Source: Bdellovibrionales bacterium (GTDB lineage Bacteria; Bdellovibrionota; Bdellovibrionia; Bdellovibrionales; UBA1609). From it: DNA of 64,000 nt. Shown here in pieces: positions 1 through 64,000 of the stretch. The DNA lies in NCBI GenBank assembly GCA_028283955.1, contig JANQSP010000012.1:4579-68578 (forward strand), in the 5' to 3' direction. The notes below the pieces were generated by a model. The model searched no databases. It had not been told where the DNA came from and saw nothing but the letters and a program-made list of their open reading frames with translations. Position numbers and translations under genes: made by a program. Numbering within the stretch: the stretch's first letter is position 1; each line of letters opens with the position of its first letter.

Positions 1-258
1 AGGAGGAGAAAGCCCTACCGCTCCAGCTTGCTCTCTCAAACTCTCCTTTAAAATTTCCGGATGAACATGAATATTGGCAGCCCAGTTTTTTACTCCCAGA
101 GACTTTAAAAGATAAAGATTATAAGCACTCAGCGGAACATTTAAAAAAGGCAATAGCACCTTAGGCAAAACACGGGTATGAGGATAAAAGCGCGTCCCCC
201 TCCCCGCACAAAGCAAAAACCCCCGAAGGGAGTTAAAGCGACGCGGCTCTATCTCCAT
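1..258 (-). CDS. murU: Sugar-phosphate nucleotidyltransferase, MurU-like; N-terminal 86 codons only, the 3' end runs off the window
   Basis: Not in the ORF track because it is open at the window edge. Minus-strand translation from the ATG at 258 gives MEIEPRRFNSLRGFLLCAGRGTRFYPHTRVLPKVLLPF..., which contains the G-x-G-T-R nucleotide-binding loop. It lies directly downstream of an AmgK-like kinase, matching the amgK-murU recycling pair. Confidence 0.6.
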   Translation of the reverse strand, partial: MEIEPRRFNSLRGFLLCAGRGTRFYPHTRVLPKVLLPFLNVPLSAYNLYLLKSLGVKNWAANIHVHPEILKESLREQAGAVGLSPP

Positions 259-276
259 TAGTCACTTCCTTTTTCA

Positions 277-1263
277 TTAGTTACTTCCCTCTATATTTGT
301 TTTCTTCAGTTTCTCCAAACACAGATCTATCAAAGATAAAAAATGAGGGTATCGTTTGACCTCACACAGCTCTTCTCTCACCATTTGCAAAGCCGGCTGA
401 ATATAGGGCAAATGAGTCCTCTGCTTCTTTAAAGAATAAAAGCTGGCAAAACTACCACAAGCTTTAAAAAGACGCTGTATAAGTGTAACAGAAATTTCCT
501 GTCTTAACTCATTTGTCATTTCTCTTTCACCAAAACCCTTTAACAAAAAATAATCTAATAATTTTTTTCTAAGTGCATTATTCATCTGTGAAGCAACATA
601 AACATCGTAAACCAAACTCACCACATCATAAAACCGAGGAAAAAAACCCGCATCCTGAAAATCAATCAAATATATCTGCTTATCTTTAATAAAAAGATTT
701 CGGCTGTGATAATCCCTGTGTGAAGGGAAAAAAGGAAAAGAAACAAGCTCTTCACAAAGAAAATTCCATTCTTCCAGATAACCCCTACGAAAACTTTCCT
801 CCGGTGCCAGACATAAAAAACGCTTTATCAAATGCTCTTCCGTCCAAAGCATCTCCTTAAAAAAATCCTCCTTCTTAAAAAAAGACCAATCAAAAGAATG
901 GTGTCGCCCTTCTCCTGTTTGAGAAGCTTGCAATTTAATGACTTGATCCAAAGCCGGGAAATAATAAGCAAAACCCTTTTCCTCCAACACCTCTTTTTCC
1001 AGACTATGATCCCCCAAATCCTCCAACAGAAGAAATCCCCCCTCGGAATCCTGAGCTACCCCCTTTGGTACATTCAACCCGGCTAGAGAAAAGTCCTTCT
1101 GCTTAAGTAAAAACTTTTTTTGCTGATCCATCGGTGAACAAGCCAAAATCCAGGAGGAATCATCTGTCTTAACCCGTATATAACTTCTGTCACTTCCCTC
1201 CCCTGTTAAGGGAATTTTTTTGTATCGCTTATCCTTAAAAACCGACTTTAAAAACTCATCCAT
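277..1263 (-). CDS. amgK: Aminoglycoside-phosphotransferase-fold kinase, AmgK-like (anomeric MurNAc/GlcNAc kinase family)
   Basis: 328-aa ORF. N-terminal P-loop-like IPLTGEGSDRSYIRV. Catalytic HRDYHSRNLFIKD...IYLIDFQDA (Brenner motif plus DFQD) is typical of APH-fold kinases. Adjacent to a MurU-like gene. Confidence 0.7.
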   Translation of the reverse strand: MDEFLKSVFKDKRYKKIPLTGEGSDRSYIRVKTDDSSWILACSPMDQQKKFLLKQKDFSLAGLNVPKGVAQDSEGGFLLLEDLGDHSLEKEVLEEKGFAYYFPALDQVIKLQASQTGEGRHHSFDWSFFKKEDFFKEMLWTEEHLIKRFLCLAPEESFRRGYLEEWNFLCEELVSFPFFPSHRDYHSRNLFIKDKQIYLIDFQDAGFFPRFYDVVSLVYDVYVASQMNNALRKKLLDYFLLKGFGEREMTNELRQEISVTLIQRLFKACGSFASFYSLKKQRTHLPYIQPALQMVREELCEVKRYPHFLSLIDLCLEKLKKTNIEGSN

Positions 1264-1409
1264 TTAAGTAGAGTATATTACTTCTCCGGACTTCTATCCA
1301 CAAGTAACAGAAAGTCTCCAAACACCGCCTTCTAATAGCACATACAGGAAATTGGTTAATCAGGCTGTATAGTCCAATAGAGGGCCGCGACACTATATGA
1401 AAAGGAGGA

Positions 1410-1529
1410 ATCTATAAAAGTCAAAAGCAGGTCAAAACGAGTTCGGCTTTGATCACAAAGCAACGGGACGTTCGCTTTGTGGCAAAACGCAAGGCTTAGC
1501 TTTTGAGCTGACTTTTGACTTTTATAGAT
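1410..1529. repeat. 120-nt nested palindrome: about 27-bp outer arms enclosing an 8-bp inner hairpin
   Basis: Left arm tctataaaagtcaaaagcaggtcaaaa (1411-1437). Right arm ttttgagctgacttttgacttttataga (1501-1528). The first 17 nt pair perfectly; the remainder has one bulge and one mismatch. The inner hairpin is cacaaagc (1454-1461) with gctttgtg (1474-1481). Confidence 0.8.
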
Positions 1530-1556
1530 AGTTTCTATTAATAGATGAGCGTCCCG

Positions 1557-2408
1557 TTAGAGGACGCAACAAAAAAGATCTTTCCATTCAGTCGGAAGCT
1601 CCTCGTCCTTTTGGACACCCATCACCAAATGACAGGATAGCGTATCCTTTAAAAGATCCTGAATTAAAATCTTTTTTTGAACATCAGACAACTGATGAAA
1701 AAAAGGAACACAGACAAACACTCCATTCATTTCATGAAATACACCCTCTTTCCAATTTAAATCATCTGCATTTAAAAAAGCAAAAGAGGAGGTTTTTAAA
1801 TATAACTCATGGGCCTGCTTCAATAAATCCTCTTTCTTTCCCTGTCTTAACAAAAGCGGAAACAAGGAAAGGCCCGTCTTGCCTGTTACACCCTTTTGTT
1901 TTTTATTATGTCTGGAGAATAATTTTTTTGAGTTTGAAGTGTTTAAATTCTTTGAATGTAAAGCGGGCTGAATCTCCTCTCCCCCTTTTTCATTATCCAA
2001 AAGAAAAGAAAAGTCACGCTCATCGGAAAGAGCAAAATCCGGAAGAGATAACCTGTCTGGAACAGATGAACTGGCTGCGACAGATAAAGAATCTTTATTA
2101 GAGATAAACTGTAAAAAAACTTTTTCAAGATAGATATTAATATAGTTTCTCACTTCCTGAGCCTTTAAGTAATTTAAAGCACTAAAACAAATCAACACCC
2201 CAAGGGAGTGCTTTCCGGCAAAAACAGGAAAGCCCGTTTTTCCGGCAAAAGTAAGCCAGTCTTTTTTATGCACCAGTGAAAAGGGAGAAGGAGAAATCAA
2301 ATGCATGGCGGATAGAGCATATTCTTTTTTTAGAACAGCCATCAAATGAGGTATCTCCCACCTGATTATTCTTTCCTTTTGAACAGGGCTTAATTTCTTC
2401 CTTTGCAT
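1557..2408 (-). CDS. Hypothetical protein, 283 aa, with possible degenerate GAF-like and NtrC-type AAA+-like segments
   Basis: Long ORF in an AT-rich context. There is no clear SD upstream of the ATG at 2408. The resemblance to enhancer-binding-protein AAA+ modules is weak and by eye only, and the Walker A motif is lost. Confidence 0.55.
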   Translation of the reverse strand: MQRKKLSPVQKERIIRWEIPHLMAVLKKEYALSAMHLISPSPFSLVHKKDWLTFAGKTGFPVFAGKHSLGVLICFSALNYLKAQEVRNYINIYLEKVFLQFISNKDSLSVAASSSVPDRLSLPDFALSDERDFSFLLDNEKGGEEIQPALHSKNLNTSNSKKLFSRHNKKQKGVTGKTGLSLFPLLLRQGKKEDLLKQAHELYLKTSSFAFLNADDLNWKEGVFHEMNGVFVCVPFFHQLSDVQKKILIQDLLKDTLSCHLVMGVQKDEELPTEWKDLFCCVL

Positions 2409-2786
2409 AACAATAAAAAGAGATGCAAAAAAAGGGCCAATAATCTTTCTTTAAGATTTCGTAAAAAAGAAGCAAAAAACAAAAAAGAAGGAAGGGTCTT
2501 TTTTATTGTTCAACCAAGGTAAAATATACATAACTCTTTGTTTATGTCTTTTAAACATAAAATAAATAAAGGGAATCTATATGTTTTTTACCTTGGCTAA
2601 AAGTGTTTAAAATAAAGACATAATAAAAGTTATTTTACAAAACTTAAGTTAAAAAAATTAAGTGTAAAAAAACTATTCGAGAAAAGAAAACCTTATACTA
2701 AAAAGAAGTAAAATTTATTTCTCATTGAATTTTAAACAAAGAGATAAATCTTACACACTTTTTAGAAAATAAAGACGGAGAATTTA

Positions 2787-3035
2787 CTATTGTGTATGTT
2801 CGCTATCACCAGAAGTACCTGTATTATTGGCCCCTCGTTGATCGGCCAAATACTCTGCTTTTTTTCTTGTTTCTTCAGGATTTTCTTCTCTGCTCGTTTC
2901 TGTCGCGGAAGGGTTACACGCGGAGGTAGTACTGCCCGCTTCACTGGCATCATCTCCACCCCCCGGAGCTCTGCACACCACCTCAGCTACAGAGGAAAAA
3001 CAAAATAAAAAACTCACTAACAAAAACCATCTCAT
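2787..3035 (-). CDS. Small secreted low-complexity protein, 82 aa; positional counterpart of the Bdellovibrio hit-locus protein Bd0108
   Basis: Strong SD (aaggag) 8 nt upstream of the ATG. Signal peptide MRWFLLVSFLFCFSSVAEV. The mature part is rich in G/S/T/D/E/N and has 2 Cys. It is the last gene of the Tad operon, after the YD-repeat gene. Confidence 0.7.
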   Translation of the reverse strand: MRWFLLVSFLFCFSSVAEVVCRAPGGGDDASEAGSTTSACNPSATETSREENPEETRKKAEYLADQRGANNTGTSGDSEHTQ

Positions 3036-3190
3036 TTTACCGGCTCCTTTGCTTTATATAATACTGTCTTTTCTTCAATACTTCCAGGTCTATCCTGTTT
3101 TTTCTTCCCTTGATGTTTTTTATAAACAAACTCTCCACTAAACTCACTTTATAGTGATCTAACTCGTATGAAAAAATCCAAGATGTTAAA

Positions 3191-4828
3191 CTAAATGGTA
3201 ATATCCGTGGCGACCGGTGAGATAATCTCTAAAAAACCATTGAATACACTGGCCACCTGGGCAGCCACTGTAGGATCTGTTCTGGTTTTACTGGTGTCCA
3301 CTCGACCGTTTTCATCGTAAAAAACCTGAATGGAACCCACCCCGGGCCTGGTTATTTTTTTAGGCTTACTGTATTTTTCATTATAAACCACAATAATACG
3401 CTTTTTACTCTGATCCCGCATTTCACTTATACGACCAAGGTGGTCCCTCTTTACAGAAACCCAACGACCGGTGTTATTCTGTTTAGCCATCACCAAATGA
3501 CATTTATTAGGGTCATAGGAAATTTGTGTCTGTACCTGACGATTGACCTTTTTACCCTGAAGATACTGCACCACCACCTGAGTGGGTTTGCGGCATTTAT
3601 TATTGTACTTGGAAAAAAGCACCTTCCGGCCCGGCTCCGCCCGGGATTTTAAAAATCCATTATCATAATAAGCGTAACGAGTGGTCACTCTGTTACGAGT
3701 CACAGAGAGGGGGGAACCTGTTTTTAAGTCATAAGTGATATCGGCAATCTGTCCATTCACCTTTTGCCTTGCACGATAAAGATACTTACTTCCATCTTTT
3801 TTCTGCTTATTCCAAAACTCATAACGACTTACATTGGTCACTCTTTTTCCACAGGTTTTCTTCACATCCGTCCAATAGTGATCTTTGTTTCTTTTATTAT
3901 TCACATATTTATATTTTTCCAAACAACCTCTTCTATCCTTAAAGGACATCACCCAATCACGATCTGTATTGTAGGTTAAAGATTCATAAGTATTATCCGG
4001 GTAGCGATTCTTAATTAAATTATGATAGCCATCATAAAAATGTTGGTACTTTTCCCCTTTACTGTTTATCACCGCCACCAAATTATCCGCTTTAATCGTG
4101 TATTCCGCTTTAATTTTATTGGGGCCGCTTATAACCAAACCACCTTTTGTATATTTAAAACGCAAACTTCTTCCTCTCCCATCCATCACTTTTACAATTT
4201 TACCTTTTTTCCTTTGTATTTTTATCCAGTTCGCCGATTTATCCATCTCCTGGATAAAGTTCCCGTTTTTATCAAAAATCTGAACCTGCCCGTTAGCTAA
4301 AAAACGTTTATATTGACTACCTGTAAACTGAACACTTTCACTTTGCCTTCCCACGGCCTGGTAAACCTGTCCACTTTGCGCCTTTCCCTTTAAACCAAAA
4401 GCCCGAATCAGTTCAGACCGTAAAAGGGCGGACTTTTTAACATCTCTTTCCACTTGCGCGATATATTTTTTCGAAAGACCTTTTTTCTTTTTTACTTCCG
4501 CCATAATCCTTTTAATCATGGCCGAGCGATTTCCTTTTACCGCCTTGGATGCATAAGAGATCTCCGCTCCTCCTCCGCATTCCACCACCATCAGTGTGTT
4601 ATCCGGCATCACTTCCAACCTGGTTTCCAGATTGGAACACCAGCCATAACCAAAAAGCCCTTTGTAAAGGGAACGCGAATTATAAGTACGCTCCACTAAA
4701 AGAGGAAGACCCGCCCCTGGCAGAGCAATATCCACAAAAGTTTTAGTGTAATTGGCGTTTTTAGTGTCTATAAGACCCTGAGCCTGAAAGATAAATAATA
4801 GAGAAAATACCCAAATCTTATTTTTCAT
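3191..4828 (-). CDS. Exported YD/RHS-repeat family protein, 545 aa (Bd0109-like position)
   Basis: Signal peptide MKNKIWVFSLLFIFQAQG. RTYNSRSLYKGLFGYGW matches the N-terminal motif seen in Rhs-family proteins. Several YD-type repeats are present (RYAYYDNGF, ITYDLKTGS, ISYDPNK, VFYDENGRV). SD is gggaggaag. Confidence 0.8.
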   Translation of the reverse strand: MKNKIWVFSLLFIFQAQGLIDTKNANYTKTFVDIALPGAGLPLLVERTYNSRSLYKGLFGYGWCSNLETRLEVMPDNTLMVVECGGGAEISYASKAVKGNRSAMIKRIMAEVKKKKGLSKKYIAQVERDVKKSALLRSELIRAFGLKGKAQSGQVYQAVGRQSESVQFTGSQYKRFLANGQVQIFDKNGNFIQEMDKSANWIKIQRKKGKIVKVMDGRGRSLRFKYTKGGLVISGPNKIKAEYTIKADNLVAVINSKGEKYQHFYDGYHNLIKNRYPDNTYESLTYNTDRDWVMSFKDRRGCLEKYKYVNNKRNKDHYWTDVKKTCGKRVTNVSRYEFWNKQKKDGSKYLYRARQKVNGQIADITYDLKTGSPLSVTRNRVTTRYAYYDNGFLKSRAEPGRKVLFSKYNNKCRKPTQVVVQYLQGKKVNRQVQTQISYDPNKCHLVMAKQNNTGRWVSVKRDHLGRISEMRDQSKKRIIVVYNEKYSKPKKITRPGVGSIQVFYDENGRVDTSKTRTDPTVAAQVASVFNGFLEIISPVATDITI

Positions 4829-4961
4829 TCTGCTCTTCCTCCCTTTTTCCTGTATCCGTAAAAAAAATAAATTAAATACTTAATTTTACTTAACTTTTTT
4901 ATTAACACTCCAGTTCAGCACTCTTAATAATGTCCTTTTTACCTGGCTTAAGTGGAAATAT

Positions 4962-5852
4962 TCAGACCTTAATTGTAACAATTTTTTTCATCATAATGCC
5001 ACCCGTAATAATCAAAACAATGATAATTAATAGGGCAATCCAGCCTAAAGGCGTACCCAGCATGAGCTGAGCTTTTTGCTTATCCGTGATAAACATCATC
5101 AAAAGCATCAAAAAGGGAGCGGCGGAAACAATCATGGCCTGCATGGTTCCCTGGGCTGTCAGAGCTTTTATTTTGTTTTCCACTTTTTGCCGTTCCCGAA
5201 TAGTCTCAGAAATAACAGACAGGGTTTCTGCAATATTTCCCCCTGTCTCTTTTAAAATGTTAATAGCCACCACCATCATAGTGACATCCGGTCGATTAAT
5301 TCTCTTTTCCATTTCATTAAAAGCCTCTTCCACACTCATACCCAAATGAGTCTTATTTAAAATCAATTGAAACTCCTGAGCTAAAGCACCCCCTTTCATA
5401 TTCTTAATCACCCTCTCCATAGACTGAGTGATGCTCAGACCCACTTTCACCCCGTTAGTCATGATAACCAATCCCTCTACCATTTGATTAACAACCTGAC
5501 TGGCCCGTCTCTCCCATACTGTTCTCATAAATTGCTGCACCCCAATCCATGAACACAAAAATCCAACAGCTCCCAAACCCAAGCCTAAAACCAAATTAGG
5601 CCAACAGGCTAAAAAAACCAAAAAACCAAAACCCAATCCCAGGGCCCAAAGCCATAGAACCACTTTTTCCTCAGGAGCTTTAAGCATCATCATATCTATA
5701 ATTTTTAAAACCTCTTTTTGTGAATTAAGTGTTTTTTCCTTAAAAAACCGCAGGATTCCCGGAAAGCGAATATAAAAAAACACAAACACCAAAGCTCCCA
5801 CCACAAGAGATAAAACAAGAGGATGTAAGAAAAAAGATTTTATTGCGTCCAT
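4962..5852 (-). CDS. Tad pilus inner-membrane platform protein (TadB/TadC, T2SS-F domain)
   Basis: 296 aa with N- and C-terminal TM segments flanking a cytoplasmic T2SSF-like domain (...GMSVEEAFNEMEKRI...GGNIAETL...). It abuts the CpaF stop codon. Confidence 0.85.
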   Translation of the reverse strand: MDAIKSFFLHPLVLSLVVGALVFVFFYIRFPGILRFFKEKTLNSQKEVLKIIDMMMLKAPEEKVVLWLWALGLGFGFLVFLACWPNLVLGLGLGAVGFLCSWIGVQQFMRTVWERRASQVVNQMVEGLVIMTNGVKVGLSITQSMERVIKNMKGGALAQEFQLILNKTHLGMSVEEAFNEMEKRINRPDVTMMVVAINILKETGGNIAETLSVISETIRERQKVENKIKALTAQGTMQAMIVSAAPFLMLLMMFITDKQKAQLMLGTPLGWIALLIIIVLIITGGIMMKKIVTIKV

Positions 5853-8138
5853 TTAAGAAGCCTTTTTTGTCTCATTTGAGGAAATATTTTTCTTTCCCGG
5901 TACTTTTTTCCCAGGAAGAGATTTACCCGCCAAGCCCGGTCTCCTGCCGGAAAGTCCCGGTTTCCCGGAACGCAGTAAGGATTGCTTTTCATTTTTCGTG
6001 GCCGAACTGGTCGTGAACAGAGAACGGGGAATATTTAACCCTCTTTGCTCAAATTTTTCAATAAAAGTGGGGATCATCCCCATAGCCTGAAACTGACCAA
6101 GGATTTTTCGATTTTTATCAAAACCCTCTTCCTTAAATCGAAAAATTTCCTGCAAAGTCACTGTATCCCCCTGCATGCCCACCACTTCCGTAACACTTTT
6201 TATTTTCCGACTTCCATCGCTGAGCCTTCCAATCTGAATAATAAGATTTACGGCTCCGGACACTTGTTCTCTAATAGCTTTTATCGGTAAATCCATTCCG
6301 GCCATCAAACACAAAGTTTCCAAACGGGCACAGGCCTCGCGGGGATTATTGGCGTGAACCGTTGTCATGGAACCATCGTGACCTGTATTCATAGCCGAAA
6401 GCATATCCAAAGCAGCCCCGTCCCGACATTCCCCCACCACAATTCGATCCGGCCTCATACGAAGAGAATTCCGGATCAAATCCCGGATTGTGACAGCCCC
6501 TGTGCCTTCCATATTAGCCGGACGGGTTTCCAACCTCACAACATGCTCCTGTTTGAGCTGCAATTCAGCGGCATCTTCCACTGTAATAATTCTTTCATTG
6601 GCCGGTATAAAGCTGGACATTACATTAAGCAAAGTGGTTTTTCCCGAACCTGTTCCTCCTGAAATCACTATGTTCAGCCCCTGTTCCACACATATTTTAA
6701 AAAACTCCGCCATGGCTGAAGTCATGGATCCAAAACGATCCACCAAATCATTTATAGTCACTCTATCCTGAGGAAATTTCCGTATAGTGACAGCCGGACC
6801 ATCTATAGATAAAGGCTCAATAACCGCGTTCACCCTGGAACCATCCGACAAACGGGCATCCACATAAGGGGTTTTTTCATCAATTCTTCTTCCCAGGGGA
6901 GTCACTATTCTCTCTATCACATTCCTCAGTTGTTGATTGGAAGTAAAAGTAACAGGGCTTGTTTGAATTTTTCCGTTTTTTTCACAAAAAATCTGGTCAC
7001 AACCATTAACCATGATTTCCGTCACAGATGAATCCGCCAATAGCCCTTCCAAAGGCCCCAGTCCCAAAGATTCATCCAGAACCTGTTTAATAACCTGACT
7101 TCTTTCCTGACGGGAAAGCCCCTGCCCTCTTTTATCCACTAACTTGGATACCACTATCTGAGTCTTATTCCTTAACTCCTGCCTGGAAGCCTCATCTTTA
7201 GCCTGAGTAAGGTCCTTCTTTAAATCCATCTCTTTTATCAACTCTGTATGCACCTGCATTTTTAAAATAACCAAAGGAGTTAATCTTCTTTGACGTCCCT
7301 GAAGAGGGGAGGAAGAAGCACTACCAGCGGAAGAAGGGGATGCCTGTTGAGTGGGAGATTTTTTGGGACGAATAAGCGCTTTGTTTTTTTGTAACACCCC
7401 TCCCACCAGTCTTCTCACCAGATCATGATAAGCCTGAGATAAAGGAGCCGTGGGACGGGATAAAACAAAAGGCAGAGCTGATTGCAAAGCCTGATTTGAG
7501 GTCACATCATCCTTCGGCAAAACCGCCACAACAGGTAGTCTTAAACTGTTCACAATAGCATTAGTGGCCACTCCCCCCTGACCGGCCTGGTTGATAACAA
7601 TCTGAAATAATTGCGACGGCAAAGTGGCGGCACTTAATTCATTTAATAATCTTTTTGTCTGGTTGACCACCAACACTTCCGGTGTCAGCACCACCAAAAT
7701 AGCACTGGAGAGCTCCAACACGGAAAACTGCAAGGGACTTAAAAAACACCCTACATCCACTACAATATATTTAAAAATCTGCGAAAGACCATATAGTTGT
7801 TTTTCAAAAAGAGCCGGGTCCCCTGATAAACTTTGCTCAGGCCCTGTCACCGCTCCCAGATAGGCCAAACCGGTTTTATGATAGGCTAAAAAATTCTTTA
7901 CATTTTGTTCACTGAGCACACCGGAAAAGCGAGTGACATCCGACACCGTTTTTTGCGGCCTGATACCAATAATAACACTTTGATCTCCACAGCTTTTTTC
8001 ATCCAGATCAACCAATAAAGCCGGGGTCTTCATTTCCTTCTGAATGGCCAGGGCTAAATTGGCAGCTAAAACACTTTTTCCCACTCCCCCTTTTCCACCG
8101 GCAACAGCGATTAAATGACATTTTGGATTCAAAGACAT
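5853..8138 (-). CDS. cpaF: Fused MinD/ParA-type (CpaE/TadZ-like) ATPase and CpaF/TadA secretion ATPase
   Basis: 761 aa. Residues 14-22 are GGKGGVGKS, a deviant Walker A of the ParA/MinD type. An S/P/Q-rich linker follows, then a CpaF core with Walker A GGTGSGKTTLLN. The C-terminal tail is rich in K/P/G. Confidence 0.9.
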   Translation of the reverse strand: MSLNPKCHLIAVAGGKGGVGKSVLAANLALAIQKEMKTPALLVDLDEKSCGDQSVIIGIRPQKTVSDVTRFSGVLSEQNVKNFLAYHKTGLAYLGAVTGPEQSLSGDPALFEKQLYGLSQIFKYIVVDVGCFLSPLQFSVLELSSAILVVLTPEVLVVNQTKRLLNELSAATLPSQLFQIVINQAGQGGVATNAIVNSLRLPVVAVLPKDDVTSNQALQSALPFVLSRPTAPLSQAYHDLVRRLVGGVLQKNKALIRPKKSPTQQASPSSAGSASSSPLQGRQRRLTPLVILKMQVHTELIKEMDLKKDLTQAKDEASRQELRNKTQIVVSKLVDKRGQGLSRQERSQVIKQVLDESLGLGPLEGLLADSSVTEIMVNGCDQIFCEKNGKIQTSPVTFTSNQQLRNVIERIVTPLGRRIDEKTPYVDARLSDGSRVNAVIEPLSIDGPAVTIRKFPQDRVTINDLVDRFGSMTSAMAEFFKICVEQGLNIVISGGTGSGKTTLLNVMSSFIPANERIITVEDAAELQLKQEHVVRLETRPANMEGTGAVTIRDLIRNSLRMRPDRIVVGECRDGAALDMLSAMNTGHDGSMTTVHANNPREACARLETLCLMAGMDLPIKAIREQVSGAVNLIIQIGRLSDGSRKIKSVTEVVGMQGDTVTLQEIFRFKEEGFDKNRKILGQFQAMGMIPTFIEKFEQRGLNIPRSLFTTSSATKNEKQSLLRSGKPGLSGRRPGLAGKSLPGKKVPGKKNISSNETKKAS

Positions 8139-8214
8139 TTTTTCTCTAAGGAGGCTCTTAACTAAGAACCAACTCCCTTTTCCTTTCTCCTCAATTTTTT
8201 ACCAAATAAAAAAA

Positions 8215-9708
8215 CTACTGACTAGAAAGCTTAAACTTCTTTTTTATTCGGCTCACACCTGAACTGGCCGAAGTTTTGATAATCGGTGTCACAAAAACAA
8301 TGAACTGACTTTGAGAGCGATTAAACTTCTTGGAGGAAAGAAAAGAGAGTAAAGGGGAAGTGCTACCTTGAGGGGGTTCCCTGTTATAGTCAGAAAAAGT
8401 TTTGTTACTGATAATACCTCCTATTACAGCACTCAGACCACTTTGAACATGAATGCTGGTACTGAGTGAGCGATTTGTTGTAATAGGTCTTCCTCCCGTT
8501 GAACCGACTATATTACTAACCTTAAACTTTATTCCCGATAACTGAACACTATCCCCACGGGGCCCCACCACTCTGGGTGTTAAGGTCATCGTGACCTGTG
8601 ATACCGCTTTTTCCACAGTCTGCTCCCCATTGTCTCCCGTGGAACCCTGGTAAGGAACCTCCTTGGCGGAAGTAATAGTGGCGGGAGCTTTTTCCTCCGT
8701 AATTACGTTGGCACTATGTAAAATCCGGGCAAAACCAAAAGACTTGGCCCAATTCAACTTAGGTAAAAAATTATTAATCGTTCCGGAAATAATACCCCCG
8801 ACAGCCCCCAAGCCGGTGCTGCCAGAGTGAAAGGAAAACTTGGTGCCGTCTTCAATTTGTGGAGTCCATTGAAAGCGAAAACTGTCCGCGTAATCTTTAT
8901 TTAACTCCACGTAATGCACAACAAGTTGAATTAATTTATTTCTGCCGTCTTTTTGCTTCTCCCGTACCTTAATGTAATTAAGAATGGGAACACGGCTCCA
9001 CTCTTTTACTTTATTCTCACTAATAGCTCTATCCACTATATGGTCTGGCAGATACAATTTTGCAATTTCTTCCGCTCTGTTTTTTTCATCCGGGTCACTG
9101 ACAAAACCCTCTAAAATAAAAGTCATGTTAGTCGCCCGTACCGTAATATTGGGGTCGTTGATTTCTTTTTCTATAAATTTAGCCACCTTGTTTTGAGCCA
9201 AAGGACTTAGAGTGACTAGAGAGGTGGCCTTCCCTTTATATTCCTGTACCACATCGTGAATCCGTCTCATATCTCTGGGCACCAGGATCTCCCCGTCTAT
9301 AACCACTTTATTATTCAAAATTTTAACCTGAATCCCATCCACTGTTCTTAAGAGAGATTGAATTTCAGTGGCCGCCTGCTGCAGATCTGTTTTTCCCACT
9401 TTCAAAGCCAGTTTTTTCAGTATGCGCCCGGAAGCATCTTTAATATTTAAAGCACTGACCCCCACTCTTTTAGGCGTAAAGCGGATAACCCCGGCCGACG
9501 CATTATACTTTAACCCCGTATAACGGGCATAAGGCCCTTCGAATTTAAGCTTCTTTCCTTTTAAATCTTTGGAAAGCTCATAATCATACTGAATCCCTAC
9601 ATAAAGAGGTACAGACTCCAAAGCCTCATTTCCCCCCGTAAAAGGAGCATTAAAGAAAATAACATTAATAAAAAAAAGTTTTACAAATACTAAAATTATT
9701 TTTTTCAC
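8215..9708 (-). CDS. cpaC: Tad pilus secretin (RcpA/CpaC)
   Basis: 497 aa with a signal peptide and a C-terminal secretin domain (...GLSAVIGGIISNKT...FIVFVTPII). Located between cpaB and cpaF. Confidence 0.85.
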   Translation of the reverse strand: MKKIILVFVKLFFINVIFFNAPFTGGNEALESVPLYVGIQYDYELSKDLKGKKLKFEGPYARYTGLKYNASAGVIRFTPKRVGVSALNIKDASGRILKKLALKVGKTDLQQAATEIQSLLRTVDGIQVKILNNKVVIDGEILVPRDMRRIHDVVQEYKGKATSLVTLSPLAQNKVAKFIEKEINDPNITVRATNMTFILEGFVSDPDEKNRAEEIAKLYLPDHIVDRAISENKVKEWSRVPILNYIKVREKQKDGRNKLIQLVVHYVELNKDYADSFRFQWTPQIEDGTKFSFHSGSTGLGAVGGIISGTINNFLPKLNWAKSFGFARILHSANVITEEKAPATITSAKEVPYQGSTGDNGEQTVEKAVSQVTMTLTPRVVGPRGDSVQLSGIKFKVSNIVGSTGGRPITTNRSLSTSIHVQSGLSAVIGGIISNKTFSDYNREPPQGSTSPLLSFLSSKKFNRSQSQFIVFVTPIIKTSASSGVSRIKKKFKLSSQ

Positions 9709-9726
9709 TTTTTTATTCTCCTTTTT

Positions 9727-10554
9727 TTACTTTTTTATTTTTGGAAGCCACGTCTTATCTTTCTTAGAAGAAGGACGCCGTGCTCCCCGACCCAACAAAC
9801 TATTTAAACTGGAAAGAGGTAAGTGCTGGTTAATAGTATGGTCGCTGGGATGCCTCAGAGCCAGAAACAAAGCCCCCGGAGCTGTAGAAAGCACATAAAC
9901 CAAATCCTGAATATCTTTAGGATCCGCTTCAATAGTAATAGAATTAAAATCGGTCGCGGCCCGAATATTACGAATAAAACTGTCCCCACTGATCTCTTCA
10001 AAAACCCGCGGTAATTCATTCACCACTTTTATACCGGTCGCCAAAATAACCACATCCTGCATGATGGTTTTTACTTCTTTTTTTTGAACAGCCCCTTCCC
10101 TGACATCCAAAGAGGCAATAATATCCACCCTGTCTCCGGGTTTTAATAACTTTGCCACTCCCCGCATTTCATCAATAGGAATAGTTAAAGCTCTTTTCGT
10201 GGGGGACACCTGAAGGGAAAGTCCCGTTGTGGGACCCGGACGGGTGATCTTTGTCCTGAGCACCTGTTCTCCCTCACTGATAGGAGCCAAAGCAACCAAG
10301 CCGATTGCTTCCTCCATGGTTAAAAGAGCTTCCGGTTGCACGAAACTGCTGGGATATTCTTTTAGCTGAACCATGGAATCATTCACCGTTTCCATTTCCC
10401 CGACATCTCTTACGGCGGTCACAACAGAAGTCATGGATCCAAATTTCTTCGCAACCTGAGCGCTTTTTTCCTGTGTATAAGTATAAAGAAGCATCACCGC
10501 CAAAACGGCGGCACCAATACTGAGCCATAAAGTTAAAGTTTCATTTTTATTCAT
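9727..10554 (-). CDS. cpaB: Flp pilus assembly protein CpaB/RcpC
   Basis: 275 aa with an N-terminal TM segment (LWLSIGAAVLAVMLLY) followed by a SAF/RcpC-like region. SD is ggagg. Position is the canonical one, upstream of the secretin. Confidence 0.8.
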   Translation of the reverse strand: MNKNETLTLWLSIGAAVLAVMLLYTYTQEKSAQVAKKFGSMTSVVTAVRDVGEMETVNDSMVQLKEYPSSFVQPEALLTMEEAIGLVALAPISEGEQVLRTKITRPGPTTGLSLQVSPTKRALTIPIDEMRGVAKLLKPGDRVDIIASLDVREGAVQKKEVKTIMQDVVILATGIKVVNELPRVFEEISGDSFIRNIRAATDFNSITIEADPKDIQDLVYVLSTAPGALFLALRHPSDHTINQHLPLSSLNSLLGRGARRPSSKKDKTWLPKIKK

Positions 10555-10732
10555 TTACAAGACCTCCGTCCTGTTTATCACTTTGCTCTCAGACTTTCGT
10601 TTCGGAAAAAAAAGAGTAATAGATTAAATTTTCTTTTCTTTGAGTTTGGAGATTTTCTATCTTTTGGCTGTTTTTCAAAAAGACTTTTAAGGCGTGAATA
10701 AAAAAACCGGACTTAAAAATCTAAATGTTTAA

Positions 10733-11269
10733 TTAATCTCCACATTTTGCACTCAGACAAATCCCGTACCCCACCATGATCCAGGCCGGACCTACTTTTT
10801 GATTTATATTCCGATCTTCAATTTCTTCTATTTTATAAGTATGCTCAGGGTCGGATAAAAATTCACTCCGATCCGCGTAGCTGACACTTCTAAAATCCAC
10901 CCGACGCAAAGTGGCCGTAAGTGGGTCATCCGGATTTGCTTCAGAGGCAATATAAGAAAACCGTTTACCATGACCACTGAAGTTGCTCCCGTTATAATCT
11001 TCACGATAATATTGATCTCTCACATCATCACTCAGAATGGAATATTCCTGTCTTGCAAAATCCCTTAAATAGGAAAGATCTGAGCGATTATTAAAAAGAA
11101 AAAAAGTGTAATTTCTGGCCGCAATGGAATTTAAGATCGCCGTATGAGCGATACCCCAGGAACCCAGCGTGGCTCCCAACAAAATAAACATAACCCAGAT
11201 AATAGGAAGAGCCTCCAGCATGGCCAGGCCCCTTTGATTTTTTATAAACTGTTTTGACTTGTTTTTCAT
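10733..11269 (-). CDS. TadE-like pseudopilin
   Basis: N-terminus is MKNKSKQFIKNQRG/LAMLEALPIIWVMFILLG, a TadE-type processing motif. The track ORF starts at a TTG at 11311; I prefer the ATG at 11269. Confidence 0.7.
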   Translation of the reverse strand: MKNKSKQFIKNQRGLAMLEALPIIWVMFILLGATLGSWGIAHTAILNSIAARNYTFFLFNNRSDLSYLRDFARQEYSILSDDVRDQYYREDYNGSNFSGHGKRFSYIASEANPDDPLTATLRRVDFRSVSYADRSEFLSDPEHTYKIEEIEDRNINQKVGPAWIMVGYGICLSAKCGD

Positions 11270-11304
11270 TTCACCGCCACTCGCGAATCTCACTTCCTCT
11301 TTAC

Positions 11305-11910
11305 TTAACAACCATTATCGTGAAAAGGCTGATAGCTTATTGTAGCCGAACTTACCGGTATACTTCCATGCTTATCTAATATAAGCTCCCATCTCTTATT
11401 ATTAAATTGCTCACATTCCGTTATTGTTGGCTCTCTTCCAAGATAAGAGCCGATAGTTGTCTCAAAAAAAGCCTCATTTTCCTCAGTACCTCCCCATATA
11501 GTGTCCACTTCCAATACCTTAGGTATAAATTTTGTCCACACTCCATAAAAGAGATTAGGTGCCCCACTGGCAGGAGGAAAACTTCTATTCAAACCCAAAC
11601 CCTCCCCCGATAAATCACTGGCCTCAGTAATTCTAAATAAATCCGGCTTGAAAAATTTATTTAAATGAAGACTGCTTACCAAATCGTTATATTTTTCCAT
11701 AGCCGCTTGTCGTTGATAACCTTTTGAACCATGGCTTAAAAATAAATCCCGGCTGGCAGCATAAGTTATATACTGTGTGACCTCGGTCACGGCCAAAGTA
11801 AAAGTCATAACGGAAAAAAGCATCACAAAGCTCAAAATTAAAATAAAACCCAGTAAAAACTGAACTGTAAGGCTACCTCTACAAGAAAAAATAAAGCGCT
11901 TTTGATTCAA
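11305..11910 (-). CDS. TadE/TadG-like pseudopilin
   Basis: 201 aa. N-terminus is ...SCRG/SLTVQFLLGFILILSFVML, a hydrophobic pilin-like segment with Q in place of E. Confidence 0.65.
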   Translation of the reverse strand: MNQKRFIFSCRGSLTVQFLLGFILILSFVMLFSVMTFTLAVTEVTQYITYAASRDLFLSHGSKGYQRQAAMEKYNDLVSSLHLNKFFKPDLFRITEASDLSGEGLGLNRSFPPASGAPNLFYGVWTKFIPKVLEVDTIWGGTEENEAFFETTIGSYLGREPTITECEQFNNKRWELILDKHGSIPVSSATISYQPFHDNGC

Positions 11911-12014
11911 AAAAATTTCCCCTGTTTGTTTTAAACAATTCCAGATATTTTTTATTCTTTTTCCCGTTTTTCAAATTCAGAAAAATCAAAATTTTTAATA
12001 GTGACATCAAATTT

Positions 12015-12275
12015 TTAATTGGGATTCACACCCTCTTGAGAATACATTCTCCTAAAATAATTAGGATGATTAGCCATGGCATCCTGTCTTTTTGCCCAAC
12101 TCCCTGATTCTATCATACCATTAACTGTTTTCCAGGGTCCGGCAACAAAACGATGAACCACTTTACCGTCTTTTAGTCCCTTTTTAACAAGATAACCCAT
12201 GGTAACCAGAAGGGCCAAAATCAAAACCATCTCTAATGTGGCCTGCCCTTTTTGAGATTTTATTCTTCCAAACAT
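12015..12275 (-). CDS. Pilin-like protein, 86 aa, with a prepilin-type N-terminus
   Basis: MFGRIKSQKG/QATLEMVLILALLVTMGYLV has a G-x4-E motif followed by a hydrophobic helix. It lies inside the Tad operon. Confidence 0.7.
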   Translation of the reverse strand: MFGRIKSQKGQATLEMVLILALLVTMGYLVKKGLKDGKVVHRFVAGPWKTVNGMIESGSWAKRQDAMANHPNYFRRMYSQEGVNPN

Positions 12276-12297
12276 AATACTTCCTTTTTTGAACCCA

Positions 12298-12780
12298 CTA
12301 ATTAATAAAATAAAAAGAACTGAGCCACCCTAAAAACAAACTGACAGAAAAGGGAAAACTATGAAGCATATCGGAAGAAGGTTTTTTTAGCTTAAGCAAA
12401 GAGAGAAAATTGACATACATGACACCTGTTTTTTTATCCAGAATCACTTTTATAAGACCCAAAACAGCCCCCCAAAAAAAAGCACAAATGAGGCTAACAA
12501 TTAAAGCCCTGGGGGACAGCACCAAAGCCAACACAGCATAGAGTTTCATATCCCCGCCCCCTATTATCTTCAACAACACCAGGGGAATACTGATTCCCAA
12601 GGCGATCAGTAAATTCAGTAAAGCGGGAAAAAGCCCCTGCACACCCTGAAAAATCAAAACCGAAAACAGAGCCACAGCCAACAACACAAGAATAAGAATA
12701 TTATGAATTTTTCTGGACCTTAAATCATCCAACACAGCGGAAAGTAAAATGAGAGCGGGTAAAATATAGTTAAAAAACAT
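12298..12780 (-). CDS. cpaA: Prepilin peptidase CpaA/TadV (A24 family, no methyltransferase domain)
   Basis: 160 aa, polytopic. The two Asp motifs are LDDLRSRKIHN and GGGDMKL. Confidence 0.85.
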   Translation of the reverse strand: MFFNYILPALILLSAVLDDLRSRKIHNILILVLLAVALFSVLIFQGVQGLFPALLNLLIALGISIPLVLLKIIGGGDMKLYAVLALVLSPRALIVSLICAFFWGAVLGLIKVILDKKTGVMYVNFLSLLKLKKPSSDMLHSFPFSVSLFLGWLSSFYFIN

Positions 12781-12895
12781 GAAAAATCTTCCAAAGAAAA
12801 GACTATGACTGTCTTAATTAGACCCCCTTTTTTCCATGGAAATAAGAATATTTTTTTTACCGGACAAAAACAAGACCAAGAGGCTATATTTTAAA

Positions 12896-13093
12896 TTATG
12901 GCTCTCTCCACTGAATAGGAGCTGAACTGGTAGTCCAAAAACCCACCCCGGTGGCCACATGTTTTTCCACCCGGGCGGAAAGAAAAGGAAGGTTTTCATT
13001 AAAGTTATTTACGACACCATGTTGAGGATGCATAAACAGACCTAAAATAATGAGGCCATACACAGAAAGCAACAACACTAGTTCGGCTGTCAT
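12896..13093 (-). CDS. Small membrane protein of the Tad operon, 65 aa, pilin-like hydrophobic N-terminus without a leader
   Basis: Strong SD (ggaggagtggag) upstream of the ATG. An in-frame stop lies 8 codons upstream, so no longer leader is possible. N-terminus is MTAELVLLLSVYGLIILGLF. Confidence 0.6.
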   Translation of the reverse strand: MTAELVLLLSVYGLIILGLFMHPQHGVVNNFNENLPFLSARVEKHVATGVGFWTTSSAPIQWREP

Positions 13094-13133
13094 TTTTCTC
13101 CACTCCTCCCAAACAAATTAAACCACTATTCTA

Positions 13134-13319
13134 TTATTCACTAAAACCCATTACTTTTCCGCTTAAATCACCTATCTTCTTCCCTAGCAGTTCTTTGAGT
13201 TGATTTCTAAAAACAACGGCCAGGCCCACAACAGCCACCAGAATCAAAACATATTCTGCCGTTCCCTGCCCGGACTCATCTTTCCAAAGCTGAAGAGCCA
13301 CTGACTTTAATTTTTTCAT
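13134..13319 (-). CDS. flp: Flp-family type IVb pilin
   Basis: 61 aa: MKKLKSVALQLWKDESGQG/TAEYVLILVAVVGLAVV. This is the canonical Flp G-x4-EY motif followed by a hydrophobic helix. First gene of the operon; SD is aaggagg. Confidence 0.9.
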   Translation of the reverse strand: MKKLKSVALQLWKDESGQGTAEYVLILVAVVGLAVVFRNQLKELLGKKIGDLSGKVMGFSE

Positions 13320-13621
13320 AAATCCTCCTTATAAATTAAAACCTATCTCTTATCATCGGATAAACATAAAAAACCTTTAACTCCTGAATTCACAAAATGA
13401 TTAAACGAATTTTTATTTCACCTCCTCTTTTAAAGTCTCATTTTGATACAATCCTTCCGACTGATATATTTTCAACAAAACAAAAATAATTAGGATAAAA
13501 GGCTTACCAAGTGAAAGGAGAGTTATTAAAAAATATAACCTGTTCACTTATTCCATTTATTTGTCAGCTCAATCTATTTCAATACTGTTCCGATAAATCA
13601 ATGTGAATTAAGGGGTTTTTT

Positions 13622-14596
13622 ATGATTGTTCCCGCCTTTTCCAAACTAAAGAAAAATAAAGGTCAGGCCATAGTGGAATATGTCCTGATTTTAACAGTAG
13701 TGGTATTGGTTATGGGAGCGATCCTTTTAAGACTCAATCATGGGTTTAAGAGATGGGGTAAGTCCATAATAGGTACGGAAGGATATATTGCCTGTTTAAT
13801 GCAGACAGGACTTTTACCCGGACAACCCACAGCCCATCTCAGCAATCCTTGCGCGGGCATTAGTAATATAGACTTCACAGCCGAGGGAACTTCTTCCGGC
13901 AGTTCTTCCTCCTCTTCTTCTTCTTCCTCCTCTTCCAGTAGTTCCTCGTCTTCTTCCTCTTCCTCCTCTTCTTCTTCTTCCTCCAGTGGAGGGGGGGGGG
14001 ATGATCCGAACGGAACAGACACCAGTAACAGTAGCAACAATTCTTCTCAATACAATAATAGTAACAGTTCCGGTAAAAAAAGTCGCAAGCCCGGCAGATC
14101 AAAAAACAAGGGAGGGTCCGGCACCAGCGGCCAGTACATCTCTGTCAATAACTCCAATATGTTATTAGAGGATGACTTACACCAAAACAACAGCGATACA
14201 GGTGGAGGGGGGGGCCGGTCCTCAAGGAAAAAAAAGAAAAAGATGGGTTTTAGAGATGGTCTTACCGCCTCTGACAGTAAACCGGGTCACTCCGGCCGAC
14301 GCTTCAGAGCCGTAGGGTCCTATGGTTATATGTCCACTGACCAGGAAGAACAGGAAAGAAGAAATATTCCTATTGCTTTATCCAGTGGAGGAGGAAAAAA
14401 ATCAAAATCTCAGGAAAAAGAAAAAAGAAGCCACCTGGTTAAAAAAGATAAAAAGAAATCCTCCGGGGATGAAGGTGAAATAAAGCCCTGGAGTTTTGGA
14501 AACATATTTCGCATTGTCCTGATTATTCTTATCATCGGTGTCGTTTTATTCCTTATTATCAGTCAAACTTCCTCCGTAAAAAAATCCCTGAAATAA
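13622..14596 (+). CDS. Atypical Flp-like prepilin fused to a poly-Ser/low-complexity region and a C-terminal TM anchor
   Basis: 324 aa. N-terminus MIVPAFSKLKKNKG/QAIVEYVLILTVVVLV is an Flp motif. It contains 29 consecutive Ser, G/N/S/K-rich tracts and a C-terminal IFRIVLIILIIGVVLFLII. SD is aagggg. Divergent from flp. Confidence 0.75.
   Translation: MIVPAFSKLKKNKGQAIVEYVLILTVVVLVMGAILLRLNHGFKRWGKSIIGTEGYIACLMQTGLLPGQPTAHLSNPCAGISNIDFTAEGTSSGSSSSSSSSSSSSSSSSSSSSSSSSSSSSSGGGGDDPNGTDTSNSSNNSSQYNNSNSSGKKSRKPGRSKNKGGSGTSGQYISVNNSNMLLEDDLHQNNSDTGGGGGRSSRKKKKKMGFRDGLTASDSKPGHSGRRFRAVGSYGYMSTDQEEQERRNIPIALSSGGGKKSKSQEKEKRSHLVKKDKKKSSGDEGEIKPWSFGNIFRIVLIILIIGVVLFLIISQTSSVKKSLK
13901..13987 (+). repeat. 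(TCY/AGT)29 poly-serine codon tract
   Basis: Counted codon by codon: 29 uninterrupted Ser codons, mostly tct/tcc. Confidence 0.95.
13991..14000 (+). repeat. G10 homopolymer inside the CDS
   Basis: gga-gggggggggg-at, encoding GGGG. A second G8 run lies at 14207-14214. Confidence 0.95.
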
Positions 14597-14612
14597 CCAC
14601 CTTCCCGATTCC

Positions 14613-14693
14613 CGTCATTCCGGACTTGATCCGGAATCCACATCGGAGTAAAAACAGGAGTGACATAGATTCTGAATCAAGTTCAGAATGACG
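14613..14693. repeat. Twin inverted hairpins (REP-like element / bidirectional terminator)
   Basis: cgtc-attccgga-cttga-tccggaat (14613-14637) and attctgaa-tcaag-ttcagaat-gacg (14669-14693). The two units are reverse complements of each other. They differ at stem positions (cc/gg versus tg/ca), and each hairpin stays fully paired. Confidence 0.8.
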
Positions 14694-14743
14694 AAAAACC
14701 AAAATCTTAAATCAAGAAAGGACTTGCCCCAAGTAAAAAAACA

Positions 14744-16324
14744 ATGAAGATAGGAATGGCCCAAATTAACTCTCTTACAGGAAACATTTCATTTAATGAA
14801 AAAAAAATATTGGAATACATTTTTAAAGCCCAAAAGCAAAAAGCCCGGTTATTAATCTTTCCGGAAATGACTTTAAATGGCTATTCTCCTTTAGACTTAC
14901 TTAATAAAAAGTTTTTTTTACAACAAATCTCCCGATCCATTAAAAGAATTCACAAACAAGTACCAAAAGACATGACTGTTTTGCTCGGAGCGGCCGGGCC
15001 GGATTCTTCACCGAAGATTTCCGTTTTTTTTCTTCAAAAAAATAAAAAAATAAAAGTCTTCTCAAAAGAAATTCTCGCCGACTATGACGTTTTTGATGAA
15101 GATAGATATTTTAAAAGAGGAAAAATGCAGGACAATTGTTTCACTCTTAAAAACATGACGATTCAGGTTCTGATGTGTGAGGAAACATGGCACAAACCAT
15201 TGTTACGGTATAAAAAAAATCCGGACCTTATTATCAGTCTCAATGCCTCTCCCTTTAGCCTATATAAAGATCAAAAACGAAAGCAGATTGCCAGGAGATG
15301 GGCCAAAAAATATCAATCTCCTCTCATCTACCTTAACTCAGTGGGAGGCCAGGAGGAACTTATCTTTGACGGAGGCAGTTTTATTTTAAATCAAAAAGGC
15401 AACTTAATTCACCAAAACCCTTTCTTTCAGGAAAATCTCTCTTACTTTGATTTTCCAGAGAAAAAAAAGAAAAACACCTTTATTACCACCTCCAGAAAAA
15501 AAAGAGACTCCATACAGGAACAAACAGCCAAAGCTCTTATTTTCGGACTACAGGAGTTTATCAAGAAAAACGGATTCAAAAAAGTACACTTGGGTTTGAG
15601 TGGCGGTGTGGATTCCGCTTTGGTGGCCACTTTAGCCTGCGAAGCCCAGGGGAAAAAAAATGTCCAGCTCTTTTTTCTTCCCGGCCCTTTTACTTCCCGG
15701 CTTTCTGAAAAATGCGCCTTCAAAATGGCCGACAAATTAGGGTGCCGTCTCATCACTCAGGATATTGAAAGCTTTTACCTTAAATTTTTGAAAATAAAAA
15801 TATCAAAGGCCGGAGAAAAACTTTTGGATATCACAAAACAAAATATCCAGGCGCGACTGAGAAGTTTATTCCTTATGGCCTATGCCAATAATCATCCGGA
15901 AAGTCTTTTACTCGGCACCTCCAACAAAAGTGAACTGGCTTTAGGTTACGGAACTCTATATGGAGATATAACAGGAGGATTACTGCCCATCGGAGATTTG
16001 TTCAAAACCGAAGTATACCAACTGGGCCGATATTTAAAAATTCCCGCCAACATCCTTAAAAGGGAAGCCAGTGCAGAATTAAAAAAGGACCAGAAAGATG
16101 AAGATGACCTCCCTCCTTATAAAGCTCTCGATCCCGTATTGCAAAAACTCATAGAGGAAGAAAAAGACCCCGGTAACCCTTTTGAAAAAAGAATATTCAA
16201 ATGGTTAATAAATAGTGAATTTAAGAGAAGACAATCTCCCCCTATATTAAAAATAAAAAATCGTTCTTTCGACAGAGGTTGGAGAATACCTCTCTCCATG
16301 AGGTCTTACTTTCCAGATTCATAA
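14744..16324 (+). CDS. nadE: Glutamine-dependent NAD+ synthetase (CN-hydrolase domain plus NAD synthetase domain)
   Basis: 526 aa. The N-terminal nitrilase-like domain contains the catalytic Glu (FPEMTLNGY). The PP-loop is GLSGGVDSALVA. Confidence 0.9.
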   Translation: MKIGMAQINSLTGNISFNEKKILEYIFKAQKQKARLLIFPEMTLNGYSPLDLLNKKFFLQQISRSIKRIHKQVPKDMTVLLGAAGPDSSPKISVFFLQKNKKIKVFSKEILADYDVFDEDRYFKRGKMQDNCFTLKNMTIQVLMCEETWHKPLLRYKKNPDLIISLNASPFSLYKDQKRKQIARRWAKKYQSPLIYLNSVGGQEELIFDGGSFILNQKGNLIHQNPFFQENLSYFDFPEKKKKNTFITTSRKKRDSIQEQTAKALIFGLQEFIKKNGFKKVHLGLSGGVDSALVATLACEAQGKKNVQLFFLPGPFTSRLSEKCAFKMADKLGCRLITQDIESFYLKFLKIKISKAGEKLLDITKQNIQARLRSLFLMAYANNHPESLLLGTSNKSELALGYGTLYGDITGGLLPIGDLFKTEVYQLGRYLKIPANILKREASAELKKDQKDEDDLPPYKALDPVLQKLIEEEKDPGNPFEKRIFKWLINSEFKRRQSPPILKIKNRSFDRGWRIPLSMRSYFPDS

Positions 16325-16327
16325 TAA

Positions 16328-16930
16328 TCATTCAAACAAAGAAAGCTGACGGGCTTTCAGTACAGGAAACCGAAGTTCCTTTTTTCCTGTCAACTGACTG
16401 AGCTTTTTCAAATCCAAATATTCACTGGTTTTTATCTTTTTTAAGATACAATCAAACACCTGACCGCAGGCCCAGGCATCCTGTTTAGCCCGATGAAATT
16501 GAGAAACAGGAATTTTTAAATATTCCACCAAGGTGGAAAGTTTATAATTACTTAAACCCGGAAAAACCTTTTTAGAAAGAGCATAAGTATCAAATAAAGG
16601 ACCTGTAGGAGCTACACAATAACATTTTTCCAAAGCTGATGAAATAAACTGAAAATCAAATATAGCGTTATGAGCCACCAAAGGATAATGAGCACAAAAG
16701 CCGGAAAAATCCGCCAGCACATCCCCTATAACCGGCTTTCCCTTTAACATTTCATCCGTAATTCCATTCACACGAGAAGCTTCCTCCGGAATAGGTACAC
16801 CGGGATTAATTAAAGTGGAAAAACTATCCTCTTCTTTTCCATCCGAAAAACGAACCGCCGCCAACTCCACAATATGATCCACATAAGATAAGGTTCCTGT
16901 CGTTTCCACATCCAAAGCCACGAAATTCAT
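16328..16930 (-). CDS. DEDDh 3'-5' exonuclease (DnaQ / Pol III epsilon-like)
   Basis: Motifs ALDVETTG, HNAIFDFQF and HRAKQDA. The preferred start is the ATG at 16930 (MNFVALDVE), which has aaagga upstream. The track ORF extends to 16963. Confidence 0.8.
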   Translation of the reverse strand: MNFVALDVETTGTLSYVDHIVELAAVRFSDGKEEDSFSTLINPGVPIPEEASRVNGITDEMLKGKPVIGDVLADFSGFCAHYPLVAHNAIFDFQFISSALEKCYCVAPTGPLFDTYALSKKVFPGLSNYKLSTLVEYLKIPVSQFHRAKQDAWACGQVFDCILKKIKTSEYLDLKKLSQLTGKKELRFPVLKARQLSLFE

Positions 16931-16974
16931 TGATATCCTTTCATTTATAAAGCAAAAAACCATTTTTCACTTAT

Positions 16975-17838
16975 CTATAAGTCTTCCTTTGAAAATATCT
17001 GTTCCTTCTTCCCTCCGGAACCAAATGCACCCAGGTTTTTCCCATTATGAAAAATGTACACCTTATCCGAAGTATCCGTTCCAATAAAAATATTTTCCCG
17101 CCCCTTTAACACTTTAAACTGATCCTCTTTTAAAGAAATCTCTTTTTTCTTTCCTTCATCCTCCTGATAAAATATCTGCACTTCCTCTAAGGCTTTAACA
17201 ACAATTTCCAAAGCGTAATCCGCTTTGGTGGAAGATGTTTGATCTTCCGGTTCTCCGTTCTCATTGTCAGTATCTGTATTCTCAACAGATCCATCGCTTT
17301 GTTGTCCTTCCTTTCCTGTTGAATCTGGGTCCAGCTCATTTTGTCCTTCAGTAAACACCTCCTCTGTGTCCCCTGACGCTTTTTGCTCCGCTGTTGATTG
17401 TTCCATATCCACAGATTCCGGTTTTTTATAAGACCGAATGACATTAGTAAAAACAAGAATACTTCCCAGTATAAACAAAATAGAGATAGCTAAAATAACC
17501 GGCATCAGTCTGAGATCTTTTTCAATAAGATTTTCCGCCTCGGAAGAGGAAGAAGCCACACCAGGTAAATAAACTTCTTCTCCCTGAGGAATAAGACTTT
17601 TTAGCTCCTTATCTATTTCCTGCTCATCCATCCCGAGCACTTTTGCATAAGCCAGAATAAATCCTCTTAAATAGGTATAAACAGGAAGCTGATCAGCTCG
17701 GGCCTCTTCAATAGCCTGCAGTGTGGATACACTGATTTTTGTCCACTCGGAAACTTTTTCCAGAGTTAAGCCTTGGTCCTCCCTCCTTTCTTTTAAAGCC
17801 TGTCCCAAGTTTAGCAGGTTCTGATGGGAGTACATCAA
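16975..17838 (-). CDS. rodZ: RodZ-like cytoskeleton protein (HTH, TM segment, acidic linker, C-terminal domain)
   Basis: N-terminal Xre-type HTH (LTLEKVSEWTKISVSTLQAIE) and a single TM segment. The ndk-pilF-rodZ synteny is known from gamma-proteobacteria. Confidence 0.75.
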   Translation of the reverse strand: MMYSHQNLLNLGQALKERREDQGLTLEKVSEWTKISVSTLQAIEEARADQLPVYTYLRGFILAYAKVLGMDEQEIDKELKSLIPQGEEVYLPGVASSSSEAENLIEKDLRLMPVILAISILFILGSILVFTNVIRSYKKPESVDMEQSTAEQKASGDTEEVFTEGQNELDPDSTGKEGQQSDGSVENTDTDNENGEPEDQTSSTKADYALEIVVKALEEVQIFYQEDEGKKKEISLKEDQFKVLKGRENIFIGTDTSDKVYIFHNGKNLGAFGSGGKKEQIFSKEDL

Positions 17839-18629
17839 TTAAGGCCTTTCAAAACTTTCATTTGCTTTTTTGCTTCATCCATATATTCACTGTTTTCTGC
17901 TCTATTTAAAAAAATTTGTAGATTCAAAAAGGCTTTTTGTCTCTGTCCCATTTTATTATAAGCTAAGGCAGCAAAAAAATAGGAATCAAAGGAAGGGGTA
18001 GAACATAAGGGCAGATTTTTCTCGCACCACCGTTTGGAAGGCTCTAAAATAGCCAAAGCTTTTTGAAATTGACCTTGAAAGTATAAACTTTTGGCATGAT
18101 ATAAAGCTGTAAAACAACCCTCTTTTTTTATTGTTCTGGCTACACTGAGATGTTTTTCAGCCAAAGAGAATTTTTTCTTTTTATAATACACAAATCCCAT
18201 GTGGGCATGAATGTTTTCAGAATATCTGTATGTGAGGTCTTCTTTGGCTTTCTGTAGTTCTTTTAGCCCTTGATCCCATTTACCCAATTCAATCAGGCTC
18301 CGACCCAAATGCACACGGGCATCCGTAAACTTGGGATTTAATTTAAGAGCTTCATTAAGATGTTCAACAGATTTCTCATATTTTTTAAACTGAAAATACA
18401 AAAGAGCAATAGAGTGATGAAAAACAGGGTCTTCTTTCCTTAACTTAAGAGCCTTGTTCAACTCGGATAAAGCAGAGGGATACTGACACTTTTTCATCAA
18501 AGAAAGAGCCATTTGATGATGCAGCTCCGCTTTCTTTATTTGCTTTTCATTGGATACACAGGAAATTAAAACCAGGGAAATAATAAAGACAGAAAACACT
18601 TTTAAAAAAAAATCTCTCATCATTTCCAT
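17835..18629 (-). CDS. TPR-repeat lipoprotein (PilF/PilW-like)
   Basis: Lipobox LISC and multiple TPR-like repeats. Located between ndk and rodZ. Confidence 0.7.
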   Translation of the reverse strand: MEMMRDFFLKVFSVFIISLVLISCVSNEKQIKKAELHHQMALSLMKKCQYPSALSELNKALKLRKEDPVFHHSIALLYFQFKKYEKSVEHLNEALKLNPKFTDARVHLGRSLIELGKWDQGLKELQKAKEDLTYRYSENIHAHMGFVYYKKKKFSLAEKHLSVARTIKKEGCFTALYHAKSLYFQGQFQKALAILEPSKRWCEKNLPLCSTPSFDSYFFAALAYNKMGQRQKAFLNLQIFLNRAENSEYMDEAKKQMKVLKGLN

Positions 18630-19039
18630 TCAGTCTCATTAAAGAAAAGATTTAACTCTCTTTCAGCACTTTCCAACGAATCACTTCCATGGATGGAATT
18701 TCTTTCTATACTTTCACCATACAAAGCCCGAATGGTTCCCGGGTCAGCTTGCTTGGGGTCTGTGTGTCCCATAATTTTTCGTACTTGCCCCACTGCATTT
18801 GCACCACTTAAAGCCATAACAAAAACCGGTCCAGATAGCACAAATTGAACAAGAGAGTGAAAGAAGGGCTTTTCTTTATGTTCCTGGTAAAACTTTTCAC
18901 AAAGCGAAGCCTCCATTCGCATCAGCCTACCCGCTTTCATCCTCAAACCGTTTGATTCCAGTTTTTGGATAATAGCTCCTATTAAATCCCGGGCCGTGGC
19001 GTCCGGTTTAATCATGGAAAAAGTAACGATTTCGGCCAT
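18620..19039 (-). CDS. ndk: Nucleoside diphosphate kinase
   Basis: MAEIVTFSMIKPDA... NSIHGSDS (active-site His). Start taken at the ATG at 19039, which has an aagga SD. The track ORF extends to 19102. Confidence 0.9.
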   Translation of the reverse strand: MAEIVTFSMIKPDATARDLIGAIIQKLESNGLRMKAGRLMRMEASLCEKFYQEHKEKPFFHSLVQFVLSGPVFVMALSGANAVGQVRKIMGHTDPKQADPGTIRALYGESIERNSIHGSDSLESAERELNLFFNETEWK

Positions 19040-19154
19040 CCTAAACATCCTTTTCAAAAGTATGTAACACAACTTTTTACATAAAAATAAAGAGGAACTC
19101 AAGAAAGAGACTTCAGTTAAAAAGAAAAGTCAGAAAAAATCAAATAGGGCAAGT

Positions 19155-20030
19155 TTAAACGGTTTTCAAACTGTTTTTAAGAGTTATTCCAATCTGTGCC
19201 GGGGAATGAGCAACAAAAGCGCCGGCACTGGCAAGAGCTTTTTGTTTTCCCTTGGCTGTACCTCTGCCTCCGCTAATAATAGCCCCCGCATGTCCCATTC
19301 GCTTTCCCTCCGGAGCCGAGCTACCGGCAATAAAAGCGGTTACCGGTTTTTTAAACTCTGTTTTTATATATTCCGCGGCCTGTTCTTCCAGTTCTCCTCC
19401 TATTTCTCCAATAATCACTACAGCTTCCGTTTGCTCATCCTGATTAAAAAGCTTCAATAGTTCCACAAAGTCCGTTCCGGGGAAAGGATCGCCACCTATC
19501 CCCACACAAGTACTTTGCCCCAAACCCAAAGAACTCAGTTGCCACACAGCTTCATAAGTTAAGGTACCGGAGCGGGATAAAACCCCCACCGGTCCACTTT
19601 GATGGATATAACCAGGCATAATCCCAATTTTACATTGTCCGGGAGTGATAACCCCGGGACAGTTGGGACCAATCAAACGGGTTTTTTTACCTTTTATAAA
19701 TTGTTTTACCCGAAGCATATCATACAGAGGAATACCTTCTGTAATACACACCACTAAATCCAGTTCAGCAGAAATCGCCTCCACAAGAGCACTCAAAGCA
19801 AAAGCCGGAGGAACATAAATAACAGAGGCATTAGCCCTTGTTTTTTCTTTCGCCTCCTTCACAGTATCAAATACAGGTAAACCTAAATGACTCGTCCCTC
19901 CTTTACCCGGAGTGACCCCCCCTACAAGAAAGGAGCCATATTCCAGGGCCTTCTCAGAATGAAAGGTTCCCTGTTTACCGGTAAAACCCTGACAAATTAG
20001 ACGGGTATGCTTATCGATTAAAATACTCAT
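19155..20030 (-). CDS. sucD: Succinyl-CoA synthetase alpha subunit
   Basis: 291 aa with ...RLIGPNCPG..., SRSGTLTYE and MGHAGAI (phosphohistidine loop). Confidence 0.95.
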
Positions 20031-21199
20031 TTTCCATTTTCACTTGTTAAAGAAATAATTTTTTGAGCCGCCTCTTCCAAATTATCTGCAAAACTTAAAT
20101 CCAAACCGGAGTTATCCAATATCTGTCGAGCCTCTTTGGCATGAGTCCCCTCTAACCTCACCACCACCGGAACCCGTATATTCAACACGCTAATGGCCTT
20201 AACCAAACCCTTCGCTATCAAATCACATTTCACAATACCGCCAAAAATATTTACCAGAATACCCTTAACATTAGGGTCTTCCTTTAAAATTTGAAAGGCC
20301 ATATCAATTTTTTCACTATCCACTCCACCACCTACATCCAAAAAGTTAGCCGGCTCAGCCCCTTTCAATTTCACTATATCCATCGTGGCCATTGCCAGGC
20401 CGGCCCCGTTTACCAGACACCCTATACTTCCGGTCAATTTAACAAAAGACAGTTCATGAGTGGCGGCTTTCCTTTCCTCCAGGGGCAGTTCTTTTAAATC
20501 CATGAGAGCTTTCATCTCCTCCTGACGAAATAAAGCGTTATCATCAATACTCATTTTGGCGTCCAAAGGCAAAAGTTCTCCCTGCCTTGTACGCACCAAA
20601 GGATTTATTTCAATGAGAGTGCTTTCCTTTTGCACCATTAAATTATAAAGAGAATGTAACAAGGCACTCAGTTTCTTAAAGAAAGAAAGAGGTAAATTGA
20701 GATTTTTCAAAATAGCCATGATCTGAAAAGACAAGAGGCCGCAGAGGGGATCAACAGTTAATTTAAAAATTTTTTCCGGGGATTTTTCAGCTACTTCTTC
20801 AATAGACATTCCCCCTTCAGAGCTAACGATAAAACAAAGCTTCTGGTCCACTCTATCCAACAGCAAAGCTAAGTAAAATTCTTTCTCGATTTCACATATG
20901 GCTTCCACCAACACCTGGTGAATAATCTTTCCTTCCTGTCCTGTTTGAGCTGTAACCAGCTTTTGACCTATCATTTCTGCCGCAATCTTCCGCACTTCTT
21001 CCGGTGTATCGGCTTTTTTAATACCTCCCGCTTTCCCTCGTCCACCAGCGTGAACCTGAGCTTTCACCACCCATCCATCCACTTTTATCCTTTTTGCCGC
21101 TTCAAAAGCCTGATCAGCATGGTTCACCACTGTGGATTGGGGAACTTTTATACCAAATTCCTGAAATAGAGCTTTCGCTTGATATTCATGAATCTCCAT
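20027..21199 (-). CDS. sucC: Succinyl-CoA synthetase beta subunit
   Basis: [17 protein letters not shown]... with an ATP-grasp domain. Overlaps the sucD start by 4 nt. Confidence 0.95.
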
Positions 21200-21284
21200 G
21201 AAACTTCACTCTCTCTAAACCTTAAAAACGGCTAATAAAAGATTTTATACAGATCTGTAACATTTGTTCTTACCACTTAAAATA

Positions 21285-22214
21285 TTATAATACCAGCTGC
21301 TCTATTTGGCTTCTTACTGCCGAAACTGAGTTTTGAAACAGTTTTTTTTCATTTGTTGTCATGGAAAATTCCATAACCTTTTCCACTCCCTTTGAACCCA
21401 GACAACAAAGCACTCCCATAAACAAGCCTGTCGTTTCATATTCCCCATTCAATAAAGTGGAACAGGGAAGTATTCTTTTTTTATCCTTTAAAATAGACTC
21501 CGCCATCTCCACCACACTTAAAGCCGGAGCATAATAGGCAGAGCCTGTCTTAAGCAGAGATACAATCTCGGCTCCCCCTTTTTTCGTTCTTTCCACCAAA
21601 GAAGCAATTTTTTCCTCAGATAACAGCTCTGTTAAAGGAATGCCTCCCACATGACAAAGCCGGGGAAGCAACACCATAGTATCTCCATGACCACCTAATA
21701 CAAAAGCCTGCACATCCTGAACACTTACTTGTAGTGCTTCCGCCACAAAGGCTTTAAATCGAGCACCATCTAGTACTCCCGCCATACCCATTACCCGATG
21801 AGATGGAAAATCCAAAGTTTTCCATGCCACATAAGACATAACATCCAAAGGATTGGTAACCACAATCACATAAGCCTCGGGCGCCTGCTGTTTTATCTGC
21901 TCACAAATCTGAGCTACAATTTCTGCATTGATATTTCTCAGTTCATCCCGGCTCATACCTGGTTGACGCGCCCGGCCAGCAGTAACAACAACCAAATCTG
22001 AATTCTGAATATCTGTATAATCTGAGGTGCCCGTTATCCCTAAACTGGAGGTAGTCAAAGCACTGGATTGAAACAGATCCAAAGCCCGACCTCGAACCAG
22101 GTCTTCTTCAATATCCAACAGTACGATGTCACCTAAACCCCGACTTAAAAGCCAATGAGCACAGGTGGACCCTACAAAACCACCGCCTATAATGGAAATT
22201 TTTGAACGACGCAT
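21285..22214 (-). CDS. mdh: Malate dehydrogenase (LDH-like MDH family)
   Basis: KISIIGGGFVGST Rossmann motif, and GGHGDTMV. Confidence 0.9.
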   Translation of the reverse strand: MRRSKISIIGGGFVGSTCAHWLLSRGLGDIVLLDIEEDLVRGRALDLFQSSALTTSSLGITGTSDYTDIQNSDLVVVTAGRARQPGMSRDELRNINAEIVAQICEQIKQQAPEAYVIVVTNPLDVMSYVAWKTLDFPSHRVMGMAGVLDGARFKAFVAEALQVSVQDVQAFVLGGHGDTMVLLPRLCHVGGIPLTELLSEEKIASLVERTKKGGAEIVSLLKTGSAYYAPALSVVEMAESILKDKKRILPCSTLLNGEYETTGLFMGVLCCLGSKGVEKVMEFSMTTNEKKLFQNSVSAVRSQIEQLVL

Positions 22215-22310
22215 GTCTATATTAACACCTCATATTTCTTTTCCATTTAAAAATCTTTTGAAATGAACAGGGCCAAAAATTATTTTATTATAAAATGAGA
22301 AGTAAAAACA

Positions 22311-22343
22311 GATCTCCCGAAGAGAGAAGCTCATCGGGAGATC
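22311..22343 (-). terminator. Rho-independent terminator after the polybasic peptide gene
   Basis: 10-bp stem, gatctcccga (22311-22320) with tcgggagatc (22334-22343). On the minus strand it is followed by ctgttttt. Confidence 0.7.
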
Positions 22344-22364
22344 CTTGAAATAAAAAATTCTACT

Positions 22365-22463
22365 CTATCTCTTTTTTCTTTTCTTCGCTTTTCTCTTTGT
22401 TGCCTTTTTCTTGGCTTTCTTTTTCACTTTCTTCTTTGCTTTTTTTCTTTTTTTCTCAGCCAT
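22365..22463 (-). CDS. Unannotated 32-aa polybasic peptide (MAEKKRKKAKKKVKKKAKKKATKRKAKKRKKR)
   Basis: Below the track's size cutoff. My codon-by-codon translation gives 33 codons including the stop. A GAGGAGG SD lies 4-5 nt upstream of the ATG, and its own terminator lies 21 nt after the stop. Confidence 0.6.
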   Translation of the reverse strand: MAEKKRKKAKKKVKKKAKKKATKRKAKKRKKR

Positions 22464-22593
22464 TGCTCCTCCTCATGTTGAGTGCTGATATCCAAGATGA
22501 AAAAATTCACCCACTTTTCAGATAGTGTTACTCCACTTGCTTCTCCAGTCAAATAAAAAAATAGCATCCATTTTGCATGTCACAATTTATAGT

Positions 22594-23349
22594 ATGCTCG
22601 ATTGGAAATCTTTATTGTTATTTTGCCACTTGTTCATTTGCCTTAAAGCTCTATGGAATATTCTCCACAACAGTATGTTTCTCACTTTTTTATCCCCAAT
22701 AGTCTGGAAATCCTGGTTTATTTGTAATATTTTACTCGCTTTTTTCATCTCCCAGCTCCCTCTCTCTCTTTTATTTTTTAAAATACCTTTGCTGTACACT
22801 CCTTTAATACTGACTGTATTTTTACAATCATTCCTAAATTTTATCTGGAAGCAGCAGTTTTATAGACAATTTGAACTCTTTATTAACGCTCTCATTGCTC
22901 AAATAAAAATAGGGCTCGGTTTCCGATCCGCCTTCAAATCCGCTTTATCTGTTCTATCACACGATTCTTTTCAAAATTACTTCAGGGAAATATTAGAGAT
23001 GATCTTATTTTCAAAAAAAATCAGAAAGGAGTTTCAATTTTCCCCTCTGCAACAAATGATTGAAGAGCTAAGAAAAGCGGATCAATCTTCACAATGCTTG
23101 GAACACCTGGAGAATTTGCGTCACCAGATTCAGATTCGCTCCTGTTTTCAGAAGAAAGCTCAATCCATTCTCCTGCAAATTCGTATTCAATCTTTTGTGC
23201 TATCCGTTCTTTACTCCGGTCTTTTTATATTTGTCTTACACAGATACGGTCTGAAATACATAAAAATTTTATTACTGTCTTTTCTTCTATTTACTGCCGG
23301 ACTCCTCTTTTTATTTCAATACGGAAAGAAAATAAAATGGACTATTTAG
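22594..23349 (+). CDS. T2SS-F domain protein (TadB-like), second copy, not linked to the Tad operon
   Basis: Polytopic, with FELFINALIAQIKIGLGFRSAFKSAL..., a T2SSF-like signature. The track ORF begins at a GTG at 22525; the first ATG is at 22594. Confidence 0.65.
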   Translation: MLDWKSLLLFCHLFICLKALWNILHNSMFLTFLSPIVWKSWFICNILLAFFISQLPLSLLFFKIPLLYTPLILTVFLQSFLNFIWKQQFYRQFELFINALIAQIKIGLGFRSAFKSALSVLSHDSFQNYFREILEMILFSKKIRKEFQFSPLQQMIEELRKADQSSQCLEHLENLRHQIQIRSCFQKKAQSILLQIRIQSFVLSVLYSGLFIFVLHRYGLKYIKILLLSFLLFTAGLLFLFQYGKKIKWTI

Positions 23350-23771
23350 CACCTCCTTTGAATGCTGTGCTTCAAATCCAATTGAGAATTAAGAGTGGAT
23401 CTTCCGTGCACTCCGCTATTCAGGCTTATGTGAAAGACTTCCCCGAATGCCCCTTTGCCGTACAAACAGGGCTTTGGCTATTTTATATAAAAACCGGAAA
23501 AAGTTTTACAGAATCCATTATAACCAAAAAAAGTTATAGAAAAACCTTGCTGGATATTTTGTACAGAGGACTGAACGGAGAACCTATACTTGATATTCTA
23601 CAGGAATTTGAAACTGAACTAAAAACAGCCGCTTTACATGACTTAGAACAACAAATTCAAAAATTACCCTTTCTGTCTCTTATCCCTTTATTTTTATTCC
23701 AGGTTCCCGCTTTTTTTCTTCTTTTGTTAGCTCCTTTATTGCTGGAATTACAAGCCAGTTTAAACTCCTGA
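23337..23771 (+). CDS. Short T2SS-F domain protein (TadC-like)
   Basis: MDYLAPPLNAVLQIQLRIKSGSSVHSAIQ...LPFLSLIPLFLFQVPAFFLLLLAPLL. Its ATG overlaps the upstream stop by 13 nt. The 81-codon N-terminal extension in the track lies out of frame over the upstream gene. Confidence 0.65.
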   Translation: MDYLAPPLNAVLQIQLRIKSGSSVHSAIQAYVKDFPECPFAVQTGLWLFYIKTGKSFTESIITKKSYRKTLLDILYRGLNGEPILDILQEFETELKTAALHDLEQQIQKLPFLSLIPLFLFQVPAFFLLLLAPLLLELQASLNS

Positions 23772-23875
23772 ATATACCGCTTTGGCCCGTATTTTGCTTA
23801 CCATCAAATAGGTTGAAAAAAGGAGATAACTTCATCCCACCTGAAAAATAATAAGTTTATACACAAATAGCTTAA

Positions 23876-24328
23876 AAACATCCGAGGTGCTTAATTTACT
23901 TAAAAACATTTTTCCTCTTTTTTTTCCTTTCTCTTCCCTTTTTCAGTCTATCCAATGAACTTTGGATAGTTCCCCGTAATCCAAAAGAACTGACACAACT
24001 CATCCAATACAAAGAAACACAAAAAGAATTAAAAACACTATGCTTTCTACAACTACAAAAAAAATTCATTCCTTACAGCTGCTACGAATGGCTCACACAG
24101 TCTCCCATTGACAAAAAGAATCTACCTCTTCAGTACCTCAATGAAAAGTGCCTGGAGTTTTCCAGTTTTTTAAACAACCTAAATAAAATAAAGAAAATCC
24201 TGCAAAATCAAAACTTAAGTCCCTTTTGCCGAAAAATAATCAATCAACAAAAAAAGAGAATAGAATATAAGTTAAGAGACTCCTCTATATCTGATATATT
24301 TACATGGTATTTTAAAGAAGAACTTTGA
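23876..24328 (+). CDS. 150-codon stop-free ORF with a signal-peptide-like N-terminus and no canonical start codon (ATT start, or frameshifted at a T8 tract)
   Basis: Translated by hand: ...IYLKTFFLFFFLSLPFFSLS/NELWIVPRNPKELTQLIQYK...TWYFKEEL*. There is no in-frame ATG, GTG or TTG. GAGG lies 6 nt upstream of the ATT at 23894. A GTG at 23887 in the neighbouring frame could be joined by a 1-nt change in the T8 run (23918-23925). Confidence 0.45.
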   Translation, partial: KHPRCLIYLKTFFLFFFLSLPFFSLSNELWIVPRNPKELTQLIQYKETQKELKTLCFLQLQKKFIPYSCYEWLTQSPIDKKNLPLQYLNEKCLEFSSFLNNLNKIKKILQNQNLSPFCRKIINQQKKRIEYKLRDSSISDIFTWYFKEEL

Positions 24329-24358
24329 CTTTTTCTTTTTTTTGTTTAAAAAAAAGCC

Positions 24359-25477
24359 ATGTCCACCAGGTTTATCACTTCGGCACACCTTTACGAGATT
24401 CAGGAAATTTTAGGAGAAAGTCTTTCAAGCACAGTTTACCTGGCTCAGCGCCTGGATAAAAAATTTAAGATCAAGCAACCGGTTGTTATCAAGCTATTTA
24501 AAAAAGGAAACAGTCACGGATCCATTCTACAAATGGAGTCTTTATTAAGAGCAAGACATAGCAGCCATTTAGTAAAAGTACTTTCCTTTGAACGCCTTCA
24601 ATCACATCCCGCCCTTATTTTGGAGCATATCCACGGAGCCAACCTGAAACAATTAATGAAAAACACAGAGTTTACCAAAAATGAAACAGCTTATATCTGC
24701 GCAAAAATTCTTAACGGCCTCAAAGAACTAAAAACAAACGGCCTGGCACATGGAGACTTAAGTCTTTCCAATATTTTAATAGACACAAAAGGACAAGTTT
24801 ATCTAACAGACTACGGTTTAGCCAACTATGAAAAAAACACCTTTCACAGCACAAAGCCTTTTACAGCTCCTGAACTTTATGAAGGAAAAACCTCCTGTTT
24901 TCAATCTGATCTTTTTTCATTAGGGGTTTTAGAAAAAATACTGCATGGAAACTTCACACAAGAGACACTCAGTTCCTTGGAGAGCGCCCATTTCATATGC
25001 AAAAGGGACTGTCTGTTGGACCCTGACCCACAAAACAGAAGAAAAAAAACATTCCCTTTTTCCTCCACTGCCCCCGCCTCTTTAAGCCGTAAAGTTCATC
25101 AATTCCTTTTTATTAAACACTGTTTTAACCGAAAACCAATTAAGACTCCCGCTCCCTCCCCTCCTTCAAAAACAAAACGCCACCGGCGGGCTCCCTATCA
25201 GCAGCTTTCTTTATTAGGAATATTATTCGCTTTCCTGTTTTCCACTAACCCCTTCCTTTCTTACGGGAAACACTCTTCCGCGGAAGTACTGATTCGTACC
25301 GAAAAGTGGGTACATATACAAATGAACGGTTTCACCGGTTATTCTCCGATGAATATTCGCATCAACAAACCCGGTACATATGAATTAAAGTGGAAAAAGA
25401 AAGATAAATCAGGATGGAAACGTATCCATATAAGAAACGGACAACAATTAATCCTCAGAGACCATGATTTTCTTTAA
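24359..25477 (+). CDS. Hanks-type Ser/Thr protein kinase (non-RD) with a TM segment and a small extracytoplasmic beta-rich domain
   Basis: VVIKLF (VAIK Lys), HGDLSLSNILID (catalytic loop), DYG (DFG) and TAPE. A TM segment is LSLLGILFAFLFS. The C-terminal ~60 aa look PEGA-like. Confidence 0.8.
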   Translation: MSTRFITSAHLYEIQEILGESLSSTVYLAQRLDKKFKIKQPVVIKLFKKGNSHGSILQMESLLRARHSSHLVKVLSFERLQSHPALILEHIHGANLKQLMKNTEFTKNETAYICAKILNGLKELKTNGLAHGDLSLSNILIDTKGQVYLTDYGLANYEKNTFHSTKPFTAPELYEGKTSCFQSDLFSLGVLEKILHGNFTQETLSSLESAHFICKRDCLLDPDPQNRRKKTFPFSSTAPASLSRKVHQFLFIKHCFNRKPIKTPAPSPPSKTKRHRRAPYQQLSLLGILFAFLFSTNPFLSYGKHSSAEVLIRTEKWVHIQMNGFTGYSPMNIRINKPGTYELKWKKKDKSGWKRIHIRNGQQLILRDHDFL

Positions 25478-25606
25478 TGCTCTATTGTAAAACAGAACCA
25501 GAAAGCAAAATAAAGTTTTGCGGCTAAGAAAAAAACATAATTCCTTCAAAAGCTCCGTTATTACAGAAGAGCAAAAAGAAAGATACTTTTTGGAGATATA
25601 AAACTC

Positions 25607-26449
25607 ATGATTTTTTCCGAACAAACAAAGGCTCTCATATTCGGTTTTATTCAAGGGGTTTCCGAGTTTTTACCCATTTCCAGTTCCGGACATCTTGTCC
25701 TGTTACGCTCTGTTTTTAATATTCCTTCCTTTGACTTACTGTTTATCTTAATCCTGCATCTGGGAACACTGGCCGCCATCTTAAGTTACTATAGAAAAGA
25801 GTTATTGGAAATGTTTAAACATTTCTTTGCTCAGCCCTTGAATGTTTCCTCCCAGGGAAGGCTTATATATCTTTTAGCCTGGGCCACATTACCCGGAGTT
25901 TTAGGGGCTTTATTTCTTCTGCCATTGGTAAAAAAAAGTCTTTTTCAGATTCACTGGACAGGATGGGGTTTTATACTCACAGCTACCTGTCTCTTTTTCA
26001 CCCGCCAACGTTTGAAAAAAACAAGCCGGGAAAAACAAAACACTTCCCCTCTTAGTGCTGCTGAAACCTGGGAACAATTCTCTTTTACCACCGCTTTTCT
26101 CATCGGACTGGCGCAGGTATGCGCTTTTTTCCCCGGTATGAGTCGATCCGGATGGACTATTGCCACAGCCTTGTTTCTGGGCCAATCACAAAACAAAGCT
26201 GTTTGTTTTAGTTTTCTTTTGGCTATTCCGGCTATATTGGGAGGGGTATTATTCGAACTACTGAACGAGCCCATACAGAAAGGCACCTCTTTCTTCAACT
26301 TGGGACTCGCTTTTTTAAGCTCTTGGTTTTTTGGATACTTGGCCTTAAAATGGCTCATTCGTTCTCTACAAAGTTCCTACTTTCCTTTTTTTGCTTTTTA
26401 CCTTTGGCCAATGGGAATATTTATTATACTTTTTCTTAAAGACATTTGA
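25607..26449 (+). CDS. uppP: Undecaprenyl-diphosphate phosphatase
   Basis: GFIQGVSEFLPISSSGHL and PGMSRSG, both BacA/UppP signatures. Polytopic. Confidence 0.9.
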   Translation: MIFSEQTKALIFGFIQGVSEFLPISSSGHLVLLRSVFNIPSFDLLFILILHLGTLAAILSYYRKELLEMFKHFFAQPLNVSSQGRLIYLLAWATLPGVLGALFLLPLVKKSLFQIHWTGWGFILTATCLFFTRQRLKKTSREKQNTSPLSAAETWEQFSFTTAFLIGLAQVCAFFPGMSRSGWTIATALFLGQSQNKAVCFSFLLAIPAILGGVLFELLNEPIQKGTSFFNLGLAFLSSWFFGYLALKWLIRSLQSSYFPFFAFYLWPMGIFIILFLKDI

Positions 26450-26483
26450 AAAACAATAAAACCAAATAAATGAAGAGATTATC

Positions 26484-27632
26484 GTGAAGAAAAAATCAAT
26501 CACAAACAAACTGGCTTTTGCCACAAGAGCTATTCATGCCGGTCAGGAGCCGGACCCTCACACCGGTGCCGTCATGACACCTATCACTCTTTCTTCCACT
26601 TATGCACAAAGTGCACCGGGAAAGCATAAGGGTTATGAATACTCCCGCGTCTCCAACCCCACACGAAAAGCTCTGGAGGATTGCCTTAGTTCATTGGAAG
26701 GGGGTTCTTATGCCTTTGCCTGTGCTTCTGGAGTAGCTGCCAGTTCTTTAATATTTGAATTCTTAAACCCGGGAGATCTGCTAGTGGCAGAAGAGGATTT
26801 ATATGGAGGAAGTCTTAGAATTCTCACAAAAATTCTAAAACCCAGAGGTATTGACATTCATTTAATGGATTTATCCAAAACAGATAACATTTCCAAAATT
26901 CCTACAAAAGCTAAAATGGTATGGCTGGAAAGTCCCACTAATCCCCTAATGAAGCTGATTGATATTGAACAGATCAGCTCTTTCACCAAAAAACATAAGA
27001 TTTTATTGGCCGTAGACAATACCTTTTTAAGCCCCTTCTTTCAAAAGCCGCTCCAACTGGGAGCAGATATCGTTTTACACTCCGCCACCAAATATTTAAG
27101 TGGTCATTCAGACATCATCGCCGGAGTGGTTATCACAAACTGTCAAAAATTAGCAGAAAGACTGGCTTTTTGGAGTAAATCATTAGGTCCTGTATTATCT
27201 CCTTTTGACTCTTATCTCCTGCTAAGAAGTCTTAAAACCCTCCATATTCGAATGAAAGCTCACGAAGAAAATGCTTTGGAACTGGCCCGTTTTTTAGAAA
27301 AACAAAAATCAGTGAAAAAAGTTTTATATCCGGGTTTAAAATCCCACCCTCAGCACCCACTCGCTTTAAAACAGATGTCCGGGTTTGGTGGAATGATCAG
27401 TTTCTATTTAAAAGGAGGACAACGAGAGGTTTTTAAATGCCTCAGTCAGTTTCACATTTTTACCCTCGCTGAAAGTCTGGGAGGGGTAGAATCTTTAGTG
27501 GAACATCCTTCAAGCATGACTCATGCCTCTTCACCTCATCCCCCGCACGAATCCCTGATTCGTATCAGCACGGGTATAGAGGATATAGAAGATTTAAAAA
27601 AAGATATTTTACAAGCCCTTAAAAACCTTTAA
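26484..27632 (+). CDS. Cys/Met-metabolism PLP enzyme (cystathionine gamma-lyase/beta-lyase family)
   Basis: 382 aa with a GTG start. ...YSRVSNPT... and SATKYLSGHSD (PLP Lys). Confidence 0.85.
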   Translation: MKKKSITNKLAFATRAIHAGQEPDPHTGAVMTPITLSSTYAQSAPGKHKGYEYSRVSNPTRKALEDCLSSLEGGSYAFACASGVAASSLIFEFLNPGDLLVAEEDLYGGSLRILTKILKPRGIDIHLMDLSKTDNISKIPTKAKMVWLESPTNPLMKLIDIEQISSFTKKHKILLAVDNTFLSPFFQKPLQLGADIVLHSATKYLSGHSDIIAGVVITNCQKLAERLAFWSKSLGPVLSPFDSYLLLRSLKTLHIRMKAHEENALELARFLEKQKSVKKVLYPGLKSHPQHPLALKQMSGFGGMISFYLKGGQREVFKCLSQFHIFTLAESLGGVESLVEHPSSMTHASSPHPPHESLIRISTGIEDIEDLKKDILQALKNL

Positions 27633-27722
27633 CAAGACTGAGCAGAGAATGACAAGAAAAGAGCAAAATCATAATTTTATTGTTGTTTTTTTCCATTGAA
27701 GATTATTTATTAAGGAAATACT

Positions 27723-27795
27723 GGCTCGGTAGCTCAGTCGGTAGAGCAGGAGACTGAAAATCTCTGTGTCGGCGGTTCGATTCCGTCCCGAGCCA
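27723..27795 (+). tRNA. tRNA-Phe (anticodon GAA)
   Basis: GGCTCGGTAGCTCAGTCGGTAGAGCAGGAGACTGAAAATCTCTGTGTCGGCGGTTCGATTCCGTCCCGAGCCA. The 7-bp acceptor stem is GGCTCGG/CCGAGCC, the anticodon loop is CTGAAAA, and a T-loop GGTTCGATTCC is present. CCA is not encoded. Confidence 0.95.
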
Positions 27796-27976
27796 TGTGT
27801 TATATCTCTATTTATTCCCTTTTTTTAAGCTTATTTCACCTTACTCTATAAAATAAAGACAGTTGTTTAAAGTTTAAACACTTCCTGGACGATAAATAAA
27901 CAATACAGGAAATGAAAGGGTAAAAACACATCCTTTCGTCTTGTACCTGAAAAATCTAAAAATAGGGGAAAAAATT

Positions 27977-29554
27977 ATGATCCATTGGAATGATTTAAAA
28001 AATCTCCACGTCATCAAACAAACCAAAAACGTTATTCACAAATGGTGGAAAGTGGATGTACTGATCATAGACGAAAAAAGTATTGTAGATCACCCATCAG
28101 ACTTCAAAGAAACTTTCCAAAATCCCCTGATACAGGAAATATTTCAACAGGAACCCGCACGGGAAGCTTTTTTTAAAACAATTAAATTTATCTATACACA
28201 AAATCATCAAAAAGTTTCCGGTTTTTTTGAAAAATGGCCTAACACCGGACTGAACCTGTTTATCACCCCTATTAAGGGCTATTCTCACATGGCAGGATTC
28301 ATTATTGCCACCGGTTTTTTATCTTCGGAAGAAAACCAGGAGTGGGAAGCAGCAAAACAACAATGGTCTAATATGGGAATCTCACAAAAATGGTACTCAG
28401 ATAACAACAAAGACTATATCCCTTTTATACCACAAGAGGATAAAAATCATTTTATAGACCTGATGGAAATAATGGCTGCGGAGATAGCGTCTGTTCAAAA
28501 AGAATTCACGGAAAAGAATCAACAAATGACTGAAATACTTAAGTCTTACAATCTTTCTTATGGAGGTATGGTAGGAAAATCAAAAGTAATGCACCAACTA
28601 TATAATTTACTGGATAAAATCAAACACTCACAAAATACTATTCTTATTCAGGGAGAAAACGGTACGGGAAAAGAGTTAATTGCCAAATCCATTCACCAAA
28701 ACTCCCTAAGAAAAAATCAGGCTTTTATCGTTCAAAACTGCTCTGCTCTTAATGACAATCTTCTGGAATCAGAATTATTTGGCCATGTAAAAGGAGCTTT
28801 TACAGGAGCTTATAAAGACAAAAAAGGTTTATTTGAATTAGCCGACAAAGGAAGTTTTTTCCTGGATGAAGTAGGGGATACCTCTCCCGCCATGCAGGTT
28901 AAATTATTAAGGGTTATTCAAGAGGGAACTTTTTTTCCTGTGGGAGGCACAGAACCAAAAAAAGTAGATGTACGTATCATCGCAGCCACCAATAGAGACC
29001 TTAAAAAACTGGTGGAAGAAGGCACATTCCGTGAAGATCTTTACTATCGTTTAAATGTTATTAATATACAGGTACCCCCTCTGAGAGAAAGAACGGAGGA
29101 CATTGCCCTGCTGGCGGATTTTTTTATTAATCGTTTTAGTCAACAACCTAAAATACTGACAAAAAAATCCCTGGAAAGACTGAGTCAGTATGCCTGGCCC
29201 GGTAATGTAAGGGAACTGCAAAACGAAGCGGAAAGACTGGCGGTCTTTACCGGCAGCGACACTTACATTAAAGAAGAGGCTTTATCAGAAAAAATCAGAA
29301 ATAAGGATAATCAAATACCATTTGGATCTTTCCTAAACACGAACAACAGTGGAAAAACCATGAAGAAAGCCATTGCCCAGTTAGAACGTCAAATGATTTC
29401 CCAGTGTTTAAAACAAGAAGGATGGAACAAAACCAAGGTAGCTAAAAAACTGGGAATTTCCCGAGCCGCTTTGGTCTCCAAAGTAAAAGATTATAAACTG
29501 GAAAGAAGATCCTTCAGAAATGAACCGGCTTTAAGAAAAAAAAGTAGTGTATAA
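27977..29554 (+). CDS. Sigma-54-dependent transcriptional activator (NtrC-family AAA+ with a Fis-type HTH) and a non-receiver N-terminal domain
   Basis: GENGTGKELIAKSIH (Walker A), ESELFGHVKGAFTGA (GAFTGA), and a C-terminal HTH (KTKVAKKLGISRAALVSKV). Preferred start is the ATG at 27977, with agggga upstream. Confidence 0.9.
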   Translation: MIHWNDLKNLHVIKQTKNVIHKWWKVDVLIIDEKSIVDHPSDFKETFQNPLIQEIFQQEPAREAFFKTIKFIYTQNHQKVSGFFEKWPNTGLNLFITPIKGYSHMAGFIIATGFLSSEENQEWEAAKQQWSNMGISQKWYSDNNKDYIPFIPQEDKNHFIDLMEIMAAEIASVQKEFTEKNQQMTEILKSYNLSYGGMVGKSKVMHQLYNLLDKIKHSQNTILIQGENGTGKELIAKSIHQNSLRKNQAFIVQNCSALNDNLLESELFGHVKGAFTGAYKDKKGLFELADKGSFFLDEVGDTSPAMQVKLLRVIQEGTFFPVGGTEPKKVDVRIIAATNRDLKKLVEEGTFREDLYYRLNVINIQVPPLRERTEDIALLADFFINRFSQQPKILTKKSLERLSQYAWPGNVRELQNEAERLAVFTGSDTYIKEEALSEKIRNKDNQIPFGSFLNTNNSGKTMKKAIAQLERQMISQCLKQEGWNKTKVAKKLGISRAALVSKVKDYKLERRSFRNEPALRKKSSV

Positions 29555-29606
29555 TTTTTAAACTGTTACAGCACTTTTTTCTTTAAAGAAGGGTCCGGGT
29601 CAGCTC

Positions 29607-29777
29607 CTATTTTTTCATGTCTTTTTTATAAAAGGGAATAGGTTCAGAAAAACCCAAAAATTTCTGGGACTCAATAGATTTTGGAAAAAGCCACACAGTA
29701 AATCCAAAAAAGAGAAACAATAAAACGAGAAAATAATCACGTCTTTTCTTAATCAGGAAAAATCTTTTCTTCATCAT
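29607..29777 (-). CDS. Possible small membrane protein, 56 aa
   Basis: Below the track cutoff. MMKKRFFLIKKRRDYFLVLLFLFFGFTVWLFPKSIESQKFLGFSEPIPFYKKDMKK has a basic N-terminus and one TM segment. The SD is weak. Confidence 0.3.
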   Translation of the reverse strand: MMKKRFFLIKKRRDYFLVLLFLFFGFTVWLFPKSIESQKFLGFSEPIPFYKKDMKK

Positions 29778-30017
29778 CCCACTCTTTTTCTATGATAAAC
29801 AGGGAAAGCACCTGACTTTAATCTTGCACACAAAATGTCCCGGAACAGAAATATTTTTATATTATCCATACGAATCCCGTCTTTCAGTCCAGGATCCCAG
29901 ACTCTCATCAATAAAAAACAGAAAGGGATTTGATAAAAAGATAAACCTATATGGCTCTGGCAGGGATTTTTAATGGTGTAAAAGCAAAGGCTCTTTTAAA
30001 TTCTGTTTACAACACAT

Positions 30018-30665
30018 TTATTTATTAATTGAACGTCCTGCTGATTTCAGAAACTGTGCCAGACCTTTATCTGTAAGAGGATGTTCAACCATTTTTGAAA
30101 ACAAAGCAGGAGGAATAGTAACGATATCCGCTCCTATTTCAGAAGCGGCCAACACATGAGAAAGATGCCTAACACTGGCTACCAACACTTTGGTTTTTAC
30201 TTGATATTGAGAAAAGATGTGTATGACTTGAGATACCATCTCCATTCCATCCACCCCTATATCATCCAGCCGGCCTACAAATACGGATACAAAAGTGGCA
30301 CCCGCCTTAGCCGCCGACAAAGCCTGAAGAGCGGAAAAACAAAGGGTCAGATTAGTGGAAATATTTTCTTCGCTAAGACAGGCAGTAGCAACAAGCCCCT
30401 CTTTCGTTAAAGGCAGTTTTACCACCACTTGCGGGTGAAGCCCCGCCAGGACATGGGCCTCTTTAATCATTTCCTCAGAAGAGGTCGCCAGAACCTCCGC
30501 ACTAACGGGCCCCTTTACCTCCTTACAAATAGAACGAATCAAACTATGGTGTTCCGCTCCGCTGTCAGCCACCAAAGTAGGGTTTGTTGTCACCCCATCC
30601 AAAGGAAACCACCGGTTTATCTCTTTTATCTTTTCCAAGTCAGCCGTATCCACAAAAAACTGCAT
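30018..30665 (-). CDS. tal: Transaldolase (short, fructose-6-phosphate aldolase-like subfamily)
   Basis: MQFFVDTADLEKIKE...GVTTNPTL... and VVVKLP (Schiff-base Lys). Confidence 0.9.
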   Translation of the reverse strand: MQFFVDTADLEKIKEINRWFPLDGVTTNPTLVADSGAEHHSLIRSICKEVKGPVSAEVLATSSEEMIKEAHVLAGLHPQVVVKLPLTKEGLVATACLSEENISTNLTLCFSALQALSAAKAGATFVSVFVGRLDDIGVDGMEMVSQVIHIFSQYQVKTKVLVASVRHLSHVLAASEIGADIVTIPPALFSKMVEHPLTDKGLAQFLKSAGRSINK

Positions 30666-30705
30666 ACTCTTTTCCTTGTTTGTATATAACAGACAGGCAA
30701 CTGTA

Positions 30706-31404
30706 TCACTTCATATACAGATCTTCAAAAGAATAAAGCCCCGGAGGTTTTTTCACCAACCACTTTAAAGCTCTTAAAGCCCCCTCAGCAAATAAAAGCC
30801 GACTGAGAGCTCTATGCTCCACTAGAACAACTTCTTCCGAACTCTTAAAATAGATTCGGTGAGTACCAAATTCCCGGCCCTTACGAATACTTTTTATTTT
30901 TAATTTTTTTCGAGCAAAAGACGGAAAGTGTTTCTGTAACTTTAACGCCGTACCACTGGGTTTATCTTTTTTATTTTTATGGTGAATATCCTCCAGTAAA
31001 ATATCACAAGGTTGCTCGGAAACATTATTTATCCACCTTTTTATTTGCCAGATTCCCCAACTCATATTTTCTTCATAAAAAACAGGAATTTTATGTGAAG
31101 CCAATGCAAGTAACTTTTTATGTGACACCCCTAAAGCTGTCGTTCCGCTCACAAAGGGTTTTTTATTCTCAAGACTCCACCTTAAGGCCATCTTAAATAA
31201 CTCCGGTGAAGAAAAATCAATCACACCTTCCACCCGCTGTTTATTCCATCCATCAAAAGCTTTCAGAGGAGGGGCCTGCTCCACCAACACAAAACCGGAG
31301 TTTCTTTTTCCTATCAGTTCTTTTACAGCCCCCCCCATACGTCCGGAAGAGCCGCTCAAGCCCACCTTTATTTTAACTGATACTGACTGTTTTTGTTTTC
31401 TCAT
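30706..31404 (-). CDS. dapB: 4-hydroxy-tetrahydrodipicolinate reductase
   Basis: KVGLSGSSGRMGGAV (NAD(P) loop) and HHKNKKDKPSGTALKL, matching the DapB motif E-x-HH-x-x-K-x-D-x-PSGTA. Confidence 0.85.
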   Translation of the reverse strand: MRKQKQSVSVKIKVGLSGSSGRMGGAVKELIGKRNSGFVLVEQAPPLKAFDGWNKQRVEGVIDFSSPELFKMALRWSLENKKPFVSGTTALGVSHKKLLALASHKIPVFYEENMSWGIWQIKRWINNVSEQPCDILLEDIHHKNKKDKPSGTALKLQKHFPSFARKKLKIKSIRKGREFGTHRIYFKSSEEVVLVEHRALSRLLFAEGALRALKWLVKKPPGLYSFEDLYMK

Positions 31405-31419
31405 AAAAAAATTTAGACC

Positions 31420-32370
31420 TTATAAAAGGTTTACCTCTTTTAAACTTTCTTTTAACAGTTGGCTTTCCTTTTCAGCCAAAGACACCAAAGGACTTCTCAT
31501 TTCAGTAGTGGAAAAAATACCTAAAAGGTTCAAGGCCATCTTGATTCCTATAGGATTACTTTCATAATAAATATTTTTCAAAAGCCCTGTATATTTTTTT
31601 TTGTATTCCATTAAAGAGTTTTCTATCTGACTCCCCGAACTTTGTTTTATTTTTTGAAACACACTTTTCATTTCCTTTGCTATAACATGACTAACAACGG
31701 AGATCACTCCCTGAGCTCCGAGGGCACAAAGGTCAAAGCAAGTATCATCATCCCCACTTAATAATATAAAGTCGCCTTGCCTGACGATCTCCTTACCTAA
31801 ATCCAAATCTCCGGAAGCCTCTTTAATACCTATAATATTAGGATGCCGACTGAGTTCTATAATACTTTCTAAAGACAGTCCCACTCCGGTACGAGACGGA
31901 ACGTTGTACAAAATCACCGGAAGTTTACTTTCCTCCGCCAGAGTTTTAAAATGTTTTACTAATCCCCTTTGGGGAGGTTTATTATAATAAGGAACCACCG
32001 CCAGAACGGCATCTGCCATCAGCCGCTCCGCCATTTTTATATTTTCCAATGTTTTTTGCGTACAGTTTCCACCCACACCCAAAATTAAAGGCCTTTCCCC
32101 GGCCTCCTCTTTAGTCCACTTAACCAGTTGCTCCACTTCTGTTGGAAAAAGACAAGGGCTTTCCGCTGTAGTGCCGTTAACGACAAAACCATTCACTCCC
32201 TGACCAATCTGAAAATGAAGTAACTTCTTAAAAGAGACAGAGTCCAATTTTCCCTGTAAAAAGGGAGTAGCCAAAGCCGTAATAATTCCGCTTATATTTT
32301 TCACCTTCGTTTGCCCAATGTGTTTATTAAACAAACTCTCAAAATAAACCGGGGGTTTACTTTTTGTCAC
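31420..32370 (-). CDS. dapA: 4-hydroxy-tetrahydrodipicolinate synthase
   Basis: GIITALATPF..., NGTTAESP and YNVPSRTG motifs. Adjacent to dapB. Confidence 0.9.
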   Translation of the reverse strand: MTKSKPPVYFESLFNKHIGQTKVKNISGIITALATPFLQGKLDSVSFKKLLHFQIGQGVNGFVVNGTTAESPCLFPTEVEQLVKWTKEEAGERPLILGVGGNCTQKTLENIKMAERLMADAVLAVVPYYNKPPQRGLVKHFKTLAEESKLPVILYNVPSRTGVGLSLESIIELSRHPNIIGIKEASGDLDLGKEIVRQGDFILLSGDDDTCFDLCALGAQGVISVVSHVIAKEMKSVFQKIKQSSGSQIENSLMEYKKKYTGLLKNIYYESNPIGIKMALNLLGIFSTTEMRSPLVSLAEKESQLLKESLKEVNLL

Positions 32371-32444
32371 GATATTTTAACCGGTTAATCACGGACAAAA
32401 GGAATATTTTTCTTAAAAACCCCGCCCTTTTAAACACTTCACAA

Positions 32445-34772
32445 CTATTTATGTATTAATACTTCACGAGGTTTACTGCCTCTGGCCGGACCTACAATTC
32501 CCTCTTCTTCCAGGCGATCAATCAGTCGGGCCGCACGAGGATAGCCTAAGCCATATTTTCTTTGTAAGTGAGAAGCGCTTACTTCCTTTAACTCAGAAAC
32601 ATAAGAAAAAATTTCCTCATATTTTTGATCTTCCTGCTCTAAAAAGATATTCTCTCCGGTTTTAAAAGGAGAAGTTTCATTAGAGGACAACTTTATAATA
32701 TAAGGATTTCCCGGAGTCTGTCTTTTCCAGAATCGAACAACAGACAACACTTCCTGCTCTTTCACAAAAGGACCATGATATCTTTCCGGTCGAGCCTGGC
32801 CCGGCCCCAAATATAGCATATCCCCTTGGGATAAAAGCCTCTCCGCACCCCCTTCATCCAATATAATCCGGGAATCAATACGAGAGGAAACTTTAAAACT
32901 AATTCTTCCGGGAATATTGGTTTTTATCAAACCTGTCACCACATCCTTTCTAGGGCTTTGCATAGATAAAATTAAATGTATTCCACAGGCTCTGGCCATT
33001 TGAGCCAGACGCACGACAGAGCTTTCAATGCGACTGCGTTCAGGAGAACTCATCAAATCACCAAACTCCTCCAAAACAACACAGATATAAGGTTGAGGAG
33101 AAAAATAATAACTTTTTTCCGCATCTTCATCCAAAGACTCTGCAATCTCTTTATGCTTTTGAATTTCTTGTGATTCCAGGCTTTTTGTCTTCTCATTAAA
33201 ACCGGCCAAATCCCGCACATGGAAATGAGCCATAGAACGATATCGCTTATACATTTCATTTAAACACCATTGTAATGCCACCACCGCTTCCTTTGATTCG
33301 CGAATAGGAGGGGCCAACAGATGCGGTAAACCGGCAAAAACACTTAAGTCCACCCTTTTAGGGTCCACCAACAACAGACGCAGACTTTCCGGAGTATGAC
33401 GAAACAAAAGACTTAAAAGAAAAGAAACAATGAAAACAGACTTACCAGAGCCGGTGGAACCAGCCACCATTAAATGAGGAATCTTACCTAGATCCTCAAT
33501 AGCTGAACGCCCATCAACATGGCGCCCTAAGACCAACGGCAAATGATGAGCACTCTGCCAAAACATGGATTCATCAATAAGATCTTTTAAAAATACCACC
33601 TGTCTTTTTGTATGAGCTGTTTCAATACCCACCACATCCCGACCGGGAATAGGAGCGATAATCCTTATAGATTTGCTTTTCAAAGCAATCATCAAATCAT
33701 CTTCCATTTGTGTGATACGGGCCACTTTAACATGATCTTCCGGTTTAAACTCAAATAAAGTAATAACTGGGCCAGATCGAATATTGGTAATTTCACCTGA
33801 TATGGAAAACTGTCTTAACTTCTTTTTTAATCGTTCTGCATCCTGCTGACTTTCCTGAGTGCTCAGCTTGAAAGAAGAAACAGAAGAGGTGCTGAGCAAT
33901 TCTGTCGTAGGTAATACCCACTTCACTTCTGAAGTGTTCAAAGGTATTTTAAATTGCTGTTGCAGCTCCTCCTCTTCCTCTTGGAAAAAATAATCTTTTC
34001 CTCCGGAGATGTTATCAGGAAAGAGATTGAGTTCATCTTCAGATTTCTTCGCAACGGAGTCCTCAACACAAAAAGAGGGAAGAGAAGAATCGCTTTCTTC
34101 CCTCATACCCACTTTTCTCTTTAAAAAAGAAAACACCGGAGTAAGAACAGATATACAAAATCCAGGCACTTTTAGTGCAACATAACGACAGCGGGAAATA
34201 AAAGCCAAAGTGAGTTTCATTCCCTCTTTCCTTAAAAGAACAACAAACTTTATAAAAAAATCAGAAACGGAACTTTTTGTAATTAAAACAAACAGAATCA
34301 AGGCTGCCGACCATAATACAAGTAACTGGCCTGGAAAATGTAAAAAAGGGGCACTTGTTTTTACTACCGTTCGACCTAAAATCCCCCCCGGATGAATATG
34401 CCCTTCAAAGAAACTCCTACCAGGTTGATGCAAATCCAAAAGAGAAGAACAAACAAAAACACTAAAAGTCAGTATCACTATGTTATTCATCCACTCCATG
34501 GCAAACAGTTTCCTTTGAAAGGCCAGCATGGATTGTCTTAAAGCCAAAAAAACAAGAACCCAGGAACCCAAGCCAAAGAATTGATATAATAAGTCCGATA
34601 TAAAAGAACCCAGATAGCCACATTTGTTTTGTACATCCGCAAGTGTACCGATAGAATTAAAAGAAGGATCCAAAGGATGATAACTGCTCAAAGCCAAACT
34701 AAAAAACAGAGCTACAGCCAACCAAAGCAAGCCAACAATATCCGCACGATATCCATAAAATACTGCTTTCAT
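32445..34772 (-). CDS. ftsK: DNA translocase FtsK/SpoIIIE
   Basis: N-terminal TM domain, a linker, a motor domain with GSTGSGKS, and a C-terminal winged-helix gamma domain (YPRAARLIDRLEEEGIVG). The ATG at 34772 is preferred; the track ORF starts at a GTG at 34916. Confidence 0.9.
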   Translation of the reverse strand: MKAVFYGYRADIVGLLWLAVALFFSLALSSYHPLDPSFNSIGTLADVQNKCGYLGSFISDLLYQFFGLGSWVLVFLALRQSMLAFQRKLFAMEWMNNIVILTFSVFVCSSLLDLHQPGRSFFEGHIHPGGILGRTVVKTSAPFLHFPGQLLVLWSAALILFVLITKSSVSDFFIKFVVLLRKEGMKLTLAFISRCRYVALKVPGFCISVLTPVFSFLKRKVGMREESDSSLPSFCVEDSVAKKSEDELNLFPDNISGGKDYFFQEEEEELQQQFKIPLNTSEVKWVLPTTELLSTSSVSSFKLSTQESQQDAERLKKKLRQFSISGEITNIRSGPVITLFEFKPEDHVKVARITQMEDDLMIALKSKSIRIIAPIPGRDVVGIETAHTKRQVVFLKDLIDESMFWQSAHHLPLVLGRHVDGRSAIEDLGKIPHLMVAGSTGSGKSVFIVSFLLSLLFRHTPESLRLLLVDPKRVDLSVFAGLPHLLAPPIRESKEAVVALQWCLNEMYKRYRSMAHFHVRDLAGFNEKTKSLESQEIQKHKEIAESLDEDAEKSYYFSPQPYICVVLEEFGDLMSSPERSRIESSVVRLAQMARACGIHLILSMQSPRKDVVTGLIKTNIPGRISFKVSSRIDSRIILDEGGAERLLSQGDMLYLGPGQARPERYHGPFVKEQEVLSVVRFWKRQTPGNPYIIKLSSNETSPFKTGENIFLEQEDQKYEEIFSYVSELKEVSASHLQRKYGLGYPRAARLIDRLEEEGIVGPARGSKPREVLIHK

Positions 34773-34926
34773 TAACAATAGTGTAAAAAAGGAAAAGGAA
34801 TAACAAAAGTCCAATTTTTTACTTGATAAACAGATACTTTTATTGTCACATCCTGTAATGCCCTTTTCCAAAAACAAGACAAGCCGCTTTGACCGAAAAA
34901 AAATCTTCTCCAACACGGAAGATCAA

Positions 34927-36270
34927 ATGCTTCCCTGCACCCTGGAGGGAGAACGATTTATTTTAGGCGCCTTAATGATAGGGGAACAACGAATATGGGA
35001 TGAAGTTATGGAGATTCTTCACCCGGAGGATTTCCACAAACAGGCACATAAAGATATTTTTTCCTGTATGCAAGGGCTCTATAAATCCGGACAGACAGCA
35101 GACATTCTACGTATCAGTGAAGAACTAAAAAAAGAAAATAAACTGGAAAGTCTTGGTGGTTCTTTATACCTGGCTGAGCTGGTCGAGGAAAGCGCCTCTC
35201 CTGTCAGTGCGGAAGAGTGTGCCCATATTATCCGGGAAAAATCTCTTTTAAGAAAAATTATAAAACTTTGTTCTGACTTTAGACAAAGGGCCATAAGTCA
35301 TGACTTTCTCAAACTGGACTCCTTCATTGATTCACTGGAAAAGGACTTGTTTCAATTCACTGAAGATCTCAGCCAAAACCAACTCTCACCTGTCCCTGAT
35401 TTAATAAAAACCAGCCTGGATCGCCTGGAAGAACTACACCATAAAAAACTGAGTGTCACTGGTGTGCCCACGGCCTTTACCGAACTGGATCATCTCACCT
35501 CCGGTTTTCAACCAGGAGAGTTAAGTATTATCGCTGCCCGACCGGCCATGGGAAAAACAGCTTTCAGCTTAAACATTGCCCTGTCTGCCAGCTTAAACAA
35601 TAAAAAGGTTGCTTTTTTCTCTGTGGAAATGGCAAAAGAACAGGTTTTAATGAGGCTTCTTTCTCTAACCGGAAAAATTCCTTTATCTCACCTCAGGAAT
35701 GGACAAATTGCTGCCCAGGATTGGGATAACCTAGTGTTGGCGGCTTCCAAATTAAGTGAGACTTCTTTTTTCATAGATGACTCTTCCTTTCTTTCCCCCT
35801 TTGAAATTCGTTCACGAGCCAGAAGACTCAAAGCCCGCCATGGCCTGGACCTTCTCATTGTGGACTATTTACAGTTAATGGGTCTTAAAGAACCCATGGA
35901 AAGCCGGGAAAGAGAGGTATCAGAGATATCAAAACTTCTTAAGTCTATCGCCAAAGAGCTACACATTCCCGTACTGGCCTTATCCCAGCTAAACAGGGGG
36001 GTAGAAGGAAGAACGAACCGCCGCCCCCTCCTTTCTGATCTTAGAGAATCCGGCTCTATTGAACAAGATGCGGATGTCATTATGATGATTTACCGGGATG
36101 ATTATTACAATAATAACAGTGATAAAAAAGGCCAGGCGGAAATAATATTAAACAAGCAAAGAAACGGGCCTACGGGTGTTGTTAACCTGAAATGGGATCC
36201 CCGCTTTGGTCTTTTTGAAAACTATATTCCCATGGCGGAAGAAAGCCCCCCACCCCCTATGCCTTTCTGA
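34927..36270 (+). CDS. dnaB: Replicative DNA helicase
   Basis: LPCTLEGERFILGALMIG (N-terminal DnaB motif) and ARPAMGKTAFSLNIA (Walker A). The ATG at 34927 is preferred over the TTG at 34843. Confidence 0.9.
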   Translation: MLPCTLEGERFILGALMIGEQRIWDEVMEILHPEDFHKQAHKDIFSCMQGLYKSGQTADILRISEELKKENKLESLGGSLYLAELVEESASPVSAEECAHIIREKSLLRKIIKLCSDFRQRAISHDFLKLDSFIDSLEKDLFQFTEDLSQNQLSPVPDLIKTSLDRLEELHHKKLSVTGVPTAFTELDHLTSGFQPGELSIIAARPAMGKTAFSLNIALSASLNNKKVAFFSVEMAKEQVLMRLLSLTGKIPLSHLRNGQIAAQDWDNLVLAASKLSETSFFIDDSSFLSPFEIRSRARRLKARHGLDLLIVDYLQLMGLKEPMESREREVSEISKLLKSIAKELHIPVLALSQLNRGVEGRTNRRPLLSDLRESGSIEQDADVIMMIYRDDYYNNNSDKKGQAEIILNKQRNGPTGVVNLKWDPRFGLFENYIPMAEESPPPPMPF

Positions 36271-36354
36271 ACTTAAAATAGAATTGAGAACAGGCTAAGT
36301 ATATTTTTTTATAAAATACAGGGTAAGCACGACGGAAAATACAGAAAAGCTTTT

Positions 36355-36831
36355 TTATTCTTTTGAAGAAGCTTCCTTTTTCTTTGAAACAGCAGGAGAA
36401 ATATGAACCTTTATCTCCGTCTTCATATCAGATCCAAAATCCAGAAGAAGAGTATACTCCCCTGTTTCTTTTAAAGGGTTCTCCATCTTAATCGCTTTTT
36501 TACCAACCTCATAGCCTTGAAGTTGAAGCTGTTTTGAAACTTCAAATACCGTTAGAGAACCAAAAAGCCGTCCAGAAGAATCCGCTTCTTTTGTAAAAGA
36601 AAGTGTCAGTCCTTTGAGTTTGTCAACGAGAGTCTGTCTTAGCAAGAGAGCTTTCTTCTTTTTACATTCAATCATCTGCTGCCGGTGCCGGACCTGAGAA
36701 GCTGAACCATCTGTAAAGGGAATAGCCCACTTTTTTGGAAACAGCAAATGCCGGGCATATCCTTTCTTCACAGATACAATATCACCAGCTTGACCCAGGT
36801 TTTTGAGATCTTTTTGTAAAATCACTTTCAT
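36355..36831 (-). CDS. rplI: 50S ribosomal protein L9
   Basis: MKVILQKDLKNLGQAGDIVSVKKGYARHLLFPKKWA. Confidence 0.9.
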   Translation of the reverse strand: MKVILQKDLKNLGQAGDIVSVKKGYARHLLFPKKWAIPFTDGSASQVRHRQQMIECKKKKALLLRQTLVDKLKGLTLSFTKEADSSGRLFGSLTVFEVSKQLQLQGYEVGKKAIKMENPLKETGEYTLLLDFGSDMKTEIKVHISPAVSKKKEASSKE

Positions 36832-37263
36832 TTATTGCACACCTGTTTTTTTGGCAAAAAAAGTTTTTCTCTTCTGAATACGAGCTTGTCTTTCTTTTTC
36901 TCTTTTCACCGCCGCCTCTATAAGACCACGGAAATCTTCCAAATGTTCGGCTGCCGATTTTTTGGAAGATAATTTTTCAAAATGATAGTAAAGCACTTTT
37001 TCATCCATTCTGATTCGTCTTATCAGCTCTTCCACCACTCCGGTTTGTCCCCCAAAAGAAAAATGAAAGTAAAGTCCCTGAGACCATCTGTATTTATTTT
37101 TGTTCGCCAGCTTTCTTACTCCCCAACTGTCTATATGATAAAGATCTCCGTTAAACTGTTTAATCGTCTCTCTCATTTTCTGAAAAAAAAGCTTTTGAGA
37201 CTCCGGCGCCAAAGTGGGCCCCATGACCAAAACAGATTCATAACTTACATTATTATTTCCCAT
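36832..37263 (-). CDS. rpsF: 30S ribosomal protein S6 with a basic C-terminal extension
   Basis: YESVLVMGPTL...YHIDSWGVRKLA... Its stop codon abuts the rplI start. Confidence 0.85.
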   Translation of the reverse strand: MGNNNVSYESVLVMGPTLAPESQKLFFQKMRETIKQFNGDLYHIDSWGVRKLANKNKYRWSQGLYFHFSFGGQTGVVEELIRRIRMDEKVLYYHFEKLSSKKSAAEHLEDFRGLIEAAVKREKERQARIQKRKTFFAKKTGVQ

Positions 37264-37487
37264 TTTTTCCTTTCCTATTTCTTATCCACAACATAAAATT
37301 CCAATAATATTTAGACAATAACGACCTTTTAACACAGAGGGTTGATTTCAGCAAGCCCGAGTAAATTATTTCAATATTGGCAGTTTTATTGAATAATATA
37401 TCCAGTACCACTATATCCACAAAGGGGAAACACTATCAATGAGTCCTTTATAAAACGCCTATTAAAGACACACTAAAAAAGGAAAAA

Positions 37488-38159
37488 ATGAAAATCTGTT
37501 TTTTAAACGGTCCCTATAAAGGTAAAGAATTCCCCGTAAAAAAAGGTCTTATCCTCAGTCGCAATAGTGAAGAAGAAGAGGATATCGCAATAAAAGATCC
37601 AAAGGCTTCCAATCCCCATGCCAAAATCGTAAAGAAAAAGAATATATTCTATCTACAAGATATGGATTCCAAAAACGGAACTTATGTTAATGAAGAAATT
37701 AATGATTTCTTTGCCCTTCAACCAGGCCTCAAATTTCAAATTGGACAAACTGTGCTTCAGGTCAAAGAATCACCCAAACCCAAAAAACCCTGGAATGAAG
37801 CTGTAATGGAAGAACTCAAAAAAATATCTTTTGAAAATCATCCAAAGCCGATGAAAACAATAACACCACCCTTGGTACTTAAGTTTAAATCAGGTGTACA
37901 AAAAGGAAACACATGGCATATCCATTACGGCCCCAGAGAAGCCGGTTCCAGCTGTCTGGATTTACCTATTTTAGACCCACAAGCCCCGGATATATGTTTT
38001 TCATTAGAACCATCCAAAGACTCCGTTTTATTTAAAACTCTGTATCCGGAAAAAATTCTTATCAATAAAAAACACATATCCAAAAAAAAATTAACTAACG
38101 GGGACTGCATTTCTTTCGCTAACACTTCTATCGAAGTAAGCTACAATAAAAAACCTTAA
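37488..38159 (+). CDS. FHA-domain protein
   Basis: ILSRNSEEEEDIAIKDPKASNPHAKIVKKKNIFYLQDMDSKNGTYVNEE is an FHA core. A second FHA-like segment may lie at the C-terminus. Confidence 0.7.
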   Translation: MKICFLNGPYKGKEFPVKKGLILSRNSEEEEDIAIKDPKASNPHAKIVKKKNIFYLQDMDSKNGTYVNEEINDFFALQPGLKFQIGQTVLQVKESPKPKKPWNEAVMEELKKISFENHPKPMKTITPPLVLKFKSGVQKGNTWHIHYGPREAGSSCLDLPILDPQAPDICFSLEPSKDSVLFKTLYPEKILINKKHISKKKLTNGDCISFANTSIEVSYNKKP

Positions 38160-38181
38160 GCCCCTTGTTTTTCTTCTTCCT

Positions 38182-38928
38182 TTAGTCCGAACTGAGATAA
38201 GCTTTTAAATATTCTCTGTTCATTCTGGCAATAGAACGAAGAGAAATTTCCTTAGGACAAGCGCGAGAACAAGCTCCTGTATTAGTACAAGCGCCAAAAC
38301 CCTCCTTTTCCATCTGTCCCACCATTCTTAAAGCCCGGCTTTTTTTCTCTGCCTGCCCCTGCGGCAGAAGATTTAAATGAGACAATTTAGCGGATACAAA
38401 CAAACTGGCTGAAGCATTTTTACAAACAGCCACACAAGCTCCACATCCAATACAAGCCGCATTGGAAAAGGCCTCCTCCGCTTTTCCTTTTTCCACAGGA
38501 ATACTATGCGCTTCGGGAGCCGAACCCGTGTTAACAGATATATAGCCTCCCGATTGAATAATACGATCCAAAGAGGAACGATCCACAATTAAATCCTGGA
38601 TAACAGGAAAGGCTTTGGCACGAAAAGGTTCCACCCACACCTCTTCCCGGTCTTTAAAAGACCTTAAGTGAAGCTGACAAACTGCGGAGCCGGTATGAGG
38701 ACCATGAGGATTACCGTTAATCACCAAAGAGCAAGAACCACAAATCCCCTCACGACAATCATGATCAAAAGCCACGGGAACTTTCTTCTTCTTCACCAGG
38801 TTTTCATTTAACTGATCCAACATTTCCAAAAAAGACATATCCGATGATAATTCTTCCAGCACATAAGATTCAAAACGCCCGTCTTTCTGACCTTGTTCCT
38901 GTCTCCAGATTTTTAACTTTAAGACCAT
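38182..38928 (-). CDS. sdhB: Succinate dehydrogenase/fumarate reductase iron-sulfur subunit
   Basis: Cys clusters CREGICGSC, CIGCGACVAVC and CTNTGACSRACP. The ATG at 38928 (gaggg SD) is preferred; the track ORF runs to 38958. Confidence 0.9.
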   Translation of the reverse strand: MVLKLKIWRQEQGQKDGRFESYVLEELSSDMSFLEMLDQLNENLVKKKKVPVAFDHDCREGICGSCSLVINGNPHGPHTGSAVCQLHLRSFKDREEVWVEPFRAKAFPVIQDLIVDRSSLDRIIQSGGYISVNTGSAPEAHSIPVEKGKAEEAFSNAACIGCGACVAVCKNASASLFVSAKLSHLNLLPQGQAEKKSRALRMVGQMEKEGFGACTNTGACSRACPKEISLRSIARMNREYLKAYLSSD

Positions 38929-38938
38929 AACACCCTCG

Positions 38939-40855
38939 TTACTTATAACTTCGTACACTTAAAGAAACTTCTTTAAACTCTAATGGCTCTTTATGTAAAA
39001 TCCAGTCCTTTCCCTGACTATCTTTGCTTTCCCAAACAGATACATGGCAAAAATTTTCATCATCCCTTATGGCCTCTTGGTCAGGCGTCTGATATTCCTC
39101 ACGAAAATGAGAGCCACAAGATTCTTTTCTCGCCAAAGCATCCTTAGCCATTAACTCAGCTAATTCCAAAAAATCCGCCATCCGCAAAGCCTTTTCCAGT
39201 TCCGCATTTTTATTACCCGCTTCACCAGGTACATAAACTTCATTCCAAAAATTCTCTCTTATTCCCTGAATTTGATCTATCGCTCCTATCAATCCTTTCT
39301 CACTTCGAAGCATCCCCACCTGATTCCATAATAAACCACCCAACTCACGATGAAAAAAATCCACTGTTTTAGACCCTCCCACCTGGATTACTTTCTTTAA
39401 TCTGTCTTCCACCTCTTTACAGGTCTCCTTTAAGGCCCTTTCCTTTTTACTCTCCGCTATGGCAGCACCTCCTACCAGATGTTTTGCCACTGTGTAGGGA
39501 ACAATAAAATAACCATCCGCCAAACCCTGCATAAGAGCGGAAGCTCCCAAACGATTGGCTCCATGATCAGAAAAGTTAGCCTCACCCAATACAAAAAGTC
39601 CTTTTACTGCACTCTCCAGATTGTAATCGACCCACAACCCTCCCATAGTATAATGAACCGCCGGATAAATACGCATAGGTTTTTCATATGGATTTTCCCC
39701 TGTGATCTTTTCATACATCTGGAAAAGATTTCCATATTTTTCAGATAAAGACCCTTTACCCAACCTTTTTATTGCATCTTTAAAGTCCAGATAGACCGCC
39801 TCCCCCGTAGGACCCACACCCAAACCGGCATCCACCTGAAACTTGGCCTGTCTGGAAGCCAGGTCCCTCGGCACCAAATTACCAAAACTGGGATAAATCC
39901 TTTCTAAATAATAATCTCTTTCCCCTTCAGGAATGCTTTCCGGCGCTCTTTTATCTCCCGCATTCTTAGGAACCCAAACACGCCCATCATTACGAAGGGA
40001 TTCGGAAAGCAAAGTCAGCTTGGACTGATAATTTCCTGACCGAGGAATACAGGTGGGATGAATTTGCGTAAAACAAGGATTAGCAAAAAAAGCTCCCCTT
40101 TTATGACAACGCCAGGCTGCACTGGCATTTGAATGCATAGCATTAGTGGAAAGGTAAAAAATATTTCCATAACCACCCGTAGCCAAAATCACCGCTTGAG
40201 CCAAATGCCCTTCAACTTCCCCTGTTAACAGGTTACGTGTCACTATTCCAACAGCCTGCCCTTCACAAACTACCAGATCCATCATTTCGTGTCGGGGATA
40301 CAAGCTCACTCTCCCTCTATCCACCTGCCTCATTAAAGCACTGTATGCCCCCAGTAAAAGTTGCTGACCTGTTTGTCCCCTGGCATAAAAAGTACGGGAC
40401 ACCTGCGCTCCTCCAAAAGAACGATTAGCTAACAGTCCCCCATACTCCCGGGCAAAAGGAACTCCCTGGGCAACACAGTGATCTATAATGTGATTGGAAA
40501 TCTGAGCCAATCTATAGATATTGGCCTCTCGGGAGCGAAAATCCCCCCCTTTAACTGTATCGTAAAACAGCCTTTTTATAGAATCCCCATCTCCCGGATA
40601 GTTTTTGGCCGCATTAATACCTCCCTGGGCGGCAATGGAGTGCGCCCGCCGAGGAGAATCCTGAATACAAAAAGTCTTTACCTGGTAACCCAGTTCAGCC
40701 AAAGAAGAAGAGGCAGACGCTCCCGCCAAACCGGTCCCCACGACAATTACCTGATGCTTCCTCTTATTAGCCGGATTCACCAGAGGCAGCTCAAAACGAT
40801 GACGATCCCATTTTTCTTCCAGAGGACCTGAAGGAATACCGGCTGAAAATTTCAT
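38939..40855 (-). CDS. sdhA: Succinate dehydrogenase/fumarate reductase flavoprotein subunit
   Basis: [11 protein letters not shown] (FAD loop) and [13 protein letters not shown] (FAD-attachment His). Confidence 0.95.
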
Positions 40856-40870
40856 TTTATACTTACTTCC

Positions 40871-41527
40871 TCACACAAAAAAGAACACATATATAGGAAG
40901 GGATATATATCCCACAGTAACAAACACAGCATAACCCAAACTCAGTTTCTTTATCCAGGAATCAAACCGAGGATGACTTAAACCCAAAGACTGAAAAGAA
41001 GAACTCAAACCATGAAATAAATGAACAAACAGGATCAACAAAGCAATCAGATACCAAATAACCATCACGGGTTTTTGAAACACCTCTATCACCAACTGAA
41101 ACAGGTTCCTTACTGTCTTTCCTTCATAAACCACTTCATAATGAGCTCCAAATTTAAAAGTAATAAGATGCAATATTACAAAAACCAAAATCACCGCCCC
41201 CTGAGCAATGAGGGTTTTTTGATACCAGGCGGTAGCTTTCCACCCTGAAGCCTGCCGAGCATACTTTTCTGAGCGGGAGAAATAGTTTTTTACACCTAAA
41301 ATGAGAGCCAATATTATATGAAGTAAAAATGCAGTCAGAAGCCCTGTTTGAACAATAACTGAGGCTTTCATGTTTACCATTTGGTGCATATATAAATTAT
41401 AAGCTTTATCCCCCGCAAAAATAAGCAGATTGCCCAGCATATGAGCCAGGACAAAAAAAGCCAGGCCCAGCCCCGTCACGCCCATCAAATACTTTTGTCC
41501 TATAGAAAACAGAAAAAATTTTTTCAT
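40871..41527 (-). CDS. sdhC: Succinate dehydrogenase cytochrome b subunit (single large b558-type, 5 TM)
   Basis: 218 aa, polytopic, His-containing helices. Gene order is C-A-B, as in type-B enzymes. Confidence 0.75.
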   Translation of the reverse strand: MKKFFLFSIGQKYLMGVTGLGLAFFVLAHMLGNLLIFAGDKAYNLYMHQMVNMKASVIVQTGLLTAFLLHIILALILGVKNYFSRSEKYARQASGWKATAWYQKTLIAQGAVILVFVILHLITFKFGAHYEVVYEGKTVRNLFQLVIEVFQKPVMVIWYLIALLILFVHLFHGLSSSFQSLGLSHPRFDSWIKKLSLGYAVFVTVGYISLPIYVFFFV

Positions 41528-41607
41528 ATCACATTGATCCTCTTACAACTCTATTTTAGAATCATACGAAATTTTTCCTCTTTTTGCCAAGCAGGAGTTT
41601 TTGTTCT

Positions 41608-42375
41608 GTGAATATCTTAGTATGCGTAAAACAGGTACCGGACACAGGTACTCGTATTCAATTGTCAAAAGAAGACGGAATTGATGAATCCGGAATTGAA
41701 TGGATTATTAACCCTTATGACGAGTTTGCCATTGAAGAAGCTTTACGGATCAAAGAAAGAAAGCAAAAAGGGGAGGTCATAGTCTTAAGTATGGGGCCGG
41801 CCAGAATGGAAAAAACCCTACGGAGAGCCTTGGCAATGGGAGCAGACAGAGCCTGTCTTATTGAAACCGACAAAAAAGCGGATCCGCTTTTTGTAGCACA
41901 AACCCTGGCTCAAGTAATAACAAAAGAAAAAGCAGACCTCATCATCACCGGTAAAGCCGGTATTGATGAAAACCACTCAGCAACCGGTGCGATGTTGGCC
42001 GAAACGCTGTCACTACCTCATGTTGGTTTTGTAAAAGCCTTCACAGAATCAGAAGAGGGAAAGTGGATTTGTGAAAGACAAATGGAGACAGGAATAACAG
42101 AAGAAATAGCATTACGTCTTCCTGCTCTCATTACTGTAGAAAAAGGAATTAATGAGCCTCGCTACCCTTCTCTTCCGGGAATTATGAAAGCAAAGAAAAA
42201 AGAACTAAAAAAAATAAGCCTTTCCTCTCTACCTCCTTCTCCTTCAGACATTATTCACTTCCACTCTTATCGCCTTCCCGCTCCACCCCCCACCCCTCAA
42301 ATCATTTCAGGTTCAGCTGAAGAGCAAGCAAAAAAACTGGTTCAAATGCTAAGAGAAAAGGAGAAAGTTTTATAG
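41608..42375 (+). CDS. etfB: Electron transfer flavoprotein beta subunit
   Basis: VNILVCVKQVPDT... A GTG at 41608 with gcaggag upstream is preferred; the track ORF starts at 41584. Confidence 0.9.
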   Translation: MNILVCVKQVPDTGTRIQLSKEDGIDESGIEWIINPYDEFAIEEALRIKERKQKGEVIVLSMGPARMEKTLRRALAMGADRACLIETDKKADPLFVAQTLAQVITKEKADLIITGKAGIDENHSATGAMLAETLSLPHVGFVKAFTESEEGKWICERQMETGITEEIALRLPALITVEKGINEPRYPSLPGIMKAKKKELKKISLSSLPPSPSDIIHFHSYRLPAPPPTPQIISGSAEEQAKKLVQMLREKEKVL

Positions 42376-42376
42376 C

Positions 42377-43357
42377 ATGTCTTCTGTCAATATACTCATA
42401 TCAGTCGATTTTTTAGAAGGTCAGCCTAAAACCTCCAGTCTTGACTTAATCTCCTTTGTTCGTCAGCAAGGGTGGATGGCTCACGCACTATGCCTTGGAA
42501 CCAACAAAGAAAGTCTGGAAAAAATAACAGAAACCGGAGCGGAAAAAATTTTTTTCCACTCACAAAAAAATCCCAATCCCCAGATCCTTGCCCCCTTCCT
42601 ATATAACTTTGTAAAAGAGCAAAAGCCGGCTTTGATCCTGGCTTCATCCTCACAGCACAACCTGGATCTCTTTCCCAGATTGGCTATGCGGTTAAAAAGC
42701 CCCTTTCTTTCTGATTGCCTGAGCCTGAAACAAACAGAAAAAGCCTGGATAATTGAAAAAAGTCTTTATGCCGGAAAATGCACCGCCAGCTGCACTTTAG
42801 AATCATCCTCGGATAAAACTCCTATTATCCTAATGCGCCCCCATCAAGTCCAACAACAACAAACAACAAGTCAAAATAGAGATAACTCTATTACAGAGTT
42901 AACATGGAACTTTACAGAAAATGACAACTATACACTGACCCAAAAAAAACAAACACAGAAAACCAAAAGGCCGGACTTAACGGAAGCTCAAATCATTGTT
43001 TCCGGAGGAAGAGGAATGCAAGGCCCTGAGCATTTTAAATTATTGGAGGATCTGGCAGATACTCTAGGTCCACAGACGGCTGTAGGAGCTTCCCGCGCTG
43101 TCACGGATGCCGGTTGGTGTCCCCACACTATGCAGGTGGGCCAAACAGGAAAAACAGTCAGTCCTCAACTCTATATTGCCTGCGGCATCTCGGGAGCTAT
43201 TCAACACCTGGCGGGAATGAGCAGTTCCCGTATTATTGTCGCCATCAACAAGGACCCACAAGCTCCCCTGTTTCAAAAATGCCATTATGGGATAGTAGGA
43301 AACCTCTTTGAGATAATTCCCTTCCTTATCAAAGAATTAAAAACAGTAAAAAAATAA
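42377..43357 (+). CDS. etfA: Electron transfer flavoprotein alpha subunit
   Basis: C-terminal FAD domain: VSGGRG..., VGASRAVTDAGW and YIACGISGAIQHLAGM. Confidence 0.9.
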   Translation: MSSVNILISVDFLEGQPKTSSLDLISFVRQQGWMAHALCLGTNKESLEKITETGAEKIFFHSQKNPNPQILAPFLYNFVKEQKPALILASSSQHNLDLFPRLAMRLKSPFLSDCLSLKQTEKAWIIEKSLYAGKCTASCTLESSSDKTPIILMRPHQVQQQQTTSQNRDNSITELTWNFTENDNYTLTQKKQTQKTKRPDLTEAQIIVSGGRGMQGPEHFKLLEDLADTLGPQTAVGASRAVTDAGWCPHTMQVGQTGKTVSPQLYIACGISGAIQHLAGMSSSRIIVAINKDPQAPLFQKCHYGIVGNLFEIIPFLIKELKTVKK

Positions 43358-43472
43358 AATAAAAGATGCATAAAAAGGGTTTTATCAAGGAAAATCTCCA
43401 AAGAACCAGGACAAAAGTCCCCTTTTCTTGATCCTGAGTAAAAATTAAGTATATACTGAAGTTCAGGTTTTT

Positions 43473-44345
43473 ATGTTTACACGTATTATATTCGTTATTT
43501 CTATCCTTTTTTTTTCCTCCGCACAGGCGGAAGTTCTGTCCACCATTTCCTACTCAGGAAAAAAAGGTCCTGTAATAATTGAAATTTCCCTGGAGGAATT
43601 CACAAAAACATATAGGAATGTAAGGCAAGTGGCGCCCAACACTCCTCCCGCCAAGAAGTTTTTTCAGGAATATCTACGCTACCGCATAGGATTGGAACAC
43701 GCTTACAACGACCCCAGTCTGGTTAAAAGCCCTTCCATCAGAAATATGCTCGCTGACCCTCTATTGAAAGAGGGTTTTGAACAACTGCTATATAAAAGCC
43801 TGGCGGAAAAAAAATTAAAAGGTAAAATCGCCAAACTGAATAAAACTTCCCAAAAGTTATCCAAAAGTATCATGCTCAAATTTTACAGAAACAACCCGGA
43901 ATTTGACATCAATTTCATTGTTATCAGTTTCCCGGTTGATCCCAAACCGAACCAGATCAAGGAGGCTCACTCCAGAGCAACAAAAATTTATAATGAAGTC
44001 AGAAAAAGCAAAAAACCCTTTGCTGAACTTATAGATATTTATTCTGATGATCGCTTAAGCGGAAGAATCAATATTACCCGCTCTCGCCACAATATCTATC
44101 CTACCGTTTACAATCGATTAAAAAAAATGAAAAACGGGCAAATTTCCGCCCCTATCAAAACAGCAACAGGTTTTTTTATTGTCAAACTAAACCGTAAAAT
44201 CCCTTTTGGTGAAGCTAACAGAACACAAATCAAAGCGGCCTATTTTGATGAGAAAAGAAGTAAAATATTAAAGCAATACTTTAATAGCCTAAAACCAAAA
44301 TACAAGGTAAAAACCAATACATCTTTACTAAATAAAATTCGTTAA
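43473..44345 (+). CDS. Parvulin-type peptidyl-prolyl isomerase (SurA/PpiD-like), secreted
   Basis: Signal peptide, and a rotamase-like segment ...GQISAPIKTATGFFIVKL. Confidence 0.7.
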   Translation: MFTRIIFVISILFFSSAQAEVLSTISYSGKKGPVIIEISLEEFTKTYRNVRQVAPNTPPAKKFFQEYLRYRIGLEHAYNDPSLVKSPSIRNMLADPLLKEGFEQLLYKSLAEKKLKGKIAKLNKTSQKLSKSIMLKFYRNNPEFDINFIVISFPVDPKPNQIKEAHSRATKIYNEVRKSKKPFAELIDIYSDDRLSGRINITRSRHNIYPTVYNRLKKMKNGQISAPIKTATGFFIVKLNRKIPFGEANRTQIKAAYFDEKRSKILKQYFNSLKPKYKVKTNTSLLNKIR

Positions 44346-45283
44346 TGAAAAAATTCCTGTTTCCTCTGGGGATTTATATCTCTTTTTTATGCCTGTTAAG
44401 TGGCTGCCCCTTTCAAGACCCTGTTGTACTGCAAATTAACTCACAAAAGTGGACCAGCCGACAATTTGCAAGACACTTGGCCAGAAAAGTGCGCACATTA
44501 AGTATAAACGACACACAAAATGACCTTCCCATTGAAGAACTTAAAGAGCAGCTGATTACAGACCTATTAATGGAGTATCTGCTTCACGAATGGGGAAAAG
44601 CTCACTCTATCTTTGTATCTGAAGCGGAACTGCAACAGGCAATTGAAAAAATAAAAAAAAATTATCCAAGTAAAGATGTATTTGAACTCTATTTAAAAAG
44701 AAAAAAAACCAACAAAGAAGAATGGAAAAGACACATAAAAAACAACTTGCTCAATAAAAAAGTGATGCAAAAAATTGGATCCGACGCAAAAAAACCGGAA
44801 CTAAAAGAAATGCAGGAATACTACGAAAACAACCTGAATCTCTTCAAAAAAAAAGAACGTATTCTTATTCATCATGTCTTTCATAAGAAAAAAGAACCCA
44901 TCACAAAAGTACAGCAATCCCTAAAACAAAACAAAGACTTAATATCAACCGCCCGAAACTTTATCGAGAACTCCCAAATAACACAAGCGCAATGGGTGGA
45001 AAGAGGTATCTTACAAATATTTGATAAAGCTTTTAAATTAAAAATAAATCAAGTCAGCCCTGTTTGGACAAGCCCGTATGGCTATCACATTATACAACTA
45101 TTGGATAAAAGACCTTCCCGGCAACTGGCCTTTGAAACAGTAAAAACACAGATCTATCAAGCTCTATTAACTCAAAGGCAAAAAGCCCTTTTCGCAAAAT
45201 GGTTAGATACACAAAGTAAAAAAATAAATATTCTAAAAAATGAAGAAGCTATAAAAAAAATAAAAATAAGAACATTATTGTAG
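44345..45283 (+). CDS. Parvulin-type peptidyl-prolyl isomerase lipoprotein (PrsA-like)
   Basis: Lipobox LLSGC, and ...VSPVWTSPYGYHIIQLL. Confidence 0.7.
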   Translation: MKKFLFPLGIYISFLCLLSGCPFQDPVVLQINSQKWTSRQFARHLARKVRTLSINDTQNDLPIEELKEQLITDLLMEYLLHEWGKAHSIFVSEAELQQAIEKIKKNYPSKDVFELYLKRKKTNKEEWKRHIKNNLLNKKVMQKIGSDAKKPELKEMQEYYENNLNLFKKKERILIHHVFHKKKEPITKVQQSLKQNKDLISTARNFIENSQITQAQWVERGILQIFDKAFKLKINQVSPVWTSPYGYHIIQLLDKRPSRQLAFETVKTQIYQALLTQRQKALFAKWLDTQSKKINILKNEEAIKKIKIRTLL

Positions 45284-45398
45284 TATTACGCTGTTTTAAA
45301 GTTTTCCCCATCGCTCCCAATAACCTGAAAGAGGAGAAAAAATCCGTTTCCAAAAATAGACATTTGTTAAAAATTAATTTTTAATATATACACTACTT

Positions 45399-46331
45399 AT
45401 GAAATATTTCTGGGTTTTTATTCTCTTATCCTGTCCACAGTTTCTCTCCGCCAAAACAGTGGTCGAAAAAACTCTTGCGACAGTGGAAGGTGAAATGATC
45501 AGCCTTATGGATTTAAAAGAGGCCAGAAAAAGGCTAAAACAAGGGTTTTTGGAGGACTCGGTTCTATACCCACTTTTTAATAAAACTCAACTACAAAAAA
45601 AAGACTCCGCCCTTCTCGAGTTTCTTATTTATGAAAAACTTCTGGACCTTTCTGTAGCAAAAACCCCTCTTCAAGTTGAAGAGAAAAGCCTGACTCAAAC
45701 AATAAACAGAAAGAAAAAAAAGAGAGGTTTATCCAAAAAAGCCTTTAGCCGTTTATTGGTCAAAAACCACTTCACTTCTTCTTCTTATAAAGAGTTCCTA
45801 AGAAAATCCATCTTAAGAAACATTTTTATACAAAAAGAAATAGCAGAAAAAATTAGAATCTCCGACCAAGATATTAATGAATACGCTCTACGAAAACAAG
45901 GAAAGGCTCTTTTTACTTCTTTTGAGTACGAACTGGCTTATTTGTTGTTTCCACCCACGGAAGAAGGAAAAAAACAAGCACAAAAAATCTCACAAGATAT
46001 AGAAAAAGACTCTTCTTTCTTCGATAAATGGAGTCCCGGTTCAGAAAAGGAAAAGAAAGAAGTTTTAAAAAATATTTCCCTTTCAACCATTCACCCCTCT
46101 ATTAAATCAGCTATCAGAAAACTGTCTATAGGGCAGATTTCATCTGTGTTATCCCTTCCTGCCGGATATCACATTTTTAAAGTCTTATGGAAAACACCTG
46201 TTATCACCGTTCAAAACCAAAAAAGAAAAGAAAAACTGGGTGTTCTTCTATTCAAAGAAATTTTTAACAAGAAACTAAAACTTTACCTGGAAGAAAAAAA
46301 GAAAACAGCCTTTATTCAAATCAATTCATGA
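45399..46331 (+). CDS. surA: SurA-like periplasmic chaperone/PPIase
   Basis: Signal peptide, a SurA N-terminal-like region and ...ISSVLSLPAGYHIFKVL. It lies directly upstream of pdxA, matching the classical surA-pdxA synteny. Confidence 0.7.
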   Translation: MKYFWVFILLSCPQFLSAKTVVEKTLATVEGEMISLMDLKEARKRLKQGFLEDSVLYPLFNKTQLQKKDSALLEFLIYEKLLDLSVAKTPLQVEEKSLTQTINRKKKKRGLSKKAFSRLLVKNHFTSSSYKEFLRKSILRNIFIQKEIAEKIRISDQDINEYALRKQGKALFTSFEYELAYLLFPPTEEGKKQAQKISQDIEKDSSFFDKWSPGSEKEKKEVLKNISLSTIHPSIKSAIRKLSIGQISSVLSLPAGYHIFKVLWKTPVITVQNQKRKEKLGVLLFKEIFNKKLKLYLEEKKKTAFIQINS

Positions 46332-47272
46332 AAAGAGTTCATATCACCACCGGAGATCCGGATGGAATCGGGTTAGAGGTAAGTTTAAAAGCCTTAAACA
46401 CATTAGGGCCCAAAAAAGATATTCAGTTCATCCTATGGAGATCTCCTTCAGCCAATAAAGAAATACTAAAATTAGCAGACAGTCGTTTTAATCGAATAAA
46501 CATAAAAGAAAACAGTCTTTCTGCAAACTATGAAAAAAAAGAAAACACCCTTTTGGACATAGTGACTCCGGATTCACCCACACAATGGGTCGTAAAAGCA
46601 ACAAAATCCTGTCTAAAAAACAAAAGCACGGAAGCACTTGTTACCGGCCCCCTTTCCAAAATTCAAATGAAGCGAGAAGGATTTAAAGAGAAAGGACACA
46701 CAGACTTATTAAAAAACCTGTCCCATACCAGAAACGTGTTCATGACCTTTATAGGAGATCTCTTTAATGTTACTCTTCTAACAGGTCATGTTCCGCTAAA
46801 AAAAGTAAAATGGAACACAAGAAATCTGAATAAATGCATTGAACTCTGCTTTAAATTAAAGCCAAGTTTACCCTCTCATCAACATAAAAAAAGAATAGGT
46901 CTGCTGGGCTTTAACCCTCACGCTGGAGAAGAAGGCCTGCTTGGAACAGAAGAATTCTTATTAAAGAAAAACATTATTAAGCGATGGAAAAATAAAGTGG
47001 ATGGACCTTTGGTTCCCGATGTGGCCTTTCTAAAAGAAAATCAGAAAAAATATTTCATTTATGTGTGTCTATATCATGATCAAGCACTGATCCCTTTTAA
47101 AATAGCACATGAAAAAAATAGTTTTCAACTTAGTTTGGGTTTACCTTTTACAAGAACCAGCGTCAGCCACGGTACAGCTAAAGAGATTTTTGGAAAAAAC
47201 AAAGCGGACGCACATTCCATGAAAAAAGCTTTGCTATGGGCAATTAACTCTCTATCAAAGAGTTTTAAATGA
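46328..47272 (+). CDS. pdxA: 4-hydroxythreonine-4-phosphate dehydrogenase
   Basis: HITTGDPDGIGLEV, NPHAGE, and HDQALIPFK. Confidence 0.85.
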   Translation: MKRVHITTGDPDGIGLEVSLKALNTLGPKKDIQFILWRSPSANKEILKLADSRFNRINIKENSLSANYEKKENTLLDIVTPDSPTQWVVKATKSCLKNKSTEALVTGPLSKIQMKREGFKEKGHTDLLKNLSHTRNVFMTFIGDLFNVTLLTGHVPLKKVKWNTRNLNKCIELCFKLKPSLPSHQHKKRIGLLGFNPHAGEEGLLGTEEFLLKKNIIKRWKNKVDGPLVPDVAFLKENQKKYFIYVCLYHDQALIPFKIAHEKNSFQLSLGLPFTRTSVSHGTAKEIFGKNKADAHSMKKALLWAINSLSKSFK

Positions 47273-48738
47273 AAAAGCAGCTTACCTTTAATGAAAAGAT
47301 TTTCAGAAAAAATGATATAAGAGGAATATATAAAAAAGATTTCGATCCGGATTTTATAAAAGCTCTCGCCTTTTCATTTGTACGTCTTTACTTACACACC
47401 AAAAGGAAAAAAGAACAATCGAAAAAAAAATTAATAGTGGCACTAGGACATGATTGTCGACTAAGCAGCCCCGAAATTGCCCGGCATTTAGCTGACTCCC
47501 TGGCTTTAGCCGGTGCGGAAGTGCGCTTCTTGGGAATGTTACCTTCCCCCGTCTGTTTTTTCACTTCTCATTTTTTCGATGATGTACAGGGTTGCATTAT
47601 GGTAACCGCCAGTCATAACCCACCCGCTTTCAACGGATTCAAGATGCTATTAAAAAGGGAAAATATTTGTGATAAAAAAATTTTACAACTTAAAAACATT
47701 ATGAAAAAAAACTCTCACAAAACATTTTTAGCGCAGAAAGGAAAGGTTATCCCTTTCGACATAAAACATCATTACATTTCTTTTTTTCAACAAAACTCCC
47801 CCTTTTCAGCTCTAGGAAGCAACAAACAAACATCCTCCTTCATCAAAAATATTGCTATCGACTGTGGAAACGGAGTGAGCGGACCTATTGCCAAAAAAAT
47901 GTTTAAAGCCCTAAAACTTCCAATAAAAGTTAACTGGATGTACACCAAGCCGGACGGCCGTTTTCCCAACCATCCACCTGATCCAGGCGTAGAAAAAAAT
48001 TTAAAGGAACTACAGAAAAAAATAAAAGAAAAAAAATGCGATTTTGGTGCAGCTTTTGATGGAGACGGAGACCGTCTTTTTATTATAGGCAAAAGCGGAA
48101 GAATTCTGCACGGAGATGAATTGATGTTCATCTTTATCTCCGATCTTTTAAAAGAACAGATTAAGAAACCTTTGTCCTCATTGCCCGGAAAAAAAGTCTC
48201 TATCGTAGCTGATGTAAAGTGCTCTGACTGGTTCTTTGACTTTTTAAAACAAAAAAACATTAAAAGGACAATATGGAAATCAGGACACAGCCTGATAAGA
48301 CAAAAAACCCTGGAAAAAAAAGCTTTATTCGGAGGGGAGTTAAGCGGTCATTTCTTCTTTTGCGACAACTTTTTCCCTATTGATGACGGGCTCTACGCCT
48401 TGCTAAGACTGATAAACATTTGTGCTAAATACGGCAAAACCCCTGAAGAACTGGCACCAAAAAGAAACAGTCTGGAAACAAATGAAATTCGCATAGCTAT
48501 AGCGGAAATGGTTACAGCTAAAAAACACCTGGAAAGATTGAAAAATCACTACAGAAACAAGAAGTCAGCTTCCTGTTCTTTTACTGACGGAGTAAGAGTC
48601 AGTTTCCCGGGTAAAGCCTGGGGTTTGGCCCGCCTTTCCAACACTCAAAGTGAATGGACTTTCCGCTTTGGCGGAAAAACAAAGAAAGACTTAAAAACCA
48701 TTCAAAATGATTTTTACCAGCTATTAAACATTCTTTAA
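47269..48738 (+). CDS. Phosphomannomutase/phosphoglucomutase
   Basis: TASHNPPAFNGFK (phosphoserine loop), FDGDGDRL (Mg loop) and GELSGH. Confidence 0.9.
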   Translation: MKKQLTFNEKIFRKNDIRGIYKKDFDPDFIKALAFSFVRLYLHTKRKKEQSKKKLIVALGHDCRLSSPEIARHLADSLALAGAEVRFLGMLPSPVCFFTSHFFDDVQGCIMVTASHNPPAFNGFKMLLKRENICDKKILQLKNIMKKNSHKTFLAQKGKVIPFDIKHHYISFFQQNSPFSALGSNKQTSSFIKNIAIDCGNGVSGPIAKKMFKALKLPIKVNWMYTKPDGRFPNHPPDPGVEKNLKELQKKIKEKKCDFGAAFDGDGDRLFIIGKSGRILHGDELMFIFISDLLKEQIKKPLSSLPGKKVSIVADVKCSDWFFDFLKQKNIKRTIWKSGHSLIRQKTLEKKALFGGELSGHFFFCDNFFPIDDGLYALLRLINICAKYGKTPEELAPKRNSLETNEIRIAIAEMVTAKKHLERLKNHYRNKKSASCSFTDGVRVSFPGKAWGLARLSNTQSEWTFRFGGKTKKDLKTIQNDFYQLLNIL

Positions 48739-48793
48739 ACAACGTGACAATCTATAGGGATTTACTGTTGCCGTTCCAAATAATCAAAAAATA

Positions 48794-49120
48794 TCAGATT
48801 TTTCCCGCGATAATCATGGCAATAGCAAAAGAGAAAATCACAAAAGATTCAATCAAAGCCAAAACAATAATCATAGGGATAAACATAATTTTTTGAGACT
48901 GAGGATTGCGGGCAATCCCTTCCATTGCAGCCGCTCCCACTCGCCCTTGCCCCAAAGCTCCACCAAATGCAGCAATGGCTATAGCCAACCCGGCAGCCAA
49001 AGCGTACAAGCCATTTCCCGCCCCTTCCGCTTGAGCCGCTTCTTCCGCATAAGTCCACCAGGAAGCACTTAAAATAAAACCTACTGCCACCAGATACATT
49101 GTTTGAAGTAACCATTTCAT
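48794..49120 (-). CDS. atpE: F0F1 ATP synthase subunit c with a ~35-aa N-terminal extension
   Basis: GGALGQGRVGAAAMEGIARNPQ...LALIESFVIFSF is the c-subunit hairpin with its carboxylate Glu. Confidence 0.9.
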   Translation of the reverse strand: MKWLLQTMYLVAVGFILSASWWTYAEEAAQAEGAGNGLYALAAGLAIAIAAFGGALGQGRVGAAAMEGIARNPQSQKIMFIPMIIVLALIESFVIFSFAIAMIIAGKI

Positions 49121-49178
49121 CTTTATATCCTCCGCTTAATCTAAGTTCTTTTTTTCATATAATTATTAAACGCAAAAA

Positions 49179-49868
49179 TCAATGTTCATGTGACAGGGCA
49201 ATACTCACATAAACCATACTTAAAATAGTAAAAATAAAAGCCTGCATAGTACAAACAAAAAAGCCCAAAAAATAAAAAATAACAGGTATAATTACAGGCG
49301 CCAGATCCAAAAAAATAGAAAGCACCGTGTGATCCCCCACCATATTTCCATAAAGCCTCAACCCCAGACTCAAAGGTCGCACCAAATGGGATATAAGCTC
49401 AATTATAAACATAAGGGGAGCCAACAACAGCACAGGCCCCATAAGCTGCTTAAGGTAAGCCCAACCGTGCTCTTTAAAACCATAAATATTATAGACAAGA
49501 AAAGAAAACAGCCCTAAAGCCAAAGTTGTATTGACATTGCTGGTAGCCGCCCCCATCCCGGGGACCAAACCCAAAAGATTATTAAACCAAATAAACAAAA
49601 ATAAACTGGAGAAAAAAGGAACAAACACCCGTCCTTTTGAACCCACCACCAGGTCAGATAAAGATATAATAATAGAAATAAAACTTTCAAAAAAAGCCTT
49701 TATAGAAAAGCGACTGGAAGGAACCAAGGGGTCTTTTGCTTTTTTCAAGGCCCGGCGAGCCAAAACAGTCATCAATAACAAAACAAAACAGATAAGCAAC
49801 ATATTGGCTATATGCAAAGAGCCCCCGTCCAAAAAAGGCAAAAGTTCCAACCATTCAAAATGCTTCAT
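49179..49868 (-). CDS. atpB: F0F1 ATP synthase subunit a
   Basis: LSLGLRLYGNMVGDH contains the conserved Arg. Polytopic. Confidence 0.9.
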   Translation of the reverse strand: MKHFEWLELLPFLDGGSLHIANMLLICFVLLLMTVLARRALKKAKDPLVPSSRFSIKAFFESFISIIISLSDLVVGSKGRVFVPFFSSLFLFIWFNNLLGLVPGMGAATSNVNTTLALGLFSFLVYNIYGFKEHGWAYLKQLMGPVLLLAPLMFIIELISHLVRPLSLGLRLYGNMVGDHTVLSIFLDLAPVIIPVIFYFLGFFVCTMQAFIFTILSMVYVSIALSHEH

Positions 49869-49942
49869 TTACAGACCTTTCATAATCTAAGATATGCCAA
49901 CCCTTAACAAATTCCTTTAAACTGATAAACTTTTTTATTGTT

Positions 49943-50125
49943 TTATTTAAATATTCGAATTAACTGATAAAACCATATCACTAAAACCAACACAACTAAA
50001 ATAGCTGTAACCCAACCTCCTGTATTAAAATAAAGGTCTCCTTTTTGGCCTAAATATATAAAGACCCAAAGCAGAATAACCGCTTCAAACCCCATACCCA
50101 CAATTAAAAAGGCTTTCTTTTTCAT
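49943..50125 (-). CDS. AtpZ/AtpI-like small membrane protein
   Basis: 60 aa with two TM segments, directly upstream of atpB. Confidence 0.6.
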   Translation of the reverse strand: MKKKAFLIVGMGFEAVILLWVFIYLGQKGDLYFNTGGWVTAILVVLVLVIWFYQLIRIFK

Positions 50126-50147
50126 TATTCCCTTTTTTTAAAAACAG

Positions 50148-50927
50148 CTAAAGAGGTATAACTCCCGGTTGTTTGCTCTGTCTCACTTTTAATCTTTCTA
50201 TTTTATCCGCCAAAAACTCCGATGTATTTTGAAAGTTTCTTAATTCAATAATAGCTTGATGAAACTCTTTTCGTGATTCATAAATGAAAGACAAGTAGAA
50301 AAATAACTTGTTTTCCTTAAAATACACTGGATCTTCATGTTGAATTCTTTTAAACACCTTTCCTGCATCAGTATATTTTTCCTGCATTAGCAACACCCGC
50401 CCCAAAAGAAAAAGAACGCTTAACAGATTTTCGCCTTTCAATCGCGTAGACAGTAATGTCTCTGTCTCCTTTAAGCTCAACTCCCACTTTCCCATTTCAA
50501 AATAGGAAAGAGCTATACGAAAAGAATAAAGATACTTCTTCCCCATTGATACAGTTTGCCCTTTTAAAAAAAAGTACTCTTCTATTGCCTTTTCGTAATT
50601 TCGCTGATTCGTAAAGTAAACATCCGCCAAAGATTCCCTAATTGGAATCCTTTTTGCCATATCTTTTTCTCTCCTGAATAAATAATCATAGAAAAAAACA
50701 GCTTCTACAGCGGAATGGGAAACACAGGCTTTCGCCGCTCTCTCGGCAAACTCTATTTTTCCTTTCTCACCATCCAAAAGAAAAAAATGTCTTGCCTGCT
50801 TACAGTCCCCTTTCCTAAGAGCTTTTTCCGCCTTCCTTATAGGATCAGTAAAATAAAAACAGGCACTCATTAAAAAGAAAAGAAAAAAAAAGCCCGCTTT
50901 CCTGAAAAGCAACAAAATCATCTGCAT
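50148..50927 (-). CDS. TPR-like lipoprotein
   Basis: Lipobox LMSAC and TPR-like helical repeats. The ATG at 50927 avoids overlap with the gyrA stop; the track ORF runs to 50954. Confidence 0.6.
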   Translation of the reverse strand: MQMILLLFRKAGFFFLFFLMSACFYFTDPIRKAEKALRKGDCKQARHFFLLDGEKGKIEFAERAAKACVSHSAVEAVFFYDYLFRREKDMAKRIPIRESLADVYFTNQRNYEKAIEEYFFLKGQTVSMGKKYLYSFRIALSYFEMGKWELSLKETETLLSTRLKGENLLSVLFLLGRVLLMQEKYTDAGKVFKRIQHEDPVYFKENKLFFYLSFIYESRKEFHQAIIELRNFQNTSEFLADKIERLKVRQSKQPGVIPL

Positions 50928-50931
50928 GAAA

Positions 50932-53385
50932 TTAATTTGAAGAAACTTCCTCATTTAAAAGACTGGCGCTTCTTACCTTCTCGCCCGGTTTTAATTTCAT
51001 TAACCGCACTCCTTGAGCCGCCCGGCCAATAACAGAAATTTCCTTACAGGAGAAACGAATAGACTGCCCTTGGTTAGTCATGACAAGCAATTGATGAGAC
51101 TCTTCCACCAAATGAGAACCCACCACTTCCCCTGTTTTACTTGTAACTTTATGAGCTGTAATCCCCATACCTCCTCTATTTTGAGAGCGGCATTCTTTAA
51201 GGGAAGTTCTTTTTCCATACCCCTCTTCTGTCACTGTCAGATAAGAAATTTCCGAATTTTTATCCACATTGTCCATACTAATCACAACATCCCCCTTTCT
51301 TAAGGAGATGCCTCTCACCCCTCTGGCCACGCGACCAATAGAGCGAATACTGTTTTCAGCAAAGCGGATACAAAAACCCTTCTTCGTCACAATAAAAATA
51401 TCTTCCTCCGGCAAAGAAATACAAGCAGAAACCAACTGATCTTCATTATCCATCCCAACCGCAATAATTCCTCCCTTTCTGGGCTTGGAAAAAAGCTTTA
51501 AAGAGGATTTTTTAAACACACCGTTCTTGGTAATTAAACACAAGTGAGCCCCCTCTTTCGAAAAAGAGTCAACAGGAATAACCACCTGAACTTCCTCATC
51601 CGCCTGCAATTGAACCAAATTCCTGATAGAACGACCTTTGGAAGTACGACTCATACGAGGAATACGAAAAGCATCCAACCAATACAAACGCCCCCGATCA
51701 GTCAAAACCAACAACACACTATGTGTGTTCACACAAAGGCTCTTCCAAACACTAATATCCCCAACAGGAGCACTGCCTTTAAGGCCCGAACCACCTCTTT
51801 TTTGAAGACGATACTCTTCAAGAGAGATTTGTTTTATTCCTCCATCGGTATTCAAAGTAACCAACACATCTTCCTTTGGAACCAGATCCTTGTCCTCCAC
51901 AACATCCTCTTCACCTAAAACAATTAAGGTTTTTCGAGGGGAAGAAAATCTTTCCTTTATTTCCATAAGTTCTTTTTCTATAAGAGCATAGATTGCCTCT
52001 TCACTGGACAAGGTCTTTTGTATATTTTCAATCTCCTTTAACAACTCTTTTAACTCATTAAAAATCTTCTCTCTCTCCAGGCTTGTCAACTTTTGAAGAC
52101 GCATATCTAAAATAGATTGAGCCTGCTCCCTGGAAAGAACCAGTTTTTCCATAAGCTGCCGACGGGCCTCTGACACATCCCGGGCGGAACGAATCATTTT
52201 TATTACTTCAGAAATAGAGTCCAAAGCTTTATTTAATCCCTCTAAAATATGGGCTCTTTGTCGCGCTTTCCTTAAATCAAAAAGAAGTCTCCTGGTCAGC
52301 ACATCAAAACGATGCTCTATAAAAGAACTTAACATCTGTCTTAAAGAAAAAAGACGGGGCTGATTCTGAGAGTCCAAGGCTAAGAAAATAATTCCAAAAC
52401 GTGACTGAAGACTTGTGTGTTTAAACAATTGGTTTAAAACAACATCTGCGTTTTCCCTCTTTTTTAATACAATAACGATTCGCATTCCCTCTCTGGAAGA
52501 CTCATCCCTTATATCAGAAATACCTTCAATTTTTTTATCTTTAACCAAGGTGGCAATATTCTCTATCAACCGGGCTTTATTCACCTGGTAAGGCAGTTCG
52601 TGTACAACAATTATCTCCTTTCCATTTTCCTGAACCACTTCCACCTTAGCTTGTAAGGTAATAATTCCCTTCCCTGTCTTATAAGCGGATATTAAGCCCG
52701 CCTGGGCTTTAATTATTCCCGATGTGGGAAAGTCCGGGCCGGGAACAATTTCCATAAGCTCTTCATCTGAAATAGAGGGATTTTGAATAAGAGCCATACA
52801 AGCCGAAGTGATTTCAGCCAAATTATGAGGCGGAATACGAGAAGCCATCCCAACCGCAATTCCCTCACTACCATTAACCAATAAGTTGGGATAACGGGCC
52901 GGCAAAACCTGAGGAATGAGAAGAGTGTCGTCATAGTTCCAACCAAAAGAAACCGTTTCCTTATCCAGGTCTTCCAATAGCTCTTCAGCCAGAGGGGTCA
53001 TCCTGACTTCCGTATAACGTGGAGCCGCGGGAGCATCCCCGTCAACAGAACCAAAGTTTCCCTGTCCATCCACCAAGGGGTGCCGCATAGAAAAACCTTG
53101 CGCCATTCTTACAATGCTGTCATATACAGCCACATCACCATGCGGGTGATATTTACCAATCACATCCCCGACGACTCTCGCTGACTTCTTATATGGCTTA
53201 TCATGAGTGTTTCTCAGGTTCTTCATAGCAAAAAGAATTCGACGATGAACAGGCTTTAAACCGTCGCGCACATCAGGCAAAGCGCGCCCTACAATCACAC
53301 TCATAGAATACTGAAGGTAAGACTCCCTCATTTCCTGGTTGATATCCACATCTAAAATATTCTTGTCGTATTTTTGTTCGTTCAT
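50932..53385 (-). CDS. gyrA: DNA gyrase subunit A
   Basis: DGLKPVHRRIL, AAPRYTE (active-site Tyr), and C-terminal beta-pinwheel repeats. Confidence 0.97.
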   Translation of the reverse strand: MNEQKYDKNILDVDINQEMRESYLQYSMSVIVGRALPDVRDGLKPVHRRILFAMKNLRNTHDKPYKKSARVVGDVIGKYHPHGDVAVYDSIVRMAQGFSMRHPLVDGQGNFGSVDGDAPAAPRYTEVRMTPLAEELLEDLDKETVSFGWNYDDTLLIPQVLPARYPNLLVNGSEGIAVGMASRIPPHNLAEITSACMALIQNPSISDEELMEIVPGPDFPTSGIIKAQAGLISAYKTGKGIITLQAKVEVVQENGKEIIVVHELPYQVNKARLIENIATLVKDKKIEGISDIRDESSREGMRIVIVLKKRENADVVLNQLFKHTSLQSRFGIIFLALDSQNQPRLFSLRQMLSSFIEHRFDVLTRRLLFDLRKARQRAHILEGLNKALDSISEVIKMIRSARDVSEARRQLMEKLVLSREQAQSILDMRLQKLTSLEREKIFNELKELLKEIENIQKTLSSEEAIYALIEKELMEIKERFSSPRKTLIVLGEEDVVEDKDLVPKEDVLVTLNTDGGIKQISLEEYRLQKRGGSGLKGSAPVGDISVWKSLCVNTHSVLLVLTDRGRLYWLDAFRIPRMSRTSKGRSIRNLVQLQADEEVQVVIPVDSFSKEGAHLCLITKNGVFKKSSLKLFSKPRKGGIIAVGMDNEDQLVSACISLPEEDIFIVTKKGFCIRFAENSIRSIGRVARGVRGISLRKGDVVISMDNVDKNSEISYLTVTEEGYGKRTSLKECRSQNRGGMGITAHKVTSKTGEVVGSHLVEESHQLLVMTNQGQSIRFSCKEISVIGRAAQGVRLMKLKPGEKVRSASLLNEEVSSN

Positions 53386-53408
53386 GTTTTAAAAAAACCT
53401 TCGGTTGA

Positions 53409-57023
<3,615 letters not shown>

Positions 57024-57024
<1 letters not shown>

Positions 57025-58187
57025 CACATCTTCATAGGCATAACAACACAAAGGCTGTGCTGTTTCTCACCATCTTCATCTGAAACAGGGTATATAACAC
57101 AGGGAGATTCCTTGCCCCCAAACTCCACCAACACCTTTTGACCTCCAAGAGAATTCAGGGCTTCTAAAATATATCTGGCATTAAAGCGAACCTTTAGATC
57201 CTTTCCCTGTTTTCTTTTACAAGATATTTCATCCCGAGCCGACCCCAGTTCCGGATTTTCCGCTTCCATCTGGACTGTTTTTTCCAAGATATGAAAATTA
57301 ACCCCTTTAAAACTATTACTGGACAACAAAGATACTCTCCTTAAAGCTTGGTTAAATATCTCCGCATCCAACTCAATAGCCACAGAGCTGTTCTTTGGTA
57401 TCAAAGGTTGATATTTGGGATAAGTACCTTCCACCAGTTTCACACTTAAGACCGCGCTTTTATACCGAAGTAAAATCCTGGGTGGAGTAACAGCTATCTC
57501 TACCTCCTCCTCCGATGAAGTTTGAGATAATAACTTTTTTATCTCCTGTACCCCTTTCTTGGATATAATCACACCTCTTTTTAGGAACTTTTTCTCACAA
57601 GGATACTCCGCCATCCCCAACCGATGCCCATCCGTTGCCACAAAACGAAAGCTAAAAGCCTCTTTGTTTTTGCTCGCTGATGCCGTCGAAGTTACTTCAA
57701 AAAAAACCCCTGTCAGATTATAACGTGTTTCATCAACGGAAGCACAGTAGGCTGTTCTCTCTATAAGGTTTTTCAACACATCCCTTTTTACAAAAAAAGA
57801 ATCCTCCATACGAAAAGGAGGAAAAGCGGGAAAGTCCTGCACTTTTAAACTCAAAAGATTAAACACGGAAGAGCCCTGTATCAGTTTTACTTTTCCACCT
57901 CCCTGTTCATTTAATGTCACGACCCCTTCAGGAAGTTCTCTTAAAATATCATACAGATTCTGGGCATCCACAACCGCTTTCCCCGCGCTCTCCACTTCAG
58001 CGGATACCTCGCTTTGCAGGCTATTATCCTGATCCGTAGCCTGAATAGATACTTTCCCCCCTTTTTTTGCACTAATCAGTATCTTTGATAAAATAGGCAT
58101 AACACTTCTTTTTTCAATTAAACTATTGGCTTGTGAAACAAGATTAAAAAAATCCGTTCTTTTGATTTTAAGCTTAAGCTGAGACAC
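57024..58187 (-). CDS. dnaN: DNA polymerase III beta sliding clamp
   Basis: 387 aa with three-domain clamp length and position between dnaA and recF. GTG start. Confidence 0.9.
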
Positions 58188-58465
58188 TATAAAAACCTTC
58201 CACTTTAACCTTTTTGAAAGCTCTTAAAAAATTATGTAAACAAAATCACAGGAGAAACAACAAATACTAACTTTATAATATTGTAGTCGTAGTAGGTGTT
58301 GTTGATAACAAATAATAACCATATAAGCACGTAATTTTATTTATAAAAAAGGTAAAAAAATCTGTAGATAAACTAGCGAGGAGAGGGGCAATAAAAAAAG
58401 AGAGAGAAATCAGAAACATTTTTTAACCTGGTTTTATCAACAAAAAGCAACTTTTTTGTTGATAA
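58188..58465. promoter_or_regulatory. Candidate oriC: DnaA-box cluster, TAG-triplet run and an AT-rich stretch
   Basis: TGTTGATAA at 58300-58308, TGTAGATAA at 58363-58371, TTATCAACA at 58434-58442 and TGTTGATAA at 58457-58465. Each has one mismatch to TTATCCACA. tag-tcg-tag-tag lies at 58284-58295. AT-rich runs lie at 58271-58283 and 58311-58360. Confidence 0.6.
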
Positions 58466-59834
58466 ACATTCTTAACTTTTGAAGATTCTTGTTTAAATCA
58501 TCATTATCTTTTTGTTGCTTTATTTTTTTTAAGCTATTGAGAATAGTGCTGTGGCTTCTGTTTCCAAAAACCAAGCCGATTTCTGACAAAGAAAGTTTTA
58601 AGTCCTCTCTGGCTACATATATAGCCAGGTCTCTAGCTTGAACAAGAAGCCTTGATCGGGATTTGGATTTTAAATCAGAGACTTTGATGTTGAATAAAGA
58701 ACAGACACCTCTTTGGAGAGTTTTAACGTTGTTCTTGGAGGAGGGGTGTGTTTTAAAAGAAGAAAAAGGGGAGCTTGGCTTTTCAGTTTCTTTGGAGAAA
58801 AGTTCTTGAGCCAGAGACAGGCTGAGGGGCCTGCTTTGTAGTTCACAAAACATTTTTAGTTTGTTTAAATGGCCTTCTATTTCTCGGATGGAGCAGGAGG
58901 GGGTGTTGGCAATGCAGCTGATAATCTCGCTTGAGAGTTTAAGGTGTCTTCTTCGGGCTTTGTCTCTGATAATGGCTATTTTTGTGTCCTTGTCCGGGGA
59001 TTGAATATCAGCTATGACTCCTCCAGCAAACCGTGTTCTTACTCTTTCTTTTAAACCTTTTATATCTTTGGGCTTTTGGTCACTGGCCAGAACAATTTGG
59101 CAGTTTCCTTGTTTTAGGCTTTCAAATGTGTGGAAGAACTCTTCCTGTATGCTTTCTCCTTTTCCAAGGATTTGGATATCGTCTAAAAGCAAGACATGTA
59201 TATTTTTTCTGTATTTTTGTCGAAAGGCGGGCATGTCGTTTCTACGAATGTGATTGATACAATCGTTAAAAAAGCGCTCGGCAGGGAGGTAACAAACTTT
59301 TAAGTGAGGTTTTTCTTTTTCTAAAGCGTTGCCTATTGCGTGTAAGAGGTGGGTTTTTCCCATACCGGAGGGGCCATAGATAAATAAGGGGTTGGAATTG
59401 TTTTTTAAGGGCTGAAGGGTGATGCTTTTGGCAAGAGAGAGCGCAAAACAATTGTTTGGCCCTTGAACAAAAGAGGAAAAGGTCCAATTAGAGAAAAAAG
59501 AACTGGGCTTTTGGGAGGAGGAGGTTTTGGGTTTAGAGGAATAAAAAGCCTTCACAGAGGGAATAGGGAGGGTTTTGCAAGGGGCTTTTTCTATGTTGAT
59601 TGTTTTGTACGAGGCACCACAGAGCTTCATCTGTGTTTGAATATTTTCTAAATGGCTTTTTAGAATGTTTTGATGAAAAGAGGAAGGGACTTTTATTGTC
59701 AGGTGTTTTTGTCCTTGAGAGAAAAAGGTCTCTATTGTGGCCGTGTTAAGGACGGAAAGAAGAAGCTTTCCCTGTAGGCTTTCCTGCAGGCTCTTTTTTA
59801 CATGACTCCAAAGCTGTTGCTCAGACAAAGGCAC
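58437..59834 (-). CDS. dnaA: Chromosomal replication initiator protein DnaA
   Basis: GPSGMGKTHLLHAIGN (Walker A) and a C-terminal DNA-binding domain (LSLSEIGLVFGNRSHSTILNSLKKI). Confidence 0.97.
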   Translation of the reverse strand: MPLSEQQLWSHVKKSLQESLQGKLLLSVLNTATIETFFSQGQKHLTIKVPSSFHQNILKSHLENIQTQMKLCGASYKTINIEKAPCKTLPIPSVKAFYSSKPKTSSSQKPSSFFSNWTFSSFVQGPNNCFALSLAKSITLQPLKNNSNPLFIYGPSGMGKTHLLHAIGNALEKEKPHLKVCYLPAERFFNDCINHIRRNDMPAFRQKYRKNIHVLLLDDIQILGKGESIQEEFFHTFESLKQGNCQIVLASDQKPKDIKGLKERVRTRFAGGVIADIQSPDKDTKIAIIRDKARRRHLKLSSEIISCIANTPSCSIREIEGHLNKLKMFCELQSRPLSLSLAQELFSKETEKPSSPFSSFKTHPSSKNNVKTLQRGVCSLFNIKVSDLKSKSRSRLLVQARDLAIYVAREDLKLSLSEIGLVFGNRSHSTILNSLKKIKQQKDNDDLNKNLQKLRMFINKKVAFC

Positions 59835-59986
59835 CTCCGAAAAGCAAAAATATTTAGGGCGGGAAGAGGCTTATGTATCACAGCCCCTGTCTTGACGGGA
59901 AGAGATAAAATGTGCTTTTATTGTGCGTCAAATGATGTAAGATTAATTGTCATAATGAGCAAATCTTTGAAGGTGAGTGGGGCACG

Positions 59987-60136
59987 ATGAAGAGGACATA
60001 TCAACCGAGCAGAAAAAAAAGAAGTCATTCACACGGTTTCCGGGCACGGATGGCAGAAAAAAGTGGTCAGGAAGTTTTGAAAAGGAGAAGACGAAAAGGC
60101 CGAAAACAACTCTGTGTTTCTATAGGCAGCAAGTAA
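59987..60136 (+). CDS. rpmH: 50S ribosomal protein L34
   Basis: Below the track cutoff. My translation is [49 protein letters not shown] (49 aa), which matches the L34 consensus. Divergent from dnaA. Confidence 0.9.
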
Positions 60137-60270
60137 GTCTATCGAAAGGTGCTAAAAACAACCCTGATGTCATTTTCAATTTAGGAGCTTTAATCGGCAT
60201 CGCAAAGCGCCATTGCCGTTTTCTCATTTTAGCGGGAGCCGGCAGCTTTTTGTTTTTACATTAGAAAGTT

Positions 60271-60621
60271 ATGAAAAAGGAAGAAAAGAGGAAAGTTGTC
60301 TTTATAAAACGGAAGAGAGACTTTGTTTTGCTTAGAAAAAGGGGAAAACGTGAAGGAGATCGGGACTTTTTCATAGTTTATAGGGTAAACGGGCTTTCTT
60401 ATAGTCGTTTTGCTTTGTTTTTCCCAAAATGGACGGGAAAAGCGGTTCAAAGAAATCTTTTTAAGAGGTGGTCACGTCATTTTATACGGGAGAGAGCTTG
60501 GCCTGTTCATTTGGATTTGTTGCTGGGGTTTGAAAAAAGAGAAAAAGCCTTCTATAAAACGATGAACTATAAAAAGTTTTTTTCCGGTTTTGAAAATGTT
60601 TGTCGACGTATAAAGTACTGA
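60271..60621 (+). CDS. rnpA: Ribonuclease P protein component
   Basis: 116 aa, basic, with an AVQRNLFKRWSRHFIRE (RNR-type) motif. Downstream of rpmH. Confidence 0.85.
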   Translation: MKKEEKRKVVFIKRKRDFVLLRKRGKREGDRDFFIVYRVNGLSYSRFALFFPKWTGKAVQRNLFKRWSRHFIRERAWPVHLDLLLGFEKREKAFYKTMNYKKFFSGFENVCRRIKY

Positions 60622-60633
60622 AAGTCAGGTGAA

Positions 60634-60897
60634 GTGTATTTGTTATCCCTTTTTTTTCTTTTCTTTATAAAGTTTTACAGAGTTTTTTTATCCGCTCACT
60701 TTGGAGGGGCTTGTCGCTTTCATCCGACTTGTTCTTGTTACGCGGAAAAGGTTTTATTATCTCACCCACCTGTTGGAGCTGTTCTTTTGATTTTAAAAAG
60801 ATTGTCCAAATGTCACTTTTTTGGTTCTTTTGGATTGGATCCACCTCCCACTCTTTCGCATGAAGCGGATGGGCGGTCTTTAGAGCCTTCATCTTAA
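60634..60897 (+). CDS. yidD: Membrane protein insertion efficiency factor YidD
   Basis: FYRVFLSAHFGGACRFHPTCSCYAEK. GTG start. Confidence 0.85.
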   Translation: MYLLSLFFLFFIKFYRVFLSAHFGGACRFHPTCSCYAEKVLLSHPPVGAVLLILKRLSKCHFFGSFGLDPPPTLSHEADGRSLEPSS

Positions 60898-60908
60898 AGG
60901 AATTTTTT

Positions 60909-62585
60909 ATGAAAGAAAAAGAACATTTTTTGGATAAAAATACTTTATTTGCTGTTGCTTTGGTTTTTGTCGGGTGGTTTGCGTGGGATGCTTATATGAA
61001 AAAGAAGTATCCTCCAAAGAAAAACCCTCCTGTTGCTTTACAGGAAGAAAGCGGTGAAAAGGCTTTACGAGGGTCGGCTCGTCCATCGGTAAAAGAGGGA
61101 GCTATTGATGAAACAGGGAGGAGCCATCAAGAGGAGACCCCTTCTCAACAGAAATCAAAAGAACAGATTTTTTCTTTTCAAAGTGGGCGCCTGTCTTTTG
61201 ATATTTCTTCTAATGGAATGGGCTTTAAAAGGGTGGTCTTAAGCAATATTTTGGATCGGGAGGAGGAGGCCGTTTGGTTATTCTCGGAAGGGGATCCTCT
61301 GCCTTTTGAGACCCGCTTGAATTTGCCAAGGCCGAGGTCTTTGTACTTTGATATTAAAAAAACCTCTGAGTCTTCGTGGGAAGGAAAAGCATTTTGGAAT
61401 GATGTGAAGGTGGAAAAAGCTTTATTCGTGAACCCGGAGCTTTTCTTAGTGAATGTACAAATAAAGGTGAGCGGGAATTTGGAAAGGGCTTCTGGTATCA
61501 GAACCTTTTTGGTTCAGACAGATAAAGAAGAAAATCAGGAACGAGGCTGGTTCTCCTTTTTTATCCCACCGGACTTTCTCTCTTTTTTCGTGTTTTCTCC
61601 TCGTGGTTTTGAGCAAATTCCCCTGATGTCTAAGGAGGAGTCACAGGTTCAAAAAATTCAGTCTCACCCCCCTTTCTTGTCAGTAAAAGCGGCGGCGGTG
61701 GGAACTAAGTATTTTGGTCAGGCTTGGATGGAAGAGAAGTCTGATGTTTTGCCAAAAATGCAAGTGACCTTTGAAAAAGGGTCTTACTTGGGTTTGATAG
61801 ATCATTCTATTTTGAACTCTCAGAAAGAGTTCGATGTTTCTTATAAAATATTTTTGGGTCCAAAGGATTTCTCGCTTCTGAAAAAAGAGTATCCGGAGTT
61901 GATTCGTTGGGTGGACTTCGGGTGGTTTGGCTCTTTGTCCCGTTTTATCCTTCAGATTTTGCAGTTTTTTTATTCTCTGGTGAAGAACTGGGGTCTTTCT
62001 ATTATTTTACTCACTCTTTTTGTTCGCCTGTTGTTATTACCTTTTGTGCTTTCTTCTCATCGTTCTATGGAGGGGATGAAAAAAGTACAACCTGAGTTGC
62101 AAAAAGTGAGGGAGAAATTTAAGAAAGACCCGCAGAGGATGAATCAGGAAGTAATGGCTGTAATGAAAAGCCATCGTGTAAATCCTTTGGGAGGTTGTTT
62201 GCCTCTTTTGTTGCAACTACCTGTTTTTTGGGCCCTTTGGAAAGCTCTTTCCAATAGTTATTCTCTTTACAGGGCTCCTTTTGTTTTCTGGATCCAGGAT
62301 CTGAGCTGGAAAGACCCTTATTATGTTTTACCTGTTTTAATGGGCTTTTTTATGTTTGTTCAACAGAAAATATCTCCTGTGGCTATGAATAAGGAAATGG
62401 CTAAGGTTATGCAGATTATGCCTGTTTTTATGGTTGTTTTTATGATAAACCTTCCCAGTGGCTTGGTTTTGTATATGTTAGTCAGTACGTTGTTTGGCCT
62501 TGCTCAGCAATTCTATTTAAATAAAAAAGGTGGATCTGTTTCCGTGTCTCCTGCGTTGCCGGAGGGCATGGGAAGTAAAAAATGA
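60909..62585 (+). CDS. yidC: Membrane protein insertase YidC
   Basis: 558 aa with an N-terminal TM segment, a large periplasmic domain and a conserved C-terminal 5-TM core (...NPLGGCLPLLLQLPVFWALW...). Confidence 0.95.
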   Translation: MKEKEHFLDKNTLFAVALVFVGWFAWDAYMKKKYPPKKNPPVALQEESGEKALRGSARPSVKEGAIDETGRSHQEETPSQQKSKEQIFSFQSGRLSFDISSNGMGFKRVVLSNILDREEEAVWLFSEGDPLPFETRLNLPRPRSLYFDIKKTSESSWEGKAFWNDVKVEKALFVNPELFLVNVQIKVSGNLERASGIRTFLVQTDKEENQERGWFSFFIPPDFLSFFVFSPRGFEQIPLMSKEESQVQKIQSHPPFLSVKAAAVGTKYFGQAWMEEKSDVLPKMQVTFEKGSYLGLIDHSILNSQKEFDVSYKIFLGPKDFSLLKKEYPELIRWVDFGWFGSLSRFILQILQFFYSLVKNWGLSIILLTLFVRLLLLPFVLSSHRSMEGMKKVQPELQKVREKFKKDPQRMNQEVMAVMKSHRVNPLGGCLPLLLQLPVFWALWKALSNSYSLYRAPFVFWIQDLSWKDPYYVLPVLMGFFMFVQQKISPVAMNKEMAKVMQIMPVFMVVFMINLPSGLVLYMLVSTLFGLAQQFYLNKKGGSVSVSPALPEGMGSKK

Positions 62586-62606
62586 GAAAATGAAAGGAAT
62601 AAGGAG

Positions 62607-63107
62607 ATGTTTAAAAAGCTATTTAAGGGAAAGGAAAAAAAACCTTCTGTTTTGGTGGAGCAAATTTTACAAGACTTATTGGAAAAAGGAGGTTTTTTAC
62701 TTTCTGTGGAAATTAGAGAAATAAATGGGGAGGAGATTTTTGTTGATATCTTTGGAGAGGATGAAGGGCTGCTAAAAACGAAGGAAGGTCGTTTGCTTTT
62801 GGCTCTGCAAACTTATTTAAATCGTGTGGTGCAACATCATTTTTTTGGTCAAAGTGTTTTTGTACGTTTGGATTCAGGAAACTTCTTTGAAGAAAAAGAG
62901 CAACGACTCTTGGATCTCGCTGATAAACTAAAACAGAAAGCTTTGTCTACAGGCCGCCCGGTGTATATTAAAAAAGCTCTTTCTCCTTTTCAAAGGAGAA
63001 AAGTACATCAGTTTTTAACGGAAGATGGAGAGGTGAGAACCTCTTCGGTGGGAGAGGGCTTCTATAAGAATATTTGTATTACTCCCTCCAGTGGAAATCA
63101 GCCTTAA
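62607..63107 (+). CDS. jag: Jag/KhpB RNA-binding protein (KH and R3H domains)
   Basis: C-terminal R3H motif (LSPFQRRKVHQFL). Position is after yidC. Confidence 0.8.
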   Translation: MFKKLFKGKEKKPSVLVEQILQDLLEKGGFLLSVEIREINGEEIFVDIFGEDEGLLKTKEGRLLLALQTYLNRVVQHHFFGQSVFVRLDSGNFFEEKEQRLLDLADKLKQKALSTGRPVYIKKALSPFQRRKVHQFLTEDGEVRTSSVGEGFYKNICITPSSGNQP

Positions 63108-63125
63108 GTTGATAGTGTTGTGTAG

Positions 63126-64000
63126 ATGGGGGAGAAAATTTACAAAAAAAACCCGGGTCGCACAGACTTCTTTTATGAAAGACCTCAAGATAAAGATGTG
63201 GTTTGTGCTTTGGCCACTCCTCCTGGGCAGGGGGCTGTGGCTCTTGTTCGGCTTAGCGGGAAAGGGGCTTTTGAAATAAGCCGTAAATGTTGTCCTTTCT
63301 TACCTGCCAAAATTAAGTCACATCATATTTACTTTGGTACCTTTAAGCATCCTGAAAGCAAGGATATGTTGGATGAGGTTTTGGTTTTTTGTTTTGAAGA
63401 GGGGCGTTCTTTTACAGGCGAGGAGAGTGTAGAAATCAGTTGTCATGGAGGGGCTTATCTTTCTTCTGTTATCCTGGAAGCTTTAGTGTCGGCGGGAGCA
63501 CGGATGGCGGAAAGGGGGGAGTTTAGTTATCGTTCTTTTATGAGGGGGAGGATGGATCTTTTACAGGCGGAAAGTGTTTTGGAACTGATACAAAGCCGCT
63601 CTCCTAAAGCGCATACGCAGGCGATGAGGGGATTAAAAGGGGTTTTATCTGCCGAGTTGGGCCTGTTGGAGAAAAGTCTCTTGAAACTTCTGTCCCACCT
63701 AGAGGCCAGTATTGATTTTAGCGATCAGGAAATAGAGCCTTTTTCACTAGAACAACAGAGAGGCTTTTTAGAGGAAATTCAGCAGAGAGTGGCAAAGATA
63801 GTAAAGGGCTTTCAGCAGGGGCGTATAAACCGCGAAGGTTTTTCTGTTATTTTACTCGGAGCCCCTAACGCTGGTAAGTCCTCTTTATTTAACTATTTAA
63901 TTCAGGAAGATAGGGCTATTGTAACGGAACATCCCGGTACCACTCGTGATATTTTATCTGCTCGTTTACTGTTTAATCAAAGGGAGTTTTGTTTAAAGGA
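63126..64000 (+). CDS. mnmE: tRNA modification GTPase MnmE (TrmE), N-terminal ~291 codons; the 3' end runs off the window
   Basis: Not in the track because it is open-ended. My translation is MGEKIYKK...VCALATPPGQGAVALVRLSG...SFTGEESVEISCHGG...GAPNAGKSSLFN (G1 motif)...TTRD. Confidence 0.9.
   Translation, partial: MGEKIYKKNPGRTDFFYERPQDKDVVCALATPPGQGAVALVRLSGKGAFEISRKCCPFLPAKIKSHHIYFGTFKHPESKDMLDEVLVFCFEEGRSFTGEESVEISCHGGAYLSSVILEALVSAGARMAERGEFSYRSFMRGRMDLLQAESVLELIQSRSPKAHTQAMRGLKGVLSAELGLLEKSLLKLLSHLEASIDFSDQEIEPFSLEQQRGFLEEIQQRVAKIVKGFQQGRINREGFSVILLGAPNAGKSSLFNYLIQEDRAIVTEHPGTTRDILSARLLFNQREFCLK

Follow-up and report, generated by a model that had tools for sequence, protein, structure and literature searches.

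A gene beside flp in a Bdellovibrionales bacterium (contig JANQSP010000012.1) raises the question of what a pilin-like protein might do if it is several times longer than a Flp pilin and carries a hydrophobic helix at each end. Tad (Flp) pili are essential for attachment to prey and for invasion by Bdellovibrio (PMC5430801; bioRxiv 10.64898/2026.07.08.737194). A sequence-only reading of the window, by which we mean the whole 64,000-nucleotide stretch of DNA analysed here, described the gene product as a Flp-type prepilin N-terminus fused to a Ser-rich, low-complexity region and a C-terminal membrane anchor, either held in the membrane at both ends or incorporated as a base or tip subunit of the pilus. 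We find that this protein is a member of an undescribed family, seen so far only in Bdellovibrionales-type genomes, and consider below which of several roles its conserved features favour.

The gene and its family

The open reading frame, the run of 29 Ser codons within it and the spacing of exactly 302 bp between the gene and the start of the divergent flp (13319, minus strand) were all reproduced from the sequence, and an AAGGGG ribosome-binding site lies upstream at 13610–13615. The features of the locus are collected in Table 1. The region contains the Ser tract and G10 and G8 homopolymers, which are prone to sequencing error, and the open reading frame could conceivably be a collapsed repeat, a misassembly or a chance-open piece of non-coding DNA. 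The probability of this is negligible. At least 146 full-length homologues conserve both ends of the reading frame, orthologues are found at the same genomic position, and a separate Logan assembly contig carries an identical 8973-bp stretch that includes the gene. Moreover, the Ser codons are a mixture of TCT, TCC, AGT and TCG, so that the tract is not a perfect DNA repeat but an imperfect one of period 9/18 (TRF matches of 70–86%), and repeat collapse is unlikely. The gene is real, and as an account of the gene as a whole the artefact is already refuted; only the exact counts of Ser and G could be wrong.

Pfam and NCBIfam scans of the full 324-residue protein returned noise only, a word-index protein search with the 90 N-terminal residues gave no matches, and Foldseek comparison of AF2 models of the full-length protein and of its N-terminus with the PDB gave none either. 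An exhaustive HMMER search with the 92 N-terminal residues identified 293 clusters (50% identity) at E ≤ 1e-3. Nearly all of the top 150 are 267–414 residues long, and 146 full-length members in this size range were compared. Word-index searches with family alignments gave 24 and 14 matches, all unnamed or 'hypothetical'. All family members are either nameless or labelled just 'hypothetical protein', and they fall in no Pfam or NCBIfam family. Each consists of five parts: a Flp-type N-terminus and a two-Cys module, then a basic linker that is long, disordered and variable, and finally a conserved C-terminal membrane helix with a short basic tail. The architecture is thus common to at least 293 clusters. 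The protein had been singled out as the most novel-looking in the window; the family is indeed undescribed, but it is widespread in Bdellovibrionales metagenomes and its architecture is not unique to this genome. Literature searches turned up no account of a pilin-like protein with a C-terminal membrane helix, nor one, in any type IV filament system, in which a long disordered tether holds a pilin-type N-terminus permanently at the inner membrane. The accessible parts of the published Tad parts lists for Bdellovibrio contain no protein of this two-anchor kind.

Table 1. Features of the locus, in window coordinates; a slash in a leader marks the predicted cleavage site
Feature	Positions	Strand	Details
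TadV-type prepilin peptidase, 160 aa, candidate processing enzyme	12298..12780	-	PF01478, E 2e-11
flp1, divergent neighbour, 61-aa Flp prepilin, SG/QGTAEY	13134..13319	-	PF16982, E 5e-12; 11 orthologues aligned
Candidate sigma-28 type promoter for flp, TTAAA-N16-CCGATG	13354..13380	-	~35 nt upstream of flp ATG
Candidate sigma-28 (FliA) type promoter for the gene, TCAAT-N16-CCGATA	13569..13595	+	27 nt before ATG
Whole gene	13622..14596	+	324 aa, ATG start; open reading frame and translation
Predicted class III (Flp-type) leader, aa 1–14, MIVPAFSKLKKNKG	13622..13663	+	Invariant Gly at -1
Flp-like hydrophobic helix, aa 15–49, QAIVEYVLILTVVV...	13664..13768	+	E at +5, Y at +6
Conserved Cys-pair module, aa 51–80 (G..GYIACLMQTGLLPG...C)	13772..13861	+	47-sequence alignment
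Low-complexity, mostly disordered, net-basic linker, aa 81–288	13862..14485	+	AF2 pLDDT; includes the 29-Ser run
29 consecutive Ser codons, aa 94–122	13901..13987	+	Codon list; lineage-specific
G10 homopolymer coding part of GGGG	13991..14000	+	Second run, G8, at 14207–14214
Conserved C-terminal module, aa 289–324: WSFGNIFR, membrane helix, SQ, basic tail	14486..14593	+	

A Flp-type N-terminus

The protein begins with a short, basic leader, MIVPAFSKLKKNKG, that has Gly at position -1, followed by G/QAIVEY and then by the hydrophobic stretch VLILTVVVLVMGAILL of about 20 residues (Kyte–Doolittle mean, 2.72). In three alignments of family members, Gly14 is invariant (47/47, 24/24 and 39/39 sequences). 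So are Gln15, Glu19 and Tyr20, which complete a G-Q-x3-E-Y motif in a family whose mean column identity is just 24–29%; the homologues do keep the Flp motif. Comparison of the family N-terminal profile with a profile of the local Flp1 using hhalign gave a probability of 97.1% (E 5.4e-11) with GQxxxEY in register. In the AF2 models, the helix spans residues 15–49 (13–49 in the N-terminal model), with a block-mean pLDDT of up to 93. A profile search of the PDB returned a single sequence match, the Caulobacter Tad pilin PilA (8u1k), which is in register and, at E 1.4, not significant. The assignment of a Flp-type N-terminus is therefore upheld by its invariant residues and by the in-register match to Flp1, and the motif suggests that the leader would be cleaved after Gly14.

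In these respects, the protein resembles the Flp/Fap (type IVc, Tad) prepilins such as B. bacteriovorus Flp1 (Bd0119) and Caulobacter PilA (8u1k), which share the short, basic, Gly-ending leader, the G/XXXXEY motif, the run of some 20 hydrophobic residues in a long N-terminal helix and the company of flp, flp2 and tadV. It is unlike them in being 5–6 times longer (324 versus 45–80 residues) and in possessing a Cys pair, a disordered linker of about 200 residues and a second, C-terminal membrane helix. Its size, that of its relatives (267–414 residues) and this second helix likewise distinguish it from the small helix–loop–helix pilins, which are about 40–70 residues long when mature and lack any further membrane segment.

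The Pfam pilin models recognise the family weakly. The 324-residue protein has no match to Flp_Fap (PF04964) or Flp1_like (PF16982) at E ≤ 1, and its match to TadE (PF07811) has an E of 0.07 and a score of 13.7 bits, against a cut-off of 22.9; it thus falls below every Pfam pilin threshold. Among 39 N-terminal segments of the family, Flp1_like matches 11 (best E, 5.6e-4) and Flp_Fap 1, and none is reported at the gathering score. The only Pfam families that recur among the weak matches are TadE (18/39), Class_IIIsignal (16/39) and Flp1_like (11/39). That no pilin model reaches its threshold would suit a quite different interpretation, in which the protein is a generic inner-membrane hairpin whose first helix, derived from Flp or convergent with it, is an uncleaved signal anchor, and whose function, for example in envelope spacing or in binding peptidoglycan or another polyanion through the basic linker, is unrelated to Tad. 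However, an anchor that is not cleaved does not require Gly, Gln, Glu and Tyr to be invariant at -1, +1, +5 and +6, respectively. These residues are invariant across more than 140 sequences that are otherwise about 25% identical, and the profile match to Flp1 is in register. We regard the generic hairpin as rather unlikely.

The larger Tad proteins, the pseudopilins TadE/TadF (CpaJ/CpaK) and the minor-pilin-like TadG/CpaL, offer another parallel in that they too are encoded with tad genes, have a Flp-like N-terminus of the TadV type and work with the pilus but do not make up its fibre. These proteins have folded periplasmic domains (a vWA domain in TadG) and no C-terminal membrane helix, whereas the protein described here is mostly disordered and anchored at both ends: past residue 77, the AF2 pLDDT is mostly below 50 up to the C-terminal helix. 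The tad locus in the window encodes three TadE/F-like proteins of its own, at 12015–12275, 11305–11910 and 10733–11311. A G/Q..E leader is common to our protein, Flp1 and an 86-residue pseudopilin-like protein; the leaders of the 192- and 201-residue proteins are more divergent (G/LAMLE and G/SLTVQ). In the translation of the TadV-type peptidase, the Asp-containing segments LDDLRSRKIHN and GGGDMKL are presumably the two conserved peptidase motifs.

The cysteine pair and the linker

Immediately after the first helix comes a module defined by Cys58 and Cys77, the only cysteines in the protein. In the 47-sequence alignment, Gly51, Cys58 and Pro66 are invariant and Cys77 is at least 90% conserved, and 142 of the 146 full-length members have exactly two cysteines, situated just past the first helix. 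The pair would fit a periplasmic disulfide.

The AF2 model consists of the helix at 15–49 and a second at 292–322; the roughly 210 residues between them are mostly disordered, with pLDDT below 50 across residues 77–128 and 130–225. Along the chain, a disordered linker thus separates the Flp-like N-terminus from the C-terminal membrane helix. Within the linker, the 29-Ser run is followed by GGGG and by N/S-rich and K/R-rich tracts. The Ser run had been placed in a long, disordered and probably O-glycosylatable Ser-rich tether; as a feature of the family, the Ser run is not supported. Among the top 150 relatives, the longest Ser run is 10, and at the site of the tract these proteins carry other repeats, such as (SSSSG)n, (TGGTYSSS)n, (PTPSSSGAS)n and (GGGEYKISGSGGDYKNY)n. 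Poly-Ser at this position is peculiar to this lineage, and since the repeats at this site are unrelated to one another, the conserved element is a variable disordered spacer rather than a Ser-specific glycosylation module. Linkers in the family are 154–298 residues long (median, 183) and rich in Gly (15.5%), Ser (15.1%), Lys (9.2%) and Arg (7.0%), and 86% of them carry a net positive charge. Their length and repeat type vary and both ends of the protein are conserved, as expected of a spacer. Under the positive-inside rule, a periplasmic loop would not usually be so rich in K/R, although long loops are exempt.

The G10 and G8 runs are a possible slippage site. They are not conserved in the 11 orthologous genes checked, of which only one (L084) has runs of G7–G8. 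Phase variation through slippage at these tracts was considered and rejected, the tracts being missing from the closest relative and from most orthologues.

The C-terminal anchor

The final hydrophobic segment, IFRIVLIILIIGVVLFLII, has a 19-residue Kyte–Doolittle mean of 3.39, and the protein then ends in SQTSSVKKSLK; the corresponding AF2 helix has a block-mean pLDDT of up to 85. Gln315 is invariant, Ile301 is at least 90% conserved, and Phe292, Gly293 and Arg297 are at least 90% conserved in the near clade. A C-terminal membrane helix is present in 145 of the 146 full-length members, so the observation of a hydrophobic helix at each end holds for the family. With this second helix, the protein would be unable to leave the membrane and polymerise in the way that a normal pilin does.

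The three-part appearance of the C-terminus, in which an SFG motif leads into a hydrophobic helix and then a basic tail, does recall the outward pattern of sorting signals of the LPXTG, PEP-CTERM, GlyGly-CTERM and MYXO-CTERM types, in which a short motif, a membrane helix and a basic tail follow a low-complexity stalk. Low-complexity Ser/Thr/Gly stalks often come before such signals. If the C-terminal helix and tail were a cleaved signal, the protein could be a released or tip-displayed pilus subunit or adhesin on a Ser-rich, possibly glycosylated stalk, as had been proposed for the tip. We searched 26 C-terminal segments of the family against NCBIfam and Pfam: PEP-CTERM, GlyGly-CTERM and MYXO-CTERM are absent from the matches, and LPXTG (Gram_pos_anchor) matches 1 of the 26, at E 0.19. 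There are no sortase, exosortase or rhombosortase-like genes among the listed neighbours of the family loci. A C-terminal sorting signal was accordingly rejected as a candidate, there being neither recurrent HMM matches nor sorting enzymes among those neighbours. In contrast to sorting signals, the family conserves polar residues in and after the helix, Gln315 and the K/S tail, which would be unusual in a signal that is discarded. Furthermore, the Ser tract is not conserved, and TadE/F-like pseudopilins that could serve at the tip are already encoded in the locus. Given the conservation within the C-terminal anchor and the lack of any recurrent sorting-signal family among its matches, we conclude that a tip subunit or adhesin is highly improbable.

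Gene neighbourhood

The family gene adjoins flp1, flp2 or tadV in at least 11 distinct loci, including the window. It is divergent from and adjacent to flp1 in the window and in L082, L083, L085, L086, L092, L095, L097, L100, L109 and L112, and lies within 1.3–2.2 kb of flp1 in L098, L101 and L002. Adjacency to tad genes is not universal: in at least 8 loci (L084, L090, L091, L087, L089, L099, L102 and L103), there are no tad genes near the family gene, which is found, for example, between atpB and atpE (L084), beside nuoA (L090) or after a microcompartment operon (L091). In others (L087, L089, L102, L096 and L104–L106), it accompanies DUF2203, nadE and RNase T in the absence of tad. In Bdellovibrio sp. 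HCB288, there is no family gene next to flp, and the protein is consequently not a universal Tad component.

These arrangements bear directly on the generic hairpin. Its persistence with DUF2203–nadE–RNase T where tad is absent, and its occurrence beside atp, nuo and microcompartment operons, are what would be seen if adjacency to flp were synteny inherited at the boundary between tad and DUF2203–nadE. The gene is found with DUF2203/nadE no less often than with flp, and part of the flp/tad synteny may therefore be historical. Against this, L112, which lacks nadE and the remainder of tad, retains the gene beside a flp1–flp2–tadV mini-cluster.

A candidate attack-phase promoter

The consensus for attack-phase promoters in B. 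bacteriovorus is TTAAG-N16-CCGATA (PMC3627812). In the window, the sequence TCAAT-N16-CCGATA upstream of the gene is a candidate promoter of this FliA-regulon type. With two mismatches allowed, 27 sigma-28 matches were found in the window against 18 expected, so that a single match is not significant alone and the promoter evidence rests on conservation across loci. CCGATA is found upstream of the gene in 17 of 23 non-redundant orthologous loci, compared with 7.8% of control ORFs. It is preceded, at a spacing of N16, by a T[TC][CA]A[GT] box, and is also present in loci far from tad (L084 and L090). A scan of the region for intrinsic terminators and sigma-70 promoters yielded nothing above shuffled expectation.

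A promoter of the sigma-28 type is a further likeness to the B. bacteriovorus TAD operon, which is FliA-driven; the flp1 promoter is FliA-dependent in both B. bacteriovorus and B. exovorus (PMC5430801). The proposed link to the flp/tad genes is thus backed by recurrent adjacency and by a common promoter type. The promoter is not specific to Tad, since FliA governs about two thirds of attack-phase promoters in B. bacteriovorus (PMC3627812), and to this extent it is compatible with the generic hairpin.

Discussion

The interpretation that we favour, and to which we give about an even chance, is that the protein is an attack-phase inner-membrane protein, cleaved by TadV, which presents a Flp-like helix on a membrane tether and acts at the base or platform of the Tad pilus. 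A sigma-28/FliA attack-phase promoter would transcribe the gene in parallel with the divergent flp–tad operon. The product would form a hairpin in the inner membrane, its two ends cytoplasmic and some 240 residues between them periplasmic, and the TadV peptidase of the locus would remove the 14-residue leader after Gly14. The exposed helix, with Glu at +5 and Tyr at +6, might then dock, in the manner of a pilin, with the Tad platform or at the base of the Flp filament. In contrast to a pilin, the protein would stay tied to the membrane by its C-terminal helix through a flexible tether of some 180–300 residues. Because of this tether, its most likely site of action would be the pilus base or platform, where it would serve as an anchor, terminator or organiser rather than as a fibre or tip subunit; we infer the role at the base from this geometry. 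The loci in which no tad genes are nearby, the frequent linkage to DUF2203/nadE, the HCB288 flp, the K/R-rich linker and the scores below the Pfam pilin thresholds are observations that count against this interpretation.

The same evidence for a processed, Flp-like module would apply to a negative or timing regulator, as opposed to a structural base subunit, in which the tethered helix is a decoy: by competing against Flp1, whether for TadV or for the TadB/C platform, it would gate or limit pilus assembly. Divergent, similarly controlled promoters would fix the ratio of the two proteins, and a subunit that engages and cannot leave the membrane is expected to block polymerisation. No result separates such a decoy from an anchor or organiser, but the conserved Cys module and the polar residues at the C-terminus suggest specific partners beyond simple competition, and we judge a decoy very unlikely.

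Bd0108, an intrinsically disordered hit-locus protein of B. bacteriovorus (PMC4267844), is expressed in the attack phase and encoded at the edge of the Tad cluster (PMC3818213). By description, the two share disorder, a probable place in the envelope and a gene that borders the Tad cluster. They differ in that Bd0108 is a 101-residue, Sec-exported, soluble protein encoded at the opposite end of the cluster. The window contains a candidate Bd0108-like ORF at 2787–3035.

The family can be recognised by a simple signature, GQxxxEY, then GY.ACL..TG.LP, a Cys, a low-complexity stretch, SFG, a membrane helix and Gln, which is usable for annotating several hundred 'hypothetical' proteins from Bdellovibrionales metagenomes.

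A bolder idea, which we think quite unlikely, is that of a membrane-leashed pilin, in which the Flp-like helix, once TadV has removed the leader, becomes part of the Tad filament and the C-terminal helix is retained in the inner membrane. If this were true, the disordered chain of 180–300 residues would be a mechanical leash that sets or senses pilus extension as a ruler or stop. It could store elastic energy for retraction in a system without a dedicated retraction ATPase, and could report tension on a prey-bound pilus to the cytoplasm during invasion. Rapid changes in linker length by repeat expansion, of poly-Ser in this lineage and of different repeats in its relatives, would then tune pilus behaviour between lineages.

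Returning to the favoured role, should the protein prove to be processed and to act at the pilus base, it would represent a new class of Tad component, an anchor, terminator or regulator, and would provide a handle on how pili are held, limited or retracted in predation. If instead it is unrelated to Tad, the family would still be a conserved attack-phase envelope protein of predators.

Gene product and integrity of the reading frame

Translation and Kyte–Doolittle analysis bear out the sequence-only reading of this gene as encoding a 324-residue protein with a run of 29 Ser and two hydrophobic ends. The divergent spacer to flp, put at 302 bp in that reading, is of exactly this length, and the gene on its far side encodes a true Flp prepilin. 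The frame opens with ATG, six bases beyond a ribosome-binding site, AAGGGG, and the N-terminus of the product is MIVPAFSKLKKNKG/QAIVEYVLILTVVVLVMGAILL. The only cysteines are C58 and C77. The Ser residues form an unbroken run at positions 94–122, followed by GGGG, N/S-rich and K/R-rich tracts, and the C-terminus is made up of IFRIVLIILIIGVVLFLII (19-residue Kyte–Doolittle mean 3.39) and the tail SQTSSVKKSLK. In the Ser tract TCT, TCC, AGT and TCG codons are mixed and the nucleotide repeat match is just 70–86%; a separate Logan assembly record holds an identical 8973-bp contig. That the frame is an artefact is exceedingly improbable.

Two homopolymers within the frame, G10 (13991–14000, +) and G8 (14207–14214, +), code for Gly runs. 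Set in a genome of 39% G+C, they are the sole G runs of at least eight across the 64-kb window, save two C8 runs (31329 and 55001); they are not kept in orthologues and could be hot spots for slippage or sequencing error. The 147-bp spacer between the stop codon and nadE contains two perfect short inverted repeats, TTCCGGA-cttga-TCCGGAA (14618–14636, +) and ATTCTGAA-tcaag-TTCAGAAT (14669–14689, +); no T run follows either of them, and the terminator scan called neither.

A family with conserved ends and a variable linker

A word-index protein search with the 90 N-terminal residues gave no matches. Exhaustive searching of 1.84 billion cluster representatives with HMMER, using the 92 N-terminal residues as the query, identified 293 clusters at E ≤ 1e-3, and the protein is thus a member of a family rather than a singleton. 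Nearly all of the best 150 of these 293 clusters are 267–414 residues long, and we assume that the shorter matches are fragments. A C-terminal hydrophobic helix is present in 145 of 146 full-length members, and 142 have exactly two Cys, placed between the two helices. Across an alignment of 47 sequences, G14, Q15, E19, Y20, G51, C58, P66 and Q315 are invariant and C77 is at least 90% conserved, with a mean column identity of just 25%. The consensus runs from a leader through GQAxVEYxLxL and a hydrophobic stretch, a Q/N-rich amphipathic stretch and GxYxACLLETGxLP to a gap of about 10 residues, a Cys, a low-complexity linker, SFGxxxR, the membrane helix and GGQxxQxSKS.

The linker (median 183 residues, range 154–298) contains 15.5% G, 15.1% S, 9.2% K and 7.0% R, and in 86% of members its net charge is positive. 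Its content varies freely from lineage to lineage: poly-Ser in the present protein, and (SSSSG)n, (TGGTYSSS)n, (PTPSSSGAS)n and a 17-residue repeat in the family members P0154, P0162, P0016 and P0017, respectively. No other member among the best 150 has a Ser run longer than 10, compared with 29 here. Family members are unnamed or annotated just as 'hypothetical protein', and the sole organism label among them is 'Bdellovibrionales bacterium'. The records show no Pfam domain of any meaning, just a lone precomputed accession, PF12751, in one member.

A Flp-type module in a protein not classed as a Flp pilin

The parallel with Flp drawn from the sequence is upheld by hhalign, in which a profile of 39 family N-termini matched a second profile, built on 11 Flp1 sequences of the same loci, with a probability of 97.1% and an E-value of 5.4e-11, the GQxxxEY motifs being in register. 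BLASTP against the neighbouring Flp gave a short match (8/14). Scanned against Pfam, the 39 N-termini gave weak matches to TadE (18), Class_IIIsignal (16) and Flp1_like (11), and to no other recurrent family. A PDB sequence search matched only one entry, mature PilA (8u1k), the Tad pilin of Caulobacter; the alignment is in register, although with an E-value of 1.4 it falls short of significance.

In AlphaFold2 models a long helix, with block-mean pLDDT reaching 93, begins at residue 13–15 and ends at 49; a short helix spans 55–62 and a C-terminal helix 292–322. Between residues 77 and about 285 the prediction is mostly of low confidence, with one short helix (238–247), and this region is presumably disordered, in keeping with the disordered tether envisaged in the sequence-only reading. 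Foldseek comparison of the models with the PDB gave no match.

We rejected classification as a Flp pilin because the protein departs from that class in size, in having more than a single helix and in falling short of the HMM threshold; it is described here as a protein bearing a Flp-type prepilin module. It differs from TadE/F in having no folded domain. A C-terminal sorting signal was likewise rejected, no sorting-domain HMM recurring in a scan of 26 C-terminal segments and no sorting enzyme being seen among the neighbours listed. We propose that in its working the protein comes closest to TadV substrates of the Flp/TadE type. We found no description of a protein like it in the Tad and Bdellovibrio literature consulted.

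The neighbouring Tad locus

The minus strand upstream of the gene carries a complete Tad locus, set out in the table. The two motifs visible in its TadV-type protein we take to be the conserved peptidase motifs.

Features of the Tad locus and its surroundings
Feature	Coordinates	Strand	Remarks
Family gene	13622–14596	+	324 codons
Candidate sigma-28 type promoter of family gene	13569–13595	+	TCAAT-N16-CCGATA, 27 nt before ATG
Candidate sigma-28 type promoter of flp	13354–13380	-	TTAAA-N16-CCGATG
flp1, Flp prepilin	13134–13319	-	PF16982, E 5e-12; divergent from family gene
65-aa ORF	12896–13093	-	Begins MTAELVLLLSVYGLIILG (MTAEL...); no leader, no Gly
Peptidase_A24, TadV type, 160 aa		-	Asp-containing LDDLRSRKIHN and GGGDMKL
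Three TadE/F-like proteins		-	Leaders G/QATLE, G/SLTVQ, G/LAMLE
RcpC and secretin		-	Tad locus
TadZ–TadA fusion, 761 aa	5853–8138	-	TadZ/CpaE (MinD/ParA-like) domain and TadA/CpaF ATPase
T2SSF platform protein		-	Tad locus
DUF6531/RHS-repeat protein, 545 aa	3191–4828	-	End of Tad locus
82-aa ORF	2787–3035	-	Signal-peptide-like start, then low-complexity acidic/Ser/Thr-rich; just downstream of RHS gene
nadE, RNase T-like exonuclease, HTH_25 protein, TPR protein, NDK			Downstream of family gene

This locus has its counterpart in 'tad locus 1' (the hit locus) of B. bacteriovorus, which likewise has the unusual fusion of TadZ to TadA and an RHS protein, Bd0109 (bioRxiv 10.64898/2026.07.08.737194; PMC3818213). 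At 550 residues, with an RHS region and a signal peptide, Bd0109 resembles the 545-residue protein here. The 82-residue frame is a candidate counterpart of Bd0108, a disordered hit-locus protein. The 65-residue frame has the look of a 'trimmed' Flp2 (MXXEY and a hydrophobic stretch), with Leu in place of Tyr; Bd0118, of this type, is needed for predation (PMC5430801). Orthologues of this frame, 59–81 residues long, occupy the same position in loci L082, L083, L085, L086, L109 and L112.

The best genome match of TadZA, in an uncultured Bdellovibrionales MAG, is only 63% identical, and the window therefore represents a poorly sampled Bdellovibrionota lineage. Relatives of TadA/TadZA in the genome scan (36–63% identity) span many phyla, including Chloroflexota, Firmicutes, Acidobacteriota and Actinomycetota; most cover the full query with its TadZ part, some the TadA part alone.

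A conserved promoter motif

Of 23 non-redundant loci, 17 have CCGATA in the 260 nt that precede the GQxxxEY codons, compared with 7.8% of 321 control ORFs from the same loci; a T[TC][CA]A[GT] box sits 16 nt upstream of this hexamer. Among three further loci (L112, L109 and L002) CCGATA is found in L112 only, where the TTAAG spacing is 13 nt, not 16. The attack-phase consensus of B. bacteriovorus, TTAAG-N16-CCGATA, accounts for 92 of 140 attack-phase promoters and is attributed to FliA (PMC3627812), to which the flp1/TAD promoter is responsive (PMC5430801). Allowing two mismatches, 27 matches to the consensus were found in the window against 18 expected; a single match is not significant by itself, and the argument rests on conservation across loci. 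Judged by this motif, the gene is probably co-expressed with the Tad genes. The motif points to co-expression and not to a specific partnership, because FliA controls many attack-phase genes.

A perfect TTAAG-N16-CCGATA lies within the 3' end of tadV (12369–12395, -), about 95 nt upstream of an 86-residue TadE-like gene (12015–12275), and may be an internal promoter for pseudopilin genes.

Genomic context and proposed mechanism

The family gene adjoins flp1 divergently in the window and in loci L082, L083, L085, L086, L092, L095, L097, L100, L109 and L112, and lies 1.3–2.2 kb from it in L098, L101 and L002, these flp1-linked loci extending down to protein identities of about 34–40%. In most loci the gene is followed by DUF2203 and/or nadE, and this holds for several that have no tad genes nearby (L087, L102 and others); on this linkage alone, the gene could merely be occupying a conserved boundary. 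Copies away from tad lie between atpB and atpE (L084, 10001–10972), beside and divergent from nuoA (L090, 10001–10969) and just after a bacterial-microcompartment operon (L091, 10001–10834), the first two keeping the CCGATA box. The link to the flp module is not universal.

These placements favour an unprocessed hairpin protein with an envelope function unrelated to Tad. In L112 the gene lies beside a flp1–flp2–tadV mini-cluster without nadE or the rest of the tad locus, and Bdellovibrio sp. HCB288 (L003, 5637–14784), with the same tad order, has neither tadV nor a family gene next to flp1. The joint absence is a correlation only, from one genome; together with the mini-cluster it argues for a real link between the family gene and the flp module. 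We regard an unrelated hairpin as rather unlikely. The absence of tadV from HCB288, a cultured Bdellovibrio, agrees with the reported lack of TadV in B. bacteriovorus tad loci.

Function can be assigned to the family wholly by inference. From the strongly constrained Flp-type module, the conserved pair of cysteines, the disordered basic spacer with its variable content and the conserved C-terminal helix, together with the frequent flp/tadV adjacency and the attack-phase promoter motif, we infer the following mechanism. The protein would be inserted as a hairpin with both termini in the cytoplasm, TadV would cut off its 14-residue leader, and C58 and C77 would be joined by a disulfide in the periplasm. 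The Flp-like helix would engage the platform of the Tad system or the base of the filament, and the C-terminal helix would keep the protein in the membrane. We have moderate confidence in this processed, Tad-linked, tethered module as a whole; a role as decoy or regulator in the processing or assembly of pilins is an improbable alternative use of the same parts.

Of the base or tip subunit suggested in the sequence-only reading, the base is favoured. For a tether to be threaded beside the fibre through RcpC and the secretin seems sterically unlikely, and the locus has TadE/F-like tip candidates, so that a role at the base, as anchor, terminator or organiser, is more plausible than one at the tip, although we hold it with less confidence than the reading as a whole. 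A released tip or adhesin subunit is very doubtful. We see in the family an addition to the Tad system, on which predation in B. bacteriovorus depends, that is conserved, confined to predators and testable.
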